From positions 64,001 through 128,000 of the forward strand of contig JBGASG010000010.1 of assembly GCA_044229845.1 (NCBI GenBank): a stretch of DNA of 64,000 nucleotides, written 5' to 3'. Numbering within the stretch: position 1 is the first letter of the stretch; every line of letters begins with the position of its first letter. The notes beneath the pieces were generated by a model, which ran no database searches, was not told the DNA's origin, and saw only the letters and a list, made by a program, of their open reading frames with translations. This document shows, piece by piece, positions 1 to 64,000 of the stretch. Made by a program: the position numbers and the translations under genes. Origin of the DNA: Candidatus Obscuribacteraceae bacterium. Its GTDB lineage: Bacteria; Cyanobacteriota; Vampirovibrionia; Obscuribacterales; Obscuribacteraceae.

Positions 1-1128
1 GTCTGTGGAAGTCATGCAACCGCCACCGACTTTGACACCGATCGAGGGATCCAGTTCATCATCGAACAGGTTCCACGCGGCCGGGTTGGTGGGATTTGCG
101 CCAGCACCCAGTCCGGCCGGGTTGAGAATACGGATGTAGCCGTCCGGAATCGCCGGCACGTACTCTTTGGCCGGAGTGGCCCCATTGTTGCCGCCGGCTG
201 CATCTACAATGCCGACAAGTGCGCAAGCAATGGTATTGAGATTGGTGACGCTCTTCTCTTCAGTGGTTGCAGCAGCGCTGCGGAACGCATTGGGAGGTAT
301 GCGCACACCGTTGACCGGTATGTTGCGCGCCGCATCAAAGTCGGCTTGCGAAGCCAGACGGGGCTGGTGGCGGGGTTGGACCGGTACGCCGACCACCGGC
401 ATGTTGATACCGGTGACGTTCATGGCGGAGTAGCCGCGAATATATGTCTGTTGAGTGCGTTGGTCTGTGGTCAGCCAGCCGGCCGGCAACTGGAATCTGG
501 CGCCGCTCGCCATCACCGGCATTTGACTGCGGTCGGCAGGTGTGGTCACAGGTGAGCGCAAGTTAGTCGCACCAACATCGGTGCCTGCGCGTTGTTCCAT
601 GTAGGCAGCTGTGACACCGCGCTGGGCGAGGTTGTTGCGGCCGAGCATGCGAGTGGAGTTCTGTCCTGCCAGGTTGGAGAAAAAGCCAGTCAATTGACCG
701 CCGCCGTTGTTGCCGGCACCCAGATTGGCAGCCAGGTTTTCGCCGATACCATCGTTGCCTTGCAGACGCTGCAGCAATGTGTTGGCGTTGTCGATACCCT
801 GTTGGTTGCCGTCTGCGGAGGCGTTAATGGCGACCAGAAGCGAACGACCGACCAGGCGGTTGTAGCACTCCAGATCGACGTAGCCGGTGTCCGCGTCGAC
901 GAGACTCAAAAAGTTTTCGTCATCGGAGCTGCCGCGCAAGCCAAACCCAGGGCTCTTGATCGCTTGTTTGGCGACGTTCAACCCGCCGGAGTCGGTGGCG
1001 TGTTGAGCTTCCCGCGCTCCGCCAAGAATCTTGGCCAACAGGAAGAAACAAGCTCCTATCAAGATCAAGACAAAGGTGCTTATTGCAACCAGGGAAAGAG
1101 TGCCACCACTCTGGTTTCGTAGCGCCAT
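1..1128 (-). CDS. Tad/TadG-like pilus-associated membrane-anchored protein (3' end runs off window; absent from ORF track)
   Basis: ATG at 1128 with GGAGG upstream; frame checked open to position 1. Translation MALRNQSGGTLSLVAISTFVLILIGACFFLLAKILGGAREAQHATDSGGLNVAK: G-led hydrophobic helix followed by a QxAxDxGxLxxA motif resembling TadG/Tad N-termini. Confidence 0.6.
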   Translation of the reverse strand, partial: MALRNQSGGTLSLVAISTFVLILIGACFFLLAKILGGAREAQHATDSGGLNVAKQAIKSPGFGLRGSSDDENFLSLVDADTGYVDLECYNRLVGRSLLVAINASADGNQQGIDNANTLLQRLQGNDGIGENLAANLGAGNNGGGQLTGFFSNLAGQNSTRMLGRNNLAQRGVTAAYMEQRAGTDVGATNLRSPVTTPADRSQMPVMASGARFQLPAGWLTTDQRTQQTYIRGYSAMNVTGINMPVVGVPVQPRHQPRLASQADFDAARNIPVNGVRIPPNAFRSAAATTEEKSVTNLNTIACALVGIVDAAGGNNGATPAKEYVPAIPDGYIRILNPAGLGAGANPTNPAAWNLFDDELDPSIGVKVGGGCMTSTD

Positions 1129-1396
1129 TTTCGGCTGCCTCCGTAAGGGACGGTCTCGAGAGTCCACTAACTCTATAACTGCGAACTTAGTAAGGAGAGG
1201 GCAAATATGCCGCACTGCAGTGCTTGGACTTCATTAAAGAGGGCTAAGCATTAACGCGGATTAAGTTAATTCTCCTTCATAATTGCCCCGTTGTCAATCG
1301 CCTTTAAGTGGCGTCGACCTGGGAAAGCCAGGGAAATCCCAAGCCTGTCTGCACTTTCTAAGAGACCTTATACCCAATCCCAGCCGGTTTTTTCGC

Positions 1397-2926
1397 TTAA
1401 ACCGCAGCGTTTTCCGGCTTCGGCGCGGATGAGGTCGCCAACTTGCTGTGTTTTCGGCTGTATAGGAAATAAATCACCAGCCCCACAGGACAGGTAATTG
1501 CATAGACCTTCAGAACCAGCGGATTTAAGAAACAGGCCAGCGCTATGCAACCCACAGCCCCCATCAGTCCAACCAAAGGGTTGACCAACTTCAGTCGGAT
1601 GGCACCGCCGCAAACAAACACGAATGCAACCAGGGTTCCTAAGACCATCATCTCAGTGACGCTCTCAAACGGGACGAAGCCAGCGAAAGTGGCGACCAGC
1701 ACCCCATTGAGCAGCAAGCCGAATATTGGATTACCGTTCTTCGAACGGGCAAAGATTCCGGGCAACAACCCGTCTTCCGCCATATTGCGGAAGATGCGCG
1801 GGCCTCCCATCGAAAGCACCAATAAAACATTGAAGATGCCAACTACAGCGCCGACGGCTATAGCGGTGCCGGCCCACTTCTCGCCTGAATTCATCAGTAG
1901 TGTAGCCAGGGGAGCCGAAGCCTCGTTGCCTTTGAAATCAGGGTTGACGGGTCCCGGCCACGGCTCTGGTGCCGCGGCTGCCGCCGGGGTCGATTCAGGG
2001 GCCGAGCCGGCTGATGGCAGCACAGTGTCAGCGGCCGGCGGCGGCGCGATGATCGGCGGCGGCGTTTTCAAAGCCTGCGGAAACACCGGCTCTATGCCCG
2101 TCGCAATCGCCATCACGGCAACGTAGAGAAATGCCACCATGCCTATACATAGATAAGTTGAAACCCGAGTGTCGCGCAAACTCTTCGATTCGCGCGCAAA
2201 CGTGTAGAGTGCATCGAAACCGACGTACGGAAAGACCGCGATGGCAGCTCCGGCCATTACGCCTTGCCAGCCGCGCGGCATGAAGGGTTGCCAGTTCTCC
2301 GGATGAATGTGCTGGATGCCGGCGATCATAAATATGGCCAACAAAGTAGTTTTCAGCACCACCAGCAGGAAATTCAATTTGGCAGATTTGGTGACACCGC
2401 CGAAAATCAAAATGCAGGTGACCGCAATCACCGCTAGTATGGCGACGACGTTGACACCGAAAACGAAGTGACCGGCCTTGTCAAAAGTGGGTCCCATCAA
2501 TACTGAAGGCAACGTGTAGTTGCAGGCCTTCTTCAAGTACTGACTCCAGCCGATGGCCACCGCAGAGGCGCCGAAACTGTATTCCAGAAACAGTCCAAAC
2601 GCGACGATCCAGGCAAACAGCTCGCCGATCGAGTGATAGACATAGCTATATGCAGAGACGCCGTGCGGAACTTTGGCGGCGAACTTCTCATAGCAGATGC
2701 CCACGAACAGGAAGACAAAACCGGTAATCACGAACGAGAGAATTCCGGCCGGACCGGCTTTCTCAGCGATGGTGCCGGGCATGACGAAGATGCCAGCACC
2801 GATGGTGGCACCAATACCCAGACCGGTGAGCATCAACCAGCCCAGATGCTTCGGCGTGTCCTTGTCGTGATAATCGGCGGGAACATCGGGCGTGCGCCGC
2901 AAAAGCGATGTCAATACATCTGACAT
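1397..2926 (-). CDS. APC-family amino acid permease
   Basis: GIGATIGAGIF motif, YVGFD motif, ~12 hydrophobic segments; Pro/Ala-rich loop insertion. Confidence 0.9.
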   Translation of the reverse strand: MSDVLTSLLRRTPDVPADYHDKDTPKHLGWLMLTGLGIGATIGAGIFVMPGTIAEKAGPAGILSFVITGFVFLFVGICYEKFAAKVPHGVSAYSYVYHSIGELFAWIVAFGLFLEYSFGASAVAIGWSQYLKKACNYTLPSVLMGPTFDKAGHFVFGVNVVAILAVIAVTCILIFGGVTKSAKLNFLLVVLKTTLLAIFMIAGIQHIHPENWQPFMPRGWQGVMAGAAIAVFPYVGFDALYTFARESKSLRDTRVSTYLCIGMVAFLYVAVMAIATGIEPVFPQALKTPPPIIAPPPAADTVLPSAGSAPESTPAAAAAPEPWPGPVNPDFKGNEASAPLATLLMNSGEKWAGTAIAVGAVVGIFNVLLVLSMGGPRIFRNMAEDGLLPGIFARSKNGNPIFGLLLNGVLVATFAGFVPFESVTEMMVLGTLVAFVFVCGGAIRLKLVNPLVGLMGAVGCIALACFLNPLVLKVYAITCPVGLVIYFLYSRKHSKLATSSAPKPENAAV

Positions 2927-3076
2927 AAGCTGAATCTTGTAAATAAGAGAGAACTGTAAAACCTGGCTATGCTAGCATAGCCATTCAAATTCCAGGCGAT
3001 AGGAAATTCAGCTGGACCGCGCGAAGCGGTCCTTCCTCAAGAGCTTCGAGCCGGAGTCGGACTTCAAGGAGTTGAT

Positions 3077-4321
3077 ATGAAGATTCAGAAAGCAGCGGTC
3101 ATTGGTGCGGGAACCATGGGCGCAGGCATCGCACAGGTGCTCAGCCAGGCGGGCATCGAAGTCATACTCAAAGACATCGCGCAAGACATGCTTGACCGCG
3201 GGCTGGCAAACATTCGCCGCATGTACGATTCGCGAGTCAAGAAAGAGATTCTCACTCAAGCCGAAGCCGATTTCTTGATCGCTAACGTCAAGCTCAGCAC
3301 CACATACGATGGCTTCAAAGATGTTGATCTGGTGATCGAAGCCGCGCTGGAAACCATTGACCTGAAGCTGAAGATTTTTCAAGACCTGGACGCCAACTGC
3401 TCGCCGAACGCCATTCTCGCAACCAACACCTCGGCGCTTTCTATCTCCGAAATCGCTGCCGGCACCAAGCGCCCCGAGCGCGTTCTCGGTATGCATTTTT
3501 TCAATCCGGCACAGACCATGAAACTGGTGGAAGTAATTCCTGGTCTGCGCACCAAGAAGACAATTGTCGAGCAGATGTTGGCGCTCTGCCGGGATCTGCA
3601 TAAAATACCGGTGAAAGTCGAGGAATGCCCCGGCTTCCTGGTCAATCGCGTTCTCTTCCCTTATCTCAACGAAGCCTGCCATGTCCTGGAAGAAGGACTG
3701 GCAACTCCTGAGGAAATCGACAAAGCGGCAGTTGAGTTCGGTCTGCCGATGGGGCCATTCACATTGTTCGATATGACCGGGTTGGACGTCTGTCTGCATG
3801 TGCAGAATTTTCTATACGGCGAATACGGCGAGCGTTTCAAACCCGCCGCCATCCTCAAATTGCTGGTCGACAAAGGACACCTGGGACAAAAGTCCGGCGC
3901 CGGTTTCTTCAAGCACGAAAAAGGCCAGGTGCCCAAGAAAGACGAACCGAAACAATTCAACCCCGACCTGAAAGCGCTGCTGGAGAAAGCCCAGAAAGAA
4001 CGCAACCAGGCATCAGGCTCGCGTCCCTTCGACGCACACCGCATCATCCTGCCGATGTTCAATGAAGCCGTTTACGCAGTCCAGGAAGGCGTCGTCGACC
4101 ACAAAGATGTAGATGTAGCGATGGAACACGGCACCGGTCTCAAGCGCGGACTTTTAAGCTTGTCCGAAGAGAAGGGAATGCAGTGGTGCGTGGAAGAGAT
4201 GGATCAGTACGAAAAGGTCTATGGGTCGCGTTTTTGTCCGGCGTGGCTGATGCGCAAACTGGTGCGAGCACGCATCCACGATTTCTCAGTTCTCGAGCAG
4301 ACACCCGTAGGCGTGGGCTAA
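3077..4321 (+). CDS. 3-hydroxyacyl-CoA dehydrogenase (NAD-binding plus duplicated C-terminal domain)
   Basis: GAGTMG Rossmann motif, TNTS, GMHFFNP, PGFLVNR, PMGPF; AAGGAG RBS. Confidence 0.92.
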   Translation: MKIQKAAVIGAGTMGAGIAQVLSQAGIEVILKDIAQDMLDRGLANIRRMYDSRVKKEILTQAEADFLIANVKLSTTYDGFKDVDLVIEAALETIDLKLKIFQDLDANCSPNAILATNTSALSISEIAAGTKRPERVLGMHFFNPAQTMKLVEVIPGLRTKKTIVEQMLALCRDLHKIPVKVEECPGFLVNRVLFPYLNEACHVLEEGLATPEEIDKAAVEFGLPMGPFTLFDMTGLDVCLHVQNFLYGEYGERFKPAAILKLLVDKGHLGQKSGAGFFKHEKGQVPKKDEPKQFNPDLKALLEKAQKERNQASGSRPFDAHRIILPMFNEAVYAVQEGVVDHKDVDVAMEHGTGLKRGLLSLSEEKGMQWCVEEMDQYEKVYGSRFCPAWLMRKLVRARIHDFSVLEQTPVGVG

Positions 4322-4366
4322 CGCTGGAACCAGGCTGCCAGAACCAAAGAAGGAAGATGAAAGACC

Positions 4367-5566
4367 ATGATTAAGTGGGTCATGACATTTTTACTGATCT
4401 GGTTTATCTACAGCGTCAGAAGCATTTTTCCACCGATTATCGTGGGCGCGATCATCGCCTACTTGCTGCTGCCAATCGTGCAGAAACTTTCGCGCACAGC
4501 CAAGATTCCCGTCGGTCTGTCCACAGCCATCGTCTATATCAGCTTCGGTCTGGTGATTGGCGGTGCCATCTGGTTTTTGGGACCTGGAATTGTGCGAGAA
4601 CTGAGCGAGCTGGTGGAGAACCGCCGGGAGATAGTATCAAACTCGGTATCACAGTTCGCCCGGCTCACCAACTGGGGTCTGGACGTCGACACGACTACTC
4701 AACACATTCTCGGCAGCGTCACTGAGTCGATCGCCAAGCCCGCGGAGATCGCCCACTGGGGACACGTGCTCGGGCACGGGGCCCTCTCGATTTTGGTTTG
4801 CGTCGTCACGTCCATCTACTTGACTCTGGACAGCGACAAGGTCGGGCAGTTCTTGCTGCGCTATGTTCCGGAAGATCGACGTCAGCCGGTAATCGACCTG
4901 GCGGCGCAGATGAACCGCATCCTCAGCCGCTATATGCAAGGGCAGCTGGTTTTGATCTGCATCATGTCCTCGGTGGCCTGGATTTTCCTGCACTTCGTGA
5001 TCCACATGAAATACGCCCTGCCGGTGGCACTGCTCAGCGGATTTCTGGAGATTATTCCAGTGCTCGGTCCGATTCTCGCTACATCCACCGCGGCCATCGT
5101 CGGCATGTCGCAGTTCGGTCCCAAAGTCGCCCTTGGCATCATCGTCTTCTATACACTGGCCCGCTGGTTCGAAGACTACGTGATTGTGCCGAAAGTGATC
5201 GGACATGCGGTCGAGATGCATGCTTTGGCCGTCATTTTTGCCGTGCTTTGCGGCGAAGTGCTGGCGGGCGGACTGGGCATGTTGATTGCCATTCCGGTCG
5301 CCGCCTGCATCAAGCTGGCTTTCGACTTTTTCTATCTGGGCAAAGTTCCCGAATCGTCGCACGACAACGGCAAGCACGACGGTCAAGCTCACTCGCGCAG
5401 CGATGCCGCCAGTGTCAAGAAAAAAGAAATGCACGAGGCGTCCGCCGAGATCAAAGAGGCGACGCAAGAAGCCGTCGCTGATGCCGTCGGCACCGAAGCC
5501 GTGAAGACCGAAGACGTGAAGGCAGGCGCTCCACAAACCGAGTCTCTCAAAACGGACGCCGTCTGA
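4367..5566 (+). CDS. AI-2E family transporter
   Basis: IAYLLLP, YMQGQL, IIPVLGP, LGMLIAIP motifs; multiple TM helices. Confidence 0.88.
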   Translation: MIKWVMTFLLIWFIYSVRSIFPPIIVGAIIAYLLLPIVQKLSRTAKIPVGLSTAIVYISFGLVIGGAIWFLGPGIVRELSELVENRREIVSNSVSQFARLTNWGLDVDTTTQHILGSVTESIAKPAEIAHWGHVLGHGALSILVCVVTSIYLTLDSDKVGQFLLRYVPEDRRQPVIDLAAQMNRILSRYMQGQLVLICIMSSVAWIFLHFVIHMKYALPVALLSGFLEIIPVLGPILATSTAAIVGMSQFGPKVALGIIVFYTLARWFEDYVIVPKVIGHAVEMHALAVIFAVLCGEVLAGGLGMLIAIPVAACIKLAFDFFYLGKVPESSHDNGKHDGQAHSRSDAASVKKKEMHEASAEIKEATQEAVADAVGTEAVKTEDVKAGAPQTESLKTDAV

Positions 5567-5581
5567 ATTTGCTGCGCGAAC

Positions 5582-6631
5582 TCAGTGTCCCTGCATCGAG
5601 AAAACCAGCCAGGCGACCACGGAGACATAACCGATGGCGCCGCAAAGCATATAGCGCGCCGAAAGCCTCTGCCGATCTAGCAAGGCCAGATAGAAAAAAG
5701 CCGCGCCGATCGCGACGATGCCACTAATAGTAGTGCCGAGACTGAGGTCCCACTCGGTGAAAACTATCCCGAAAGCGGCCGGCCAGCAGCTTTGAAAAAC
5801 CAGCGCGCCGGTGATATTGCCCAGCGCCAGCGTGTCTTTGCCCTTGCGCGCCCAGAGAATACTGTTGACTTTCTCGGGCAGCTCAGTGGCAACCGGCGCC
5901 ACGATCAGCGAGAGAATCATTGGAGGCACCGCCAGGAAGGCACTCAGGGCGCGCACATGATCGACGAACAGAATTGCACCGCCAACAATACCAGCCAGTC
6001 CAATCAGCACTTGAACGACAATCACCGCAACATTAGTGCCGGTTTTGAGCAGCCTGTTGAGATGCAGGTGTTCGGGGGCTTCGCCTACTTCGCCTTCATG
6101 AGCAAACGTCTTGCGCAGGTAGAGAAAATACATGCCGACCATGAGCGCCGCCACCATCCAGCGCACCAGTTTGAAATCCGGGCGATCAAAAATAGGGAAC
6201 GCGCAAACCAGCGCCATGGCGTAACCCATGATGAAGAAGCTCAGATCGCGCTTGAGCACAACTTCATTGATGGCGAGCGACTCGGAGCGCAGCCCCCGCC
6301 TGGCACACCAGAGGATGGCAAAACCGCACAATCCCATGGTCAGCGTGGTCAACATAAAGGGAGCGCCGGCGATCGCGCCGATGCCGACTGAGTGCGCCGC
6401 GTGCACGGCCATCGAATCGCCGCCCGCAAAGCAAAGCACCGATACGACGGGAATCAAAGTTTCGGGCAGGGCCGTGCCGACCGCAGCCAGAACACTGCCA
6501 ACCACGCCCTCGCTCAAGTGCAGTTTCTGCCCCAACCATTCGACGCCGTTAGTAAACAGCTCGGCTGAACCGAGAATAATCAGGAGGGCACCGAAAAGTA
6601 CCAGTCCATCTATTGCTGGATGAGGCGCCAT
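5582..6631 (-). CDS. Sodium:calcium antiporter (CaCA family)
   Basis: Two alpha repeats GTALPE and ATELPE, ALGNITG; hydrophobic throughout. Confidence 0.88.
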   Translation of the reverse strand: MAPHPAIDGLVLFGALLIILGSAELFTNGVEWLGQKLHLSEGVVGSVLAAVGTALPETLIPVVSVLCFAGGDSMAVHAAHSVGIGAIAGAPFMLTTLTMGLCGFAILWCARRGLRSESLAINEVVLKRDLSFFIMGYAMALVCAFPIFDRPDFKLVRWMVAALMVGMYFLYLRKTFAHEGEVGEAPEHLHLNRLLKTGTNVAVIVVQVLIGLAGIVGGAILFVDHVRALSAFLAVPPMILSLIVAPVATELPEKVNSILWARKGKDTLALGNITGALVFQSCWPAAFGIVFTEWDLSLGTTISGIVAIGAAFFYLALLDRQRLSARYMLCGAIGYVSVVAWLVFSMQGH

Positions 6632-6772
6632 TAGTTTTGTAGTACTTGTTTCTGCACTGTGTATGTAGCCCGTGAGTACACAGTAGCTGATTATTGAGCG
6701 TGTTATATTGGCTGACGATAAAAATTAGCAATCCGCTCGCGAATCACATTCGCAGTTACGCAGGAGATTGTC

Positions 6773-7057
6773 TTGACCACTATAAAGGATGTCGAACATG
6801 TGGCCAAACTGGCTCGCCTGGCGCTGACCGAGGAAGAAAAGGTCAAGTTTGCTGAACAGCTGTCCAAGATTATCGACAACTTCAATGCGCTCAAAGAAGT
6901 CGACACCGAGGGCGTTGAGCCGCTAACCCATGCCCTGCCGCTATACAACGTACTGCGGGAAGATAAGGTTGTGGCACCTCCAGGGCGAGACCTTCTTCTG
7001 AAGAACGCCCCTGCCGAAGAAAACGGTTTTTTCAAGGTCCCCAAAATCGGGGATTAA
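6773..7057 (+). CDS. gatC: Asp/Glu-tRNA amidotransferase subunit C
   Basis: DVEHVAKLARL...VDTEGVEP...NAP..ENGFFKVPKI; AGGAG RBS before TTG start. Confidence 0.95.
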   Translation: MTTIKDVEHVAKLARLALTEEEKVKFAEQLSKIIDNFNALKEVDTEGVEPLTHALPLYNVLREDKVVAPPGRDLLLKNAPAEENGFFKVPKIGD

Positions 7058-7154
7058 CCGACTCCAACAAAGTAGTTGTGCTAAACGAGCGTCAGGCGCT
7101 GGTTAAATTGGCGCCGGTGGCTTATATTTGATTAGGTATGCCGCAAAGAACAGC

Positions 7155-8928
<1,774 letters not shown>

Positions 8929-8938
8929 TTCAACGGTC

Positions 8939-9148
8939 ATGTACGAAGACGGCAATCCGGACGACGTCCCGACGAAGTATGTCATTCTCTATATCTGTCT
9001 TTTCGGTGCGCTGGCTACCGGTTTTCTGGCGGCGGGCATGAATGTACTCGGCATGGAGATATTCGGCATCACCCCCCTGCAATGGTGGTGGCTGCCTGGT
9101 ATTTTTGCCGCCATCGCCGGCGTCTTATTCTTCCTACCGCGATTTTAG
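8939..9148 (+). CDS. Small two-TM membrane protein, unknown function
   Basis: 69 aa, 10 nt after pyrG stop, two hydrophobic segments. Confidence 0.6.
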   Translation: MYEDGNPDDVPTKYVILYICLFGALATGFLAAGMNVLGMEIFGITPLQWWWLPGIFAAIAGVLFFLPRF

Positions 9149-9189
9149 ACCACAGCACCGAATCCCAAAGCACCGAATACGGTGTACTC

Positions 9190-12100
9190 TTATTCGTCTG
9201 GCAATGGATTGCCGGTGCGGCTGCGCAGTTCCGGCTCGTAGAGATCGCCGGTGATGAATTCCCAACGGTCTGCATCTTCAGAGATGAAAGTTTCGACTTT
9301 GCGCGCCATCTGTTCCAGTTTCTTGGCCTCAGCAGTGTCGCCCAATTTGCGGACGATGGCTGAACGTCTGTCGAGCAGATCAGGCATGGTGGTGTGATAA
9401 CGGTTGTAGGCGTTGCGAATGGCGACGAATGCTTTGTTGTACAGTTCGTCAGCCTCCTGATATTGCCCCTGCCGTCCGCTGGATTCAGCCTGCTTCATCA
9501 GTTCGAGCGATTGACGGACGGCTTTGGCGCGCACGCGCATTTGTTCGAGAGTAGCGTTGACGATCGCCAGCTGCTCGAGCACGGCATCCGACAGATCGGC
9601 ATTCAATCCCAGTGCTTCTACGTACGTGCGTTCCGCCACCTGGAACTTGTCTTGTTCTGCATAGCAGCATGCAGCCTGTGCTTTAATCAGGGCCAGGTCT
9701 GTAGCACTACGTCGAGGCTGAGAAATGGCGATGGCTTCAGCTGAGTCGTACAACTGTTCCGCTACTTGGAACAGTCTCAGTTTCTTCGCAGCAATCGCAA
9801 GCGGCATCAAATTCTGCACAATGCGCATGTCGGATGAGGGGAAGATTTCCCACGCAACCCGCAGAGCTTGCTCCAGCGTTGAATAAGCATCGACATCAGA
9901 TTCTGTCTTGTCTTCGTTCAGCTTTTGCAGCCCTGATTCCAGCTGTTGCCGCCACCAGGTGCGGGCATCTTCGAGGGCTTCGGACGTCACTTGCGACGCC
10001 AGTGGTGCTGCGGGAATCGGTGGTCCGCTCAACGTGCTGATCGCATCGGGATCGGTGGTCAACACTTTCTGAGGAATCGGGATGTCCGCTTCCTCTTCGT
10101 CCGCCGGTGGCGGCACGTTCAAAAGAATAGGCACCACCGTGCCCGGTGGCACGGTCTCGTTGGGATCGAAATCCGGCCCGTTGCCTGAGACTTTAGCAAT
10201 AGCAGCCAGGGACTCTTGTTCTTGCTTAGCTTTTTCAACATCAGCCAGTTCTTTTTCGGCATTGGCAGCAGCAGCTTCGGCAGCGGCTTTGGCAGCGCGC
10301 GCCAGTTCGTTAGCCATTTGCTCGTCAGCCCAGGCGGAAGCCGCTTCGGCAGCTTCTCGCTCGGCCCGCTGGGTAGCGGCTTCGGCAGCGGATTGTGCTT
10401 TCTCAGCCTGGACATCAGCTTGTTCTTTCGCTTTCTTGGCGGCAAAAGCCTCGGCCGCCTCTTTTTCTACTTTGGCGAACGCCGCATCCAGAGCCAGATC
10501 GAGGTCGTCTTTCTCGGGCTCCTTGGGAGCCGCAGGCGTGGGACCTTTGTTGACCGCACTCTGGTCATGCTGCAATGCAGCCATCCAGGAAGGCACCAGT
10601 GGATCGTCGCCGCCACCAGGCTGAGCGGGTGGTGTCGGCGTCTGCAATTCGCTATCAGGCGGTGCAGGCGGCGGTGTGACAGGCGGTGGTGCTTCGGCAG
10701 CCGGGACGGCGATTGGATTTAAGGCCGGTGGTGCGGCGGAAGCGGCAGGTGATTGCGCATCGTCTGGGGGCTGCGCGTTTTTCTGAATCGGTTTAAACGA
10801 CTTGGCGGCCTTGAGAATTGCCAGTCCTTGAGCCGCGCTAACTCCGCCTGCTTTCGCAGGAGTGGTGGCAGGCGGCGCACCGGCGGCCGGCGCTGCCGGT
10901 CCGTCACCGGGTGCAGTAGTGGCCGGTGCCTCACGGACAGCCGTGGCAGTCGCTGTCGACGCGTGCACAACCTCGGAGCCTCCGTTTTGCGCAGCTACTT
11001 CCTGGGCTGCATGAGCAGCGGCAGCAGCTTCTTCGGCGGCCTTGGCAGCAGCTTCTTCGGCGGCCTTGGCAGCAGCTTCTTCGGCGGCTTTGGCAGCAGC
11101 TTCTTCGGCGGCTTTGGCAGCAGCTTCTTCGGCGGCTCTGGCGGCAGCTTCTTCAGCAGCTTTGGCGGCAGCTTCTTCGGCGGCTTTGGCAGCAGCTTCT
11201 TCGGCGGCTTTGGCAGCAGCTTCTTCGGCGGCTCTGGCGGCAGCTTCTTCGGCGGCTCTGGCAGCTTCTTCGGCGGCTCTGGCAGCTTCTTCTGCAGCTC
11301 TGGCAGCCGCGGCTTCTTCTGCAGCTTTGGCGGCGGCCGCCTCTTCGGCAGCTCTGATTGCCGCCTCTTCGGCAGCTCTGGCAGCGGCGGCCGCTTCCTC
11401 CGCGGCTCTAATTGCAGCTTCTGCTTCTTCTTGAGCACGGCGAACAGCGGCAGCTTCTTCTTCCGCTTTCAATCTGGCGGCTTCTTCCTCGGCCGCCTTG
11501 GCTCGGAGATATGCTTCTTCGGCAGCCTTTCTGAATCCTTCTTCCTCAGCAGCCCGGCGCGCAGCCTCATCGGCGGCCGCCTTGCGGGCGGCCTCTTCGG
11601 CGGCGGCTTTGCGTGCGGCAATCTGGTCGGCTTCGCGTTTAGCCAGGTCGGCAGCTTTCTTGCGAGCCAGTTCCTCGGCAGCCTTGCGAAGGGTTTCTTC
11701 CTGAGCCAGGCGTCTGCGCTCTTCTTCTTCAAATGTCTTGCGTCGCGCTTCTTCTTCGGCTTCTCGGCGCTTCGCTTCGGCTTCTTCCTCAGCAAGCTTT
11801 CGGGCCGCTTCTTTCAGAGCCTCGATCCGAGCAGCTTCTTCCTCTTCGGCTTGGCGCTTCGCTTCTTCTTCGGCAGCAATGCGTGCAGCCTCTTCCTCTT
11901 CGGCTTTGCGTTTCGCTTCTTCTTCGGCAGCAATGCGTGCAGCTTCTTCCTCTTCGGCTTTGCGCTTCGCTTCTTCTTCGGCAGCAATGCGTGCAGCCTC
12001 TTCCTCTTCGGCTTTGCGTTTCGCTTCTTCTTCTGCAGCGATGCGTGCGGCTTCTTCCTCTTCGGCTTTGCGCTTCGCTTCTTCTTCTGCAGCGATGCGT

Positions 12101-13557
12101 GCGGCTTCTTCCTCTTCGGCTTTGCGCTTCGCTTCTTCTTCCTCGGCGGCGATGCGAGCCGCTTCATCTAGTTCGGCGATGCGCTTCGCTTCTTCCTCGG
12201 CAGCAATGCGCGCAGCTTCTTCCTCTTCGGCTTTGCGTTTCGCTTCTTCCTCGGCAGCAATGCGCGCAGCTTCTTCTTCGGCCTGGCGTTTTTCTTCCTC
12301 GGCGAGGCGAGCAGCTTCCTCATCAGCCAGGCGCGTCGCTTCTTCTTCGGCAGCCTTGCGCTCCGCTTCTTCTTCGGCAGCCTTGCGCTTCGCTTCTTCT
12401 TCGGCAGCCATGCGAGCGGCTTCTTCCTCAGCAGCTTTGCGCGCCACTTCTTCTTCGGCGGCTTTGCGAATCGCTTCCGCATCCGCCTGCGCCTTGGCGA
12501 TCGCCGCTTCAGCTGCCGCTTTGGCAGCAGCAGCCTCGGCCATAGCCTTGGCGGCAGCCGCTTCCGCCGCCGCTTGTGCCGCCGCAGCTTCGGCTGCCTT
12601 GGCGAGAGCCAGAGCTTCTGCAGCCTTCGCTGCCGCTACGGCTTCAGCTGCTTTGGCTGCAGCCAGTTCGCTGGCCGAAGGCATAGCATGCTCGCCGGTG
12701 GGTGCCGGTTTGGCAATTTCGCCGGTAGGAGAACTGGGAATGGTCGGTTTTAAAAGTTCACCGGTCGTCAGCGACGGCGGCTTCACGCTTTCGCCCGTGG
12801 TGGCGGTGCTGTCGGCCGGCGGCGCCGGCGGTGCCGGAGGCAGCGTCGGTTTCGTCACTTCGCCTGTAGCTTTCAACCATCTGCTGATGGCGTCTTCTGC
12901 GTCCGGGTCCGGCGCTGCCGACGACATAACATTGGCGCGCATGGCGGCTTCGCGTGCCCGCACCTCTGCAGTCAATCGCTCGGACGCCGCTCTCTCAGCG
13001 GCTTCCTCAGCGGCTTTCTGCGCGGCGGCCCGCTCTGCCTGCCGCTTCGCGGCGACTTCCGCCGGGTCGGGTGGCGGGGGTCCGAGCTTGGCTATCTCCG
13101 CCGGCGCATTGACATCAATTTGCTCGAGCGGCACACCTGTCTGCAGCAGCAAACGATGGAAGTAACCCAGCGCCACTTTGGACTCTTTCGACCTGGCGGT
13201 AGGGACCAGGCAAAGAACAGCGTTGTAGTAAATGCGGGCGGCTTCCAGCATCTCGCCCTTGTATTTCTTCATTTCCGCGAGGGCGAAGAGGTCCATGAAG
13301 ATGCAGGGTTCGTTCCAGGGATGGCGGGTGAGGTTGGTGAAAAGAGATTGGTCGAGGAGGAATGCCGCTTTGTCGAAATCACCGACAGCAAAATAAATCT
13401 GTCCGAGGAAGCTCAAAGCAGACGCCAGACGATAATCATCCGCCTGGAAGTTTTTCTGCGCGAATTCAATTGCTTGTTTGAGCTGTAATTGAGCTCTGAC
13501 GAATTGCCGCTTCTCCGCAGCAAGCGTGCCGCTCTTTACATATCCGTCCCAGGACAT
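9190..13557 (-). CDS. Very large TPR-like / charged single-alpha-helix repeat / Pro-rich / TPR-like protein
   Basis: ~1455-aa ORF (ATG 13557 or GTG 13563); TPR-like termini (LASALSFLGQIYFAVGDFDKA; ACCYAEQDKFQVAERTY), central E/A/K/R repeats. Confidence 0.8.
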   Translation of the reverse strand: MSWDGYVKSGTLAAEKRQFVRAQLQLKQAIEFAQKNFQADDYRLASALSFLGQIYFAVGDFDKAAFLLDQSLFTNLTRHPWNEPCIFMDLFALAEMKKYKGEMLEAARIYYNAVLCLVPTARSKESKVALGYFHRLLLQTGVPLEQIDVNAPAEIAKLGPPPPDPAEVAAKRQAERAAAQKAAEEAAERAASERLTAEVRAREAAMRANVMSSAAPDPDAEDAISRWLKATGEVTKPTLPPAPPAPPADSTATTGESVKPPSLTTGELLKPTIPSSPTGEIAKPAPTGEHAMPSASELAAAKAAEAVAAAKAAEALALAKAAEAAAAQAAAEAAAAKAMAEAAAAKAAAEAAIAKAQADAEAIRKAAEEEVARKAAEEEAARMAAEEEAKRKAAEEEAERKAAEEEATRLADEEAARLAEEEKRQAEEEAARIAAEEEAKRKAEEEEAARIAAEEEAKRIAELDEAARIAAEEEEAKRKAEEEEAARIAAEEEAKRKAEEEEAARIAAEEEAKRKAEEEEAARIAAEEEAKRKAEEEEAARIAAEEEAKRKAEEEEAARIAAEEEAKRQAEEEEAARIEALKEAARKLAEEEAEAKRREAEEEARRKTFEEEERRRLAQEETLRKAAEELARKKAADLAKREADQIAARKAAAEEAARKAAADEAARRAAEEEGFRKAAEEAYLRAKAAEEEAARLKAEEEAAAVRRAQEEAEAAIRAAEEAAAAARAAEEAAIRAAEEAAAAKAAEEAAAARAAEEAARAAEEAARAAEEAAARAAEEAAAKAAEEAAAKAAEEAAAKAAEEAAARAAEEAAAKAAEEAAAKAAEEAAAKAAEEAAAKAAEEAAAAAHAAQEVAAQNGGSEVVHASTATATAVREAPATTAPGDGPAAPAAGAPPATTPAKAGGVSAAQGLAILKAAKSFKPIQKNAQPPDDAQSPAASAAPPALNPIAVPAAEAPPPVTPPPAPPDSELQTPTPPAQPGGGDDPLVPSWMAALQHDQSAVNKGPTPAAPKEPEKDDLDLALDAAFAKVEKEAAEAFAAKKAKEQADVQAEKAQSAAEAATQRAEREAAEAASAWADEQMANELARAAKAAAEAAAANAEKELADVEKAKQEQESLAAIAKVSGNGPDFDPNETVPPGTVVPILLNVPPPADEEEADIPIPQKVLTTDPDAISTLSGPPIPAAPLASQVTSEALEDARTWWRQQLESGLQKLNEDKTESDVDAYSTLEQALRVAWEIFPSSDMRIVQNLMPLAIAAKKLRLFQVAEQLYDSAEAIAISQPRRSATDLALIKAQAACCYAEQDKFQVAERTYVEALGLNADLSDAVLEQLAIVNATLEQMRVRAKAVRQSLELMKQAESSGRQGQYQEADELYNKAFVAIRNAYNRYHTTMPDLLDRRSAIVRKLGDTAEAKKLEQMARKVETFISEDADRWEFITGDLYEPELRSRTGNPLPDE
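11020..11260 (-). repeat. 24-nt coding tandem repeat (KAAEEAAA), about 10 copies
   Basis: Unit GGCAGCAGCTTCTTCGGCGGCYTT on + strand, in frame within the 9190-13557 CDS. Confidence 0.85.
11831..12270 (-). repeat. 54-nt coding tandem repeat (RIAAEEEAKRKAEEEEAA), about 8 copies
   Basis: Units start at 11831, 11885, 11939, 11993, 12047, 12101, then degenerate copies. Confidence 0.85.
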
Positions 13558-13668
13558 CGTCACCTACCCTTCCATATAGGCGTTATACCCCGACTTTTCG
13601 CATGACTTCACCGAAAATCTCCAGGTCTTGCATTCATCTTTTTCCACATACAGATAAAATCTGTTGTC

Positions 13669-14658
13669 ATGCTCTACGGAGATATTTCGGCGGAAGACAT
13701 TCGGCAGGCGGGCGAACGCCTGGCGGGAAAAGTCGTCCAGACCCCCATACGCACGAGTTCCTGGCTCTCCTCCGCCACCGGTGCTGACATCTTCTTGAAA
13801 CTCGAGAATCTGCAAATCACCGGCTCGTTCAAGTATAGAGGTGCGTTGAATTGCCTGTCGGTTTTGTGGGCACAAGAGCAGCAAAAAGTTGTTACAGCAT
13901 CCGCTGGCAATCATGCTCTTGGTATTGCAGAGGCAGCCCGATCGACTGACATGCAAGCCACCATTTGCGTGCCTCGCACGATTGCCGGCAGCAAGCTTGA
14001 GAAACTGCAGCGGTACGGCTGCACGGTTATTCAAGAAGGCGACGACAGTCTGGCTCCGGAACTATATGCGCGCGGGCTGGCAGCCGCGCACAAAGACCTT
14101 TGCTACGTTTCGCCTTACAACGATCCGCTGGTGATCGCTGGACAGGGAACGGTGGCGCTGGAGATTTTGCGAGCCGTTCCCGAAGTGAAGACTATTGTGG
14201 TCGCCGTCGGCGGCGGCGGACTGGTGTCCGGAGTGGCCCTGGCTGCGCGCGATCACAATCCGAACATCCGCATTGTGGGCGTGGTGGCAGAGAATTCTCC
14301 GGTGATGAAGACGTGCGTCGAAGCCGGTGCGATTATCGCGGTCGGCGAGACTCCGACTATTGCGGACACCATCGCCGGCAACATCGAGAAAGGCAGCATC
14401 ACATTTCCCGTTGCTCGCGATCTGGTCGACGAGTGGGTGGCAGTGCCGGAGCACCTGATCAGGCAAGCGATGTTCGAGTTTTTGACGCACGAGCGCATGT
14501 TGATTGAGGGCTCAGCGGCTGCGGCAATCGCGTGCGTGTCTAGAAAGATGGTGGCGTTTCAACCCTCAGAAAAAGTGGCTGTCATCGTATGTGGTGGCAA
14601 CGTGGCGACTGAGATATGGCACGACGTCTGTCGCGAATATCTACCACATAGCAGTTAG
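13669..14658 (+). CDS. PLP-dependent threonine/serine dehydratase-family enzyme lacking a C-terminal regulatory domain
   Basis: FLKLENLQITGSFKYRGA (PLP Lys), SAGNHA, VGGGGL, CGGN. Confidence 0.9.
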   Translation: MLYGDISAEDIRQAGERLAGKVVQTPIRTSSWLSSATGADIFLKLENLQITGSFKYRGALNCLSVLWAQEQQKVVTASAGNHALGIAEAARSTDMQATICVPRTIAGSKLEKLQRYGCTVIQEGDDSLAPELYARGLAAAHKDLCYVSPYNDPLVIAGQGTVALEILRAVPEVKTIVVAVGGGGLVSGVALAARDHNPNIRIVGVVAENSPVMKTCVEAGAIIAVGETPTIADTIAGNIEKGSITFPVARDLVDEWVAVPEHLIRQAMFEFLTHERMLIEGSAAAAIACVSRKMVAFQPSEKVAVIVCGGNVATEIWHDVCREYLPHSS

Positions 14659-14740
14659 AGGAACGCGGGATTCCGGTGATTAAGTTAGTGGTGGCATATA
14701 CGCACCACGACTCCGGTACCGAACGTATTTGATCTGTCAA

Positions 14741-15439
14741 CTAGTCGGCGACGATTACGAGGTTGCCGCCAGCTTCCTTAGCTTCAATGAGAGCTTCGCT
14801 GGCCGCTTCTAAGAGACTTTGCGGATCGCAGCTATGCTTCGGATAACAGGTGACTGAGAGTGTCGCCGTCACGTGAATGATTTTGCCGGAACGCGGATCG
14901 CGCAATTCCAGGGCTTCCACCCGGCGCCGCACGCGTTCTGCAACTGCCTTTGCGCCTTCCGAATCAGTTTCGTGAAGGACAGCCACCAGTTCTTCTCCAC
15001 CCCATCTTGCCGGCATATCAATTTCCCGGACAGAGGTGCGCAAAATATTGGACACTTCGATCAAAACTTTGTCGCCAATTTCGTGACCATAGCGAAGATT
15101 GATGTCTCGCATCCCATCGATGTCGACGAGCATCAGTGACAACGAATAACCCAGGCGCAAAGCGCGTTTAAGCGAATGGGTCAGGTGCTCCTTGAAGATG
15201 TGTCGGTTGGGGAGCCCCGTCAGAAGGTCTTTGCCCGCAAGCTCTTGCAGCCGTGCTTCGGCATTGGCGAGTGCGTGACGCAGACGGTCGATTTCGCGGT
15301 CTTTTTCTTTCAGAATTTTGTCCGTGACGGAAGACGCCATGGACGGTGTGTTCTGCATTTTTTTCATCTGTTGCTCCGCCACCCGATGGTGGGATGTGCC
15401 ATTGATGCGCTGCAACATTTGAGTTAGCCGTGTTTTCAT
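14741..15439 (-). CDS. Diguanylate cyclase (coiled coil + GGDEF domain)
   Basis: DLLTGLPNR, DIDxxxxIN, YGHEIGD, RxxD I-site (REID) and RWGGEEL active-site variant. Confidence 0.88.
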   Translation of the reverse strand: MKTRLTQMLQRINGTSHHRVAEQQMKKMQNTPSMASSVTDKILKEKDREIDRLRHALANAEARLQELAGKDLLTGLPNRHIFKEHLTHSLKRALRLGYSLSLMLVDIDGMRDINLRYGHEIGDKVLIEVSNILRTSVREIDMPARWGGEELVAVLHETDSEGAKAVAERVRRRVEALELRDPRSGKIIHVTATLSVTCYPKHSCDPQSLLEAASEALIEAKEAGGNLVIVAD

Positions 15440-15623
15440 TTAATTCCAAACCCCAGCTTTTTGGAACGTGAGGCCCAAACGGTCAGCCTGTCGGGTTCTT
15501 CGCTCATCGCCCACATTATCTGTAGGTTTTGAGTTCCCGCTCGACAACTATTTAGTAGCCGAAGTTATATTAACGCCACTTAGGATTAATTACTAGCAAT
15601 ATAGGGGGGATAATCCCACGAAT

Positions 15624-16787
15624 TTAATTAACAGGTACTCTCGTGACCTCGGTACTGTTGCCCTGATCCAGGAGTACTAACCAATATTTATGTTTAGGAC
15701 TGGCCACGTCAAAAGTCATCGCCGCCTGCTCTGATGTATTCGGAGAGACCTTCTTCGAGCGCATTGCGATATTCGTCATGCCCAGCGATGGATAGTAGAG
15801 CACCTTCGTGTCGGACATAACGACCAGATTGGCCAGGCTGAACTCCTTATTTGTCCGGTTGTCGAGTGCAAATTCGACCCGCAGGAGTCGGGAACGTTTG
15901 TCGCCGTACTGGTCCGGCTGAAACTGGGCCTTTTTGACCACAATATCCAGGTTAGCCAGTTTGTTTGGCTCCGGCTCCGCCGACGGCAAAGCGTTTGGAT
16001 TGAACGTAGGCAGTGAAATAGGCGCGACCACTCTGAATTTGGCGGCTTCACCGGTGAAATTGGTTGAAATTTTGCCTTTGCGCCAGAGCGCGGCAATCAG
16101 ACCGATGGTGGCACCGGCGCCGGCACCGATGGCCACGGAATAGCCGTGGCTGGCCACCGCCAGTGGAATCCCGGTCAATTGCACGGACATCAGCGCGCCT
16201 CCGACAGCGCCCTGAGAGACCATTCTGGTATCGGTGACCAGGTGCTTCGCGACGGTCTTGGCGGTGGATTCGCCCGTCGACACGGATGCATCGACAGGGA
16301 TCACATACTTACCGTCAGGACTGACGAGCTTGTCGAATTTCACCTCGACGTAGCCGTTGCGTCCCAGGCGGCGCTGCCCTTCGACACGCGTCACCTTGCC
16401 GAGCACAAACCATTGCCCGGGTAGGACAACCTTGTCTTTGTCTTTGACGTCCATGCTGACCGCACCCACCACCTGATCGCCGACCTGGCTGACTTCGGAG
16501 TTGACTGTCGTATTGAGCGTCAAGTTTACTGATGTACCCTCCGGAACCACCTGCGGAGGGGCATCTTCGATGATCGGAGAGACATACTCCGACACTCCAC
16601 CCTGCAGACGCGGTTTAGGAGCCGCGACATCACCAGTGGTGGCGGCGTTGCCTGTCGCGCCGGTGGTGGCATCGGCGGCAATTACCGGAACAGTTGCCGC
16701 CAGCAAAACAATTGCGGCAGCGAATGGTGGCAGAATTCGGGTGGCCAATTTCACGTTTCTTCGCTCATGCCAAGCGCTGAAGGACAT
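15624..16787 (-). CDS. Secreted/envelope protein: TrbI/VirB10-like beta domain, glycine zipper, C-terminal Ig-like domain
   Basis: Signal peptide; VPEGTSVNLTLNTTVNSEVSQVGD...VLGKVTRVE; GAVGGA / AIGAGAGATIG glycine zipper. Confidence 0.55.
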   Translation of the reverse strand: MSFSAWHERRNVKLATRILPPFAAAIVLLAATVPVIAADATTGATGNAATTGDVAAPKPRLQGGVSEYVSPIIEDAPPQVVPEGTSVNLTLNTTVNSEVSQVGDQVVGAVSMDVKDKDKVVLPGQWFVLGKVTRVEGQRRLGRNGYVEVKFDKLVSPDGKYVIPVDASVSTGESTAKTVAKHLVTDTRMVSQGAVGGALMSVQLTGIPLAVASHGYSVAIGAGAGATIGLIAALWRKGKISTNFTGEAAKFRVVAPISLPTFNPNALPSAEPEPNKLANLDIVVKKAQFQPDQYGDKRSRLLRVEFALDNRTNKEFSLANLVVMSDTKVLYYPSLGMTNIAMRSKKVSPNTSEQAAMTFDVASPKHKYWLVLLDQGNSTEVTRVPVN

Positions 16788-17011
16788 AGCCTAACTGCTT
16801 GCCTCTAGAATGACAAGAAGAAGTTGTAAACATTTGAACGAAAGTTCATTAGAAGCGGCATTTCGTCTCATAAACAGGCGTCGACAAAGCCTGTTGGCAA
16901 CCCTTGATAGCGTCGAAACCTGCCGTCATCGGTTCGCTGATATCTGTCGTGTCGCGCACCGTCGACGATACCACCAGCGAGCGCAGCAGCGACACACCAC
17001 CTGCAGTACCA

Positions 17012-17257
17012 TCAAACACTATACCAGACAGGCTGGAGCCGGCATCCCAATAGCTTTTCGAGCGCGCGAAAATCGGGCAGATACCCGCGCTTTCCGCAGC
17101 ACGGCAGGGTTACTTGCAACGTCGGATCCGAAGCTGTTGATTCCAATGCCTCGTATCTTTCGTAAAAGCCACGCAGGGATGCCATCGCTCTGTCGATGGC
17201 GGACTGGTCCGGAACGTATTGCGGATCAGCTGATACAAGGTATAACCCGTAGTCCAT
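17012..17257 (-). CDS. Small hypothetical protein (81 aa, PCCG motif)
   Basis: AGGAG RBS 5 nt before ATG 17257; MDYGLYLVSADPQYVPD...LPCCG...LEKLLGCRLQPVW. Confidence 0.5.
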   Translation of the reverse strand: MDYGLYLVSADPQYVPDQSAIDRAMASLRGFYERYEALESTASDPTLQVTLPCCGKRGYLPDFRALEKLLGCRLQPVWYSV

Positions 17258-17432
17258 AATTTCTCCTGGCGTCTGCGATTGCCCCCCTGCAACCGCCAAC
17301 GACAAGGTACAGCCATTCCAAAGGAATTGTGAAAATATGAGCAGGCGCTCATCAAGTACCCCATAATTAGTTTCGGAGGATGCCGGGAGGGCATACTACG
17401 CTCACCTCGCGCCCAGGACTCAAGGACAGCAT

Positions 17433-20093
17433 ATGAATCTGGAAAAATTCACCCACAAAGCTCAGGAAGCGGTAACTAACTGCCAGACAATCTTGGCGCG
17501 ATTCGGGCATGCACAAGTGCAACCCGAACACCTGCTGCTTTCCCTTATGGAACAGCAGGACGGACTGGCGCCGAAGATCATTACTGCGTGCGGCGGTAAC
17601 CCCGAGACGATCACCGAGGAAGTGACGCGCTACTTAGGCACCTTACCGAAAACATCTTCGGTCAGCTTCAAGAAAGACGAGATTCACGTTTCCTCCAAAT
17701 TAATTGCCGAATTAGAAGAAGCAGGCAAAGAAGCCGAGAAGCTCAAAGACCAGTTTGTCAGTGTCGAACACTTGATGATGGCCCTGTGCGATACGTCCAA
17801 GTCGCAAGCCGGCAGCATCCTCAAACAAAACGGTATTACAAGAGATCGCATCTTCCAGACCTTGACCAAGATTCGTGGTGCACAAGGAGTCACCAGCCAG
17901 GATCCCGAAGCAACTTACGAAGCATTGAAACGCTATAGCCGCGACCTCACCGAAGCCGCCGCCGCCGGCAAACTCGATCCGGTAATCGGGCGCGATGAAG
18001 AAATTCGTCGCATCATGCAAGTGCTGTCACGGCGCACGAAAAACAATCCGGTGCTCGTCGGTGAACCGGGCGTGGGAAAAACGGCCATCGTAGAAGGGCT
18101 TGCTCAGCGAATTACCAAGGGCGACGTTCCCGAACAATTGAAGAACAAGAAACTCTTGTCGCTTGATATGGGTTCTTTGATCGCCGGCGCTAAGTATCGG
18201 GGCGAATTCGAAGAGCGACTGAAGGCAGTTCTCAGCGAAGTGATTCAAGCTGCCGGCAAAATCATTCTATTTATTGATGAATTGCACACCGTGGTCGGCG
18301 CCGGCTCCTCCGGCGAAGGCTCCATGGATGCGGGAAATTTGCTGAAACCGCCACTGGCGCGCGGCGAATTGCATTGCATCGGTGCCACCACCCTCGATGA
18401 ATATCGAAAGTACATCGAAAAGGATCCAGCTCTGGAACGCCGCTTCCAAACCGTATTAGTGGAAGAGCCCTCGGTCGAAGACACGATCTCCATCTTGCGC
18501 GGTCTCAAAGAGCGTTACGAAGTACATCACGGCGTGCGGATCAAAGATTCCGCACTGGTGGGAGCGGCCGTACTTTCGCATCGTTATATAACTGATCGCG
18601 CCATGCCCGACAAAGCTATCGACTTGATCGACGAGGCTGCAGCCAAGATGCGCATCGAGATCGACTCGATGCCAGCGGAGCTCGACGAACTGGAACGCCG
18701 CAAAATCCAACTGGAGATCGAACGCGAAGCCCTCAAGAAGGAAACTGATCAAGGTTCGCGAGAAAGGCTGGAACGCATCGAGCGCGAACTGGCGGAAATT
18801 AGGGAGAAAGCTGATGGACTGCGCGCTCAATGGCAATCTGAAAAAGATGCGTTGAACAAGTTGCAGATGCTGAAGGCCGAAAAGGAAGCCATAAACGTGC
18901 AGATTGAACAGGCCGAGCGGGCCACCGATCTGGCTCGGGCCGCCGAGTTGAAATACAGCACGCTCATGGAGATTGAAAAGCAGATCAAAGAGGCTGAAGA
19001 TCACTTCTTGAAGAAACGCGGACCGCGCCTTTTGTCGCAAGAAGTAAGCGAGGACGATATCGCGGAAATCGTCTCGAAGTGGACCGGTATCCCGGTCACC
19101 AAGCTGCTCGAGGGCGAAGTACAAAAACTGCTGCGCCTGGAAGAGCACCTACACAAACGCGTCATCGGGCAAGAAGAAGCAATCGTCGTGGTATCAAATG
19201 CAGTGCGGCGCGCCCGGGCTGGTTTAAAAGATCCCCACCGACCGATCGGTAGTTTCCTCTTCTTAGGCCCAACCGGAGTAGGAAAAACCGAACTGGCAAA
19301 GGCGCTGGCAGAGTTTCTTTTCGACGATGACCAGGCGATGGTACGCATCGACATGTCCGAATATCAAGAACGTCACACGGTCGCCCGACTGATCGGAGCA
19401 CCGCCTGGATATGTCGGATACGACGAAGGCGGTCAACTCACCGAAGCGGTGCGCAGACGTCCATACTCCTGCGTGCTGTTCGATGAAATCGAAAAAGCCC
19501 ACGGCGATGTTTTCAACGTCTTGCTGCAAGTTCTCGACGAAGGACACCTGACCGACTCCAAAGGACGCCAGGTCGACTTCAAAAATACAGTCTTGATCAT
19601 GACGTCAAACATCGGCAGTCAACACATCTTGCAGTATCAAATGGAAGCCTCGACCAAAGGCGAAGTGGCGTACGATGCCATGAAAGAGCGCGTCCTGGAA
19701 GCGCTGCGCGAACACTTCCGTCCGGAGTTCTTGAACCGTATCGACGAAACGGTCGTCTTCCATGCCCTCACCGCGGCCGAACTAAAATACATTGTCGACC
19801 TGCAGATTCAGTTCCTCAATCGCCGACTGGAAGAGCGCAAAATCAGATTGGAGCCCACCGAGGCCGCGCGCGAATGGCTGGCTAAGGTCGGTTACGATCC
19901 GATGTACGGCGCTCGCCCGCTCAAGCGGCTGATCCAGAAAGAAATCGAGAACCCGCTCGCGTTGAAGATGCTGGAAGGCAGTTTCGCCGACGGCGACACG
20001 ATCCTAATCGATGCCCAACCAGACGCTGACGACCTGATCTTCACAAAATCCGATTCGGCAGCACCGATGGTAGCTTCTCCGGCGACGGCATGA
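17433..20093 (+). CDS. clpB: ATP-dependent disaggregase ClpB
   Basis: Two AAA+ modules ([16 protein letters not shown]), middle coiled coil, [14 protein letters not shown]. Confidence 0.97.
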
Positions 20094-21505
20094 ATCTCAT
20101 CAGACACGGCATTGTCTTTTTGATTGCCGGCTTTCTAGTGACGGGCGGCGGTCTCGTTTCAGTCCATGCCAGCGAGTCCGCTGCCGGCAGTTCGATCAAA
20201 GACAAGTGGGCAGTGCTGATTGGCGTCAGCAAATTCGAGAATGCGCAGATTCCGACTCTCAAATATCCGGCCAAAGACGCCAGAGATCTCGCCGACTTCC
20301 TGGTCGCATCGGGAAATTTCAAACGAGATCACATCCTCCTGCTCACTGACGAGCTAGCGACGCGCGAAAACATACTTGATGCATTCGGCGACGGCTGGCT
20401 TCCCAAGCGAGTTCTGGAAGACGACCTGGTGCTGGTCTATGTTTCTTCTCACGGTAGCGCCGTCGATAATCGAGGCAACAACTTTATCATTGCGCACGAT
20501 ACCGACCCGGAAAAACCATTTGCGACTGGTATCAAACTGCAGACTCTGCTCAAAGATGTGACGGAGCGTACCGGCTGTCAGCGCGTGGTGCTCATGCTGG
20601 ATGCCTGCCACAGCGGCACCGCCACCGCCGATGCAAAAGGATTGACCAGAAACGGCATCGACCCCACCACCTATGTCGGCACCGGACAGGTGGTAATCAG
20701 TTCCAGCAAACCAGAACAAGTGTCATGGGAATCGAAGCGCTACAAAAATGGTGTGTTTACTCACCAGTTGATGAAAGCTCTGCAGAGCAAGGGTGCAGAA
20801 ACAAAGATCGATGATGCCTACTCCGCCCTCAAAGATGGGGTGGAAGCCGAGGTGCGTTTCGATCGCACCGTCGCGCAAACACCGCTTCTGCTCAGCAAAT
20901 GGCAGGGTCCACCGCTGGCTCTTCTGGCGCCGCCTACCAGTCCAAGAGTCGTACCCAGCGAGTCGCCACCGCCGGCGCCACCACCTCGCGCACAGCCCGC
21001 CGCCAGCGTCGCCCGCACAACTCAGATTCCGGCACCGACGACGACACCCGTTAATGTTAATAAGCCGCCAGTCAGACCGGCCACCAGCTCGGCCTCGCTC
21101 ACTTCGCCGCCATCAGCCAACTCCGGCAAGTATCCATATCTTCTGCGCCGCCCGATGATGACCACCGACTGGCGAGCAAGCGGAGGTGATCCGACCCTGG
21201 AAAGTGGCACGCGATTGATCACCGAGGACGAACTGGCGGGGATGAATCAGCTGCAAGTCGAGTGCGTCCTTAACGAACCGTTTGCCCGGCACGGACGTCA
21301 GTTTCTCACCCGAGGCATTCAAGATTACTTCAACGCTCAACCCTGGTATTCTGCGGACCCTGATTACCACTGGCGGGCCGACGATCCGCAGGTGCAAGCC
21401 CGCGGCTCGGACGATTCCCGCATCATCACCCCTAAACGCACCCCGAAGCAAGCTGCCAACATCGCGCTTTGCAAGAAAGTGCGCGCCAGGGTAATGGGTC
21501 GCTAG
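20090..21505 (+). CDS. Secreted caspase-like (C14) peptidase with C-terminal YARHG domain
   Basis: Signal peptide; [15 protein letters not shown] (His), DACHSG (Cys); Pro-rich linker; [11 protein letters not shown]...[14 protein letters not shown] overlap with clpB. Confidence 0.85.
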
Positions 21506-21506
21506 A

Positions 21507-22628
21507 TTAAGCCGTCTTCGCCATACGATCGGCTTGACTGACCAGGGAGGAGCGGATGGCGCGCGCACGGCCTTCCAACTTGGCTGCTATGGAAGCCCGC
21601 TTGGTCTTCTTCAGAACCCCCGCATAACACTCGATGCAGGCGGCAACGCTGGGATGCTCAACGCCGAAAGCGCGCACTCGAATCTTGAGCGCGTGCTTGA
21701 GCATCTTCTCCGCCTCTTCATACCGATGCTGCGAGACATAAATGTTTGCCAGGTTGAACGCCGATGATGCCGTTTCCGGATGACTGAGCCCGAGAGTCTG
21801 CTCGCGAATCTCCAGAGCCTTCTGCAGGAACAGCTCCGCTTCGCGGAAGCGTCCTTGTGCACGGTACAGGTCCGCCCTCGTCGCCAGAGCCAGCGCCACC
21901 AAGGGGTGCTGCGGAAACAGTTTCTCTTTCTCAGCCGTCAAGGCGCAGCGGAACAGAACCTCCGCGTCAGCGATGCGTCCTTGATTGAAGTAAATCTGGG
22001 CCAGCTCAGTTATCGAACGCGCGTCGCTGGCCTTACCGGAACCGAGGTCGGCGGAGGTGATGGACACGGACTTTTCATAGGCTTCCTTGGCTTCGGTGTT
22101 TTTGCCCTGCCGGCTGCACATGATTGCCAGAGCCAGATGACAGAGCCCGGAAAAGTAATTTCCCGCACCCAGGTTGCGGTCGTATAGACTCAACGACTTG
22201 CGGATGATGTCTTCGGCGCGAGCGTAGTCGCCGGCAGCATGATAGAGTCCGCCGAGGTAGTTGCGCCGCTCTGCAACCTGCAGGCTGTCAGGTCCATAAG
22301 TCTGCTCGGACAACTGCAGAGCTCGCAGGTAGTACGGTTCGGCTTCTGAAAACTTGTCTTGGATGCGCATGATCAGCGCCAGTCGATGCGCCGCCTGAAT
22401 CAGGTCTTCGGCGCTGGCTGTACCGCAATTGGTGCGAATGTTGAGAGAGCGCACGTAGAGCAATTCGGCACGCCCGTACTGCCCTTCGGTGTGGAAGAGC
22501 TCAGCCAGAATATCGAGTTCGACGCAAACAGCCGGGTCGTCTTTGCCGGCTTCCTTCTCGCGGCGGGCCAGCGCCTCTTCGGCTTCCTGGATCTTCCGTC
22601 CTCTGGTACGCTCCATGGGCAGATTCAT
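21507..22628 (-). CDS. Tetratricopeptide repeat protein (kinesin-light-chain-type repeats)
   Basis: Repeated L.Y..QG.Y.EAE.L..KAL.IRE..LG..HP motifs. Confidence 0.88.
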   Translation of the reverse strand: MNLPMERTRGRKIQEAEEALARREKEAGKDDPAVCVELDILAELFHTEGQYGRAELLYVRSLNIRTNCGTASAEDLIQAAHRLALIMRIQDKFSEAEPYYLRALQLSEQTYGPDSLQVAERRNYLGGLYHAAGDYARAEDIIRKSLSLYDRNLGAGNYFSGLCHLALAIMCSRQGKNTEAKEAYEKSVSITSADLGSGKASDARSITELAQIYFNQGRIADAEVLFRCALTAEKEKLFPQHPLVALALATRADLYRAQGRFREAELFLQKALEIREQTLGLSHPETASSAFNLANIYVSQHRYEEAEKMLKHALKIRVRAFGVEHPSVAACIECYAGVLKKTKRASIAAKLEGRARAIRSSLVSQADRMAKTA

Positions 22629-22665
22629 GGGTGGAACTCCCTCACCTTTCTTGATTATACAGTGG

Positions 22666-24030
22666 TTACGGCTTCGACTGTTGACGATAAAGGGACATGA
22701 CTTCCGCCATCACTTCTTTCAGCGCTACACCATGGGCGGTGGCATAAGCGGCACAATCTTCGAATTCCGGTTGGACGTTGATAATCTGTCCGCTGAGGTC
22801 GCGGCCGATTTTCAGACGCACCACCTCGCCCGCGGGTAACTGCACCTCCACCCACTGGCGATCAGCCAACACGCGCTGAGCGAGGTAGGAACGCGCCCCC
22901 AGCGAGGTTGTTTGAGCAAGCAACACCGCTTCCATCTTGAAGCGATCTGCAACCCGGGCTATCACCTGCACGAGATGTCCGCTGCGTCCCTTCTTCATCA
23001 CCGCCGGCAATACCACCACATCGAGGGCACCGGCGGCAAACAACTGATCCACGGCGTAACTGAGGGCTTGCGGAGAAAGGTCGTCCAGATTGGTTTCGAC
23101 AACGGCAATGCACTCGTTTTTGAACTGTGTCGAGTTGCCGCCGGTGGCATCGCCGACGACCAGACGGCAAGCATTCGGCCAGCCCGCCGGATCCTTGCTG
23201 CCGGCGCCATAGCCGACACCGGTGATGCGTTCAAACGACGGCGGAACTCCCCACTGGCTAGCGATTTCGCAAAGTATCGCGGCACCGGTGGGCGTCAGGC
23301 ACTCGAATTTGTGTTCACTGGATATGGTGGCAGCGCCGCCATGTTGTAACAGGTAGAGCACAGCCGGACCGGGCACTGCCAGAGTGCCATGAGCAGCTTT
23401 GACGAAACCGCTGCCGATCGGAACCGCCGACACATAGCTGCTTTCAATATCTAGCATTGTATAGCCGATAGCAAAACCGAGGATGTCGACAATAGCGTCG
23501 ACAGCACCGACCTCATGAAAGTGCACTTCGTTCTTACTGGTGCCGTGTACCTGCGCTTCGGAGACGGCGAGTCTCTCGAAGATGCGCGCTGCCAGGTCCT
23601 TGGCGCGAGGGGCAATTGCCGAGTCGGCAATGATTTTCAGCACATCACTCAGATGCCTGGTGCCTTCCGCATGAGAGTGCGACTCGCCGTTGCTGTGCGC
23701 GTGTTCGTGTTCATGCCCGTGTTCATGCCCGTGTTCATGCCCGTGTTCATGCCCGTGTTCATGCCCGTGACCACGGCTGTGCACTGCGCTAAATGTCGGC
23801 TGACTCCCGGCTTCGCCGGCGGCGTCAGCCGGAACGAGCACCAGAAGTTTCTTGCAGGCAACCGTGCCGCGCCTGACGTCGTGCAGCTCCACCTTGAAGG
23901 ATCCAGCCGGCAGCTCGACCTTTTTCAATTCTTGCCGCCATTCTTCAAAAGGTAGTCCGGCGTCAAGCAGAGCACCAAGCAGCATGTCGCCTGCTGCTCC
24001 AAACTGGCAGTCGAAATAAGCGACCCTCAT
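22666..24030 (-). CDS. larC: Nickel-pincer cofactor biosynthesis protein LarC
   Basis: YFDCQFGAAGDMLLGALLDAG, His-rich insert, VHFHEVGAVDAIVDI, TPTGAA, ETNLDD, MKKGR, PEFEDC. Confidence 0.95.
   Translation of the reverse strand: MRVAYFDCQFGAAGDMLLGALLDAGLPFEEWRQELKKVELPAGSFKVELHDVRRGTVACKKLLVLVPADAAGEAGSQPTFSAVHSRGHGHEHGHEHGHEHGHEHGHEHEHAHSNGESHSHAEGTRHLSDVLKIIADSAIAPRAKDLAARIFERLAVSEAQVHGTSKNEVHFHEVGAVDAIVDILGFAIGYTMLDIESSYVSAVPIGSGFVKAAHGTLAVPGPAVLYLLQHGGAATISSEHKFECLTPTGAAILCEIASQWGVPPSFERITGVGYGAGSKDPAGWPNACRLVVGDATGGNSTQFKNECIAVVETNLDDLSPQALSYAVDQLFAAGALDVVVLPAVMKKGRSGHLVQVIARVADRFKMEAVLLAQTTSLGARSYLAQRVLADRQWVEVQLPAGEVVRLKIGRDLSGQIINVQPEFEDCAAYATAHGVALKEVMAEVMSLYRQQSKP
23707..23766 (-). 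repeat. Perfect 12-nt repeat x5 encoding (GHEH)5 in LarC
   Basis: GTGTTCATGCCC repeated five times exactly on + strand. Confidence 0.95.
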
Positions 24031-24031
24031 G

Positions 24032-24685
24032 CTAATGACTCGCGGTCGGCAGGGACTTCAAAACGATTTCCGGCAGAGCACCGTCGGCAGTGACGCTGAT
24101 CTGTCTTTCGGCCAGCGATTGCACGTCGCCATGTTCGCTGTCGACCACTTTGAGCGTCTTGTGCCCTGGTGTGAGCACCAGGCGAAATGTTCCATCACGA
24201 GCGGTTCTCGAGAGTCCGCCGCCAGAGATGAGATCCTCAGGCGTCGAGGGTTTGGCGGCCGACGGACCGACTACTACAACTACATCTCGAACACCCTTGT
24301 CGCCCGCGACCACACGTCCGGTGATCAGGAATCCACGGTGCAGTCGAATAATTACTTGCTTGGTTTCCCGTCCCGTCAGATTGCCATATTGAGCCATCGC
24401 CAGGCGCGTCTTCTCGTCGGCGATCACTTCCAGAGAAACACCGGAGCAGGCTGCATGCTTGACTGAAAAATCTCCCTTGCCGTTGGTGACAATCGAGACG
24501 AGTTCGCCGCTGTCATGGTTGCGGAGCAAGATCTTGGCTCCGGCAACCGGCTTCGAAAGCGGATCCAAAATCTTGCCGCGCAGAGCGACTTTCTCTTCGC
24601 CACCGATAGCGGGCGCTAGCGCCAGAGAAAATGCGCCCAACAGCAGTGCACCGCGCAGTCCATCAAGCAGAAACTGTTTTGTCAT
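24032..24685 (-). CDS. Secreted protein with two carboxypeptidase-regulatory-like (prealbumin fold) domains
   Basis: Signal peptide from ATG 24685; LRGKILDPLSKPVAGAKI...TNGKGDF and ITGRVV...RTARDGTFRL. Confidence 0.7.
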   Translation of the reverse strand: MTKQFLLDGLRGALLLGAFSLALAPAIGGEEKVALRGKILDPLSKPVAGAKILLRNHDSGELVSIVTNGKGDFSVKHAACSGVSLEVIADEKTRLAMAQYGNLTGRETKQVIIRLHRGFLITGRVVAGDKGVRDVVVVVGPSAAKPSTPEDLISGGGLSRTARDGTFRLVLTPGHKTLKVVDSEHGDVQSLAERQISVTADGALPEIVLKSLPTASH

Positions 24686-24744
24686 TGCCAGCCATCTCGC
24701 GTCGTCGTGCGCACGCTTACACACACCGCGGAAACTATACACGA

Positions 24745-25869
24745 TCACCGTCCGGCAGAGGTGAGAAGCTGGCCGGTTGCGGCGCAAGTTCCGGTTGCTA
24801 CGCGGACGGCCAATTCGACCGGTGCGCGGAAGAGTGCCACACTGTCTCGGGACTGAGCCATCCGTTCGAGGCACCAGTAAATTATCAAGAATGCCGAAAG
24901 CCTGATCCAGAGAGCAACAGTTTGCTTATCGTAGGCTTCGCCGACACCCTTCCTTTTCCATTCTCGCTCATAGGATTTGAGGAAGGCTTGCAATCTCTTT
25001 TCGCTGACCGCTGTCTGCTCCGACGCGGCGGCATTCTCTCGTTCGGTCGCCAGTGCGAAAGTAAGCGCTCCGTAGGCAATATCCTGTACGCGGGCGCCGA
25101 TCTGCAAATCCTCATAATCAATCACTCCGACAACTTTGTCTGGACTGCTGAAGAGCAGATTGGCAGGATGGTAGTCGCCATGCAGCAGTGCCGTTGGTGC
25201 TTGAGCTTGCCGACTCGCCGGCAACAACCGCACATCTTCGATTACCTCTCTTAGTTGTTCGATCAACGAGTTACCCAGCGACTCTCTGATTGAGAAGCCG
25301 GGAACTGCATCGCCGCCCAATTTCGCGAGCGCAGCGGTCAGCCAGCCGGTTAGACTATCCAGCACCGCAGCATCCGCGACATCCAACTTTGACCCGGCAG
25401 ATAGCAACTTAGAAGACGCTGCATGAAAAAGCGCCAACGTCTCACCGCCTGCCGCCGACTCGATTTCACCCCACGTGCAATAGGTCCAGTCCATGGACGG
25501 CAGGCTTTCCACATAGTCATACAGCGACCAGAGGCAACCGTCGGACTGGAACAGCGTTGCACCAGATACGGTGCGAATCGCCGCCGGCGTCAGATGAAAG
25601 CCCGTGCTGCGCAGCTTGCCGATTGCCGCGTGCTGAGCTTCTATTCGCGGGGCGGTTTTGCCGGGAGCGTGACTTTTCAGGCAATAAACCACCCGCGGTC
25701 CGCTGGTGTCATCGGTAATTCTTGCGACAGTCGATGAAGCACCGCCACGCATGGGAGTGATGGAGAAGTCGGCAAGCCGATAGTTTTCGGCAATCTGTGT
25801 GGACAGAGTGCCGCGGCGGCGCGGTTCTAACTTGAAACCGTTAAGATCGTCCGCGTCGTCCATTGGCAT
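24745..25869 (-). CDS. APH / homoserine kinase type II-like phosphotransferase
   Basis: LALFH, LLHGDYHPANLLF, GVIDYED, DIA motifs. Confidence 0.82.
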   Translation of the reverse strand: MPMDDADDLNGFKLEPRRRGTLSTQIAENYRLADFSITPMRGGASSTVARITDDTSGPRVVYCLKSHAPGKTAPRIEAQHAAIGKLRSTGFHLTPAAIRTVSGATLFQSDGCLWSLYDYVESLPSMDWTYCTWGEIESAAGGETLALFHAASSKLLSAGSKLDVADAAVLDSLTGWLTAALAKLGGDAVPGFSIRESLGNSLIEQLREVIEDVRLLPASRQAQAPTALLHGDYHPANLLFSSPDKVVGVIDYEDLQIGARVQDIAYGALTFALATERENAAASEQTAVSEKRLQAFLKSYEREWKRKGVGEAYDKQTVALWIRLSAFLIIYWCLERMAQSRDSVALFRAPVELAVRVATGTCAATGQLLTSAGR

Positions 25870-25956
25870 CCCTCGACCGAGAACAGGTATTCTATTAAAA
25901 TCTAGATTCTAAAATCTAGAATCCCAGGCAATTTCCCAGTCTCCCAGTCTTCAGTC

Positions 25957-27054
25957 ATGGTCATCCAGATCGGTCCTTTGAGCTTGAAGAGCCGTGTATA
26001 CGTGCCGCCAATGGCGGGCGTGACGGATCTGGTTTTTCGCGACATCGTGCGCCGCGTCGACCCGCATTGCCTTATGTCGACGGAAATGGTCTCCAGCCGC
26101 AGTCTGCAATACCGCCCCGAGTCGAGAATTATGGACCTTTCGAACACGGAGCATCCGATTGGCATTCAGGTCTTCGGACACGAGCCTGACTGCATGGCTG
26201 CTGCGGCGCAGATGGCTGAGGCTCGCGGAGCTGACTTCATTGACGTGAACATGGGCTGTCCGGTCCCAAAAATCACCAAGGGCAAGGACGGTTGCGCGTT
26301 GATGCGCGAACCGGACCTAGCGCGCGAGATTCTCACAACCATGAAGAGCGCCGTCAACATCCCGGTCACCGTCAAGTTTCGTCTGGGTTGGGACGATGAC
26401 TCGCGCAACGCAGTAGAGTTTGGACTGATGGCTGAAGATGCTGGTGTCAGTGCCATCACACTGCACGGCCGCACCCGCCAGCAGCTTTATTCCGGCAAGG
26501 CCGACTGGAGTTTCATTGCCAAAGTCAAAAAGGCCGTTTCGGTGCCGCTTTTCGGCAATGGCGATGTGTTCGAACCCGAAGATGCAATACGCCTGCTCGA
26601 AATGACTGGCTGTGATGGCGTCGCGGTTGCCCGTGGCACGCTCGGCAATCCCTGGCTGATTCCGCGCATCACCAAATTTATCGAAACCGGCATCCTCGAC
26701 GATCCACCCGACGATGTCGAAAGGCTGATCGCTGCGTTTCTGCATTGCCTGGGGCTGATCAGATACAAAGGCGTCAGGGTCGGAACCGACCAGTCGCGCC
26801 GGCATCTCACTCATTACACTAAGGGCATTCGCGGTGCTGCGCCATTTCGCGCCCGTCTGACACAAATCAAAAGCGCGGCTGAGTGCCTGGCGGTACTGTC
26901 CGAACTGGCCGAACTGGCGGCCGGTCCGAGCGGCAAAGCGATGTTTCTCGCAGCCGTTGAAGCCAGCTACCTGAGCTACCAGGCGTCGCTGGAAGCAGGC
27001 GGATTCGCCGTTGCCAACGCCGTCGCCAACGCACCATCTCCGGTGCATGCTTGA
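25957..27054 (+). CDS. dusB: tRNA-dihydrouridine synthase
   Basis: PMAGVTD, DVNMGCP, VTVKFRLGW, HGRTRQQLYSGKADW, GNGD. Confidence 0.93.
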   Translation: MVIQIGPLSLKSRVYVPPMAGVTDLVFRDIVRRVDPHCLMSTEMVSSRSLQYRPESRIMDLSNTEHPIGIQVFGHEPDCMAAAAQMAEARGADFIDVNMGCPVPKITKGKDGCALMREPDLAREILTTMKSAVNIPVTVKFRLGWDDDSRNAVEFGLMAEDAGVSAITLHGRTRQQLYSGKADWSFIAKVKKAVSVPLFGNGDVFEPEDAIRLLEMTGCDGVAVARGTLGNPWLIPRITKFIETGILDDPPDDVERLIAAFLHCLGLIRYKGVRVGTDQSRRHLTHYTKGIRGAAPFRARLTQIKSAAECLAVLSELAELAAGPSGKAMFLAAVEASYLSYQASLEAGGFAVANAVANAPSPVHA

Positions 27055-27078
27055 ACTGATCGGCAGCCGCGGGCAGCC

Positions 27079-27288
27079 TCAGTGCCAGTAGAGGATAGTT
27101 ATTTCCAGAACGGCAAAAACCCAGGCAAAGGGCACGGCAACGGTGAACACCATGTCTAAGCCGAAGTTGATGTCTATGCCGTCTCGCCAGTCACAGAACC
27201 AGAGAACCGCGTTGGTAAAGGGCGTGATGCACCAGCCCATAATTCCGGCCAGGACCGAAAGAACCAGAATGAATGCCCAAAAATCCAT
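27079..27288 (-). CDS. Small two-TM membrane protein
   Basis: 69 aa with two hydrophobic segments; fills the gap between dusB and rpoZ. Confidence 0.5.
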   Translation of the reverse strand: MDFWAFILVLSVLAGIMGWCITPFTNAVLWFCDWRDGIDINFGLDMVFTVAVPFAWVFAVLEITILYWH

Positions 27289-27565
27289 TAATACCTAGCC
27301 TGAATGCGGCTCAACGCCATCGCCAATTTAGTTGCAAGCAGGACCCATGACAAGTGATTTACAACTTAAGTAAAAGTTTACTGGCGCAGCGATTTTGATC
27401 AATACCGAAAACCCTTGAAATCACGGGATTTTCGCGACCTGAGTGGGGTTTATACGATGCCAAGTTTCGTAATCACCGAATTCTTGGCAGGGCTCTCGCC
27501 GTCGATAGCCCCTTGACTTCAACAGAAGTGTTTAAACGCCCTAAGGGAAAAATCAGCACCCTAAG

Positions 27566-27592
27566 AAAAAAGCCGGTCTCGAAGGACCGGCT
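27566..27592 (-). terminator. Intrinsic terminator after rpoZ
   Basis: Minus strand AGCCGGTC-cttcga-GACCGGCT followed by TTTTT. Confidence 0.8.
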
Positions 27593-27625
27593 CGAAATGC
27601 TTGCGTGATGCGCCCAGCGCCCGGC

Positions 27626-27844
27626 TTAGAAACCGACCAGGTAATCGCCGCCCGTTGAGATCAGGATTGTGCCGTCGCCTTCAGCGGCAACCATTTGCAG
27701 CGCCTGAATGACGGGGTTGGTAGCGCGTGGCTGGTCGCGCGTTTCATTCTTGATCTGCTTGGCGCGCTGAGCGACCTTCAGTACCAGTTCGTAGCGATTG
27801 GGGTAATTTTCCAGAAGCTGGTCGAGAATGCGTGTCGTGCTCAT
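27626..27844 (-). CDS. rpoZ: RNA polymerase omega subunit
   Basis: NRYELVLKVAQRAKQI...NPVIQAL; directly downstream of gmk. Confidence 0.85.
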   Translation of the reverse strand: MSTTRILDQLLENYPNRYELVLKVAQRAKQIKNETRDQPRATNPVIQALQMVAAEGDGTILISTGGDYLVGF

Positions 27845-27855
27845 GTTTAGTGCTC

Positions 27856-28524
27856 TCAGCGTTGTTTGATACGGCAACGTTCAGCATACACTATGTGTAC
27901 GAGATTCCGCACGGCTTCCTCTACATCGTCGTTTACAACCTCGTAATCGAAGAGGTGTCGCTCTTTCAGCTCTTGTTCGGCCTTGCGCAGGCGCAAGGCG
28001 ACTTTGTCCTTGCTCTCGGTGCCGCGGTTCGTGAGCCGCTCCCGAAGCGCGTTGAACGACGGAGGCGATATGAAGATAAGAACAGCTTGAGGAAACGCTC
28101 TGGCGATCTGCTTGGCGCCCTGCACTTCGATTTCGAGCAGAACGTCGATGCCGAGTGCCAGCTGCTCTTTGACCCAGACGCGCGGTGTGCCGTAATAAGA
28201 GCCGGCAAACTCAGCCGATTCCATCAGCTCGTCTTGCGCGCGCAACTCATCGAACTGCGCCTGGGTCCGGAAGAAATAGTCGACACCTTCCTGTTCGCCA
28301 AATCTCTGTTCGCGGGTTGTAACCGAGACCGACCGCACCAGATTAGGGCACTGCTCAATTAAGAGCTTGCGCAGAGTTCCCTTGCCAACTCCGGACGGTC
28401 CGGTGAAGACGATGAGATTTCCAGGTTGAGTCTTGTCCGCGGGCATGAACTCTTGCAGATTTGCCTCATCTGCCTTCAGCGAATACAGATTCTCTTTCTG
28501 TTTCACGCTGCCTCTGCCTTTCAT
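27856..28524 (-). CDS. gmk: Guanylate kinase (start may be 28446)
   Basis: GPSGVGKGT, SVSVTTR, EQEGVDYFF, YYGTP, EIEVQGA. Confidence 0.96.
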   Translation of the reverse strand: MKGRGSVKQKENLYSLKADEANLQEFMPADKTQPGNLIVFTGPSGVGKGTLRKLLIEQCPNLVRSVSVTTREQRFGEQEGVDYFFRTQAQFDELRAQDELMESAEFAGSYYGTPRVWVKEQLALGIDVLLEIEVQGAKQIARAFPQAVLIFISPPSFNALRERLTNRGTESKDKVALRLRKAEQELKERHLFDYEVVNDDVEEAVRNLVHIVYAERCRIKQR

Positions 28525-28701
28525 CCGGTTTAGGTATCCATGCGAAGTCTAGGACGTACGTGTTATTTCAAAGGTAACTTAAGGTCTCTAGCTCGTAAAG
28601 AGCGCATTGCGAAATCGCATGGGAATTCTCCCCTCAAACGGCTTACCCCCTGATAGTATTTTGCAGGAACAACAAGCAAGATTCCGCTCACCCCAAAAGC
28701 G

Positions 28702-30642
28702 ATGCAGCCATTTGATGCACTTACCATGCGGGCCGTCCTGCAAGAAGCGACGCCTTTGCTTCTCAACCGTAAACTGGACAAGGTTTACCAGCTGGGGCGC
28801 GACGAAGTAGTCATCGCCTTCCGCTCCAAAACCGGTCCGGGTCACTTCTTGATGTCGGCGCAGGCATCCTACGGTCGACTCTGCCTGGTGATGACGCCCA
28901 ATCTGCCCAAGCAACAGAACCCTCCCGGGTTTTGCATGTTGCTGCGCAAGCACCTGACTGGGGCCACCATCGTCGGCGTCGAGCAACTCCTGGGCGAGCG
29001 CGTGTGCGACCTGATTCTGGCTTGCGTGGATGAGCTGGGCAACAAATCAACTAAGGTCCTGACGGCTGAGATTATGGGTCGTCACAGCAACCTGATTTTC
29101 TGGGACAAGGACACCAATAAGATTATCGGCGCCTCGCATGTGGTGACACCGGAGATGAGCCGGCAACGAGAAGTGGCGCCGGGACTGCTTTACGTGCGTC
29201 CGCCTCAGCAAGACAAGCCGAGCGTCTTCGATGTCAGTCAGGAAAAATTCGGCGAGCTTTTCCAGAAGATACCGGTGCTGGTGTCAGCGACCGCGTCCAA
29301 CCCAGCACCACCTGCGCAACCACAGTCAGGCAACGGACCCGGTCCGTCCCACCTGTCGCGTGAGGTGACGACGCTGGAACAATGGCTACTGAGCACCTTT
29401 TCCGGGATGGGGCGGCATCTGGCCGAAGAGTTGATCGGCGCCACCAAACTGCCCGACCAGCTGGCGGCTCTGTCGGTCAACAGCGAAAGCGAGCAGACTC
29501 TATTCAATCGCATTCAGATGCTGCAAAAGATCGACCGATATCACCCGGCGATGGCGCTTGATCTGACCCGCTATACGGTGCTTTCCTGGTGGCAGGAGAC
29601 CATGAGCTCCGAGGAGTGGGAAGCCAACTGGAAAAAGTTTCCCGCCGCCAACGACATGGTGGAGGACTACTTCCGGGCCCTGCACGCCCGCGAGCAGATA
29701 CAGCAGCTGCGCGACCGCATCCGGTCCGACCTCAAGCTGGAGCTGGACAAACTGGATACTCGCTTTGCGGCAGCCAGCAAACAACTGGAGTCGTCGCAAA
29801 ATCACCAGCAACTCAAAGAGTACGGCGACTTGATTCTGGCAAACCTGGGCGGTATCGACCGCGGGCAGGAGCAGCTGATCTGCGACAACCTGCATGCAGG
29901 CTATGGCGGACAGGTGGCTATCGCCCTCAACCCCAATCTCACCGCTTCACAAAACGCACAGAGCTATTACCGCCAGTACGCCAAAGCCAGGGTGAGACAG
30001 AAAACGGCGGACGCTGCGCAGTCGGATGCCAAAACCAAACTCGACCTGGTGCGCAGCCAGCTGACCCGCCTGGACAATGCCTCCACCCTGGAAGACCTGG
30101 AACAACTGCGCGACCTTATTTTGCATCGTTCGCGCCGACCGGACCAGTCTCGTTCCAACCAGACCTCATCCGCAGCTGGTAAAGGCGGCGGTCGCGGAGT
30201 CCCCACCGGCGGTGGCGACAGAGGAACCGGTCAAGGAGGCGGTGCCAAGCATCCGCGCCTGATGAGCACCCGCTCTTCAGATGGCTGGTTGATTTACATC
30301 GGTCGCAACAGAATCGAAAATGACGTTTTGATCAGCAAGCTGGCGGCACCCCACGATCTCTGGTTGCACGTGCAAGGGCAAGAAGGCGCGCATGTTCTGA
30401 TCAAAAATCCCAACAAACAGGACCCGCCGGGTTCCACTCTGAAAGAGGCGGCACAGCTGGCCGCGCGCTTCTCGCGAGTCTCTCTAGGCGCAAAGGTACG
30501 AGTTGTCTACACACACGTCAAATACGTGAAGAAAATCGGCAAAGACAAACCAGGCATGGTTCGTTATGAGAACGAACGCACCCTGGAAGTCGACACCGGT
30601 GCACCGATGCCGCCCGCGCTGCGCAAGCTCTTCAACAAGTAG
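28702..30642 (+). CDS. rqcH: NFACT / RqcH (FbpA-like) ribosome quality-control protein
   Basis: MQPFDALT, FCMLLRKHL, EIMGRHSNLI, NAQSYY, IGRNRIEND, DLWLH...GAHV. Confidence 0.9.
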   Translation: MQPFDALTMRAVLQEATPLLLNRKLDKVYQLGRDEVVIAFRSKTGPGHFLMSAQASYGRLCLVMTPNLPKQQNPPGFCMLLRKHLTGATIVGVEQLLGERVCDLILACVDELGNKSTKVLTAEIMGRHSNLIFWDKDTNKIIGASHVVTPEMSRQREVAPGLLYVRPPQQDKPSVFDVSQEKFGELFQKIPVLVSATASNPAPPAQPQSGNGPGPSHLSREVTTLEQWLLSTFSGMGRHLAEELIGATKLPDQLAALSVNSESEQTLFNRIQMLQKIDRYHPAMALDLTRYTVLSWWQETMSSEEWEANWKKFPAANDMVEDYFRALHAREQIQQLRDRIRSDLKLELDKLDTRFAAASKQLESSQNHQQLKEYGDLILANLGGIDRGQEQLICDNLHAGYGGQVAIALNPNLTASQNAQSYYRQYAKARVRQKTADAAQSDAKTKLDLVRSQLTRLDNASTLEDLEQLRDLILHRSRRPDQSRSNQTSSAAGKGGGRGVPTGGGDRGTGQGGGAKHPRLMSTRSSDGWLIYIGRNRIENDVLISKLAAPHDLWLHVQGQEGAHVLIKNPNKQDPPGSTLKEAAQLAARFSRVSLGAKVRVVYTHVKYVKKIGKDKPGMVRYENERTLEVDTGAPMPPALRKLFNK

Positions 30643-30651
30643 CAGCGTTAA

Positions 30652-31347
30652 CTACATCTTCCGGAACAGTGCCACCACCACGCCTTGTATCTGCAGGTCG
30701 CTGGCTGCATCAATGAAGATAGGCTCCATCGATGAATTTGCCGGCTGCAGGCGGAAGCGTCCTTTTTCTTTGAAGAAACGTTTTAGCGTCGCGGTACCAT
30801 CCTCGGTGAGGCAGACGGCGATCTCTCCGTTGTTAGGAGTTGGCTTTGGCTTGACGATAACAAAGTCACCATCGAAGATACCGTCTTCTATCATCGACTC
30901 GCCTTTGACTTTGAGCGCGTAGCACCCTGAGTCGGCATACTGGCTTTCCACTTCCAGATATTCGTCGGATTGAATGGCATCAATCGGCGTACCGGCGGCG
31001 ATGGCACCAACAAGCGGCAGTTTGCTTTGCCGCGAATTGTAAGTTTGAGCCGGCTCGGCTACCCTTGCACCACGCTTGGTGCCGGCTGGCGCCGTTACAA
31101 CGCGCGGCGGTGGAGCTTCCCCCTCTTCGCCTTCGCCGATTACACGCAGCGAACGGTTGAGTCCAGGCTCCCACGAAACCATGCCCTTGTTTTTCAATGC
31201 CACCACGTGCTGGTGCACCGTCATGCGGTTACGCAGCCCCATTGCTTTAGCCAGGTCTGCCAGAGTCGGAGGAAAGCCGCGCTCATTCGTCAGTTCTTGA
31301 ATCAGCCGCAATACTTCCTTCTGCCTGGGCGGAAGCTCAACGCTCAT
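30652..31347 (-). CDS. lexA: SOS repressor LexA
   Basis: N-terminal wHTH (GFPPTLADLA), Ala-Gly cleavage site IAAGTP, Ser (GESM) and Lys (TLKR). Confidence 0.93.
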   Translation of the reverse strand: MSVELPPRQKEVLRLIQELTNERGFPPTLADLAKAMGLRNRMTVHQHVVALKNKGMVSWEPGLNRSLRVIGEGEEGEAPPPRVVTAPAGTKRGARVAEPAQTYNSRQSKLPLVGAIAAGTPIDAIQSDEYLEVESQYADSGCYALKVKGESMIEDGIFDGDFVIVKPKPTPNNGEIAVCLTEDGTATLKRFFKEKGRFRLQPANSSMEPIFIDAASDLQIQGVVVALFRKM

Positions 31348-31530
31348 TAGTAAAGTAATCCCCCTTTTGTCCACCACACGGGCCTTTTGACAAGGCACAT
31401 ACGTAAGTATAGTACCCGTCGATCTGTATGTCTAGCCCCCAAATGAGAACCTCGACAGTAGGAACCTGTGTAGCTTTCCGACTATCTGTAGGGTTGATTG
31501 AGTCCAGCCAAAGCCGGACGGGAGACAAAA

Positions 31531-31746
31531 ATGCAATCAACAAGTAATGGAGAGGTACATGTGGTGCCTTATCGGGAAGCCTGGGCGGTGGAAGCCCTTG
31601 GCATTAAGTATGTAGAGTTCGCCACCCAAGAGCTGGCGTTAAATTTCGGTCGCCTGCAGGCGGAGAAAAAACAGGCACCGCTTTTCGTGCACAGCCGCGA
31701 CGGCGAAATAGTTGCGTACAAGAAAAAAGGTGCGCAGGCAGCTTGA
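31531..31746 (+). CDS. DUF2188-family small protein
   Basis: HVVP...WAV...FATQELA..GR..A......FVHSRDGEI pattern; GGAG RBS. Confidence 0.75.
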   Translation: MQSTSNGEVHVVPYREAWAVEALGIKYVEFATQELALNFGRLQAEKKQAPLFVHSRDGEIVAYKKKGAQAA

Positions 31747-31837
31747 GCTTGCGGCGCCGGACCATCCGCTTAAAACATAGAACCGTTTCAAATGTGAAAC
31801 AATGGCAGCCTGCGATCCCGAATCTCGGTGAGGAATT

Positions 31838-32830
31838 ATGCTGCTCGTTACCGGTGCTGCAGGCTATGTCGCCAGTCATGTTTTGCGCACGTATATCTCG
31901 GAAAACTCAACAGAAGAAATCGTCGCTCTGGATGACCTTTCCGAAGGACACAAGCAGGCGATTCCGCAGTCGCCGCGCGTGCATTTTGAGGAAGGCAACC
32001 TAGGTGACGCCGCTGCCCTCAACGACCTTTTCACGCGCTACAAGCCGACAGGGGTCATGCACTTTGGTGCTTCAGCTTATGTCGGTGTTTCGGAAAACGA
32101 GCCTTTCAAGTATTACCAGAACAATGTCGTCAACTTCGTCAACTTGACTCAGGTCATGGATGCGCACAATGTGCGGCGTATTGTTTTCTCTTCCAGTTGC
32201 GCAGTCTACGGCGATCCGCAAACAGTGCCGGTCGACGAAAACCATCCTCTGAAGCCGGTGAGCGTCTACGGACAGACGAAATACATGAACGAGATCATGT
32301 TGCAGTCGCTGGCCCGCACCCGCGGATTGTCCTCGGTCAGCCTGCGGTACTTCAATGCTGCCGGCGCCGACGAATCAGGTGAAATCGGTGAACGGCATGA
32401 CCCGGAAACTCATCTGATCCCTCTGGTGCTCAAAGTCGCCAAGGCACGCCGCGGTCACATCGACGTGTATGGTACTGACTACCCGACTCGTGACGGCTCG
32501 TGCATACGCGACTATATTCACGTCACGGATCTGGCGCGTGCTCATATAGCGGCCCTTCAGCTCCTGGAGGGAGCAGGGGACGAAACCATCTGCCAGTTCA
32601 TCAACCTGGGCACCGCAAATGGTGCATCGGTGCTGGAGGTGATCGACGTCTGCCGCAAAGTGACCGGCTTCGACATTCCCGCCAACCTGCAGCCGCGCCG
32701 CCCGGGGGACGCTGCCGTGATTTACGCCAACAACGACAAGGCGGCTCGGTTGCTTAACTGGACGCCGCAATACAGCCTGGAGCGCATTGTCGAAACTGCC
32801 TGGAAATGGGAGCAGCATGGTAAATTCTAG
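31838..32830 (+). CDS. galE: UDP-glucose 4-epimerase
   Basis: LVTGAAGYVASH, FSSSCAVYG, YGQTK, LRYFNAAGA, CIRDYIHV. Confidence 0.93.
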   Translation: MLLVTGAAGYVASHVLRTYISENSTEEIVALDDLSEGHKQAIPQSPRVHFEEGNLGDAAALNDLFTRYKPTGVMHFGASAYVGVSENEPFKYYQNNVVNFVNLTQVMDAHNVRRIVFSSSCAVYGDPQTVPVDENHPLKPVSVYGQTKYMNEIMLQSLARTRGLSSVSLRYFNAAGADESGEIGERHDPETHLIPLVLKVAKARRGHIDVYGTDYPTRDGSCIRDYIHVTDLARAHIAALQLLEGAGDETICQFINLGTANGASVLEVIDVCRKVTGFDIPANLQPRRPGDAAVIYANNDKAARLLNWTPQYSLERIVETAWKWEQHGKF

Positions 32831-32832
32831 GT

Positions 32833-33960
32833 ATGCAAGAAGTTGACGTTCTCATTGTTGGCGCCGGGCCGGTCGGTTGCGTCATTGCTGAGCGCGTCGC
32901 CAACGAGCTTGATCTCCTTGTCCTGATCGTCGAGCAACGAAATCATGTCGCGGGCAACACCTACGATCGCACGCACGAATCCGGGGTGATGATCCATCAG
33001 TACGGTCCGCACTATTTCCGCAGCGACAGCGAGTCTTTGATTCAGTACCTGTCGAAGTGGACCGAATGGCATCCGGGCAACTACGTCGTCAAGGTCTTCA
33101 CGCGCGGCGAGCTGTTTCCCTTTCCGATCAATCTCGATACGCTCGAACAATTCTTCGGGCGAAAGTTCACCTCAGAAGAAGCTCAAGAGCACTTGGAGCA
33201 GATTCGCGCGAAGATCGAAGACCCGAAAAACTCAGAAGAGTTCGTGTTGTCGCGCGTCGGACGCGAACTGTACGAGGCGTTTTACTACGGCTATACATGT
33301 AAGCAATGGGGTCAAACTCCCGCCGAGCTCAATCCTTCTGTATGCGGACGCATTCCAATCAGGTTCAATCGCGACAATCGGTATGTGAACCAGAAGTTTC
33401 AGCAGATGCCCGCGCGCGGCTACACGGCACTGTTCACCAATATGATCGAGCATCCCAAAATCGAGGTCATGCTCAACACAAGCTATCGCGACATCAAAGA
33501 CAAAATCAAACCGCGGTTTGCCACCGTGTATTGTGGACCTCTGGACGACTATTTCAATTACCAACTGGGCTCGCTGCCGTGGCGCAGTCTGGACTTCGAC
33601 TTCAAAAACTACGACCAGGAGTTCAAACAACCCTGCGTGCAGATCAACTATCCAAACGATCACGAATACACGCGGTCGGTGGAAATCAAGCACGTGACCG
33701 CCCAGCAGGCACCAAATACAGTGGTGTCCTACGAATACTCCAAAGCCACCGGCGATCCCTATTATCCGGTGCCCGACATTCAGAATCAAAAACTGCTGTC
33801 CCGCTATCGCGAGTTGGCCGAGGGTGAGAAGAAAAACAACGTATACTTTGTGGGGCGGCTTGCCGAGTATCGTTATCTGAACACGGACGAAGCCATCGAG
33901 CGAGCGCTTTCTGTATACGCGGAAATTCGGAACCAGATCAAGTGTCAGAACTCTGCGTAG
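32833..33960 (+). CDS. glf: UDP-galactopyranose mutase
   Basis: GAGPVG FAD motif, HQYGPHYF, YTCKQWG, PYYP, GRLAEYRY. Confidence 0.93.
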   Translation: MQEVDVLIVGAGPVGCVIAERVANELDLLVLIVEQRNHVAGNTYDRTHESGVMIHQYGPHYFRSDSESLIQYLSKWTEWHPGNYVVKVFTRGELFPFPINLDTLEQFFGRKFTSEEAQEHLEQIRAKIEDPKNSEEFVLSRVGRELYEAFYYGYTCKQWGQTPAELNPSVCGRIPIRFNRDNRYVNQKFQQMPARGYTALFTNMIEHPKIEVMLNTSYRDIKDKIKPRFATVYCGPLDDYFNYQLGSLPWRSLDFDFKNYDQEFKQPCVQINYPNDHEYTRSVEIKHVTAQQAPNTVVSYEYSKATGDPYYPVPDIQNQKLLSRYRELAEGEKKNNVYFVGRLAEYRYLNTDEAIERALSVYAEIRNQIKCQNSA

Positions 33961-34694
33961 TGATGCCGGTTTTCAACGAGGAGCGAGCCATCCGCGGAGC
34001 GGTTCTGGAGTGGCTGACCGAGTTGCGCCGCCTGCAGATAGATTTCCGCTTTCTAGTATTGAACGATGGCTCCACCGACGGCACTCTCCAGGAAGTAAGC
34101 GGTCTCTCCGGCGGCGAGCCGGAACTGGAGGTACTCGACAAACCCAACACCGGGCATGCCGACAGCTGCATGCGCGGTTATCGGCAGGCGATCGAAAATG
34201 GCGACCTGTGGATTCTCCAGATCGATTCGGATGGGCAGTGCGATCCTAAGTACTTCGCGGAAGTCTGGCGGCAACGCGATGAAAAAATTGCTGTCCAGGG
34301 ATTTCGCGTCTCACGCGAGGATGGTTTCATTCGGCTTTTGATGTCTCGCGTGCTGAGCGTTTGCCTCTATCTTGCGTCGGGCGGTACGTATGTGCGCGAC
34401 CTCAACGTTCCTTATCGACTCATGCATCGCAGCACGCTCAAACAGGCCGTAGTACTGGTGCCTGAACGGTTTCCTCTCTCGAACATTCTGCTCTCCTACA
34501 TTTACGAAAAATATTTCGGCATTCGCTGGGTCGATATCAACTTTCGCGACCGCTGGTTTGGTTCGTCGAAGACCAATCTGCCGAAAACCGCTCAGATAGC
34601 CATCCAATTTTTCGACGAGTTCAGCAAAGTCAAACCGCAAATCGAGGCACAGCGGCGGGCGGCTGCCATTGAACAACAACAACGGCAAGAGTAA
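33942..34694 (+). CDS. GT2 glycosyltransferase
   Basis: VVMPVFNEE, LNDGSTDGT, IDSDGQ. Confidence 0.88.
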   Translation: MSELCVVMPVFNEERAIRGAVLEWLTELRRLQIDFRFLVLNDGSTDGTLQEVSGLSGGEPELEVLDKPNTGHADSCMRGYRQAIENGDLWILQIDSDGQCDPKYFAEVWRQRDEKIAVQGFRVSREDGFIRLLMSRVLSVCLYLASGGTYVRDLNVPYRLMHRSTLKQAVVLVPERFPLSNILLSYIYEKYFGIRWVDINFRDRWFGSSKTNLPKTAQIAIQFFDEFSKVKPQIEAQRRAAAIEQQQRQE

Positions 34695-35197
34695 TGGTTA
34701 AGTGCGATCACAGTGATACCAGACTCAGTTGCGTCGATTGCTCGCAGCCGGTCTGTCCCGGCTGCATGGTGCAGTGCGCCGTCGGTCAGCGCTGCCCCAA
34801 GTGCACCGGCAAGTTCACCAGCCATGTGGCTAAATCTGCAAAGTTTTCGCTGGCCAAAACTTTGCTCTTCAGTTTTGCTTCCGGATTCGGCCTCTGTTGT
34901 CTGTCCATGATGCTCAGCGCGGTGATGGGTTTGCTCAGCTGTTTCAACCTGGTCATCGTCGGCTTTTTCGGTGTCATGCTCGGGCAAAAAATCAATCAGA
35001 CGGTGGGTTTGGGCAACGCACGCAAATACATGCCCTGGGTGGGAGCAGCTTGCGCAGCCGGCGTACTGGTGCATCCGGTTGGCTGGGCGATGGTCTTCTC
35101 ACTGATGATGGGCGACCTGTCAATCATCGCTGCAGCATGGCTGGCGCCTGTTTTGATTGTGCTGACCGTGATGGCGCCGATTATTTCCGATTCGTAG
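34694..35197 (+). CDS. Zinc-finger (B-box-like) membrane protein
   Basis: CxH..CxxC...CxxC...CxxC N-terminus plus ~4 TM helices; TAATG overlap with the GT2 gene. Confidence 0.7.
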   Translation: MVKCDHSDTRLSCVDCSQPVCPGCMVQCAVGQRCPKCTGKFTSHVAKSAKFSLAKTLLFSFASGFGLCCLSMMLSAVMGLLSCFNLVIVGFFGVMLGQKINQTVGLGNARKYMPWVGAACAAGVLVHPVGWAMVFSLMMGDLSIIAAAWLAPVLIVLTVMAPIISDS

Positions 35198-35430
35198 AAT
35201 AGAGTCGCAGAGGGCGATTCGTCGATTCCGGTCGATGAGAGACAGCCCTTCCTACTATCGATGCTGGGCCTCATATCGGTCGTTGGTTGGGCGATTTGGG
35301 GATCGGTCCTAAATTAAGCTTCGCTCAACGGGAGATCGGAGGGCACCAACCACAAGCTATCCTACGCGGAAACGCGTTGACCTGGTCCGCGGATGGAAGT
35401 GTAGATCAGCCTTTGACAACGAGGGGTTTT

Positions 35431-36780
35431 ATGACAGCCGGGAAGCAGAAAAAGAACGTAATCATCATGGGTGCCGCCGGACGGGACTTTCATGACTTCA
35501 ACGTGTTCTGGAAAAACGAGCCCAACTGCAACGTTGTGGCATTCACCGCCGCTCAGATTCCGGACATCGCCGGAAGAACTTATCCAGCTCAATTAGCTGG
35601 GCCTAACTATCCGAAGGGTATTGCCATCGAGGACGAGGCGAACATCGCCAAGCTGATCAAACAGCACGAAGTCGACGAATGCGTGCTCGCTTATTCCGAC
35701 TTGAATCATAAGGACGTCATGCACAAAGCTGCTGCCGTCAACGCTGCCGGCGCCGCCTTCAAAATGCTGGGCTGGCAACAGACCATGATTCCTTCCCAAA
35801 AACCAGTGATTGCCATTTGCGCAGTGCGCACCGGCTGCGGCAAAAGCCAGACAACCCGCAAAGTCTGCGAATACCTGAAAGCAGCCGGCCTGCGCGTGGC
35901 GGTCGTGCGTCACCCGATGCCCTACGGCGATTTGACGAAACAAATCTGTCAGCGCTTCGCCACTCTCGAAGACCTCGATAAGCATGAGTGCACCATCGAA
36001 GAGCGCGAAGAATACGAACCACATATCGTGGCCGGCAACCTGCTGTTCGCTGGTATCGATTACGGTGCCATTCTGGAAGCCGCAGAAAAAGAAGCCGACG
36101 TGATCGTCTGGGACGGCGGCAATAACGATCTGCCGTTTTTCAAACCGAGCCTGCACATCGTGGTCACCGACCCGCATCGTCCGGGACACGAGATGTCCTA
36201 CTATCCGGGCGAAACCAACCTGCGCATGGCCGACATAATTGTCATCAACAAAGTCGACACCGCATCAATCGACAATATCGCTATCGTCGAAGCCAACATT
36301 CGCGCCGTTAACCCGAATGCGAAAGTCGTGAAAGCCGAATCGCAAATCACGGTTGCCGATCCCGAACTGGTCAAAGGCAGTCGCGTGCTCGTCGTCGAAG
36401 ACGGACCGACATTGACTCACGGAGAAATGGCTTTCGGCGCCGGCTACGTCGCCGCCAAGCGCGGCGGTGCTTCGGAAATCGTGGACCCGCGTCCGACCGC
36501 AGTCGGTTCAATAAAAGATACGTTCGAGCACTATCGCCACATCACCGAGATTTTGCCGGCGATGGGCTATGGCGAAAAACAAATGTCAGAGCTGGAGAAA
36601 ACGATCAACTCGACGCCCTGCGATCTGGTCTTGATCGGCACTCCGATTGACTTGTCTCGCCTGCTGAAAATCAACAAGCCGACGACTCGCGTCACTTATG
36701 ACCTGGTCGAACAAGACTCGGATCACCTGCGCAAGATGATTGAAAAAGTTACTTCGAAGAAAGAGGCGTGTGCAAAATGA
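35431..36780 (+). CDS. COG2403 P-loop protein (annotated GTPase / cyclic 2,3-diphosphoglycerate synthetase-like); probable arginine synthetase ArcE homolog
   Basis: GAAGRDFHDFN, AFTAAQIP, AVRTGCGKS P-loop, RHPMPYG, TIEEREEYE, WDGGNND, EDGPTLTHG; GAGGGG RBS before ATG 35431. Confidence 0.8.
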   Translation: MTAGKQKKNVIIMGAAGRDFHDFNVFWKNEPNCNVVAFTAAQIPDIAGRTYPAQLAGPNYPKGIAIEDEANIAKLIKQHEVDECVLAYSDLNHKDVMHKAAAVNAAGAAFKMLGWQQTMIPSQKPVIAICAVRTGCGKSQTTRKVCEYLKAAGLRVAVVRHPMPYGDLTKQICQRFATLEDLDKHECTIEEREEYEPHIVAGNLLFAGIDYGAILEAAEKEADVIVWDGGNNDLPFFKPSLHIVVTDPHRPGHEMSYYPGETNLRMADIIVINKVDTASIDNIAIVEANIRAVNPNAKVVKAESQITVADPELVKGSRVLVVEDGPTLTHGEMAFGAGYVAAKRGGASEIVDPRPTAVGSIKDTFEHYRHITEILPAMGYGEKQMSELEKTINSTPCDLVLIGTPIDLSRLLKINKPTTRVTYDLVEQDSDHLRKMIEKVTSKKEACAK

Positions 36781-37688
36781 ATTCCACAATGAATAAATCC
36801 ATCGTATACGACCGCGCGGATCAACTGCCGCAGAACTTCCTCGCCTCTTGCCGCAAAATGCCGTTGCCCACCACCATGCTCATGTGCCGCCCGGAAAACT
36901 TCGACGTAGTCGATGTGAAAAATCCGCACATGGAAGGCAACATCGGCAATGTCGACAAAGGCAAAGCCGTTTCTCAATGGGATGCGGTGCGCGAAGCGTT
37001 TCTTCAATCAGAAGCGCAAGTCGAACTGATCGAGCCGGTACCGGACTGCGAAGACATGGTGTTCTGCGCCAATCAAACCTTCGTTGGACTGGATGCCGAC
37101 GGCAAGAAACTTTGCGTGCTCAGTCAGATGAAACACGCATCCCGTCAAAGAGAAGTGGCAGCTTTCGGAAAGTGGTTCGGCGAGCGCGGCTATCGCGTGG
37201 AGAATCTGCCCGGGCAGATCGGCTTCGAAGGATCGGGCGATGCCATCTGGCATCCAGGCAGAGCACTGGTCTGGGGCGGCAGCGGCTTCCGCACCGAGAG
37301 TGAAGTCTATCCGCACATCAGCTCGTTCTTCGGCGTTCCCGTCATTCGCTTGCCGCTTAAATCCGATCGCTTCTATCACCTCGATACGTGCTTCTGCGCA
37401 ATCGACGAAGAGACCGTATTGATCAATCCGCGCTCACTCACCGAAGAGGGAGTGGCGATGATCCGTGCCGTGTTCAAGAACGTCATCGAGTGTGATGAGC
37501 AGGAAGCCAACGAAGGCATGGCTTGCAATGCCACCGCCATCGGCGCCAAGCATGTGTCAATCCAGAAAGGCAACGACAAGACGGTTGCGGCTCTGCAGAA
37601 GCTCGGCTACAAGGTGATCGAAGTCGACACTTCGGAATATCTGAAATCGGGCGGCAGCGTCTTCTGCATGAAGATGTACGTGTTCTAG
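36777..37688 (+). CDS. Guanidino-modifying (pentein) hydrolase, ArgZ N-domain / arginine dihydrolase-like
   Basis: LMCRPENFDV..KNPHMEGN, DMVFCAN, FEGSGD, YHLDTC, C-terminal GGSVFC (catalytic Cys); ATGA overlap at 36777-36780. Confidence 0.8.
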   Translation: MNSTMNKSIVYDRADQLPQNFLASCRKMPLPTTMLMCRPENFDVVDVKNPHMEGNIGNVDKGKAVSQWDAVREAFLQSEAQVELIEPVPDCEDMVFCANQTFVGLDADGKKLCVLSQMKHASRQREVAAFGKWFGERGYRVENLPGQIGFEGSGDAIWHPGRALVWGGSGFRTESEVYPHISSFFGVPVIRLPLKSDRFYHLDTCFCAIDEETVLINPRSLTEEGVAMIRAVFKNVIECDEQEANEGMACNATAIGAKHVSIQKGNDKTVAALQKLGYKVIEVDTSEYLKSGGSVFCMKMYVF

Positions 37689-37694
37689 AGTTTT

Positions 37695-37875
37695 TCAGAG
37701 CCGGGATGCCGGTTCGAGAAACTACGCAAACTAGCAGCTTAAGAAACAGGCACGGCATCAATTGCGGTGCCTGTTTCGTCACAGACGTAAATTAAACGTC
37801 ACAGAAGCAGGTGCGTTCGGACGCCGATTTACCAATCACTAACTAAAGTTTTCATGTAGGCAGAACGGCTCAGAC
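37695..37875 (-). ncRNA. ssrS: Probable 6S RNA (long rod-like hairpin with internal bubble)
   Basis: ~180 nt. End-to-end pairing on minus strand: GAGCCG/CGGCTC, TGCC/GGCA, GAAAACT/AGTTTCT, CGGCGTC/GATGCCG, CCTGCTTC/GAAACAGG. G-U pairs favour the minus strand; region is intergenic. Confidence 0.55.
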
Positions 37876-38125
37876 CCACCTCTCCGATGCCTTTTGCAAA
37901 GTTGAACGGCACACGACTCAGCCGCGGGAACCGCGTGCCCGGCAGGCTTGGAACTGCAGCAAATGTATTGAACCGATACGTTTCGCGGCACGGAAATGCC
38001 CCTGGTGTATAATCTGCCTCAGCTTTTGTCTCACTTTTGTTGTGCTCCCTGCTGGGGCCGATCATTTGTTCCGATGGTAGAGGCCCAGGCCAGTCAGAGT
38101 CTCAAGAAGAAGGGAGGAAGAAATA

Positions 38126-38500
38126 ATGGAGGTAAAGCCAGTGTTTCGTCCACTAGTCAGAATCGCATTCCTTGCCCGCGCAACTTTCGAAGTCGGTCGC
38201 GAACGCGTTGAAGACGCGATCGATGCCCTCACCGCTCGCGCCAGCGAAGCCAAATCCACCGGCGAAGAAAGACTGCACGAAGGGCAGGACAAAGTAAAAC
38301 AAGTCGCCAGCGAACTCTACCAACAAGTTTGGCAGCGTTCCGAAGTGCTGGAAAGCCAGGTGCGTGAAAAACTGAAACGCCAAGTTGCAGATTTCTCGCT
38401 CGGCGCTCTCGGCGATGCCACTGAAATCAACGAGCTTCGTGCTGAGCTAGCCACTCTGCGCGCCGAACTCAACGACCTCAAAGGCAAAGCAACAGCCTAA
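38126..38500 (+). CDS. Coiled-coil protein, Sll1769-like / phasin-like
   Basis: AFLARA..EV..ERVEDA N-terminus and INELRAELATLRAEL C-terminus; GGAGG upstream; lies before an ABC1 kinase. Confidence 0.65.
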   Translation: MEVKPVFRPLVRIAFLARATFEVGRERVEDAIDALTARASEAKSTGEERLHEGQDKVKQVASELYQQVWQRSEVLESQVREKLKRQVADFSLGALGDATEINELRAELATLRAELNDLKGKATA

Positions 38501-38520
38501 GCACGGCTTCAAAGAATTAC

Positions 38521-38550
38521 AAGGCGACACTCCACAGTGTCGCCTTTTTT
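38521..38550 (+). terminator. Intrinsic terminator
   Basis: AAGGCGACAC-tccaca-GTGTCGCCTT then TTTT. Confidence 0.85.
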
Positions 38551-38757
38551 CTGGCCTCAGCTCGCAACATCGAAGTCAAGCGGCGCCCGCAAGCAAAGCC
38601 CTCTCCCTGTCCCAAGAACTGAATTGATATCACTTCAGTTTTTGGTTGGCGCCGGCAGATGAAATCACTTTCTGTAGCGAGGAATTTGTCAAGCGGGCCG
38701 GTCGGTGCTCTATTTGACTTATACTTCTAGTTGTCATTGTCGATGTTTCCTGCACAA

Positions 38758-40683
38758 ATGACCCAGTCTTTGAGTAAGCCATCACCTGATGTGGCGTCCG
38801 ATGCAAAAGGTGCGCCGTATGCTTCGCCGCCACCGTTGCCTGGCGGGCTGTCGCTCAAAGAGGTCTACGACCCCGCCAAAGCTGATGCGGCAGTGCACCT
38901 GCCCACACTCTTGTTCGACGAGCGGTTCTGGGAGCTGGCGACGACACTGGCGCGATTTTTCGTGGTTTCGTTTCTTTCAGTCGTCCTGCCCGACAAGCGG
39001 CTGACCGCCGAACAAAGGCGGCGCGAGAAAGCTGAGCGCATCAAAGATTTGCTGATCGAACTGGGTCCGACTTTCATCAAACTCGGACAGTTTCTTTCGG
39101 TGCGCCGCGATGTGCTGCCGGAAGAAGTGGCGGATGAACTGAAGTGTCTGCAAGACAAAGTGCCGCCGTTCAATTTGCAGTTGGTGCGCAAGACAATTCT
39201 CTCCGACCTGGGACAAGCACCGGAAGAGCTTTTCTCCGATTTCAGCGAGAAACCGCTCGCTTCCGCCAGCATCGGACAGGTACACCTGGTGAAACTCAAA
39301 GATGGTCGGCGCGCCGTCATCAAAGTGCAGCGCCCCGATCTGGCTACGGAGTTTTATCGCGACCTGGGTCTGATGCGGCTTTTCGCGCGCGCCGGCAATT
39401 GGGTGACGTCGCAGGGTCGACGTTTTTCTACCATCTTCAAAGGCGTGCGCACTTCCAATCGACTGTTGCGCCGGCGCCAACTCAACTTCGACGCCTGGAT
39501 CGAACTGTCGCATGAATTCGGGCGCACGCTGTTTGCCGAAATTGATTATTTGCAAGAAGGACGCAACGCGGATCGTCTGCGCAAAATTCTGCACAAGCAC
39601 GCCAACATCCGCATTCCGCGGGTGATCTGGAAGTACACTGGCCGGCGAGTACTGGCGCTGGAATATATTCCGGGCGTAAAAATCGATCGTGTCGATGAGC
39701 TGAAAGCGCAGGGCTTCAACCTCGAAGAACTGGGCAACATGCTGATCAACTGCTATCTGGAGCAGTTCATTCTCACCGGTTTCTTTCACGCCGATCCGCA
39801 TGCCGGCAACCTGGCGATTGATCCATACGGCAATCTGATCATTTACGACTTCGGCATGATGGGCGAGATTACCGAAGAGCAAAGGCGCGGCATGTCGGCG
39901 CTCGTGCATGCCACCGTCAAGAAAGACCCGCAGGAAATTGCCAACCAACTGGTGAAACTGGGGATTGTGATTCCGGACGCCGATCTGGAAGCACTGGCCC
40001 GTGCGGTGCAGCCTTTCATCGACTATTACGGCGGGCAAGGTCTGATGGAGCTCGACTTCACTCACCTCGAGCAGGACATCGAAAACCTGATTACAAAACG
40101 CAGTTTCCGCCTGCCACCAAGCCTTGCATATCTGTTGCGGGCCGGCAGCACCCTGGAGGGCATCGCACGTACCCTCAAGCCCGACTTCAGCTTTATCGCC
40201 GCAGTGCAGCCAGTTATACGCAAATGGGCGCTTTCGGACGGGCTCAGTTATCTGGCCCGCGAAGGCAAATTGTTGGCATTCGCCAACCTGGCCCTGGAAG
40301 AATTGCGCTCAAAAGACGGCGGCGCCAAGCGCAAAAAGACAGCCGAATCGGCTACTTTGCCCGCAATTGTCGAAAGCACGGCTTTGAACACCGGTGCATA
40401 TTCGGACGCTCAGCCCTGCAAATCCTGCACAGATCACAATTCAAGAGCAAATAGTCTGAGGAAAACGCTGATAACAAGCATCAAATTGGGGTATGGTTAC
40501 GTAGCAGTTTCTACCGCAGGATTGGTATTTTTGGGGGCTACAGGCTCGCAAAGCCATTTACAACCGATCTTATGTTTATTGATAGGAAATTCTGTTTTAG
40601 GGGCAATAATAATTAGGAAATTGCACCAGGCAATGACGTACGTTCCTGATTCAGCCGGGGATAAGAAGGGCAATTGCAAATGA
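38758..40683 (+). CDS. ABC1/AarF/UbiB-family atypical kinase (start uncertain)
   Basis: LGPTFIKLGQFLS, LQDKVPPF, ASASIGQVH, IKVQRP, FFHADPHAGN, YDFGMMG; two C-terminal TMs. Confidence 0.93.
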   Translation: MTQSLSKPSPDVASDAKGAPYASPPPLPGGLSLKEVYDPAKADAAVHLPTLLFDERFWELATTLARFFVVSFLSVVLPDKRLTAEQRRREKAERIKDLLIELGPTFIKLGQFLSVRRDVLPEEVADELKCLQDKVPPFNLQLVRKTILSDLGQAPEELFSDFSEKPLASASIGQVHLVKLKDGRRAVIKVQRPDLATEFYRDLGLMRLFARAGNWVTSQGRRFSTIFKGVRTSNRLLRRRQLNFDAWIELSHEFGRTLFAEIDYLQEGRNADRLRKILHKHANIRIPRVIWKYTGRRVLALEYIPGVKIDRVDELKAQGFNLEELGNMLINCYLEQFILTGFFHADPHAGNLAIDPYGNLIIYDFGMMGEITEEQRRGMSALVHATVKKDPQEIANQLVKLGIVIPDADLEALARAVQPFIDYYGGQGLMELDFTHLEQDIENLITKRSFRLPPSLAYLLRAGSTLEGIARTLKPDFSFIAAVQPVIRKWALSDGLSYLAREGKLLAFANLALEELRSKDGGAKRKKTAESATLPAIVESTALNTGAYSDAQPCKSCTDHNSRANSLRKTLITSIKLGYGYVAVSTAGLVFLGATGSQSHLQPILCLLIGNSVLGAIIIRKLHQAMTYVPDSAGDKKGNCK

Positions 40684-41441
40684 CAACATTGAAATGGCGT
40701 GTGGCTGCGAAAACAGACCCAGGCTGCCAGCGCCAGAAGAACGAGGACAACTACTTCGTTAGTCCTGACAATCGTGTGTTCGCTGTTGCGGACGGCATGG
40801 GCGGCGCCCTTGGCGGCGCACGCGCATCGAAACTGACCGTTGAGGCAATTGAAGCCCTTTGGAAAGAAAATCCCCCCTCTTCCGCCGACCGTGACGCCAT
40901 CAGACAGTGGCTGGTAGACGCCGTCACCGCCGCTAATCGCTCGGTATTTACCGTCGCTGAACAAGACTCCAGCGTCCGCGGCATGGGCACGACCGTAGTG
41001 GTCGCCGTACAATCCGATGACAATCACCTCCACATCGCCCACGTAGGCGATTCCAGAGCCTATCTGGTGCGCGAAGGGAAGCCGGTATTGTTGACTCAAG
41101 ACCATTCAGTCGTGCAAGAAATGGTCAGAGCCGGCCGCCTTACCGAAGAGCAGGCCAGAATCAATCCTTACAAAAACTTAATAACTCGCTGCCTCGGGCA
41201 TGACGACAAGGTGGAAATCGACCAGACGCCTGTCGAACTTAAACCCGAGGACTGGATCGTGCTCTGCACGGACGGACTGCCGACCGTCCTGCGCGACGAG
41301 CAAATCGGTGAAGTGGTGGAAGGCGTTACCGAGCCGGAATCCGCTTGCGACGAACTGGTAAAACACACAATAGACGGCGGTGCCCCAGACAACGTGACGG
41401 TAGTTGCCGTTCGTTACGAGTCAGACAACGGACAGGGCTGA
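40680..41441 (+). CDS. PP2C-type Ser/Thr phosphatase (PphA/Stp1-like)
   Basis: NED, VADGMGG, GMGTT, HVGDSRAY, TQDHS, CTDGL, DNVT; ATGA overlap with the kinase. Confidence 0.93.
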   Translation: MTTLKWRVAAKTDPGCQRQKNEDNYFVSPDNRVFAVADGMGGALGGARASKLTVEAIEALWKENPPSSADRDAIRQWLVDAVTAANRSVFTVAEQDSSVRGMGTTVVVAVQSDDNHLHIAHVGDSRAYLVREGKPVLLTQDHSVVQEMVRAGRLTEEQARINPYKNLITRCLGHDDKVEIDQTPVELKPEDWIVLCTDGLPTVLRDEQIGEVVEGVTEPESACDELVKHTIDGGAPDNVTVVAVRYESDNGQG

Positions 41442-41523
41442 GCGCCCGACTTCAGCCGGCAGCCACGTTGATCTCGTGGCAGGCTGGCACCAGGCAAGCC
41501 CCAATGTGGATTGCGACTGATAA

Positions 41524-42015
41524 ATGAGCGGTATTTTCGAGAAGTGCGCTAGATGCGGAGCGACGGTCAGCCCGACCAGAGCCTGCCCCTATTGCATTGC
41601 TGAATACGGCTCCAGTTCGCAGGGCGACAATGGCGGTTCCAGCCCGGGAGCCCATGGCGGAGTGCCCAATCCGCAGACCGAAACGCTGGAAGACATTCTT
41701 TCTAAGTCGAGCAACCTGCGCGCGCCTTCGGGCATGGCAATGCTGATCAATAGAGACACTTCAGAGCGCTTTCCGCTGGCTCAATCCGTATCGAAGATAG
41801 GTCGAGACAAGGCCAACAATATCTCCCTGCACAACGACAGCTACGTGTCCCGCCACCATGCCTGGGTGCTCTTCATCAAAGGCAGCTACTGGGTAGAGGA
41901 CCTTGGTTCTACCAACGGCACCTTGCTCAACGACGAGCTGCTCTCCGAGCGCAAACAGATTTTCCCGGGCGATCGCATAAAAATCGGCAGAACCGAACTG
42001 GTTTTCGAGCTTTAA
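41524..42015 (+). CDS. Zinc-ribbon + FHA domain protein
   Basis: CxxC..CPxC N-terminus; IGR, VSRHHA, EDLGSTNGT. Confidence 0.9.
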   Translation: MSGIFEKCARCGATVSPTRACPYCIAEYGSSSQGDNGGSSPGAHGGVPNPQTETLEDILSKSSNLRAPSGMAMLINRDTSERFPLAQSVSKIGRDKANNISLHNDSYVSRHHAWVLFIKGSYWVEDLGSTNGTLLNDELLSERKQIFPGDRIKIGRTELVFEL

Positions 42016-42100
42016 CTGCGGTTGCCTAAACGCATCTAACATGCCCGCGCACGGTCCACACCACAGGTGGTGCTGAGCCTTCTGATAAAATTGGGCGTCT

Positions 42101-42766
42101 ATGGTGTTTCAAATGGCTGACATCGCATTCAATTCGGTTGGCGATAGTACCCAGAACCAGCGGCGTGTTCCGCGCCTGGTACTGGCATCTCAGTCGCCAC
42201 GGCGCATCGACCTGCTGCACGCGCTGGGCTTGCGCTTTGAGGTGATTCCCAGCCAGGCTGACGAAACTATCGAGCCCGGCGAAGAGCCGGCAGCCATGGT
42301 GCGCCGGCTGGCACAGAAGAAAGCCGATGAAGTGGCCACGCGCCTCAGTGAGGTCGGCAGCGAATCTGTAGTGCTGGGCGCCGACACCACGGTCGCCCTG
42401 GACGGTGAGTCGCTGGGCAAGCCGGAATCGCGCGAGGAAGTGGTGAAGGTACTGCGCCGCCTCTCGGGCAAGTCCCACGAAGTTTATACGGCGGTGGCGC
42501 TGATTTGCCTGCCGCGCAAGGAAGTGCTTCTTGACTACCAGGTGACGCGGGTCTATTTCCGCGAACTACGCGACGCCGAGATCAGGGCGTATGCACAGCT
42601 GGACGAGCCCATGGACAAAGCCGGATCCTACGCACTGCAAGGCGTCGCTTCCTGCTTTGTGGAAAAAATAGAAGGCTGCTACACGAATGTGATCGGGCTG
42701 CCGATACCACTGACGGTATCAATGCTGCGCAAAACCGGGATGCGCGTTCTCGACATCCCCACCTGA
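42101..42766 (+). CDS. maf: Maf nucleoside-triphosphate pyrophosphatase (YhdE-type)
   Basis: LASQSPRR, GADT, LGKP, LSGKSH, DKAGSYALQG, NVIGLP. Confidence 0.93.
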   Translation: MVFQMADIAFNSVGDSTQNQRRVPRLVLASQSPRRIDLLHALGLRFEVIPSQADETIEPGEEPAAMVRRLAQKKADEVATRLSEVGSESVVLGADTTVALDGESLGKPESREEVVKVLRRLSGKSHEVYTAVALICLPRKEVLLDYQVTRVYFRELRDAEIRAYAQLDEPMDKAGSYALQGVASCFVEKIEGCYTNVIGLPIPLTVSMLRKTGMRVLDIPT

Positions 42767-43923
42767 TGGCCATAGAGACCTCCGCCTCCGAAAGACTGAA
42801 GCGCGAGCTGCAAGGCTTTCGGTTTTGCTTTCCGATTATGGATAGACTCGGGGAGTTTCTGGATTCAGATCAAAACAATCACCTGCGCGGAAAAGTGATC
42901 GGCTGGCACTGCCACCTGACCTCGATCACCGCGGCCACTGCGGAAGTGATGGTGACCGCCGGTGCACGTCTGTTTCTTTCCGAGTGCAACCCGCACACCA
43001 CCGACCATGACTCGGTGTCCTACATGCAGAGCCTGGGTGCGCAAGTCTTTACCGGCGCGCAATCAGTTGAGAAGGTGCTGGCGGCCGCGCCGGTTTTGAC
43101 CTCGGACACCGGCTTCGTGCTCACGCGGGCAGCGATTGCCGGCGGTCGCCTGCCATTCGCCGGCAACGAAATCACCAGCTCGGGCGTGAGCGCCTTACGC
43201 GCACTGCCGGCGGTGCCAATGCCGGTGATCAACATCAACGATGGGCAACTGAAACATAATATCGAAAACTTTCATGGTGTCGGCGATGGTGTCATCGACG
43301 CGCTCTTCAAGTTAACCGGCAGAGTCTGGTCAGGTCGACCGGTAGCAGTTCTCGGCTACGGTCGCGTCGGCGCCGGCGTAGCCCGTTACTTGCAGCAGCT
43401 GGGGGCAGTGGTGGCGATCGCGGAAGTCGATCCGGTGCGTCAGTTGATGGCGCATTATGACGGTTTTGCGCTGACATCGCTGGCACAAGCGCTGCCCCAA
43501 AGCGAGCTTTTGATTACCGCCAGCGGCAGTCGATCGCCGGTGCCGGAGCAGCTCTGGCACACCGCCCGTCCCGGCATGGTGGTTTTGAATGTGGCGCACT
43601 TCGCCAGCGAACTGGATTCTCTTAAAGAAACCGCCACTGCAGTGACGCCTTTCAGTGAACATCTGGAACGTGTGCAGTTAGAGGGGACGCATGTGCTCAT
43701 GGCTACGTCCGGCAGCCCGGCGAACGTGGTAATGCTCACCGGCTCCGCCGAACCATGCCTGATTCACCTGACCACCGAAATGCTTTCCCTTAACTACCTG
43801 GGCGCCCTTCTGGACAGAGGCGAGAGCTTGCCTGCCGGCGAACACAAAGTTCCATATGAAGTTGAGCGACAGTCGAGCCTGCTGGCTCTGGCGGCACTGG
43901 ACGGCAGCGCCGCGCAGCCCTAG
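42766..43923 (+). CDS. Divergent adenosylhomocysteinase (AhcY)-like protein
   Basis: CHLT, SECNPHTTD, EITSSG, KHNIENFHG, GYGRVG, EVDP, AHF, PAN. Confidence 0.75.
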   Translation: MAIETSASERLKRELQGFRFCFPIMDRLGEFLDSDQNNHLRGKVIGWHCHLTSITAATAEVMVTAGARLFLSECNPHTTDHDSVSYMQSLGAQVFTGAQSVEKVLAAAPVLTSDTGFVLTRAAIAGGRLPFAGNEITSSGVSALRALPAVPMPVININDGQLKHNIENFHGVGDGVIDALFKLTGRVWSGRPVAVLGYGRVGAGVARYLQQLGAVVAIAEVDPVRQLMAHYDGFALTSLAQALPQSELLITASGSRSPVPEQLWHTARPGMVVLNVAHFASELDSLKETATAVTPFSEHLERVQLEGTHVLMATSGSPANVVMLTGSAEPCLIHLTTEMLSLNYLGALLDRGESLPAGEHKVPYEVERQSSLLALAALDGSAAQP

Positions 43924-44028
43924 AAAGAGTTAAGAACACCGGGTTTTCCGCCCAAGACAAGGCGCTTGGAGACGTGTTAACCTGAGCTAGTTATGGTTGG
44001 ATCGGCTTAAAATCAAGCAAGGTGTGAC

Positions 44029-45477
44029 ATGCGCGCTCGCTCTGTTTCGCTTGTTGTTGGCTGCCTGATGGCTCTGGGCGCCGGTTTCCCGGCTCTGGCC
44101 GCCGATGACGGCTCGTCCTCGATGGATTCCATATGGCTGGATGCCCCGCAGCCGGCGCCTGCAGGCGAATCGCCCAATCCGGCATCGCCGAAGCCCACCA
44201 CCACGACGACGACTCCCAAATCCAACAAGACCAAGTCCAGCCCCGCTTCTAAAGAATCAAAAGAGCCTAAACAATCTAAAGAGCCGGCCGCCGTCGCCCC
44301 GTCATTAACACCCGCACCGGCTATCGAAACTTCGGCCGATTCAGCCGCCGGCACCACGGCCGCTCCGTCGACCGCCACCACGACCGGCGGTGCCGCGCCC
44401 GCCGAAACGCAGCCCAACACTGTTGCCCCCATGGTCACCCTCGATTATTTCAAGACCAGCTCGCTGGTCACAAAAGGAGGCTGGCCCGGCGTCGGTCCCT
44501 TCAAAGAAGAAGGCTCGCCGCTCGACCTCAGCGACCCGAACGGCAACCGATTGAAAGTGGACGTCAGCGGCACACAGGTGACACGCGCCGAACTGAATTT
44601 GCAAAAACCGAGCAACGACTTCCTGGATGTGCAAATGAACGCTGACTTTCTGCTCGAATCGGTAGGCGTGAAGCCTAAGAAGATCGTCGAGTTCAATGAG
44701 CAGCTGGAAAAGAATCGCACTCTCGTCACCAAGGGCGATGGCATGCCGAACATGACCGTCGGCAGATATTTTGTCGCCATCCAGAAATCCGCTGCCGATT
44801 CCTCTGCGCTGGCAATTTCCGTGAATAGTTTGGATGCCGATCGGTCGGCTCTGCAAGCTCATTCTGTCTCGCAAGAAACACCGCCGCAAACCACGGGCAA
44901 CAAAATCGCCGGCATTTTCGGTCTGAACAAGACGCCGCAAACCTCGTCCACCGCAACGCAGCCAGCCAAGACACAGCCGGTCAAGACGACTCCTGCCAAG
45001 ACGACGCCGCCCGCCACCACCGGTGGCAGCACGGCTGCGGCATCTCCCGGCGGCGATTTGAAAGAAACCTTCCAGACTCTCGTGCGCAACTGGCAAAACC
45101 TGAAGAAAACTGCCGTGCGCCAGAAGCAGACCAGCGACCTGGCCCAGTTTCTCGCCGGGCAGGCGCTCTCCCGGCAGACTACCGCCATTAAATGGTTGGT
45201 CGACAACAAACAGTATTACGACATCACTCCGCAATCGGTAGTGGTTGAGAAAGTCTCGCCGGTCACTGCCGGCAACGACAAAAAGTTCCTCGTGTCCACA
45301 GTCATCAAAGAACACAGCAAGCGCTGTGAAGACGCCGGCAAGGTCGTCCTGGACAAAGACGACACTTACAAAGTCAATTACACCATTGAGAAGATCGGCG
45401 ACCGCTGGTTTATCGTCGACTCGGCGGTGCCCAGCGCAACAACCAAGCCCGCGGCGGGCGGCAAAACGGGCCGATAA
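44029..45477 (+). CDS. Secreted protein with C-terminal ARC6-like IMS (DUF4101) domain
   Basis: Signal peptide, Pro/Thr-rich linkers; LVRNWQNLK...LAGQAL...WLVDNKQYY...YKVNYTIEKIGDRWFIVD. Confidence 0.65.
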   Translation: MRARSVSLVVGCLMALGAGFPALAADDGSSSMDSIWLDAPQPAPAGESPNPASPKPTTTTTTPKSNKTKSSPASKESKEPKQSKEPAAVAPSLTPAPAIETSADSAAGTTAAPSTATTTGGAAPAETQPNTVAPMVTLDYFKTSSLVTKGGWPGVGPFKEEGSPLDLSDPNGNRLKVDVSGTQVTRAELNLQKPSNDFLDVQMNADFLLESVGVKPKKIVEFNEQLEKNRTLVTKGDGMPNMTVGRYFVAIQKSAADSSALAISVNSLDADRSALQAHSVSQETPPQTTGNKIAGIFGLNKTPQTSSTATQPAKTQPVKTTPAKTTPPATTGGSTAAASPGGDLKETFQTLVRNWQNLKKTAVRQKQTSDLAQFLAGQALSRQTTAIKWLVDNKQYYDITPQSVVVEKVSPVTAGNDKKFLVSTVIKEHSKRCEDAGKVVLDKDDTYKVNYTIEKIGDRWFIVDSAVPSATTKPAAGGKTGR

Positions 45478-45480
45478 CCG

Positions 45481-47064
45481 ATGAAGCCTGGTCGCACCCC
45501 GAGACGCCATCTGCTTCTCTTGAGCGCCACCGCGGCAATAGTTCTGTCCGCGTCCATGCTTTTGACGGGTCGCGCGGCGATACCGCAAGTGATGGCACAA
45601 GAGCGTGGCCGCGGTCTTTCGATTTCCGATCATACTGGTAAACCCCTGATACCGAGCGCGGTGCTGCGCGTGGGCAAGGACGTTTATTTCTTGACACCGG
45701 ACGACATCTGGTTCGTCGAAAATGCCACCGATTTCCTGCCGCCGTTGCAGCAACTGCGCGCCCGCCCGATCACGCCCGCGAAAGGCAAAGTCAACAACAT
45801 TCCGCTGCACGAATTGAGTGACTTCGCCTACGTACCCAAACGAAACAGCATTGCGGTGCTCGACAAAACCGGCGACGTTTTTGAATACTCGCTGTCCACA
45901 AAAAAATGGAGCCTGCTCATGGACAGCGCGCAGTCGGCCGGCGAACCGGATTATGTGGAACTGTGCGCAGCGCCCGAGCATATTTGCCTTCTCGATCCTG
46001 AGCTAAATCAACTTCTGCAGCTGCCGGGAGCCAACCGCGTTTTCTCGGGAACAGCGCCGTGGCGCGTGCATAAAGGTGATGTCAGTGTCGCCGACGGCGT
46101 GGCCATTGCTTACGATGGTGCCGCCCTCGTGTTGCATCGCAACGGACGCATCACCACATTCGGGTCCGGCGGCAGAGCCCAGACCAAAATGGACTGGAGG
46201 CCACCGTCCCACGTCCGACCGACACGTTTTTATGCCTGCGCCAACGGCGGACCTCTCTACATCGTCGACCGCGAAAACAATCGCGTGCTGGCACTGATCC
46301 GCTCCAATCAAAAACTGGCCTGGCAGCACTATCTATTTAGTGCCGACAGCGATCTGCGCGGATTAATCCCCGGGCAGAATGCATTCTGGATTCTCGACCG
46401 CAACAAGCTGATATTGCGCAGTCTCGCCGATGTGGATGAGCCGGATGCCAAACCTAATTCGCGAGTTCTTGACGAGCGCCTTGCTGGCTTTGCTATGCCA
46501 ATCAAGAATAGCGCTCTGCCTCGCCATCCAGGAGTATTTCCGGGTTCACGCCGCCTCTACAGGCGGGGCATTCACGCTGGACTGGATCTGTTTCATGACC
46601 CCGGCTGCGGTACCAACGTAAAAATGGATACACCGGTGCTGGCGGTAGAAAGTGGCACCGTCATCCGCGCCGACTGGGGATATAAAGATCTGCCGCCGGC
46701 GCAGTACTGGGCGAAGATTCAAGCCTGCCGCAGCCAGCATGACTGCTCGGAAATCAACGAGAATTTTTTCCGCGGACGGCAAATCGAAATCGACCATGGC
46801 AACGGCGTGATTACTCGTTACGCGCACTTGAATGGAATCAAGAAGGGATTGAAAGTGGGCGCCCGGGTGTCAAGAGGCGAACATATAGGCTATGTGGGCG
46901 TTTCGGGAACCAGCAACACGTTGCCAGGACATCCCAAGTATCCGCACCTGCACTTCGAAGTCTGGATCGATGGAAAATACCTGGGTTACGGTTTAACGCC
47001 GGAAGAAACAATTTGCCAATTTGAGGATATATTTGGAGCAATCTGCAAGCGAGGCGGTTCATGA
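45481..47064 (+). CDS. M23 family metallopeptidase with N-terminal beta-propeller-like region
   Basis: HAGLD (HxxxD), IEIDHGNG..TRYAHL, IGYVGVSG, PHLHFEV; N-terminal signal/TM. Confidence 0.88.
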   Translation: MKPGRTPRRHLLLLSATAAIVLSASMLLTGRAAIPQVMAQERGRGLSISDHTGKPLIPSAVLRVGKDVYFLTPDDIWFVENATDFLPPLQQLRARPITPAKGKVNNIPLHELSDFAYVPKRNSIAVLDKTGDVFEYSLSTKKWSLLMDSAQSAGEPDYVELCAAPEHICLLDPELNQLLQLPGANRVFSGTAPWRVHKGDVSVADGVAIAYDGAALVLHRNGRITTFGSGGRAQTKMDWRPPSHVRPTRFYACANGGPLYIVDRENNRVLALIRSNQKLAWQHYLFSADSDLRGLIPGQNAFWILDRNKLILRSLADVDEPDAKPNSRVLDERLAGFAMPIKNSALPRHPGVFPGSRRLYRRGIHAGLDLFHDPGCGTNVKMDTPVLAVESGTVIRADWGYKDLPPAQYWAKIQACRSQHDCSEINENFFRGRQIEIDHGNGVITRYAHLNGIKKGLKVGARVSRGEHIGYVGVSGTSNTLPGHPKYPHLHFEVWIDGKYLGYGLTPEETICQFEDIFGAICKRGGS

Positions 47065-49691
47065 ATACGGATAAACCAACATCTGAATTGGGACACGGCA
47101 TCACTTTTCTTATGGTGGCACTGTCTATCACCATCGGCATGTCGCAAACTGCTGCCGATGCATCAAGCAAGGACCGAGCCAGACACCAGGCTATTCCGAA
47201 ATCGGCAAAAGTGGCATTGAAGATCGCCACCAAAGAAAAAATCGCCGCTAACGAAAAAGACGCCAAGGCTGATAACGAGAAAGACAAAGACAAGAAAGAC
47301 GCAAAAGTCGACAAAGACGTAAAGTCCGATAAAGGCAAAGCCAAGGAAGAGAAGAAAGCCGCCGACGGAAAAGCGAAGGCCGACGCCAAGGCTGCCAAAA
47401 AAGACGCCAAAGACTCGAAAGCCGCAAAAGACGAGAAAGCGGAAGGCAAGGGTTTCTTCAAAGGAATTTTCGGCAAGGAAGAAGAAGGCAAAAACGCCAC
47501 TGCCAAAGACGGCAAAGCCGAGACTTCCCCGTCCGCCGGTAAGTCTCCGTCCGCCGGCGATGATGCCGCCAGCGGTGCCGCAGCAGCAACTCCACCGGCA
47601 GTGCCGTCCGCACCGGCTCCAACACCAGCGCCGGCGGCAGCCAAACCGGTAGCGCAGGCAGCCACCGACAGCGCCACCGGAGCCGAGCCGAAATACATTC
47701 CAGATGCCGCTTTGATCAGCATTCTCAAAGACATTAGCAAGAGCCTGGCAGACAACGACGACATCAAAAATATCGAGGATCCGGCTCAGAAAGTCGCCAT
47801 CAAACTGGCTGCCGATACACTCACGAAAGCGCTTGCCGATCCGGATCTCGGCACCAACCGGATCATCACCGCCGAAGACCGCCCTCGCGTGGAGACCCGC
47901 CTGGTCGCCGAGACCTGGGACTCACAACTGGTACAGCTGGGACCGAACTGCACGGCATCGTTGTCGACGCTGTGGGCGAAGCGAGCCAACGGACTGGTCA
48001 ACATTTCTATCGCGGGCACTTGCGGATGCAAGGCGGTTCCCGGTAGCACTACGGATACAAAGATCGGCGAGTGGATTGTCGTGTTGACTGGCAAATCGGC
48101 AATCGACAAAGGATTTGATATTCAAACCCAGCAGGAGGTGCCCTTCTGGTTGGGCAAGCTGAGTGGATTTACGGTCGAAGCAACCGTTTGCTCACAGGAG
48201 GCGCAGGAAACCGGAAAAAAGCCTCAGTCGCCAGCACTGGTTCTCAAATCAGTGCTGACGGAACGCGGTCGCAAGCACCTGGAAGCCGTGACGGCATGGC
48301 AAAGCGCACAGAAACTGGCAATCTTGCAAGCGGAGCAAGAACGCACACGCACTGAAGAAGAAGCCAAACTGGCAGCCGAGGTCAAAGCCAAAGAACAAGA
48401 CCGGCTGTCTATGGAAGCTAAAATTGCCGCCGAGAAAGAGCGGGTCGAAAACGAAGTGCGCGCCAAACTAGCTGCCGAAGCGGCGCTCAAGGCTGTAGCT
48501 GAGCAGAAAGCTAAAGAACTGGCGGAAGCCGAAGCACGCGCAAAAATGGACGAAAAGGCGAAAGCCGAAGCGGCCGCCGCCGAAGCTGAAGCCAAAGCGA
48601 AAGCCGAAGAAGAGGCAAAAGCCAAGTTAGAGGCGGAAGCAAAAGCCAAAGTAGAAGCGGAAGCGAAAGCCAAGGCCGAAGCTGAGGCGAAAGCCAAAGC
48701 CGAATTGGAAGCGAAAGCGGAATTAGAAGCCAAGGCCAAAGCCGAAGCGAAAGCCAAGGAAGAAGCCGAAGCCAAAGCCAAGGCCGAAGAAGATGCGGCA
48801 AAGGCAAAAGTCGCTGCCACCACTCCCAGTACCAACTACAACTATGGCAGTCGCACTTGGGACAGCCCGGCGCCTGTACAAGCCAGCGGACTGCCTAAAT
48901 CAGGCAGCGGCAAGACTACGCTACTTGTGCCTGACCGTGCAGTCGCCGGCCAGTATGTAACGGCAGCGGCTGTAAATGAAAGCAACGTCGGCGAATCATA
49001 CGTCGAACTGGCATTCAATGGTGCCGCCTTGACGACAGCAAACGACGGAACCGTTCATTATATGGTGCCTGAAGATTCAGCGCCTGGTCCGACGATGGTC
49101 GTCACCTTACCTGGTAATCCTCTTGATGCACCGAAATCCATGGAAGTGCTGCAACCTTTGATGGTGCCGGCTACACAGCAGGTGCCGCGCATTGATAAAG
49201 CCAACCCGATGGTGGCGGCCGGCGAGGTATTAACCATCGACGGTCACAGTTTCGATGGAGTCGGCGACAACAATCGCGTGATTGTGGATGGTGCCGGCGA
49301 TGCCAAAGTATTGGCCGCCTCACCGGTGCAACTGAAAGTGGAGTTGCCGCGCGGGATCGCCGCCGGGCGCCATTCAATAAGCATCAGCACAGCCGGGTTG
49401 CGCAGCAATCCGATGTTTGTAGATGTCGTCTCGGTGCGCATCGACACGCTCGGCAAAGACGACCTCAAACGGATCAAGGTCTGCGTGCTCGGCACTCAAA
49501 ACAAAGTGACGCTTAAGCTCACAAATCGCTCTCCCGAGGTGGTGAGATTAGCCAAAGGCGACGAGCAATTCGTGACGACGGCAGGCGGTACCGATAACTA
49601 TGCAATGGTCACCGCTCAGCGCGTCGGCAAAGGCGCGGTGAACATCAACGCCCGGGTTGAGCCGCCCACAGCAGTCAGCCGCGCGTACTAG
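47061..49691 (+). CDS. Secreted protein with TolA-like K/A/E helical repeat and IPT/TIG domain
   Basis: Signal peptide; K/D-rich N-terminus; KAKAEAEA repeats (~48350-48810); GEVLTIDGHSF...ASPVQLKVELP IPT motif; ATGA overlap with the M23 gene. Confidence 0.7.
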   Translation: MNTDKPTSELGHGITFLMVALSITIGMSQTAADASSKDRARHQAIPKSAKVALKIATKEKIAANEKDAKADNEKDKDKKDAKVDKDVKSDKGKAKEEKKAADGKAKADAKAAKKDAKDSKAAKDEKAEGKGFFKGIFGKEEEGKNATAKDGKAETSPSAGKSPSAGDDAASGAAAATPPAVPSAPAPTPAPAAAKPVAQAATDSATGAEPKYIPDAALISILKDISKSLADNDDIKNIEDPAQKVAIKLAADTLTKALADPDLGTNRIITAEDRPRVETRLVAETWDSQLVQLGPNCTASLSTLWAKRANGLVNISIAGTCGCKAVPGSTTDTKIGEWIVVLTGKSAIDKGFDIQTQQEVPFWLGKLSGFTVEATVCSQEAQETGKKPQSPALVLKSVLTERGRKHLEAVTAWQSAQKLAILQAEQERTRTEEEAKLAAEVKAKEQDRLSMEAKIAAEKERVENEVRAKLAAEAALKAVAEQKAKELAEAEARAKMDEKAKAEAAAAEAEAKAKAEEEAKAKLEAEAKAKVEAEAKAKAEAEAKAKAELEAKAELEAKAKAEAKAKEEAEAKAKAEEDAAKAKVAATTPSTNYNYGSRTWDSPAPVQASGLPKSGSGKTTLLVPDRAVAGQYVTAAAVNESNVGESYVELAFNGAALTTANDGTVHYMVPEDSAPGPTMVVTLPGNPLDAPKSMEVLQPLMVPATQQVPRIDKANPMVAAGEVLTIDGHSFDGVGDNNRVIVDGAGDAKVLAASPVQLKVELPRGIAAGRHSISISTAGLRSNPMFVDVVSVRIDTLGKDDLKRIKVCVLGTQNKVTLKLTNRSPEVVRLAKGDEQFVTTAGGTDNYAMVTAQRVGKGAVNINARVEPPTAVSRAY

Positions 49692-49809
49692 CACCGGACT
49701 ACAGCGCGTAGCCAAGAGCCGACCTTGACAATCGCCGGCGGACCTTCTTGATGACAGTTCCTCAAGAAACGGTTTGCGCCCACCGCCGCCTCCCGGCAAC
49801 CGGGTTAAA

Positions 49810-50310
49810 ATGGTCCGCATGGCTAAAAAGACCAAACCTGTAGAAGCGCCAATCAAGGACGCAGCGGCGTCGGCATCGCCAGGCACACAACCGGCATTGC
49901 AGCTTCCCGGCACCAGCAAGACGAAAGTCGAGAAAGTGAACAGCTATCTGTCGACCGTTTCGACGACACTGGCTATCCTCGGCGGTGTGGGCACGTTGGG
50001 CGTCTGGCTGGCAGCGAACTTTTACACCGGACTTGTGGAAGTGCGCCCGCAGGGACCTGCCGAATTTGTTGAAGTGCGCGTCTTCGATCAAAAAGGCGAA
50101 TCGACGACGTTTCACACGAGAAGATTTCCGCTCATGCCTGGTGAATATCACCTCGAGATCAAGACGAGCGAGAAAGCGCCTTTTCATGCCGACACCACGG
50201 TGCAATTCACCAAAACATCGGTCGTCGAAGTACCCGCTCACCCTGTTTTGGACAACGAGTCAAAACGACGTTGGTGGCAAATCTGGAAGAAGAAACCAGA
50301 ACAATCATGA
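49810..50310 (+). CDS. Single-TM protein with PEGA-like beta domain
   Basis: One TM helix, then LMPGEYHLEI motif; ATGA overlap with hemL. Confidence 0.6.
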   Translation: MVRMAKKTKPVEAPIKDAAASASPGTQPALQLPGTSKTKVEKVNSYLSTVSTTLAILGGVGTLGVWLAANFYTGLVEVRPQGPAEFVEVRVFDQKGESTTFHTRRFPLMPGEYHLEIKTSEKAPFHADTTVQFTKTSVVEVPAHPVLDNESKRRWWQIWKKKPEQS

Positions 50311-51587
50311 GCGTCACCACGCCTTCTTTCACTCGTTCTCAGCAACTATCTAAAGAGATCGCCGAACTGATTCCCGGCGGCGTCGACAGCCCGTTTCGTT
50401 CGTTCAAAGAAGTAGGCGGCGAGACCATTTTCTTCAATCGCGGATTGGGCTCGCGCATCTTCGATGTCGACGGCAACGAATACATCGATTATCTGGGCGC
50501 CTGGGGACCGGCAATTCTCGGCTACTGCTACCCGGAGGTGGTGGCGGCCTGCCAGCAAGCAGTGTCGGCCGGCGCGCTGTTCGGAGCACCGCACGAAGCA
50601 GAGCTTTCCATGGCCAAAGAACTAACCGCGACCATGCCCAGCATGGAGCAGGTGCGTTTCGTCAATTCCGGCACCGAAGCCGTGATGAGTGCGATTCGCC
50701 TGGCACGCGGATTTACAGGTCGCGATCTGATCATCATGTGCGAAGGAGGCTATCACGGGCACAGCGACTCAGTGCTGGCATCCGTATCGCACCGGTCCAG
50801 CGCCGGCATTCCGTCAGCTACCGCTCGCAACACAGTGCTCGTTCCTTTCAACGACGCAAAGGCGTTGCAAAAGGTGTTGCGCGTACGCGGCAAGCGCGTA
50901 GCAGCGCTGGTAATCGAACCTGTCTGCGGCTCGATGGGCGTCGTGCCGCCCCAGGACGGCTATCTCCAGCAAGTAGCTGAGCTTTGCGCAGCGCATGATG
51001 TAGTGTTGATCTTCGACGAGGTGCTCACCGGCCTGCGTATCGCCCACGGAGGCGCTCAGGCATACTATGGAATCAAACCAGACCTGACTTGTCTGGGTAA
51101 AGCGTTGGCAGGGGGCGCACCGATTGGTGCTTTCGGCGGGCGCCGCGACATCATGCAACACCTGGAACCGATCGGCAAGGTGTATCAGGCCGGTACGTTC
51201 TCAGGCAATCCGGTCACCATGGCAGGCGGCATCAAAACGTTGCAGATTCTCGCCAAACCGGATATCTACGAACACCTGGAAGAGCGTACTGCTCACCTCT
51301 TCGACGGATTGTCCAGGTCGATCGAGAAATACGGCGCCCCCATTCAGCTGCAGCGCGTCGGCTCCATGTTCGCCATTATCTTCGCACCAAATCCGGTGCG
51401 CAACTTTCAAGACTCGCTCGCTATTGACGCGGCCAGCTTCGCAAAATTCTTCCACTATCTATTGAATCGGGGCGTCTATCTCCCGCCGTCCTCAGTCGAT
51501 GCCGCTTGCCTCTCGGCGGCGCATACATCTGATGATATCGACCGCACCATCGAAATCTGCGACCCGGCCATTCAACTGCTTGCTTAA
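50307..51587 (+). CDS. hemL: Glutamate-1-semialdehyde 2,1-aminomutase
   Basis: IPGGVDSP, DVDGNEYIDY, RFVNSGTEA, FDEV, LGK, YQAGTFSGNP. Confidence 0.95.
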   Translation: MSVTTPSFTRSQQLSKEIAELIPGGVDSPFRSFKEVGGETIFFNRGLGSRIFDVDGNEYIDYLGAWGPAILGYCYPEVVAACQQAVSAGALFGAPHEAELSMAKELTATMPSMEQVRFVNSGTEAVMSAIRLARGFTGRDLIIMCEGGYHGHSDSVLASVSHRSSAGIPSATARNTVLVPFNDAKALQKVLRVRGKRVAALVIEPVCGSMGVVPPQDGYLQQVAELCAAHDVVLIFDEVLTGLRIAHGGAQAYYGIKPDLTCLGKALAGGAPIGAFGGRRDIMQHLEPIGKVYQAGTFSGNPVTMAGGIKTLQILAKPDIYEHLEERTAHLFDGLSRSIEKYGAPIQLQRVGSMFAIIFAPNPVRNFQDSLAIDAASFAKFFHYLLNRGVYLPPSSVDAACLSAAHTSDDIDRTIEICDPAIQLLA

Positions 51588-51709
51588 AGCAACAAGGCGT
51601 TCGGTTTGCGCACGAGGGTGTGCGGGTTTGCGCATTGCACGCCCCTAGCCGCCTGCCTATAATCCGAAGAAGCCCCACAAGTTCCCGTACCGTTGGCAGG
51701 AGAGAACAC

Positions 51710-52468
51710 ATGGCTAACACTGCGCACCAGTCCGGTGCGGAGGCGCAACTAGACGCGCCCGCAGCCGGCGGCGATAACAACGCCACCTTGAAATTGGACA
51801 TCAAAGAAATCATGTTACCAGCGCTGAACGATGCTTCGGTCCAGGCTTTCATGATGTCCGTCAACGACATGAAAAAAGGCGGATGCGGCTGCGCAATACC
51901 AAGCACCGACATCTACGATGTAAAAGATTGGACCAGAAGAGACATCGATTCGCAATTCGGGCTCGTACGTCGCGACGAAGGCTACTCTTTCGAGCGCATC
52001 AGGGGTGCCGACGGCAACACCTATGCACTCGACATGGACTACAGCCACGGCGGACCCGGCAGACCGACGGTGTACGAAAGGGACATCTACGGTCATAAAG
52101 TCGAAGTCACCGATCCCGATGTAATCAATGACATCGCGGCACGCGGAAACTACCTGGCAGTCATTGATGCCGCCCAAGATCGCATTGCGAAACTGGGCTG
52201 GACAGACGACCAGCGAAAGGACGCTCAACACATCCTCGATGCCGTCGGCGACAAAAATCCTGAGGCTCTGCAAACGGCTGTCATGCAATACCTATTGGAT
52301 GGCGGCGACTTCCAGAAACTCCTGGTTGGACTTGGCAGTCTGGCGAAGGTACAGGTCAAAGACCTGGACATGAACTGGAGGCACGGACCAGATCATGACA
52401 CCATGAGCATCACGTTCGCCGGTTCCGACCACAGCAACTTCGACTTCACCTGGCCACCAAAATCATAA
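51710..52468 (+). CDS. Unknown-family paralog 1 of tandem array
   Basis: AGGAG RBS then ATG 51710; VKDW..FG..ERIRGADGNTY..VYERD..G..VEVTDP. Confidence 0.8.
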   Translation: MANTAHQSGAEAQLDAPAAGGDNNATLKLDIKEIMLPALNDASVQAFMMSVNDMKKGGCGCAIPSTDIYDVKDWTRRDIDSQFGLVRRDEGYSFERIRGADGNTYALDMDYSHGGPGRPTVYERDIYGHKVEVTDPDVINDIAARGNYLAVIDAAQDRIAKLGWTDDQRKDAQHILDAVGDKNPEALQTAVMQYLLDGGDFQKLLVGLGSLAKVQVKDLDMNWRHGPDHDTMSITFAGSDHSNFDFTWPPKS

Positions 52469-52498
52469 CGGCAACTAGCACCTGGGGAGATCACATTC

Positions 52499-53308
52499 AT
52501 GAGCTACGACACGCACCATTCTGGTGCCCAGATTGACGCAGACACACAAGCGATCAGTTTAGCCGGCAGAGATGCAAGCGGCGACTCGCAGACATCTTCA
52601 TGGCAAGCCAACGCTTCCTTGTTGTCCTTCGATCGAGAAAGCATGCAAGTGGCTCTGGCATCTATCAAGGCGATGGAGAATCGCGAGAGCGGAGTTTCTG
52701 CCGTTACTCCTGGACAAGTTTTGATCACGGACCTGTCCTCGATCAAAGACTGGGAAAAGGTAGACGTGAAAGGACAGTTCGGCATCACGCGCACAAAAAC
52801 CGGCACCGGCGAGTCACTCCATATCGATAGAATTCCGGGACCGGACGGCAAAACCTACGCGCTGGAGTACACCAGAGAAGGTCAAGATGCCAAAGCCTCT
52901 TTCTTCGAAGTGGACGCCAACGGACAGCGCACGGCAGTGACAGATCCCGCACTGCTGCAAGAACTGAGCAAGCGAGCAACTTTGATCAACGTTGTCGACC
53001 TGTCAAAAGATCGCCTGTCGGCTCTGGCATTGACGCCAGAGCAAAAGTCCGCACTGGACTCAATAGCAAATGCAGTCAAAGCACGAGATAGTGCGGCCCT
53101 GAAAGACGCGATCGATGGCTTCCTCAAGAATGGTGGCACCAAGGAAACTCTCTTCATGGCGCTGCCCGCCGAACTGCAGGTAAAGACCGCCAATGCCATG
53201 GTCGCCGGCGGTCACAGCAAAGAGGGCGTCGATACGATCTCGCTCCTGGTATACAACGAAGCGAGCGGAACGTTCGACTTCAATTTCACTTACACCTTTC
53301 CAAAATGA
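52499..53308 (+). CDS. Unknown-family paralog 2
   Basis: GGAG RBS; IKDW..FG..DRIPGPDGKTY..FEVDANG..VTDP. Confidence 0.8.
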   Translation: MSYDTHHSGAQIDADTQAISLAGRDASGDSQTSSWQANASLLSFDRESMQVALASIKAMENRESGVSAVTPGQVLITDLSSIKDWEKVDVKGQFGITRTKTGTGESLHIDRIPGPDGKTYALEYTREGQDAKASFFEVDANGQRTAVTDPALLQELSKRATLINVVDLSKDRLSALALTPEQKSALDSIANAVKARDSAALKDAIDGFLKNGGTKETLFMALPAELQVKTANAMVAGGHSKEGVDTISLLVYNEASGTFDFNFTYTFPK

Positions 53309-53317
53309 GGCTTTCTT

Positions 53318-54058
53318 ATGAGCAACCAGTCACACCCGGAGAGTCCGGGTTTACCAGAAACAAAGTTGATCAAGCCGGAGCAAGCGCCGCCCGCGATCAG
53401 TGGTGGTGACCTCCTGGTGGTCGGCGACACCAATCAGATGAATGGCGTCCTGCAATGTTTCAGAGACATGGAGAGAAGACCCGGATTTCAGGGCAGCACG
53501 GCGGATCCTTTTCAAGTGGAGGACTGGTCGAATATCAATGCTGCCACCACATATGGAGTCGTAAACGATGGTGGCGGGTATTCGATAAATCAAATTCCGG
53601 GCATCGACGGAGAGACATACAGTTATCGTTTCAACCGGGTTATGGATGGCATCAGTCAACGCGTATACAAGCATGATGCTTTCGGCAACGACGTCGAAGT
53701 CACCGATCAGCGCGTGCTCATGGAAATATCCCGTAAGGCTAATTTGATTCACCGCGTCGATGCAAGCCAGCAGTTGCTCTCCACTAAAACCGACGAGCAA
53801 AAAGAGATGCTGGACAAGATGGTGACGGCAGTGAAGAACGACGACATGGCTCGAATCGTAAATCTGCTGACGCAATACGTGCAGGCCGGCTCATCGCTGA
53901 AAGACTGCGGCGACGCATTCGAAGCGGCCGCCACTATTCGCAACGCCGGTGCGTCCTTCGTCTTCCAGCCGAACACCGACTCGGCAACACTTACGATCAG
54001 GTACAAACGCGCAGACGGCGAGGAGAGAGAACTCGACGTCACAATGCCCAAGCAGTAA
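53318..54058 (+). CDS. Unknown-family paralog 3
   Basis: GAGG RBS; VEDW..YG..NQIPGIDGETY..VYKHDAFG..VEVTD. Confidence 0.8.
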   Translation: MSNQSHPESPGLPETKLIKPEQAPPAISGGDLLVVGDTNQMNGVLQCFRDMERRPGFQGSTADPFQVEDWSNINAATTYGVVNDGGGYSINQIPGIDGETYSYRFNRVMDGISQRVYKHDAFGNDVEVTDQRVLMEISRKANLIHRVDASQQLLSTKTDEQKEMLDKMVTAVKNDDMARIVNLLTQYVQAGSSLKDCGDAFEAAATIRNAGASFVFQPNTDSATLTIRYKRADGEERELDVTMPKQ

Positions 54059-54069
54059 GGAGAGACAAT

Positions 54070-54834
54070 ATGAGCGATGTAACACACCCGCTCGGTGTGG
54101 GCTCCCGCGCGGGCGATAACCCGACGCTCAGGCAACCTCTGGATGACACCAGAGAAACTAACCTGAATGTGTTCGACAAGCAAAGTATGACGGAGGCGCT
54201 GGCGGCCATTCGGGCGATGCAGCTTAAGGATGAACCGCTGTCGCCGATACCGGCCGGCACGGAAATTAAGGATGTGTTCGGCAAACACGACTGGGAAAAC
54301 ATCGATTTAGGGAAAGAATTCGGATTTACCAAGACCGAAGACAAACTGGCGATCGAGAAAATTCCCGGCGATGACGGCAAAACCTACAGCATGGAACTCG
54401 ACAGTAAAGACGGTCGGCTAACCGTCTGGGAGGTCGATGCTCAGGGCAACAAGAAGAATGTTGAAGATCCGCTGATCATCTTAGAGATTCTGCAGAAAGC
54501 AAAATATCTCGAAGCCATCCATGACGGAAAACAGTTTCTCGATAGTTTGAACTTAATGCCTGAACAAAAGGGCGCGCTCGATGACGTGATAAATGGCATC
54601 AAGGACAAAGATCCGCAGGCCGTAAAAGATGCTGTTGATGCTTACCTGAAGGCAGGCGGTGACCCGTCCAGTCTGTTCCACGCGCTGGGCACCCTTCTCA
54701 TGCTCCGTCAGGTGGAGGGCATCATTGTGGGCATTCACAAAGTGGACGGCGGCGACAGCATCATGATTGGCTTCGGCAAAGGATCCGACAAGCCGGACGT
54801 GATCATCGACCTGCCGAAACAGATAAAGGCATGA
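54070..54834 (+). CDS. Unknown-family paralog 4
   Basis: AAGGAG RBS; KHDW..FG..EKIPGDDGKTY..VWEVDAQG..VEDP. Confidence 0.8.
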   Translation: MSDVTHPLGVGSRAGDNPTLRQPLDDTRETNLNVFDKQSMTEALAAIRAMQLKDEPLSPIPAGTEIKDVFGKHDWENIDLGKEFGFTKTEDKLAIEKIPGDDGKTYSMELDSKDGRLTVWEVDAQGNKKNVEDPLIILEILQKAKYLEAIHDGKQFLDSLNLMPEQKGALDDVINGIKDKDPQAVKDAVDAYLKAGGDPSSLFHALGTLLMLRQVEGIIVGIHKVDGGDSIMIGFGKGSDKPDVIIDLPKQIKA

Positions 54835-54853
54835 AACACAGGAAGGTGACACC

Positions 54854-55639
54854 ATGAGTCAACTCGAACATTCGCGTACAACCGGCGACCAGGGAGCGCA
54901 CCAATATCCGCCCCCGGAGGCGCTTGGCGAGCAGGAGCGGCACCCTGGCTTCAACCCGGATGAGATCCTCAACGTTACCAATCAACAACAGCTAAGTGAT
55001 GCGCTGAGCGCCATTCGCGCCATGACGGGCTCGACAGAAGCAAGCAACTCCAAGAAGTTACCTGACCCTTTCGCTATAGAGGACTGGAGCGGAATCGATG
55101 CCAAATCGCTATATGGAGTGACTGAGACTGAGAATGGTTGGAAGATTGATAGAGTCCCTGGACTGAACGGCAAAGCATACTCCGTCGTCTTCGAACGAGA
55201 CGAAGGCGGAACCGGCTTTACCGAACGCGTGTATCAAGTCGGTGCCGACGGCGAACTAAAGGAAGTGACGACGCCATACATCGCGGTGCCGGCGATGCGG
55301 ACAGCAGATTTGATTCATCGTGTCTCTGAAAGCCAGGCGGTGCTTGCCAATCCAGAAATCAACGAAGCACAGCACCAGATTCTCGATTCTCTCGTTCAGC
55401 ACATCAGCGAGGGGAATGACGACATGGACCAGCTCGTCAAAGACTACCTGGAAGAAGGCGGCACATTCAAAGAGTTTGTTGAAGCGCTGAAGGCCGCGGC
55501 CGTAGTTAAGGGACTCGACGATGCGGTCATCGAATACAAGCCGAATGTGGACTACGCGCAGGAACTCCGGGTGACGTTTCCACTGCAAGACGAAGTCGGT
55601 TACACCTATCGCTTCGACCCGGTGAGCAAGCCGCTTTAG
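54854..55639 (+). CDS. Unknown-family paralog 5
   Basis: GGAAGG RBS; IEDW..YG..DRVPGLNGKAY..VYQVGADG..EVTTP. Confidence 0.8.
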   Translation: MSQLEHSRTTGDQGAHQYPPPEALGEQERHPGFNPDEILNVTNQQQLSDALSAIRAMTGSTEASNSKKLPDPFAIEDWSGIDAKSLYGVTETENGWKIDRVPGLNGKAYSVVFERDEGGTGFTERVYQVGADGELKEVTTPYIAVPAMRTADLIHRVSESQAVLANPEINEAQHQILDSLVQHISEGNDDMDQLVKDYLEEGGTFKEFVEALKAAAVVKGLDDAVIEYKPNVDYAQELRVTFPLQDEVGYTYRFDPVSKPL

Positions 55640-57372
55640 CGTGACAGAGCCTGATTGACTTCGCCCAGTTCTTTTTCAGCCATCTTCGCCTCGGAAGACG
55701 ACTCGCCATAACGACGTTTCTTCTCAAAAACAACCCACTCGAGCGCTGACTTGGCTGCCTGATAGTCACCGAGTTTGTAATACACACGACCCAGCGATTG
55801 CAAACTATCGCAGTAGCGCGGGTCGGCGTTGCCGAAGCGCCCGGCGACTTCATGCGCTGATTTGAAGTAAGAACGGGCTTGATACAGGTCGCCCATCTTC
55901 TGCGCACGTTGCGCGGCTTGCATGTACTGGGTGTAGTAATCCCCCAGTGAATACTGGCGTACGGGCTGTGCGGCTTGTTGATATCGCTGTGCGTATTGCT
56001 GCTGAGTAGCAGGTTGCGCATACTGCTGTGTGGCAACCGGCTGAGGTACGGCTTGTTGAGAAACAGGTTGTTCAACCGGCGGCGGTTGCATAGCCACTGG
56101 TTGCGGCTGGAATGCCGGCTGTTGCGCAACCGGTTGGAGGGCTGTCGGGGAAGTTCGCGCGGCAGTCGACCGCGTGACCGGTTTCAACTCATCATCAGCC
56201 TCGGGGCGCGCTGCCGGATGCATCATCTGGAAGGCGAAAACAAAGATTGCCACCACACCGCAGGCGGCCAGTCCCAGCACCGCTGGATGCACATGCCCGA
56301 AAGTCTTCTGGACTTGATCGATCTGCTCGTGCACCTGAGCAGCTACATTGGCTGGTATCGGAATTGAGAGGGTGACATGGTGCCCGGCACGAATTGCTTC
56401 CAGGGCTTTCTGCAATTCGTCCATGGTTTGAAAACGATCATCCGGAGACTTGGCCATGCATTTGCGGACCACATCTTCCAGACCACGCGGGAAAGTAATC
56501 TCCGGAACAGCCTCGATAAACGAGGGAATGTCTCCGTGCACCTGCTGGTACATGCATTCAATTGGGCTGCCGCCGCTGAAAGGCGTACGTCCCGTGAGCG
56601 AGAAGTACATGACGCAACCCAGCGAGTAGACGTCTGAACGCACATCCTGTGGTTTGGCGCCGCACTGCTCAGGACTCATGTATTGCGGGCTGCCGAATAT
56701 CTCGCCTGTGGCGGTGAGTTTGGCGGCGTCGCCCAGTTCGGTTTCGTCCAGTTTGGCAATTCCGAAGTCGACGATCTTGACGAAATCGGGATTGCCGTCG
56801 TAATCGCAGATCATAATATTGGCCGGCTTGATGTCGCGGTGGATGACACCGCGTGCATGGGCATGCGCCAGTCCGGCCGCGGCGGCAATGAACATCGGCA
56901 CCGCCCGCGATGCCAAAATCGGGTGACCTTTTTTGACCATGTGGTCGAGGTTGGTGCCCTCGATGTAATCCATGACCAGATATGGCTGACCGCCCTCCAC
57001 ACCGACATCGGAAACGCGCAGAATATTCGGGTGGTCCAACAAGCTGAGGGCATTGGCTTCCTGCAGCAAGCGCTTCATCGCCGCTTTGCTGGTGATCAAA
57101 GTAGGCAATATGGTCTTGATGGCGACAACGCGATTCATCAATGTATGGCGCGCTTTGTAAATGCGCCCCATGCCACCATCAGTAATGGCTTCGGTGATCT
57201 CGTACTTGCCCCCGATGATCATGTCGGGTTTCCAGGGTTCCTGCAGCTCAACCAGCGTCGACTGATCGAACGGGCACGTGCGCTCGCCTTCCTCGTACTC
57301 CTCGTCGCAGATCAAACAGACCATGCGCTTGGGCACGTGCATCCTCAATGAATCGATGCTGTGTTCGCTCAT
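55636..57372 (-). CDS. Hanks-type Ser/Thr kinase with N-terminal Zn ribbon, TM helix, Gln-rich linker and C-terminal TPR
   Basis: CLIC/CPFD, VAIK, HRDIKPANI, DFG, GSPQYMSPEQ, DVYSLG; TM; TPR-like SLGRVYYKLGDY. Confidence 0.92.
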   Translation of the reverse strand: MSEHSIDSLRMHVPKRMVCLICDEEYEEGERTCPFDQSTLVELQEPWKPDMIIGGKYEITEAITDGGMGRIYKARHTLMNRVVAIKTILPTLITSKAAMKRLLQEANALSLLDHPNILRVSDVGVEGGQPYLVMDYIEGTNLDHMVKKGHPILASRAVPMFIAAAAGLAHAHARGVIHRDIKPANIMICDYDGNPDFVKIVDFGIAKLDETELGDAAKLTATGEIFGSPQYMSPEQCGAKPQDVRSDVYSLGCVMYFSLTGRTPFSGGSPIECMYQQVHGDIPSFIEAVPEITFPRGLEDVVRKCMAKSPDDRFQTMDELQKALEAIRAGHHVTLSIPIPANVAAQVHEQIDQVQKTFGHVHPAVLGLAACGVVAIFVFAFQMMHPAARPEADDELKPVTRSTAARTSPTALQPVAQQPAFQPQPVAMQPPPVEQPVSQQAVPQPVATQQYAQPATQQQYAQRYQQAAQPVRQYSLGDYYTQYMQAAQRAQKMGDLYQARSYFKSAHEVAGRFGNADPRYCDSLQSLGRVYYKLGDYQAAKSALEWVVFEKKRRYGESSSEAKMAEKELGEVNQALSR

Positions 57373-58763
57373 TCGTCCTCTAAGATCTCCGCTTTCACGC
57401 GGCCGTCCTTCACGGCTTTGAGCAGTGCTTCATGGTCCCGCTCAGTTTGATCGGCATACTGCACAGCCCACGAACCGAGCGCTTTATCGAACGTATCCCC
57501 ATCCCCGAGGTAGCCGGCGATAGTAGCCGCGTCTCCGCTGCGAGCGTGTGCCTTGGCCAACACCTCTCCGAAAAGAGTGCCCATCTTGATCAAGTGCGAG
57601 GCTTCCCAGGTGTCGGTGGTCAGTTTGACTTTGGTATCGCGCAGTTGCCTGACATAGAAATGCACGCCCTGCTTGCCCTGGAACCAGCCCAGGAAGATAT
57701 CGCTGGCTGATTGCACAACACGCTGTCCGGTGACGACACGCTGCCCATGGTTTTCGAACTCACTCTTTCCCGTGTACTTTTCCAGCACCGAGTTGTTGGC
57801 TTGTTTGACTTGCAAGAAGAGCGGCTCGCCATCAGGTGACATCATCAAGATGATGTAGCAACGAGTGCCGACACTGCCAATCCCGACTACCTTAATGGCC
57901 GCATCGATAAGTTTGTAGCGCTCGAACAGATGGCGCTTGTCGTCTTGCAAGGATTCTTTGTAGGCGTTCAAACCCCAGACTGCACGCTCCATAAAATCAG
58001 GATCGTTATCCGGATGGTAGATCAAGGGCGGGTTGTCTTTGATCTTCGAAAGCCCCCCGGCATCGCTTTCGGTCAGCTTAGGAAACATGCGCCAGCTGGT
58101 CTTCTTAACAGCTTTCTTCAGGTCGTCCTGCAGGTTTTTCTTGAGGGCGGCGCAAGTCACGTTGTTGACTGTTTCTTCCCAGTCGAGCTTGTAGTACCAG
58201 ATGTCCAGAATCGCCAGCGATGACAGCTCCGACATCTTCATGCGATAAGCACGCGCCACCTGTTCAGCAGCGGCAAGCGCATCGCGTTTCTTCAGACCGT
58301 TCTCGCGTGCGATCAGGACTACGCTCACGGCCAGGCGTTTGAGATCCCACTCCCAGGGACCGGGCAGTGTTTCGTCAAAGTCGTTGAGGTCGAAAACAAT
58401 GTTTCTCTCCGGCGTGGCGAACGCACCGAAATTGAGCGAGTGACAGTCTCCGCAGAGTTGCACCTTCACGCGGCTGATCGGAGTTGTCGAAAGGTCGCTG
58501 GCCATGACCGCCGCCGCCCCACGAAAGAAAGTATGGGGAGACTTGAGCATTCGTCCATAGCGAATCGGCACCAGCTCCGGAAGGCGGCCTTCATCTTGAG
58601 CCAGCAAGATGTCGATCGGGTCCGGACGTTTGTCCGCCGGCTCCCAATTGCAATGCTTTTCATGAGGCACGGCGCCAGCCAGAACTTTGCCGCGCGCCCG
58701 CCGGTCGTCACGGGGCGTCACCGTCGCGTCGTGCAGTATTGCCATCTTCTCTTCTTTAGCCAC
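57369..58763 (-). CDS. DUF2252 family protein (kinase-like fold)
   Basis: LVPIRYGRM..SP..FFRG, CGDCHSLNFG, FDLNDFDE, PWEWDLKRL, KVVGIGSVGTR; ATGA overlap with the kinase. Confidence 0.88.
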   Translation of the reverse strand: MAKEEKMAILHDATVTPRDDRRARGKVLAGAVPHEKHCNWEPADKRPDPIDILLAQDEGRLPELVPIRYGRMLKSPHTFFRGAAAVMASDLSTTPISRVKVQLCGDCHSLNFGAFATPERNIVFDLNDFDETLPGPWEWDLKRLAVSVVLIARENGLKKRDALAAAEQVARAYRMKMSELSSLAILDIWYYKLDWEETVNNVTCAALKKNLQDDLKKAVKKTSWRMFPKLTESDAGGLSKIKDNPPLIYHPDNDPDFMERAVWGLNAYKESLQDDKRHLFERYKLIDAAIKVVGIGSVGTRCYIILMMSPDGEPLFLQVKQANNSVLEKYTGKSEFENHGQRVVTGQRVVQSASDIFLGWFQGKQGVHFYVRQLRDTKVKLTTDTWEASHLIKMGTLFGEVLAKAHARSGDAATIAGYLGDGDTFDKALGSWAVQYADQTERDHEALLKAVKDGRVKAEILEDE

Positions 58764-58906
58764 GGTTCTAACCTACCCCGCCTTATAGCTCAACCATTTA
58801 GATCAATATATGGACAAATAGGATATGCCCGCCAATACGGGAAGCGGCACAAGATTTTTTCCTCTTTTGCGGAGGAATTTCAATCCCTGGCATGTCAGTC
58901 AAGGGG

Positions 58907-59890
58907 TCAGTGCGGTCTACTGTTAGCGTCGGCAAGACCGGCTCTGACAGGCACGATGTCGAGAACAGTAATCTCTGGAGGAGCCATGAAACGCACGCGT
59001 GGCGAGCCTCCTTCCATGCCGATACCCCGGTTGACGTAAAGTCGCATGCCGCCTACCTGATACAAACCGGCTTCATATTTCTTGCCCGTCCTCGACCGCG
59101 TGATGATGGCGCCATAGCCGGGCAAAGCCACCTGTCCGCCATGGGTGTGTCCGGCACAGAACAAATCGACCTTGCGGTCGGTGATTCTCGATACTTCCGC
59201 CGGGAAGTGATGCAGAAAAACATTGAACGTGTCGGCGGAAACGCCCTTGAAAGCTCGTTCCAGCTTCCACTCTTCGTCCACCCCCACACCAATAATGGCT
59301 ATATCTGCGCCTTCCACGTTGATATGAGCGTTCTCGGCATGCAAAACCTTCACTCCGGTGCCTTCATAGAGATCCAGGCGGGTCCACGTGCGGCTGTCGT
59401 GATTGCCGAAAACGGCGTAGGTTGGAGCGATTGCCGCCAGTTGTTTCAAACAGGTCTTGAAGATGCCCACTCCGGCAGGGGCATTGACTGCATCTCCGGT
59501 GAAAACAATGATGTCCGGCTTGAGCGCCGCCACGCGGGCTGGCAATTCCGGCTCCAGCCGCGGCTGCGGATCGCTGTGCATATCGGATAGATGCACGATG
59601 CGAATCGGATGCGCGTCCGCCTTCAGCTTGGCGGTCGGGATTTGCACTTCGGTCACCGTCAGGGTGTAAGGCTCGACGAAGAACCCATAGGCAATGCAGA
59701 GCGAGCCGACGGCACTCAGAGCAAGGGCCACTTTGTCGGGCAGGCTGACTGGTTTCTTGCCGCGATTGGCAATCAGCCGCACCAGAGCGCAGCACCCCGC
59801 CAAATAGACGAACGCCATCACTGCGATACACACTGCAAGCGCAGTGCACTCATCTAGACATAGCTTTCCAGCGACGTGCTCTAACTTCAT
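58907..59890 (-). CDS. Membrane-anchored metallophosphoesterase (YkuE/YaeI-like)
   Basis: SDMH, TGD, GNHD, GHTHGGQ; two N-terminal TMs. Confidence 0.9.
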   Translation of the reverse strand: MKLEHVAGKLCLDECTALAVCIAVMAFVYLAGCCALVRLIANRGKKPVSLPDKVALALSAVGSLCIAYGFFVEPYTLTVTEVQIPTAKLKADAHPIRIVHLSDMHSDPQPRLEPELPARVAALKPDIIVFTGDAVNAPAGVGIFKTCLKQLAAIAPTYAVFGNHDSRTWTRLDLYEGTGVKVLHAENAHINVEGADIAIIGVGVDEEWKLERAFKGVSADTFNVFLHHFPAEVSRITDRKVDLFCAGHTHGGQVALPGYGAIITRSRTGKKYEAGLYQVGGMRLYVNRGIGMEGGSPRVRFMAPPEITVLDIVPVRAGLADANSRPH

Positions 59891-60004
59891 CTATGCACCG
59901 AGTGATTCAAGAAACTGTGCGGTGCACCGTTTCAAAGCAATCATAGCCGGTCAGTGTAAAGTCCGGGTTAGAAACGCCGAAGCTGGACGAAACCGGCTAG
60001 GAGC

Positions 60005-61954
60005 CTAGTACCAGCCTTTTCGCATAGCTTTTACGACCACTTCTACCCTATCCGAAATGATGTAGCACTCAGCTTCCTGATAGCCCGCCCGCATAAACTG
60101 CGAACGGCTGCGCAGGAGATGACGATACTCCTCGTCGATGGTCTGGTAGATGACATTGCGCACCCGCTCCGCCACCTGGCGAATCGGCTCGCCGTGCTCG
60201 GTGCCGAATAACTGTTCGGCAAGCGCGATGTAGTCTCGCAATTTGACGCCCACGCCCAGATGCCCGTTGGCGAGCGCCAGGCGCACACAGTCTTCCAGCT
60301 GTTCGCGACACTTGGTCAATTCGTAGACCAGCACTTCCGGTACACAATTGGAATTGAACAGTGTCTGCACCGACTTCATATCGCGCAAGCAGGAGAGCAA
60401 TTGGAAGTCATAGTCGCCGGAGAGAAGCTGTCCAGCCGAGCCAATGAGTACATCAAGCCTGGAGTTGATTGCCCTGACATAGTCGGTCCAGAGCTTGGCG
60501 TTCTTCGCATCTTTGAAAAGATGCATGGCACGCTGCCGTTCAGCCGGAGTCAAATGCTGATCGGCACGCAATCGCAGCACAGCCAGCAAAAACATGTGGC
60601 TGGGCGCGTAGCCGACACCCTCCGCATATTTCTCCCAGAGCGGCATGATCTTGTCGGCATGGCGACCGTATTGCAAACGCAAGTCGTCGGCAATCATGCG
60701 GATGATCAACACATCCTGCCCCATGTGTCCAAGCTCGTGCAAGAGCGCCGACATGACGTCTTCCGACATCGGCTCGTCTTCGAATAAAATCCAGCGCTGC
60801 AAGTTGACGATGCCTTCGCCGACTATATAGGAAGCGACGGAGTTGTCATTGCGATCGATGAGATTGAGTTGCGCGTACGGCAAGCTCAAAAGCGTGGTAA
60901 TCTGCGTTACCAGCGGCTGCAACTCTTGAATGCGCCGCTCGCTAATCTGCGTTAGCTGGTGGCGCAGAGTCTCCACCTTTTCGTTTAACAGCGCGTGTTG
61001 AGGATCGCCTTCTTCAAGGCCATCGAGGTCGTTGCTGCCGCGCACGAATTCCAGATACAGATCATTTGCCGGCAGTCCATCTTGCCAGCGGAAATTGGCA
61101 CCGAGTTGCACCAGGTAATAGAGCAGCCTGACGTCGGCCATGGGGAAGAAGTCCAGCCCTTGCGGGACGACGCCTTCCGTTTGCCAGTGGTGCATCAACC
61201 AGCGCGTCGCCAGCGCCGAGATCTCATCGTCACCATCCCTGGTGGCATACCAGTAGGCGCGTTCCCGCATCGGTCCCGGCAGCGAAGACAGCATCCGGAT
61301 CGATTCGGTCTTGACGCACTTATGCACGTGATTGGACTTGTAGAGATACTTGCACCCACCCGGTTCCGGATCTCCGAGAATCTCGCACAAGGCGGACATC
61401 TGCTGCTTCGGATCGAGGCTCAGGCACTGCCACAGAAGCGGGAAGTAATAGGCGGACCAGTTGCTGTCGTCGGTCAATTGCCCGATCAAACTGAGCACCG
61501 CCGATAGTTTGGCTTTGTTTTCGGCGATCAAAAGCGGAATATGATCCGCCTGCAATCGCTCGAGCAAAATGCCGCGTGCCAGGTCGTTGTCTTCTTTATC
61601 AACGATGCCTTGCAGAGCCGGAATAGCAGCCGCTGAATTGCCGCGCGCCAGACTCTCGAGCAGTTGCAGCGATAACTCTTTTTCTTTGAGTTCATGAATC
61701 TCGTGAATGGCCACTTCGATCAGATCTTCGTCCACGGCTGCTTCAGCAAAGCGAATCAGCTCAGTGAAATTGCTGGTAGAAACCAGCAGCCGCAGCTGAA
61801 TTTTGGCCGACTGCTCCTGGCGGAGCTTGGTCATTTCAGCGTTTTCCGGGACGGCATCCGCCGTCTTTTTCAAAAGCTTGTTTCCAGCAGTCTCCAGTAC
61901 ACTCGTCGCCGCAGCGACAAGCCGGGTCACCGGATTATCTATTGATAGTTGCAT
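60005..61954 (-). CDS. Helical-repeat protein with HExxH zinc-metallopeptidase-like motif
   Basis: 649 aa, Leu-rich helical N-terminus; SALLHELGHMGQD; distal QEAECY. Confidence 0.55.
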   Translation of the reverse strand: MQLSIDNPVTRLVAAATSVLETAGNKLLKKTADAVPENAEMTKLRQEQSAKIQLRLLVSTSNFTELIRFAEAAVDEDLIEVAIHEIHELKEKELSLQLLESLARGNSAAAIPALQGIVDKEDNDLARGILLERLQADHIPLLIAENKAKLSAVLSLIGQLTDDSNWSAYYFPLLWQCLSLDPKQQMSALCEILGDPEPGGCKYLYKSNHVHKCVKTESIRMLSSLPGPMRERAYWYATRDGDDEISALATRWLMHHWQTEGVVPQGLDFFPMADVRLLYYLVQLGANFRWQDGLPANDLYLEFVRGSNDLDGLEEGDPQHALLNEKVETLRHQLTQISERRIQELQPLVTQITTLLSLPYAQLNLIDRNDNSVASYIVGEGIVNLQRWILFEDEPMSEDVMSALLHELGHMGQDVLIIRMIADDLRLQYGRHADKIMPLWEKYAEGVGYAPSHMFLLAVLRLRADQHLTPAERQRAMHLFKDAKNAKLWTDYVRAINSRLDVLIGSAGQLLSGDYDFQLLSCLRDMKSVQTLFNSNCVPEVLVYELTKCREQLEDCVRLALANGHLGVGVKLRDYIALAEQLFGTEHGEPIRQVAERVRNVIYQTIDEEYRHLLRSRSQFMRAGYQEAECYIISDRVEVVVKAMRKGWY

Positions 61955-62250
61955 ATTGCTACGCCCATAAGCCCACAGGGAAAGTTGTGGGAAGACCGCC
62001 GCTATTTGCTCAAATGTAGTTCAGGGACTGAGATTGCTCTAGGGTAAATGTACGTACTCGGCGAGCCTAGATAATTAAATCTAATCCGGCGACAGACACC
62101 GGATTCCGCCAGGGACCTGGCTGGCCCAGCACTGGGCCGAGAGATGCTTTCTTGTCCGCGCACGGGGCCGGATTCGGAGAATCAGACATCGCAGCGTGCT
62201 GATGCGGCCACGTACGGGGCCAGCGAAAAAGAATTCGCTGGGGTCTGCTT

Positions 62251-62988
62251 CTAGATGCGACCAGCCATACGGAAGAGGTCGGAGAACGTATCGAAGATCA
62301 CCGAGAACTTGCCACCGGAGGCGCCTTGCGAGAGGCGGGGCAGGTGCTCGATGGGAATCTCGACTACTCTGAACCCATTGCGGGCGGTGCGGATGCACAG
62401 TTCTGCATCGACGAACGGCGTATGCGATTCCAGCTCAATTTTGTTGAGAATCGAGCGGCGGAACAGCTTGATCGAGTTCACATCTTTGAAGGAACTTCCG
62501 TAGCACAGACGCAACATCAGGTTGTAGACGCCCGATTGGAACTTGCGACGCGGCGGGTCATTGCGGTGCACCCGCCAGCCGATGACCAGGTCGTGATTGA
62601 GCAGACCTTCCGCCATCTTGATCAGTTCTTTCGGCGCAAACTGATAGTCGCCGGGCAGAGAGAAGACGTATTCCATGCTGCCTGCATAATACAGTTCGCG
62701 AATCGTGCGTCCGAAGCCCTGGTTGACCTCGTGGTTGATGACCTTCAGTTTGGGGAATTTTTCCGCCAATCCGTGCAGGACGTTCAACGTGTTGTCTTTG
62801 CTGCCATCGTTGACGACGATGATTTCATAGTCGCCGCAGATTTCTTGCAAGAGACAGTCGGCATCTTGCACCAGCTTCGGTACCGTCGTCTCGTCGTTAT
62901 AAGCCGGAATGATCACTGACACCGAAGATAGTGGCAGCACAAATCGGCTTTGCAGGAGAGCGCCTGTTCTTTGTGTTTGGTTAGGCAT
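62251..62988 (-). CDS. GT2 glycosyltransferase
   Basis: SVIIPAYND, VNDGSKDNT, NQGFG; start could be 63012. Confidence 0.88.
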   Translation of the reverse strand: MPNQTQRTGALLQSRFVLPLSSVSVIIPAYNDETTVPKLVQDADCLLQEICGDYEIIVVNDGSKDNTLNVLHGLAEKFPKLKVINHEVNQGFGRTIRELYYAGSMEYVFSLPGDYQFAPKELIKMAEGLLNHDLVIGWRVHRNDPPRRKFQSGVYNLMLRLCYGSSFKDVNSIKLFRRSILNKIELESHTPFVDAELCIRTARNGFRVVEIPIEHLPRLSQGASGGKFSVIFDTFSDLFRMAGRI

Positions 62989-63018
62989 GACGTGGTCCGT
63001 TCCTTTGTACATCCAGTC

Positions 63019-64000
63019 TTACGGGGTGATGATCGGCTGTTGGGCCGGCTGCGGCACAAATATTCCGGAAGACTTGCGCGCCTTTTGACGCTGCAAAGCT
63101 TCACGTACTTCTTTGATTACCGTTTCGACTTCTTCGTCTGTCAGATGCGGATGCATCGGCAGACTCAAGATGGAATTAGCGGCGCGCTCGGTATGCGGCA
63201 GGTCGCCTTCTTTATAGCCGAGGTGTCGATACGCCAGCTGCAGGTGAGCCGGTATCGGGTAGTGAATGAGGGTTTGCACTCCACGCGCTGCCAGTTGTTT
63301 CTGCAGATCGTCGCGGTTTTCTGTGCGAATCACATAAAGGTGGTAGACGTTCGGAGCGCCCTGCACTTCATATGGTGCCACCACCACATCCATCAAACCT
63401 TCTGTGTATTTGTGGGCGATCGAGCGGCGTTTGTGATTCCACTGCGGCAAGAAAGGCAGCTGGGCGGCGAGAATCGCGGCTTGCATTTCATCGAGACGGC
63501 TGTTGATACCAATCTCGTCATGGTGGTAGCGCACGGTCTGTCCGTAATTGCGCAGCTTCAAGAGCTTCTGGTAGTCCTCTTCGGTCTGGCAGGCAACTGC
63601 GCCGCCATCACCGAAAGCGCCCAGGTTTTTGCTCGGGTAGAAGGAGAAAGCGCTGAAACGACCGATGGAGCCGGCTTTGCGCATGTTGTAAGTAGCGCCA
63701 GTCGCCTGGGCGACGTCTTCAATAACCGGAATGCCATAGCGGTCGGCCAGTTCCATAAGAGGATCCATGTCCACCATCTGTCCGTAGAGGTGGACAGGCA
63801 CAATGGCTTTGGTGCGCGACGTGATTTTGGCGGCGACTTTCGACACATCCATCACATAGGTTTGCGGATTGATGTCGACGAAAACCGGCTCGGCGTAGGC
63901 CATCGAGATGGCATTAATAGTAGGTACGGCCGTGTGGGCTACGGTAATCACCTGGTCGCCGGGATTGACGCCGGCGGCAGCCAGGGCAAGGTAAATCGCT
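63019..64000 (-). CDS. DegT/DnrJ/EryC1 sugar aminotransferase (5' end beyond window)
   Basis: GDQVITVAHT, PVHLYGQ, EDVAQA, SFYPSKNLGAFGDGG, NSRLDE. Confidence 0.93.
   Translation of the reverse strand, partial: AIYLALAAAGVNPGDQVITVAHTAVPTINAISMAYAEPVFVDINPQTYVMDVSKVAAKITSRTKAIVPVHLYGQMVDMDPLMELADRYGIPVIEDVAQATGATYNMRKAGSIGRFSAFSFYPSKNLGAFGDGGAVACQTEEDYQKLLKLRNYGQTVRYHHDEIGINSRLDEMQAAILAAQLPFLPQWNHKRRSIAHKYTEGLMDVVVAPYEVQGAPNVYHLYVIRTENRDDLQKQLAARGVQTLIHYPIPAHLQLAYRHLGYKEGDLPHTERAANSILSLPMHPHLTDEEVETVIKEVREALQRQKARKSSGIFVPQPAQQPIITP

Follow-up and report, generated by a model that had tools for sequence, protein, structure and literature searches.

An arcE-family gene and a gene for a stand-alone pentein with the ArgZ fold overlap in a Candidatus Obscuribacteraceae bacterium. 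The two genes are repeatedly found side by side in other genomes, and across genomes with arcE the pentein alternates with carbamate kinase. Our best explanation, held with slightly better than even confidence, is that the pair would form a two-step route of arginine breakdown, in which ArcE yields citrulline and ATP and the pentein then hydrolyses citrulline, taking the place of ornithine carbamoyltransferase (OTC) and carbamate kinase.

ArcE was described in 2024. The enzyme from Thermococcus kodakarensis (TK2200) converts arginine, ADP and Pi into citrulline, ammonia and ATP with a Keq of about 10, is specific for L-arginine, and has OTC and carbamate kinase as its pathway partners (Michimori et al. 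2024, PMC11032458). That article expects ArcE to be catabolic where argG/argH are present and calls its role outside Thermococcus untested. In the accessible portions of PMC11032458 and of a later study (Michimori et al. 2026, PMC13260591), the only genes described as accompanying arcE in its clusters are arcB, arcC, arcD, arcR, and nhaC3.

Results

An overlapping gene pair

The window, which is the whole analysed stretch of 64,000 nucleotides, belongs to an assembly (G000) of 5.16 Mb that is 88% complete. The arcE-family gene (arginine synthetase or ATP-forming arginine deiminase; 35431..36780, + strand) codes for P0001, a protein of 449 aa with GAAGRDFH at residues 14–21. The stand-alone ArgZ-fold pentein gene (36777..37688, + strand) codes for the 303-aa protein P0002. 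As the initial annotation had it, bases 36777..36780 on the + strand read ATGA, the stop codon of the first gene lying over the start codon of the second, and both reading frames are open. This overlap suggests that the two genes may be translationally coupled.

A purine-rich stretch resembling a ribosome-binding site, GAGGGG (35421..35426, + strand), lies 4 nt 5' of the arcE ATG and is partly overlapped by a small candidate hairpin (35410–35425, + strand). A terminator-like hairpin was predicted 3' of the gene pair (37754..37771, + strand); it is weak, given that the hairpin scan returned 7 sites against 3.8 ± 1.9 in shuffled sequences. The sequence scan at the locus found no sigma-70-like promoter for the pair, and the region 35150–38150 had no Rfam match at E≤1. 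The neighbouring genes, a glycosyltransferase and a small membrane protein on the 5' side and a 124-aa protein and an ABC1 kinase on the 3' side, are unrelated to the pair, and no third gene recurs beside the pair across the other pair loci. RNA contigs from four RNA runs of two studies covered parts of both genes at a depth of 2–5. None of them bridged the junction by at least 31 bases on each side in these four runs, and such contigs give neither strand nor level. Prediction of a complex between ArcE and the pentein scored 0.20, against a mark of 0.32, a value that we count neither for nor against an interaction.

The first gene encodes a member of the ArcE family

P0001 is 60% identical over 447 aa, without gaps and with 572 bits, to P0169, which stands for a cluster of 201 Thermococcales proteins. 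Among the species represented in it are Thermococcus eurythermalis, T. peptonophilus, T. sibiricus, and Palaeococcus pacificus, for each of which Table S1 of PMC11032458 lists one arcE. The family was delimited there by a BLASTP E<1e-100 and a length above 380 aa; P0001, at 449 aa, falls within these bounds by way of P0169, an assignment one step removed, as TK2200 itself is not among the 15 displayed members of the cluster. Pfam and NCBIfam gave weak P-loop matches only. The structures of cyclic 2,3-diphosphoglycerate (cDPG) synthetase (PDB 8ORU, 9SXB) represent a distant P-loop relative, with E-values from 2.5e-5 to 4e-4 and a best stretch of about 110–130 residues. In a FastTree phylogeny of ArcE rows, P0001 nests among arcC-linked homologs; its placement in the ArcE family and outside the cDPG synthetases comes from similarity, the tree being one without cDPG synthetases. 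The ArcE-like assignment made by the initial annotation is thus upheld, also against the cDPG synthetases, and membership of P0001 in the ArcE family is well supported by these comparisons. The RefSeq name of ArcE homologs, cyclic 2,3-diphosphoglycerate synthase/synthetase, is a mislabel for this family. By homology to the family of TK2200, P0001 would catalyse the conversion of arginine, ADP, and Pi to citrulline, ammonia, and ATP.

The second gene encodes a stand-alone pentein of its own subfamily

The best structure matches of P0002 were chains of the ArgZ/AgrE dihydrolase domain (E ~1e-43). Its AlphaFold model (pLDDT 96) superimposes on the ArgZ N-domain (6jv0) with a TM-score of 0.84 and an rmsd of 1.6, so P0002 is predicted to share the fold of this domain in Synechocystis Sll1336 and Anabaena Alr4995 (PDB 6JV0, 6JV1, 6JUZ, 6LRH). 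Unlike these roughly 700-aa multidomain proteins, P0002 stands alone with the length of the ArgZ N-terminal domain only, and the C-terminal part of ArgZ had no tblastn match anywhere in the G000 assembly. It is 34–38% identical to ArgZ/AgrE and falls below all NCBIfam cut-offs, among them those of the bifunctional ArgZ/AgrE models NF052231 and NF052232 (199 vs 1025 and 200 vs 450 bits), NF045659 (178 vs 300), NF045658 (41 vs 450), and TIGR01078 (24 vs 489). Neither the F.RD or F.ED motif nor the cut-off scores place it among the arginine deiminases or DDAH.

P0002 carries the motifs NPHM (N49), DMVFCAN (N99), and HLD (D203). The NPxM and DMVFxAN motifs and the missing ArgZ C-terminal domains had been pointed out in the initial annotation, correctly so. 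By alignment, the catalytic triad is E151/H201/C297, accompanied by N49, D93, N99, R123, R172, and D203, and all aligned ArgZ active-site positions are retained (N22, D65, N71, R90, E118, R139, H168, D170, and C264 in ArgZ numbering, anchored on INPWM). The roles of the ArgZ residues presumably hold for the aligned positions of P0002; N71S and C264S/A are named in the PDB titles of the ArgZ structures. When 33 arcE-linked rows were aligned with 22 ArgZ-type rows, N49, N99, R123, E151, R172, H201, D203, and C297 were common to at least 95% of the rows. Eight positions are fixed differently in the arcE-linked rows (Y19D, I21K, P64E, F85M, E89S, A258S, A261S, and K263F in ArgZ numbering), and these subfamily-specific changes adjoin active-site residues. 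The pair D46/K48 was considered as a marker of ArcE linkage and rejected, because the same signature occurs in 8 of the 10 more distant, unlinked copies that were aligned.

In a quick IQ-TREE search of 120 rows, from which two partial rows had been dropped, P0002 belongs to a clade of 95 rows apart from both cyanobacterial ArgZ and the mycobacterial type (support 99). Gene 2 therefore is, on these comparisons of sequence and predicted structure, a stand-alone ArgZ-fold pentein of a subfamily of its own. Its named close homologs come from Obscuribacterales, which points to this order for G000 as well, and the phylum of the genome includes cyanobacterial carriers of ArgZ. Among 2129 candidates for longer or fused pentein forms, a single match was found, an ArgZ-like protein; this insensitive search revealed no fusion with arcE.

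Two other penteins invite comparison. Rv2323c of Mycobacterium tuberculosis (NCBIfam NF045659) is a stand-alone ArgZ-type pentein in a rocD cluster, needed for arginine use (PMC4569260). P0002 is only about 33% identical to a mycobacterial homolog (L233), whose locus is without arcE, and falls in a different clade. CtlX is a putative citrulline-to-ornithine pentein put forward as a substitute for reverse OTC and carbamate kinase, the very role proposed here (Price et al. 2022, PMC9007349). In CtlX, Asn takes the place of Asp at the two positions that bind substrate (FPNN and HTN), where P0002 has FCAN and HLD, and the genes beside that of CtlX are ocd or aruG instead of arcE. The citrullinase activity of CtlX was itself putative, and a biochemically proven pentein citrullinase was described there as still wanting in 2022. 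The ArgZ-like Asn pattern noted in the initial annotation is indeed present, but the pattern alone gives citrulline no preference, FCAN/HLD being that of an arginine dihydrolase.

Members of the P0002 subfamily are labelled DDAH-like, 'DDAH', or 'arginine deiminase-related' in databases, and atlas searches returned only generic DDAH/GTPase clusters. The DDAH-like label, the scores below every NCBIfam cut-off and the subfamily-specific changes in the pocket would fit a pair whose substrate is not arginine or citrulline but some other guanidino or ureido compound related to them (methylarginines, homoarginine/homocitrulline, or canavanine, for example). We regard this as very improbable. P0001 is closely similar to Thermococcales proteins, the assayed member of which rejects D-Arg, agmatine, guanidine, and dipeptides (PMC11032458), the closest non-paired ArcE lies beside arcB, arcC, and rocD, and the rocD neighbours of the pair point toward ornithine.

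Conservation of the pair across phyla

In the order Obscuribacterales, arcE was found in 10 of 107 genomes, and in nine of these ten the pentein gene lies directly 3' of it. One Acidobacteriota genome (G322) also has the two genes adjacent. Of the 80 metagenome loci that match P0002 best, 26, near-duplicates included, have arcE within 600 bp, and one more has it 4.6 kb away; 22 loci are without arcE (flanks of at least 1.5 kb), and 31 could not be judged. The adjacency is more than chance because it recurs in eight other genomes of the order, in another phylum, and in these metagenome loci, and the conserved pairing on which the initial annotation depended is borne out. The pair is nonetheless a minority form of ArcE: none of the best 80 GTDB loci of P0001 has it. 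Among those 80, 50 diverse arcE genomes were searched whole and contained no close pentein, with five weak matches at 23–27% identity (best E 9e-13).

All nine genomes of the order that carry the pair are related to one another, which might suggest gene order inherited without any functional link. This explanation is largely excluded by the variety of the loci. The 26 metagenome pairs show four arrangements, arcE being upstream in 12 and downstream in 10 on the same strand, divergent in two, and convergent in two. The pentein-linked ArcE proteins (21 rows) fall into three branches, with at least five label changes forced (starred branches; FastTree, 138 ArcE rows), and the flanking genes differ among the pair loci. 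One locus (L157) has rocD, arcE, and the pentein gene in one run, and in another (L142) an ornithine aminotransferase gene lies 5' of a pentein gene alone.

Alternation with carbamate kinase

No match to carbamate kinase or OTC was found in the window or in the G000 assembly, where pyrB is the sole gene of the OTC/ATC family. The carbamate kinase that characterises the ArcE-ArcB-ArcC pathway likewise had no match in the eight other pair genomes of the order, which like G000 are incomplete or of unstated completeness, or in G322. All such absences come from incomplete metagenome-assembled genomes, and kin genomes are not independent. Within the order, only 2 of 107 genomes match arcC, G028 over the cut-off and G027 partially. 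G028 is also the single arcE genome of the order without the pentein; there, arcE faces an arcB-arcC-pyrB-rocD block. Its ArcE, 77% identical to P0001 and the closest non-paired one, nests among the pentein-linked ArcE proteins in the FastTree phylogeny.

The same alternation is seen across 401 evenly sampled Acidobacteriota genomes, of which 229 have arcE, 253 have arcC (one genome flagged as unpublished, G257, enters only these two totals of 401 and 253), and 18 have an ArgZ-like pentein. Carbamate kinase is present in 224 of the 229 arcE genomes and in none of the 18 pentein genomes. Both genomes that have arcE and a pentein of the P0002 subfamily, G322 with the genes adjacent and G631 with them unlinked, are among the five arcE genomes without arcC (Fisher's p 4e-4, overstated since kin genomes are non-independent and the genomes are MAGs). 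The other three (G253, G374, G487) have neither arcC nor the pentein. Among all fetched loci, many with flanks of 1.5 kb only, none held the pentein together with carbamate kinase or OTC.

The initial annotation had noted the lack of both OTC and carbamate kinase in the window. The lack of carbamate kinase is consistent across the pair genomes, whereas OTC (argF) occurs, together with argG, in each of the eight remaining genomes of the order that carry the pair. In G001, of the same genus and 97% identical in DNA at the locus, OTC sits in a biosynthetic argCJBFGH operon (argC, J, and B labelled from the sequence) that has no blastn match in G000. The missing argF and argG of G000, the latter also without any match, are probably an assembly gap. 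The idea that ArcE replaces argG in G000 was dropped, since argF and argG are missing from G000 alone, together with the entire arg operon of G001. OTC without carbamate kinase would be a poor sink for citrulline because the Keq of reverse OTC is about 5e-6 (PMC9007349).

Discussion

Direction of the ArcE reaction

We infer that ArcE works in the catabolic direction in these genomes, because the other pair genomes carry argG and ArcE is unneeded there for arginine synthesis. The reverse arrangement would amount to an ATP-driven catabolism of citrulline: arginine formed by ArcE through amination of citrulline would at once be split by the pentein, as a dihydrolase, into ornithine, CO2, and two NH3, the net result being citrulline and ATP to ornithine. 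It is compatible with the ArgZ-type active site and with the alternation with OTC and carbamate kinase, again being a route from citrulline to ornithine, and the ArcE reaction runs both ways in vitro and in vivo (PMC11032458). We nevertheless hold it to be decidedly unlikely. ArgG and ArgH already make arginine from citrulline in G322 and in each of the eight further genomes of the order with the pair, and a citrulline transporter gene recurs in none of the loci. ArcE also has a Ks for ammonium sulfate of about 110 mM (PMC11032458), and its synthesis direction is uphill, by +7.6 kJ/mol (PMC13763154).

Arginine or citrulline as the substrate of the pentein

Several observations speak against citrulline. 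P0002 keeps the Asp of HLD (D203) found in ArgZ, and an aspartate at this place suits a guanidinium group, whereas CtlX has HTN. Of the 44 genomes of the order with a pentein match, 32 have only more distant copies (27 at 39–51% identity) and no arcE. Arginine deiminase was absent from the five such genomes tested, which leaves them with no evident source of citrulline. Close orthologs (at least 68% identical) occur in 12 genomes of the order; nine are paired, one (G015) is cut by a contig end, and two are without arcE (G098, 91% complete, and G063, 79% complete). G000 itself has a second, unlinked paralog at 44% identity (C18:164438-165328). The pentein may accept both arginine and citrulline.

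These observations might be explained by an ordinary stand-alone arginine dihydrolase acting in parallel to ArcE in an operon for the use of arginine. Ornithine and nitrogen would then come straight from the dihydrolase. ArcE would provide ATP and citrulline, and this citrulline would be recycled through ArgG/H, serve OTC in making carbamoyl phosphate, or leave the cell. The intact ArgZ active-site set would agree with this, as would the many subfamily members in genomes without arcE or arginine deiminase. Moreover, the stand-alone homolog Rv2323c is required for growth on arginine (PMC4569260), and ArcE and OTC of T. kodakarensis supply carbamoyl phosphate (PMC13260591). Such a dihydrolase would, however, compete with ArcE and throw away the energy that ArcE conserves, and the retention of ArcE where arcC was not found would be left unexplained. 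Canonical ArgZ-type enzymes (YVINPWM...GGAAKC) avoid arcE genomes: of the eight Acidobacteriota genomes that have one, none has arcE, against a base rate of 57%, as expected if a true arginine dihydrolase and ArcE are alternatives. The P0002 subfamily, in contrast, does co-occur with arcE. An arginase over the cut-off is already present in two of the five pair genomes tested (G084, G099); an earlier count of arginase in all of them was corrected, the rest being agmatinase-like or below the threshold. On balance, we think a parallel dihydrolase unlikely, though worth serious consideration.

A possible two-enzyme route from arginine to ornithine

We favour, for these reasons, hydrolysis of citrulline by P0002, a function suggested by the genome context. 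The coupling of the two genes that the initial annotation had proposed as a pathway is supported by their conserved pairing and by their complementarity to carbamate kinase, while the hydrolysis of citrulline continues to be an argument from that context. In the proposed scheme, ArcE would convert arginine, ADP, and Pi to citrulline, ammonia, and ATP, and the pentein would then convert citrulline to ornithine, CO2, and ammonia. Cys297 would attack the ureido carbon, ornithine would leave, and the S-carbamoyl adduct would be hydrolysed by water. Attack on a ureido group followed by hydrolysis of the carbamoyl-enzyme is the second half of dihydrolase chemistry. The hydrolase could serve as an irreversible pull on the near-equilibrium ArcE reaction, and ornithine would pass on to ornithine aminotransferase.

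In comparison with the ArcE-ArcB-ArcC system of T. kodakarensis, the pair has a member of the same protein family (60% identical and colinear with its Thermococcales members) and the same presumed first step. The pentein hydrolase stands here where OTC and carbamate kinase stand there. The two enzymes would yield 1 ATP per arginine and form no carbamoyl phosphate, against 2 ATP with ArcE, OTC, and carbamate kinase. We would give an even chance to the broader view that the pair represents a third architecture of energy-conserving arginine catabolism, irreversible and with substrate-level ATP formation. It would combine ArcE with a citrulline-specific pentein subfamily derived from the arginine-dihydrolase scaffold without the Asp-to-Asn change of CtlX, repeatedly paired across phyla and swapping with OTC and carbamate kinase.

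ArcE and stand-alone ArgZ-type penteins such as Rv2323c are already known. Our literature search, conducted largely outside subscription journals, found no report of a coupling between ArcE and a pentein or of its exchange with arcBC. Even the reverse route, from citrulline via arginine, would be undescribed. If the preferred reading is true, the pair would constitute a second arginine synthetase pathway, one in which carbamoyl phosphate is not needed, and would provide a function for penteins that currently bear the labels 'DDAH' or 'arginine deiminase-related', those of the P0002 subfamily. It would also show the dihydrolase fold switching from a guanidino to a ureido substrate.

Arginine Synthetase Pathway Genes in Relatives

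In G028, a relative within the order that carries arcE without the pentein, arcE is convergent with arcB-arcC-pyrB-rocD (contig C224, L223:6650-12399), and this locus comprises the full gene set of the arginine synthetase pathway with aspartate carbamoyltransferase within it. The position of pyrB inside the locus suggests that carbamoyl phosphate from arginine feeds pyrimidines in G028; such a supply has been reported for T. kodakarensis (PMC13260591). In the Acidobacteriota sample, arcE was found in 229 of 401 genomes and arcC in 224 of these 229, and this co-occurrence makes the arginine synthetase pathway appear to be one of the phylum's major routes. Several arcE matches there lie in open frames of 750–1480 aa (G382, G548, G243, G506, G276, G377), which may be fusions or merely long stop-free runs upstream.

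Other arginine genes were located in some genomes with the arcE-pentein pair. G084 encodes an arginase above the TIGR01229 cut-off (contig C219, L227:9930-10985) on the strand of its arcE-pentein pair, which follows about 1.6 kb downstream; the intervening genes are DUF2071 and lexA-like. The genome of the window, G000, has an argH-family gene (contig C8, L122:1375-2874; 428 bits, above cut-off) outside any arg operon and adjoined by a nucleotidyltransferase; another argH, in the congeneric G001, lies within that genome's arg operon. The window itself encodes a 385-aa protein (42766-43923) with an adenosylhomocysteinase-type NAD-binding domain (PF00670); the catalytic-domain family was not matched in the Pfam scan. 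It is a divergent SAH-hydrolase-like protein.

Orthologs and Paralogs of the Pentein

G098 lacks arcE and encodes a close pentein ortholog, adjoined divergently by a gene for a 531-aa protein (contig C25, L327:5992-7587). This neighbor contains the deiminase-like pentein motifs WARD, DGGD, HMD, and GALRC and weakly matched PF04371 (E 3e-4); a PDB search gave no match. As a putative deiminase, it fits the idea that the pentein hydrolyzes citrulline to ornithine in place of arcB and arcC, because a deiminase would yield a ureido product, albeit in a single case.

Acidobacteriota also possess a second ArgZ-like subfamily (L296–L309), in which His replaces N71 (FVAH/FVGH/FLAH) and the catalytic Cys is missing (GGSAKSL/GGSAKAL). 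Its members, frequently neighbored by pyrF and often found alongside a canonical ArgZ-type copy, are possibly inactive arginine/ornithine-binding paralogs. G000 carries a second, unlinked pentein paralog (L001:8397-9341; C18:164396-165340), 44% identical, in which the catalytic motifs are also present. This paralog is a natural control for the substrate specificity of the pentein.

Follow-up and report, generated by a model that had tools for sequence, protein, structure and literature searches.

An array of five divergent paralogs in an Obscuribacterales genome exposes a C-terminal module common across its bacterial family

Five divergent paralogs lying side by side in an Obscuribacterales genome end in a C-terminal module that, judged from profile comparisons, is real and common across the bacterial family. 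By itself the array, an expansion at genus level, is of less importance than the module that it brings to light. As a tentative best explanation, the five may be non-enzymatic binding or co-effector proteins, exported by a conserved VirB4-type machine and MIX-like without being MIX. The host is a non-photosynthetic relative of cyanobacteria whose genome, G000, is 88% complete; the window is the 64,000-nucleotide stretch of it that was analysed.

The plus strand of the window holds five intact co-oriented ORFs across 51710-55639, each with a GGAG/GAGG-type RBS before its start, and the gaps A-B, B-C, C-D and D-E measure 30, 9, 11 and 19 nt, just as the first-pass annotation had it (five co-oriented genes 9-30 nt apart, each with its own RBS). 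All five proteins are acidic (pI 4.5-5.0). The array follows the end of hemL by 122 nt, the stops of paralog E and the convergent kinase overlap by 4 nt, and no Rfam RNA matched in 50000-58000.

50307..51587, plus strand: hemL-like class-III aminotransferase by Pfam; upstream neighbour, context only
51604..51634, plus strand: two GTTTGCGCA copies 22 bp apart, directly before the -35 box; G001 retains both
51635..51663, plus strand: predicted sigma-70-type promoter TTGCAC-17-TATAAT, from sequence inspection and comparison with G001
51710..52468, plus strand: paralog A, 252 aa, pI 4.7; slowest evolving, dN/dS 0.08
52499..53308, plus strand: paralog B, 269 aa; used for the structure model
53318..54058, plus strand: paralog C, 246 aa; sister clade of E
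54070..54834, plus strand: paralog D, 254 aa
54854..55639, plus strand: paralog E, 261 aa; fastest evolving, dN/dS 0.25
55636..57372, minus strand: Ser/Thr kinase with TPR by Pfam; convergent downstream neighbour, context only

Between the array and its G001 counterpart, the predicted promoter keeps 11 of 12 hexamer bases and differs at 5 of 17 spacer bases; a consensus promoter scan upstream of the array called no site because TTGCAC matches at only 3/6 positions. The GTTTGCGCA pair, a possible operator on its sequence, is unique in the genome, where the single 9-mer is present 124 times. RNA-library contigs (short, exact) touch all five genes, with flanks equally sparse and DNA carry-over possible. 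One such contig begins before the end of the predicted promoter, and no contig was found to cross any gene junction by at least 31 nt.

The ten paralog pairs all align (23-37% identity, BLASTP E 1e-44 to 5e-12), with z of 22-57 over 200 shuffles per pair, which matches the initial description of genes clearly homologous yet very divergent; a non-significant alignment among the five, the outcome set beforehand to count against homology, did not occur (E at most 5e-12). The shared motifs listed at the outset hold at consensus level but are not literal in all five: A reads IRGADGNTY, E reads VPGLNGKAY and VTTP, B reads FLKNGG, and the L..D...M..AL..IRAM helix is only loosely matched in A and C. 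The array's dN/dS is 0.18 (bootstrap 0.14-0.22), while 65 neighbouring genes have a median of 0.047. The five genes are thus under purifying selection, yet evolve faster than their neighbours, and no arms race is demonstrated because dN/dS is far below 1. In the tree, paralogs A, B, C and E are each grouped with their own orthologues in a supported clade, and the five-gene order is identical in G000 and G001, where the D orthologue has a 16-aa in-frame deletion within the module's helices. G001 holds a sixth full-length copy, solitary between a Nudix-like gene and a small convergent gene. Read by eye, a RecD-like helicase and a toxin-antitoxin-like pair lie near it.

Library searches returned no confident match for the five in Pfam (best E 0.086) or NCBIfam (best E 0.0098), so the full-length match to a characterised family that had been named in advance as a test was absent. 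PHROGs and PDB sequences likewise gave no confident family match, PADLOC nothing better than E 0.003 (in 1/17 members), and known immunity or defence families a best E of 0.001-0.003 in 1-2 of 17 members, which is not a match. With each paralog retaining its own orthologues, the early view of an old, diversified, unrecognised family stands, and the literature, mainly open-access main texts, yielded no description of family or module. Two further early calls were borne out: the five lack a TM helix, because their highest 19-residue hydropathy is only 0.6-1.4, and a Sec signal, because their N-termini are acidic; and no catalytic motif was found, with HExxH in 0/17 members. Conserved columns are mainly Gly, Pro, Trp, Tyr, Asp and aliphatic residues, and among those conserved in at least 7 of 10 members none is Arg, Lys or His. 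Derivation from a zincin was not adopted and stands as a lead: the likeness to a family-wide group of HExxH proteins is limited to a 35-column tail motif (probability 33-57), and the leader helix failed to align with that group. A search for a shared N-terminal motif across the proteome found 0/9 patterns enriched.

Each protein is predicted to consist of three parts: a leader that is acidic and disordered, then a private domain with a beta-meander, and at the C-terminus a module of three helices plus a beta-meander. In paralog B, the one modelled, they are laid out as follows.

52499..52717, plus strand: B residues 1-73, acidic leader, predicted disordered (pLDDT <50), with one conserved helix at 46-60
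52748..53023, plus strand: B residues 84-175, private N-domain, predicted five-strand beta-meander plus long helix
53024..53305, plus strand: B residues 176-269, family-wide module, predicted three helices plus beta-meander

The B model has a pLDDT of ~88 across residues 80-269 and a pTM of 0.68, and the full N-domain was found only in this array's family. Foldseek gave B a TMq of at most 0.21 against PDB and at most 0.20 against viral models, and gave the module alone no match with E <0.001; Rad50/SMC structural matches were discarded (rmsd 8-28 A). VIA fold comparison reached no Z of at least 8 (best 6.4 for the module, 6.8 for B), which does not imply a novel fold, and in the ESM Atlas the best score for B was 0.76, with no usable result for the module. 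TipC2 aligned to the B model with Z 5.2 and rmsd 4.6 over 92 residues. Circular permutation or an internal repeat, with the N-domain equal to the module's second half, was rejected (probability 0.2-2.6).

Within the B model the N-domain resembles a polo box in topology (Z 6.3, rmsd 2.8, 73 aligned), the polo-box fold being six strands plus a helix with a peptide-binding site. Together with the adjoining kinase and the 106 kinase-like genes among 3,778 called in the genome, this might suggest Ser/Thr kinase signalling adaptors, with phosphopeptides or the TPR of the neighbouring kinase as their ligands. That is very improbable: the polo-box Z lies within background, the neighbouring kinase is convergent, none stands beside the sixth copy, and the missing conserved Arg/Lys/His columns speak against it too. 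Of 41 module-gene loci, 3 have a kinase no more than two genes away, where the genome-wide baseline is 7.8%, which leaves the proposed link to the kinase TPR unsupported.

The distributions of the whole protein and of its C-terminal half are very different. The full-length form was found in 2/104 family genomes and a few metagenome proteins, and is confined to one genus among those 104 genomes. The module appeared by profile search in 67/96 family genomes versus 2/204 others, both borderline, in counts where kin genomes are not independent samples. Two module matches in family f6 have E 2e-4 and 8e-4. By hhalign the C-half matched 37 distant copies with probability 97.6 (reversed control 1.1), and a module profile built without the five still ranked B, C, D and E 4th, 7th, 8th and 11th among the 3,778 called genes. 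Alignment A4 excluded 4 of 37 module rows as duplicates or fragments, and 4 of 13 profile matches (P0013, P0014, P0016, P0017) were set aside as repeat proteins with signal-like starts, judged chance. P0005, which joins 107 residues of A to a lactonase on one 1.5-kb contig, is a probable chimera, and metagenome scans with P0012 and P0015 gave no locus (0/95 and 0/81 candidates). The array had been put forward as a candidate undescribed system; what we find instead is a single expansion, at genus level, of a module spread across the family, and not a self-contained system.

The carriers of the module are varied. It occurs in scattered leaderless proteins and at residues ~450-590 of 2,600-aa proteins, where a weaker second copy lies ahead of the first (probability 75). 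Two of these large proteins carry an AvrB/AvrC domain (E 2e-9 and 9e-9) and one shows an HExxH motif; they adjoin giants that carry a polymorphic-toxin phosphatase, PRTase-CE or FHA domain. The idea of a pilin-like tail on the giant proteins was dropped, as a profile of five of their tails gave no match in G000. Most module proteins have no recognisable effector domain. Among module-bearing ORF rows, 42 of 47 lack any hydrophobic stretch, and the first 40 residues of 28 such ORFs, and likewise those of the five, have a more acidic and less hydrophobic composition than those of the genome's proteins, although acidic disordered leaders exist in cytoplasmic proteins too. In two PDZ-S41 proteases the module follows a signal peptide and two TM helices (probability 93.9); these features and a basic connecting loop place it, by prediction, on the outside. 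Because the module is also built into giant toxin-like proteins, the five probably serve as exported binding proteins, and not as enzymes or as a system complete in itself.

There are three other readings of the array. The array's tight spacing, one predicted promoter and identical order in two genomes would suit proteins that stay intracellular, as hetero-oligomer subunits or as a chaperone/adaptor set loading cargo on the secretion machine; the supported clades of A, B, C and E, a pI of 4.5-5.0 throughout (secretion chaperones are acidic) and the conserved helix within an otherwise disordered leader point the same way. We consider this rather unlikely, as the sixth full-length copy is solitary, the module is predicted outward in the S41 proteases, and module genes are mostly single or paired, with no constant neighbouring cargo at 41 loci, many viewed with 1.5-kb flanks and with part of the neighbours run against Pfam.

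TipC, DUF600 and SUKH form tandem immunity arrays, runs of divergent soluble paralogs, and ours is such a run, evolving faster than its neighbours; with the surroundings of the sixth copy, this brings up an orphan immunity or decoy array in which each paralog would neutralise a different incoming toxin variant. Unlike those arrays, this one has no cognate toxin and no family match, and its orthologues are positionally stable. No toxin gene flanks it, a toxin followed by a small module gene was seen at 0 of the same 41 loci, the module belongs to the toxin-like giants themselves, the paralogs are retained in order without turnover in two genomes, and PADLOC's best hit (E 0.003, 1/17 members) adds nothing, which makes this reading improbable. 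The effector idea of the first-pass annotation is kept in part: the C-half ties the array to effector-like proteins, but the immunity array offered with it is not supported, with no adjacent toxin and no turnover seen.

The Sec-exported proteases raise a third reading, in which the module would hold proteins on the envelope of the producing cell and the five would be structural building blocks of the envelope or surface layer. Other S41 proteases carry wall-binding domains at the corresponding place, here occupied by a C-terminal module on the predicted outer face, and among PDB sequences the module profile matches an S-layer protein best (E 0.0016). That match is weak and sits amid many helical chance matches, the full-length family is limited to one genus among 104 genomes, and the five lack a signal peptide or anchor, so we give this reading little credence.

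The preferred reading, export of binding proteins, needs a machine. A VirB4/TraC-like ATPase is present in 47/47 family genomes, 2/2 sister-family genomes and 0/151 others, with full-length orthologues at 75-86% identity, and G000 has two VirB4/TraG-type ATPases. In that 88% complete genome we did not find FHIPEP, VipB PF05943 (E. coli control positive), or the VirD4 coupling domain PF12696 and PF03135; four VirB10-like matches all fell below the Pfam cut-off, and no secretion genes lie next to the array. Many type IVA substrates have a basic C-terminal tail; the last 25 residues of the five carry net charges of -3, -2, 0, +1 and -1. The module is not purely a type IV signal, because Sec-exported proteases carry it too. 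The five would likely leave the cell with no signal peptide, the probable route being the conserved VirB4-type machine of the order. Outside the cell each would likely act in non-enzymatic binding or as a co-effector with its own partner, and the module would dock or escort much as MIX domains do.

Known systems offer partial parallels. Bartonella BID and Xanthomonas XVIPCD are type IV secretion translocation domains. Like them, the module is a C-terminal, predictedly folded unit on leaderless proteins and co-occurs with Fido-type domains in a lineage having a VirB4-type ATPase; unlike them, the five have no Pfam match and no basic tail, and the predicted three-helix plus beta-meander fold did not bring these domains up among the listed structural matches. 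PF20410, the BID/XVIPCD test, matched nothing in G000, and its control likewise matched nowhere. The terms BID and XVIPCD are absent from PMC12857230. MIX and FIX are effector-marker domains of type VI secretion, according to PMC10673891. MIX is found alone and fused to toxins, and the module likewise alone and fused to toxin-type domains. In contrast to MIX, the module is C-terminal in the five and sits on Sec-exported membrane proteases as well, no MIX-type profile was among the Pfam/NCBIfam matches of the five or of module copies, G000 yielded no VipB, and the array's neighbours are hemL and a kinase, with no vgrG. For the proposed route, the model is the lineage-wide chromosomal VirB4 type IV secretion system of Patescibacteria, considered co-opted beyond conjugation by the authors of PMC12102498; that paper treats the machine and not its cargo, and 'cyanobacter' is absent from its main text.

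The papers found on the uncultured Obscuribacterales cover metabolism, and the word 'secretion' is absent from PMC4040986. The module, undescribed, folded with confidence in the model and present in about two thirds of family genomes, both alone and within giant AvrB-type proteins, offers a handle for listing what these bacteria export and for asking about their interaction partners. The module could also be a new effector-marker and docking domain, the MIX counterpart for an order-wide chromosomal type IV system with the five as co-expressed co-effectors, which we regard as unlikely at present. If true, the Obscuribacterales would have an unrecognised lifestyle, contact-dependent, predatory or host-associated, and the module would mark its cargo.

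The array between hemL (50307-51587, +) and a convergent Ser/Thr kinase with TPR (55636-57372, -) is real: a family-wide module, so far undescribed, has expanded here at genus level. Its ORFs, RBSs and neighbours are as the first-pass annotation had described, with intergenic gaps of 30, 9, 11 and 19 nt:

51710-52468, +, gene A
52499-53308, +, gene B
53318-54058, +, gene C
54070-54834, +, gene D
54854-55639, +, gene E

The homology proposed for the five was borne out in 10/10 pairs (identity 23-37%, z 22-57 against shuffles), and the motifs listed as shared stand as a consensus, not as a literal string in each protein. TM helices and signal peptides are absent, and no curated family matches the five, in agreement with the earlier view of an unrecognised family. 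The literature searched, taken without supplements, held no description of the family or the module.

Comparison of the 88% complete host genome (G000) with a same-genus genome (G001) gave the genes A to E dN/dS values of 0.08, 0.20, 0.20, 0.15 and 0.25, with a pooled estimate of 0.18 (0.14-0.22). For 65 other orthologues on the contig the median is 0.047 and the pooled estimate 0.08 (Mann-Whitney p 0.001), with no difference in dS (p 0.10). The five are real genes under purifying selection that evolve faster than their neighbours, and this comparison demonstrated no positive selection on them.

A consensus scan of the hemL-to-A interval called neither promoter nor terminator. The interval holds a predicted promoter and, upstream of it, two copies of GTTTGCGCA spaced 22 bp apart:

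51635-51663, predicted promoter TTGCAC-17-TATAAT

In G001, 11 of 12 hexamer bases are identical and 5 of 17 spacer bases changed. The host genome has this pattern at one other place, before what reads by eye as a tRNA-Gly-like sequence. The gap from hemL to the GTTTGCGCA pair (51588-51604 in the window) is about 50 bases longer in G001 (locus L012), where homology picks up again at the first GTTTGCGCA copy. RNA-library contigs touch all five genes, which proves neither transcription nor a single transcript.

The full-length family occurs in 2 of 104 genomes of the bacterial family (Obscuribacteraceae), G000 and G001, the latter carrying the same five genes in identical order; cluster members that come from G001 bear the name Candidatus Obscuribacterales bacterium. 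G001 also has a sixth full-length copy elsewhere (L014:547-1332), adjoining what read by eye as a Nudix-like gene, a toxin-antitoxin-like pair and a RecD-like helicase, in a region for which G000 gave no DNA match. When 1.84 billion representatives were searched with a profile, 13 hits came back; nine belong to the protein family, and four of these nine are orphan metagenome proteins. P0003, P0042 and P0044 share the same longest-contig size, 5,798, a hint of a third array with greater divergence. P0005, which fuses the first 107 residues of A to a lactonase domain on a single 1.5-kb contig, is probably an assembly chimera. In a 17-protein tree, which has no D orthologue and whose long branches leave deep joins unsure, A, B, C and E each cluster with their own orthologues (support 100/99-100), and C and E form sister clades (99/97).

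The predicted structure of B comprises a disordered stretch (residues 1-73, except a helix at 46-60), a five-strand meander with a long helix (84-175), and the module proper (176-269), which has three helices plus a three-strand meander; the folded part has pLDDT ~88, and no convincing match was found among solved or viral structures. In the columns kept by at least 7 of 10 members, Gly, Pro, Asp, aromatic and aliphatic residues predominate, with neither HExxH nor conserved Arg, Lys, His or Cys. The domain preceding the module is private to the genus, with only three weak partial matches elsewhere among 104 genomes; two of the three come from the tail of HExxH proteins that form a family-wide group, and a 35-column motif is common to the domain and this group (probability 33-57). 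That group lacks a Pfam match and is found in 86 of 104 genomes, with five proteins in G000. The window itself encodes a 649-aa HExxH protein with a distant paralog on contig C13.

L101, L102, L113-L142, and G000 contig C19:276545-278386 plus four more, HExxH protein group
60005-61954, -, 649-aa protein without Pfam match, HExxH motif resembling that of giant proteins

Searches with the C-terminal half matched proteins from six other genomes and, after iteration, 63 of 104 family genomes; a later survey found the module in 67 of 96 family genomes and, at borderline level, in 2 of 204 from the rest of the class, with at most 14 candidates scored per genome, which makes the copy numbers minimum values. 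Comparison of profile with profile gave a probability of 97.6 (reversed control, 1.1). With a profile built without the five, four of them ranked among the 11 best of 3,778 called genes and A only 19th, a ranking not fully independent because its seeds were originally found using the five. G000 has three more clear copies on other contigs. A canonical copy is predicted to fold with pLDDT 91 and pTM 0.85, and matched nothing in PDB above Z 6.4.

Most module carriers are 200-450 aa long and begin with an acidic low-complexity leader; their genes stand singly or as tandem pairs, with unrelated genes around them. A hydrophobic stretch is absent in 42 of 47 module ORF rows (two rows are duplicates). 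The five could act as kinase adaptors, given the adjoining kinase, but kinases lie close to 3 of 41 module loci, where the baseline is 7.8%, and we consider this role very improbable. Envelope building blocks are also an improbable reading. Proteins of 2,600 aa carry the module too, close to their start; two of them have an AvrB/AvrC domain and belong to runs of giants in which toxin-system phosphatase, PRTase-CE or FHA domains occur. Two PDZ-S41 proteases are further carriers:

L068:509-20000 and L071, tandem runs of leaderless 1,500-2,600-aa proteins with AvrB-type, DSP-phosphatase, PRTase-CE and FHA domains
L074:5289-7580 and L075:1764-4055, PDZ-S41 proteases that have two TM helices and end in the module

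No small immunity-like gene was found downstream of the AvrB-type giants. That the five are orphan immunity proteins seems to us improbable as well. Several giants of these runs terminate in one hydrophobic helix. Many proteins above 1,300 aa in G000 (contigs C1, C8, C9, C18, C21, C22) start with leaders of the same acidic style and lack a signal peptide.

In the two PDZ-S41 proteases, the module comes after a signal peptide and a pair of TM helices joined by a basic loop, which would place it outside; this predicted topology argues for an extracytoplasmic module rather than a pure type IV signal. The module's likeness to type IV translocation domains is one of position only. An intracellular hetero-oligomer or chaperone set, which would keep the five inside the cell, is weighed here as rather unlikely. 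MIX and FIX domains are found alone or fused to toxins (PMC10673891), and the module would work in a similar way, but it does not qualify as one of them.

As to a route, G000 encodes two VirB4/TraG-type ATPases, one of which is found at E 1e-50 in 47/47 plus 2/2 genomes of the order and 0/151 others:

L090:10258-19936 (G000 contig C17), VirB4/TraC-like ATPase whose neighbours are unannotated membrane proteins

Searches of G000 found no VirD4 domain, PF03135, or type III/flagellar or type VI markers; VirB10-like hits fell below the cut-off, and no physical link from the array to secretion genes was seen. Tentatively, we favour a reading in which the five would be expressed together and exported from the cell without a signal peptide, putatively by the VirB4-type machine, the common module would bind to a shared docking site, and the private domain would engage presumed partners that vary by paralog.
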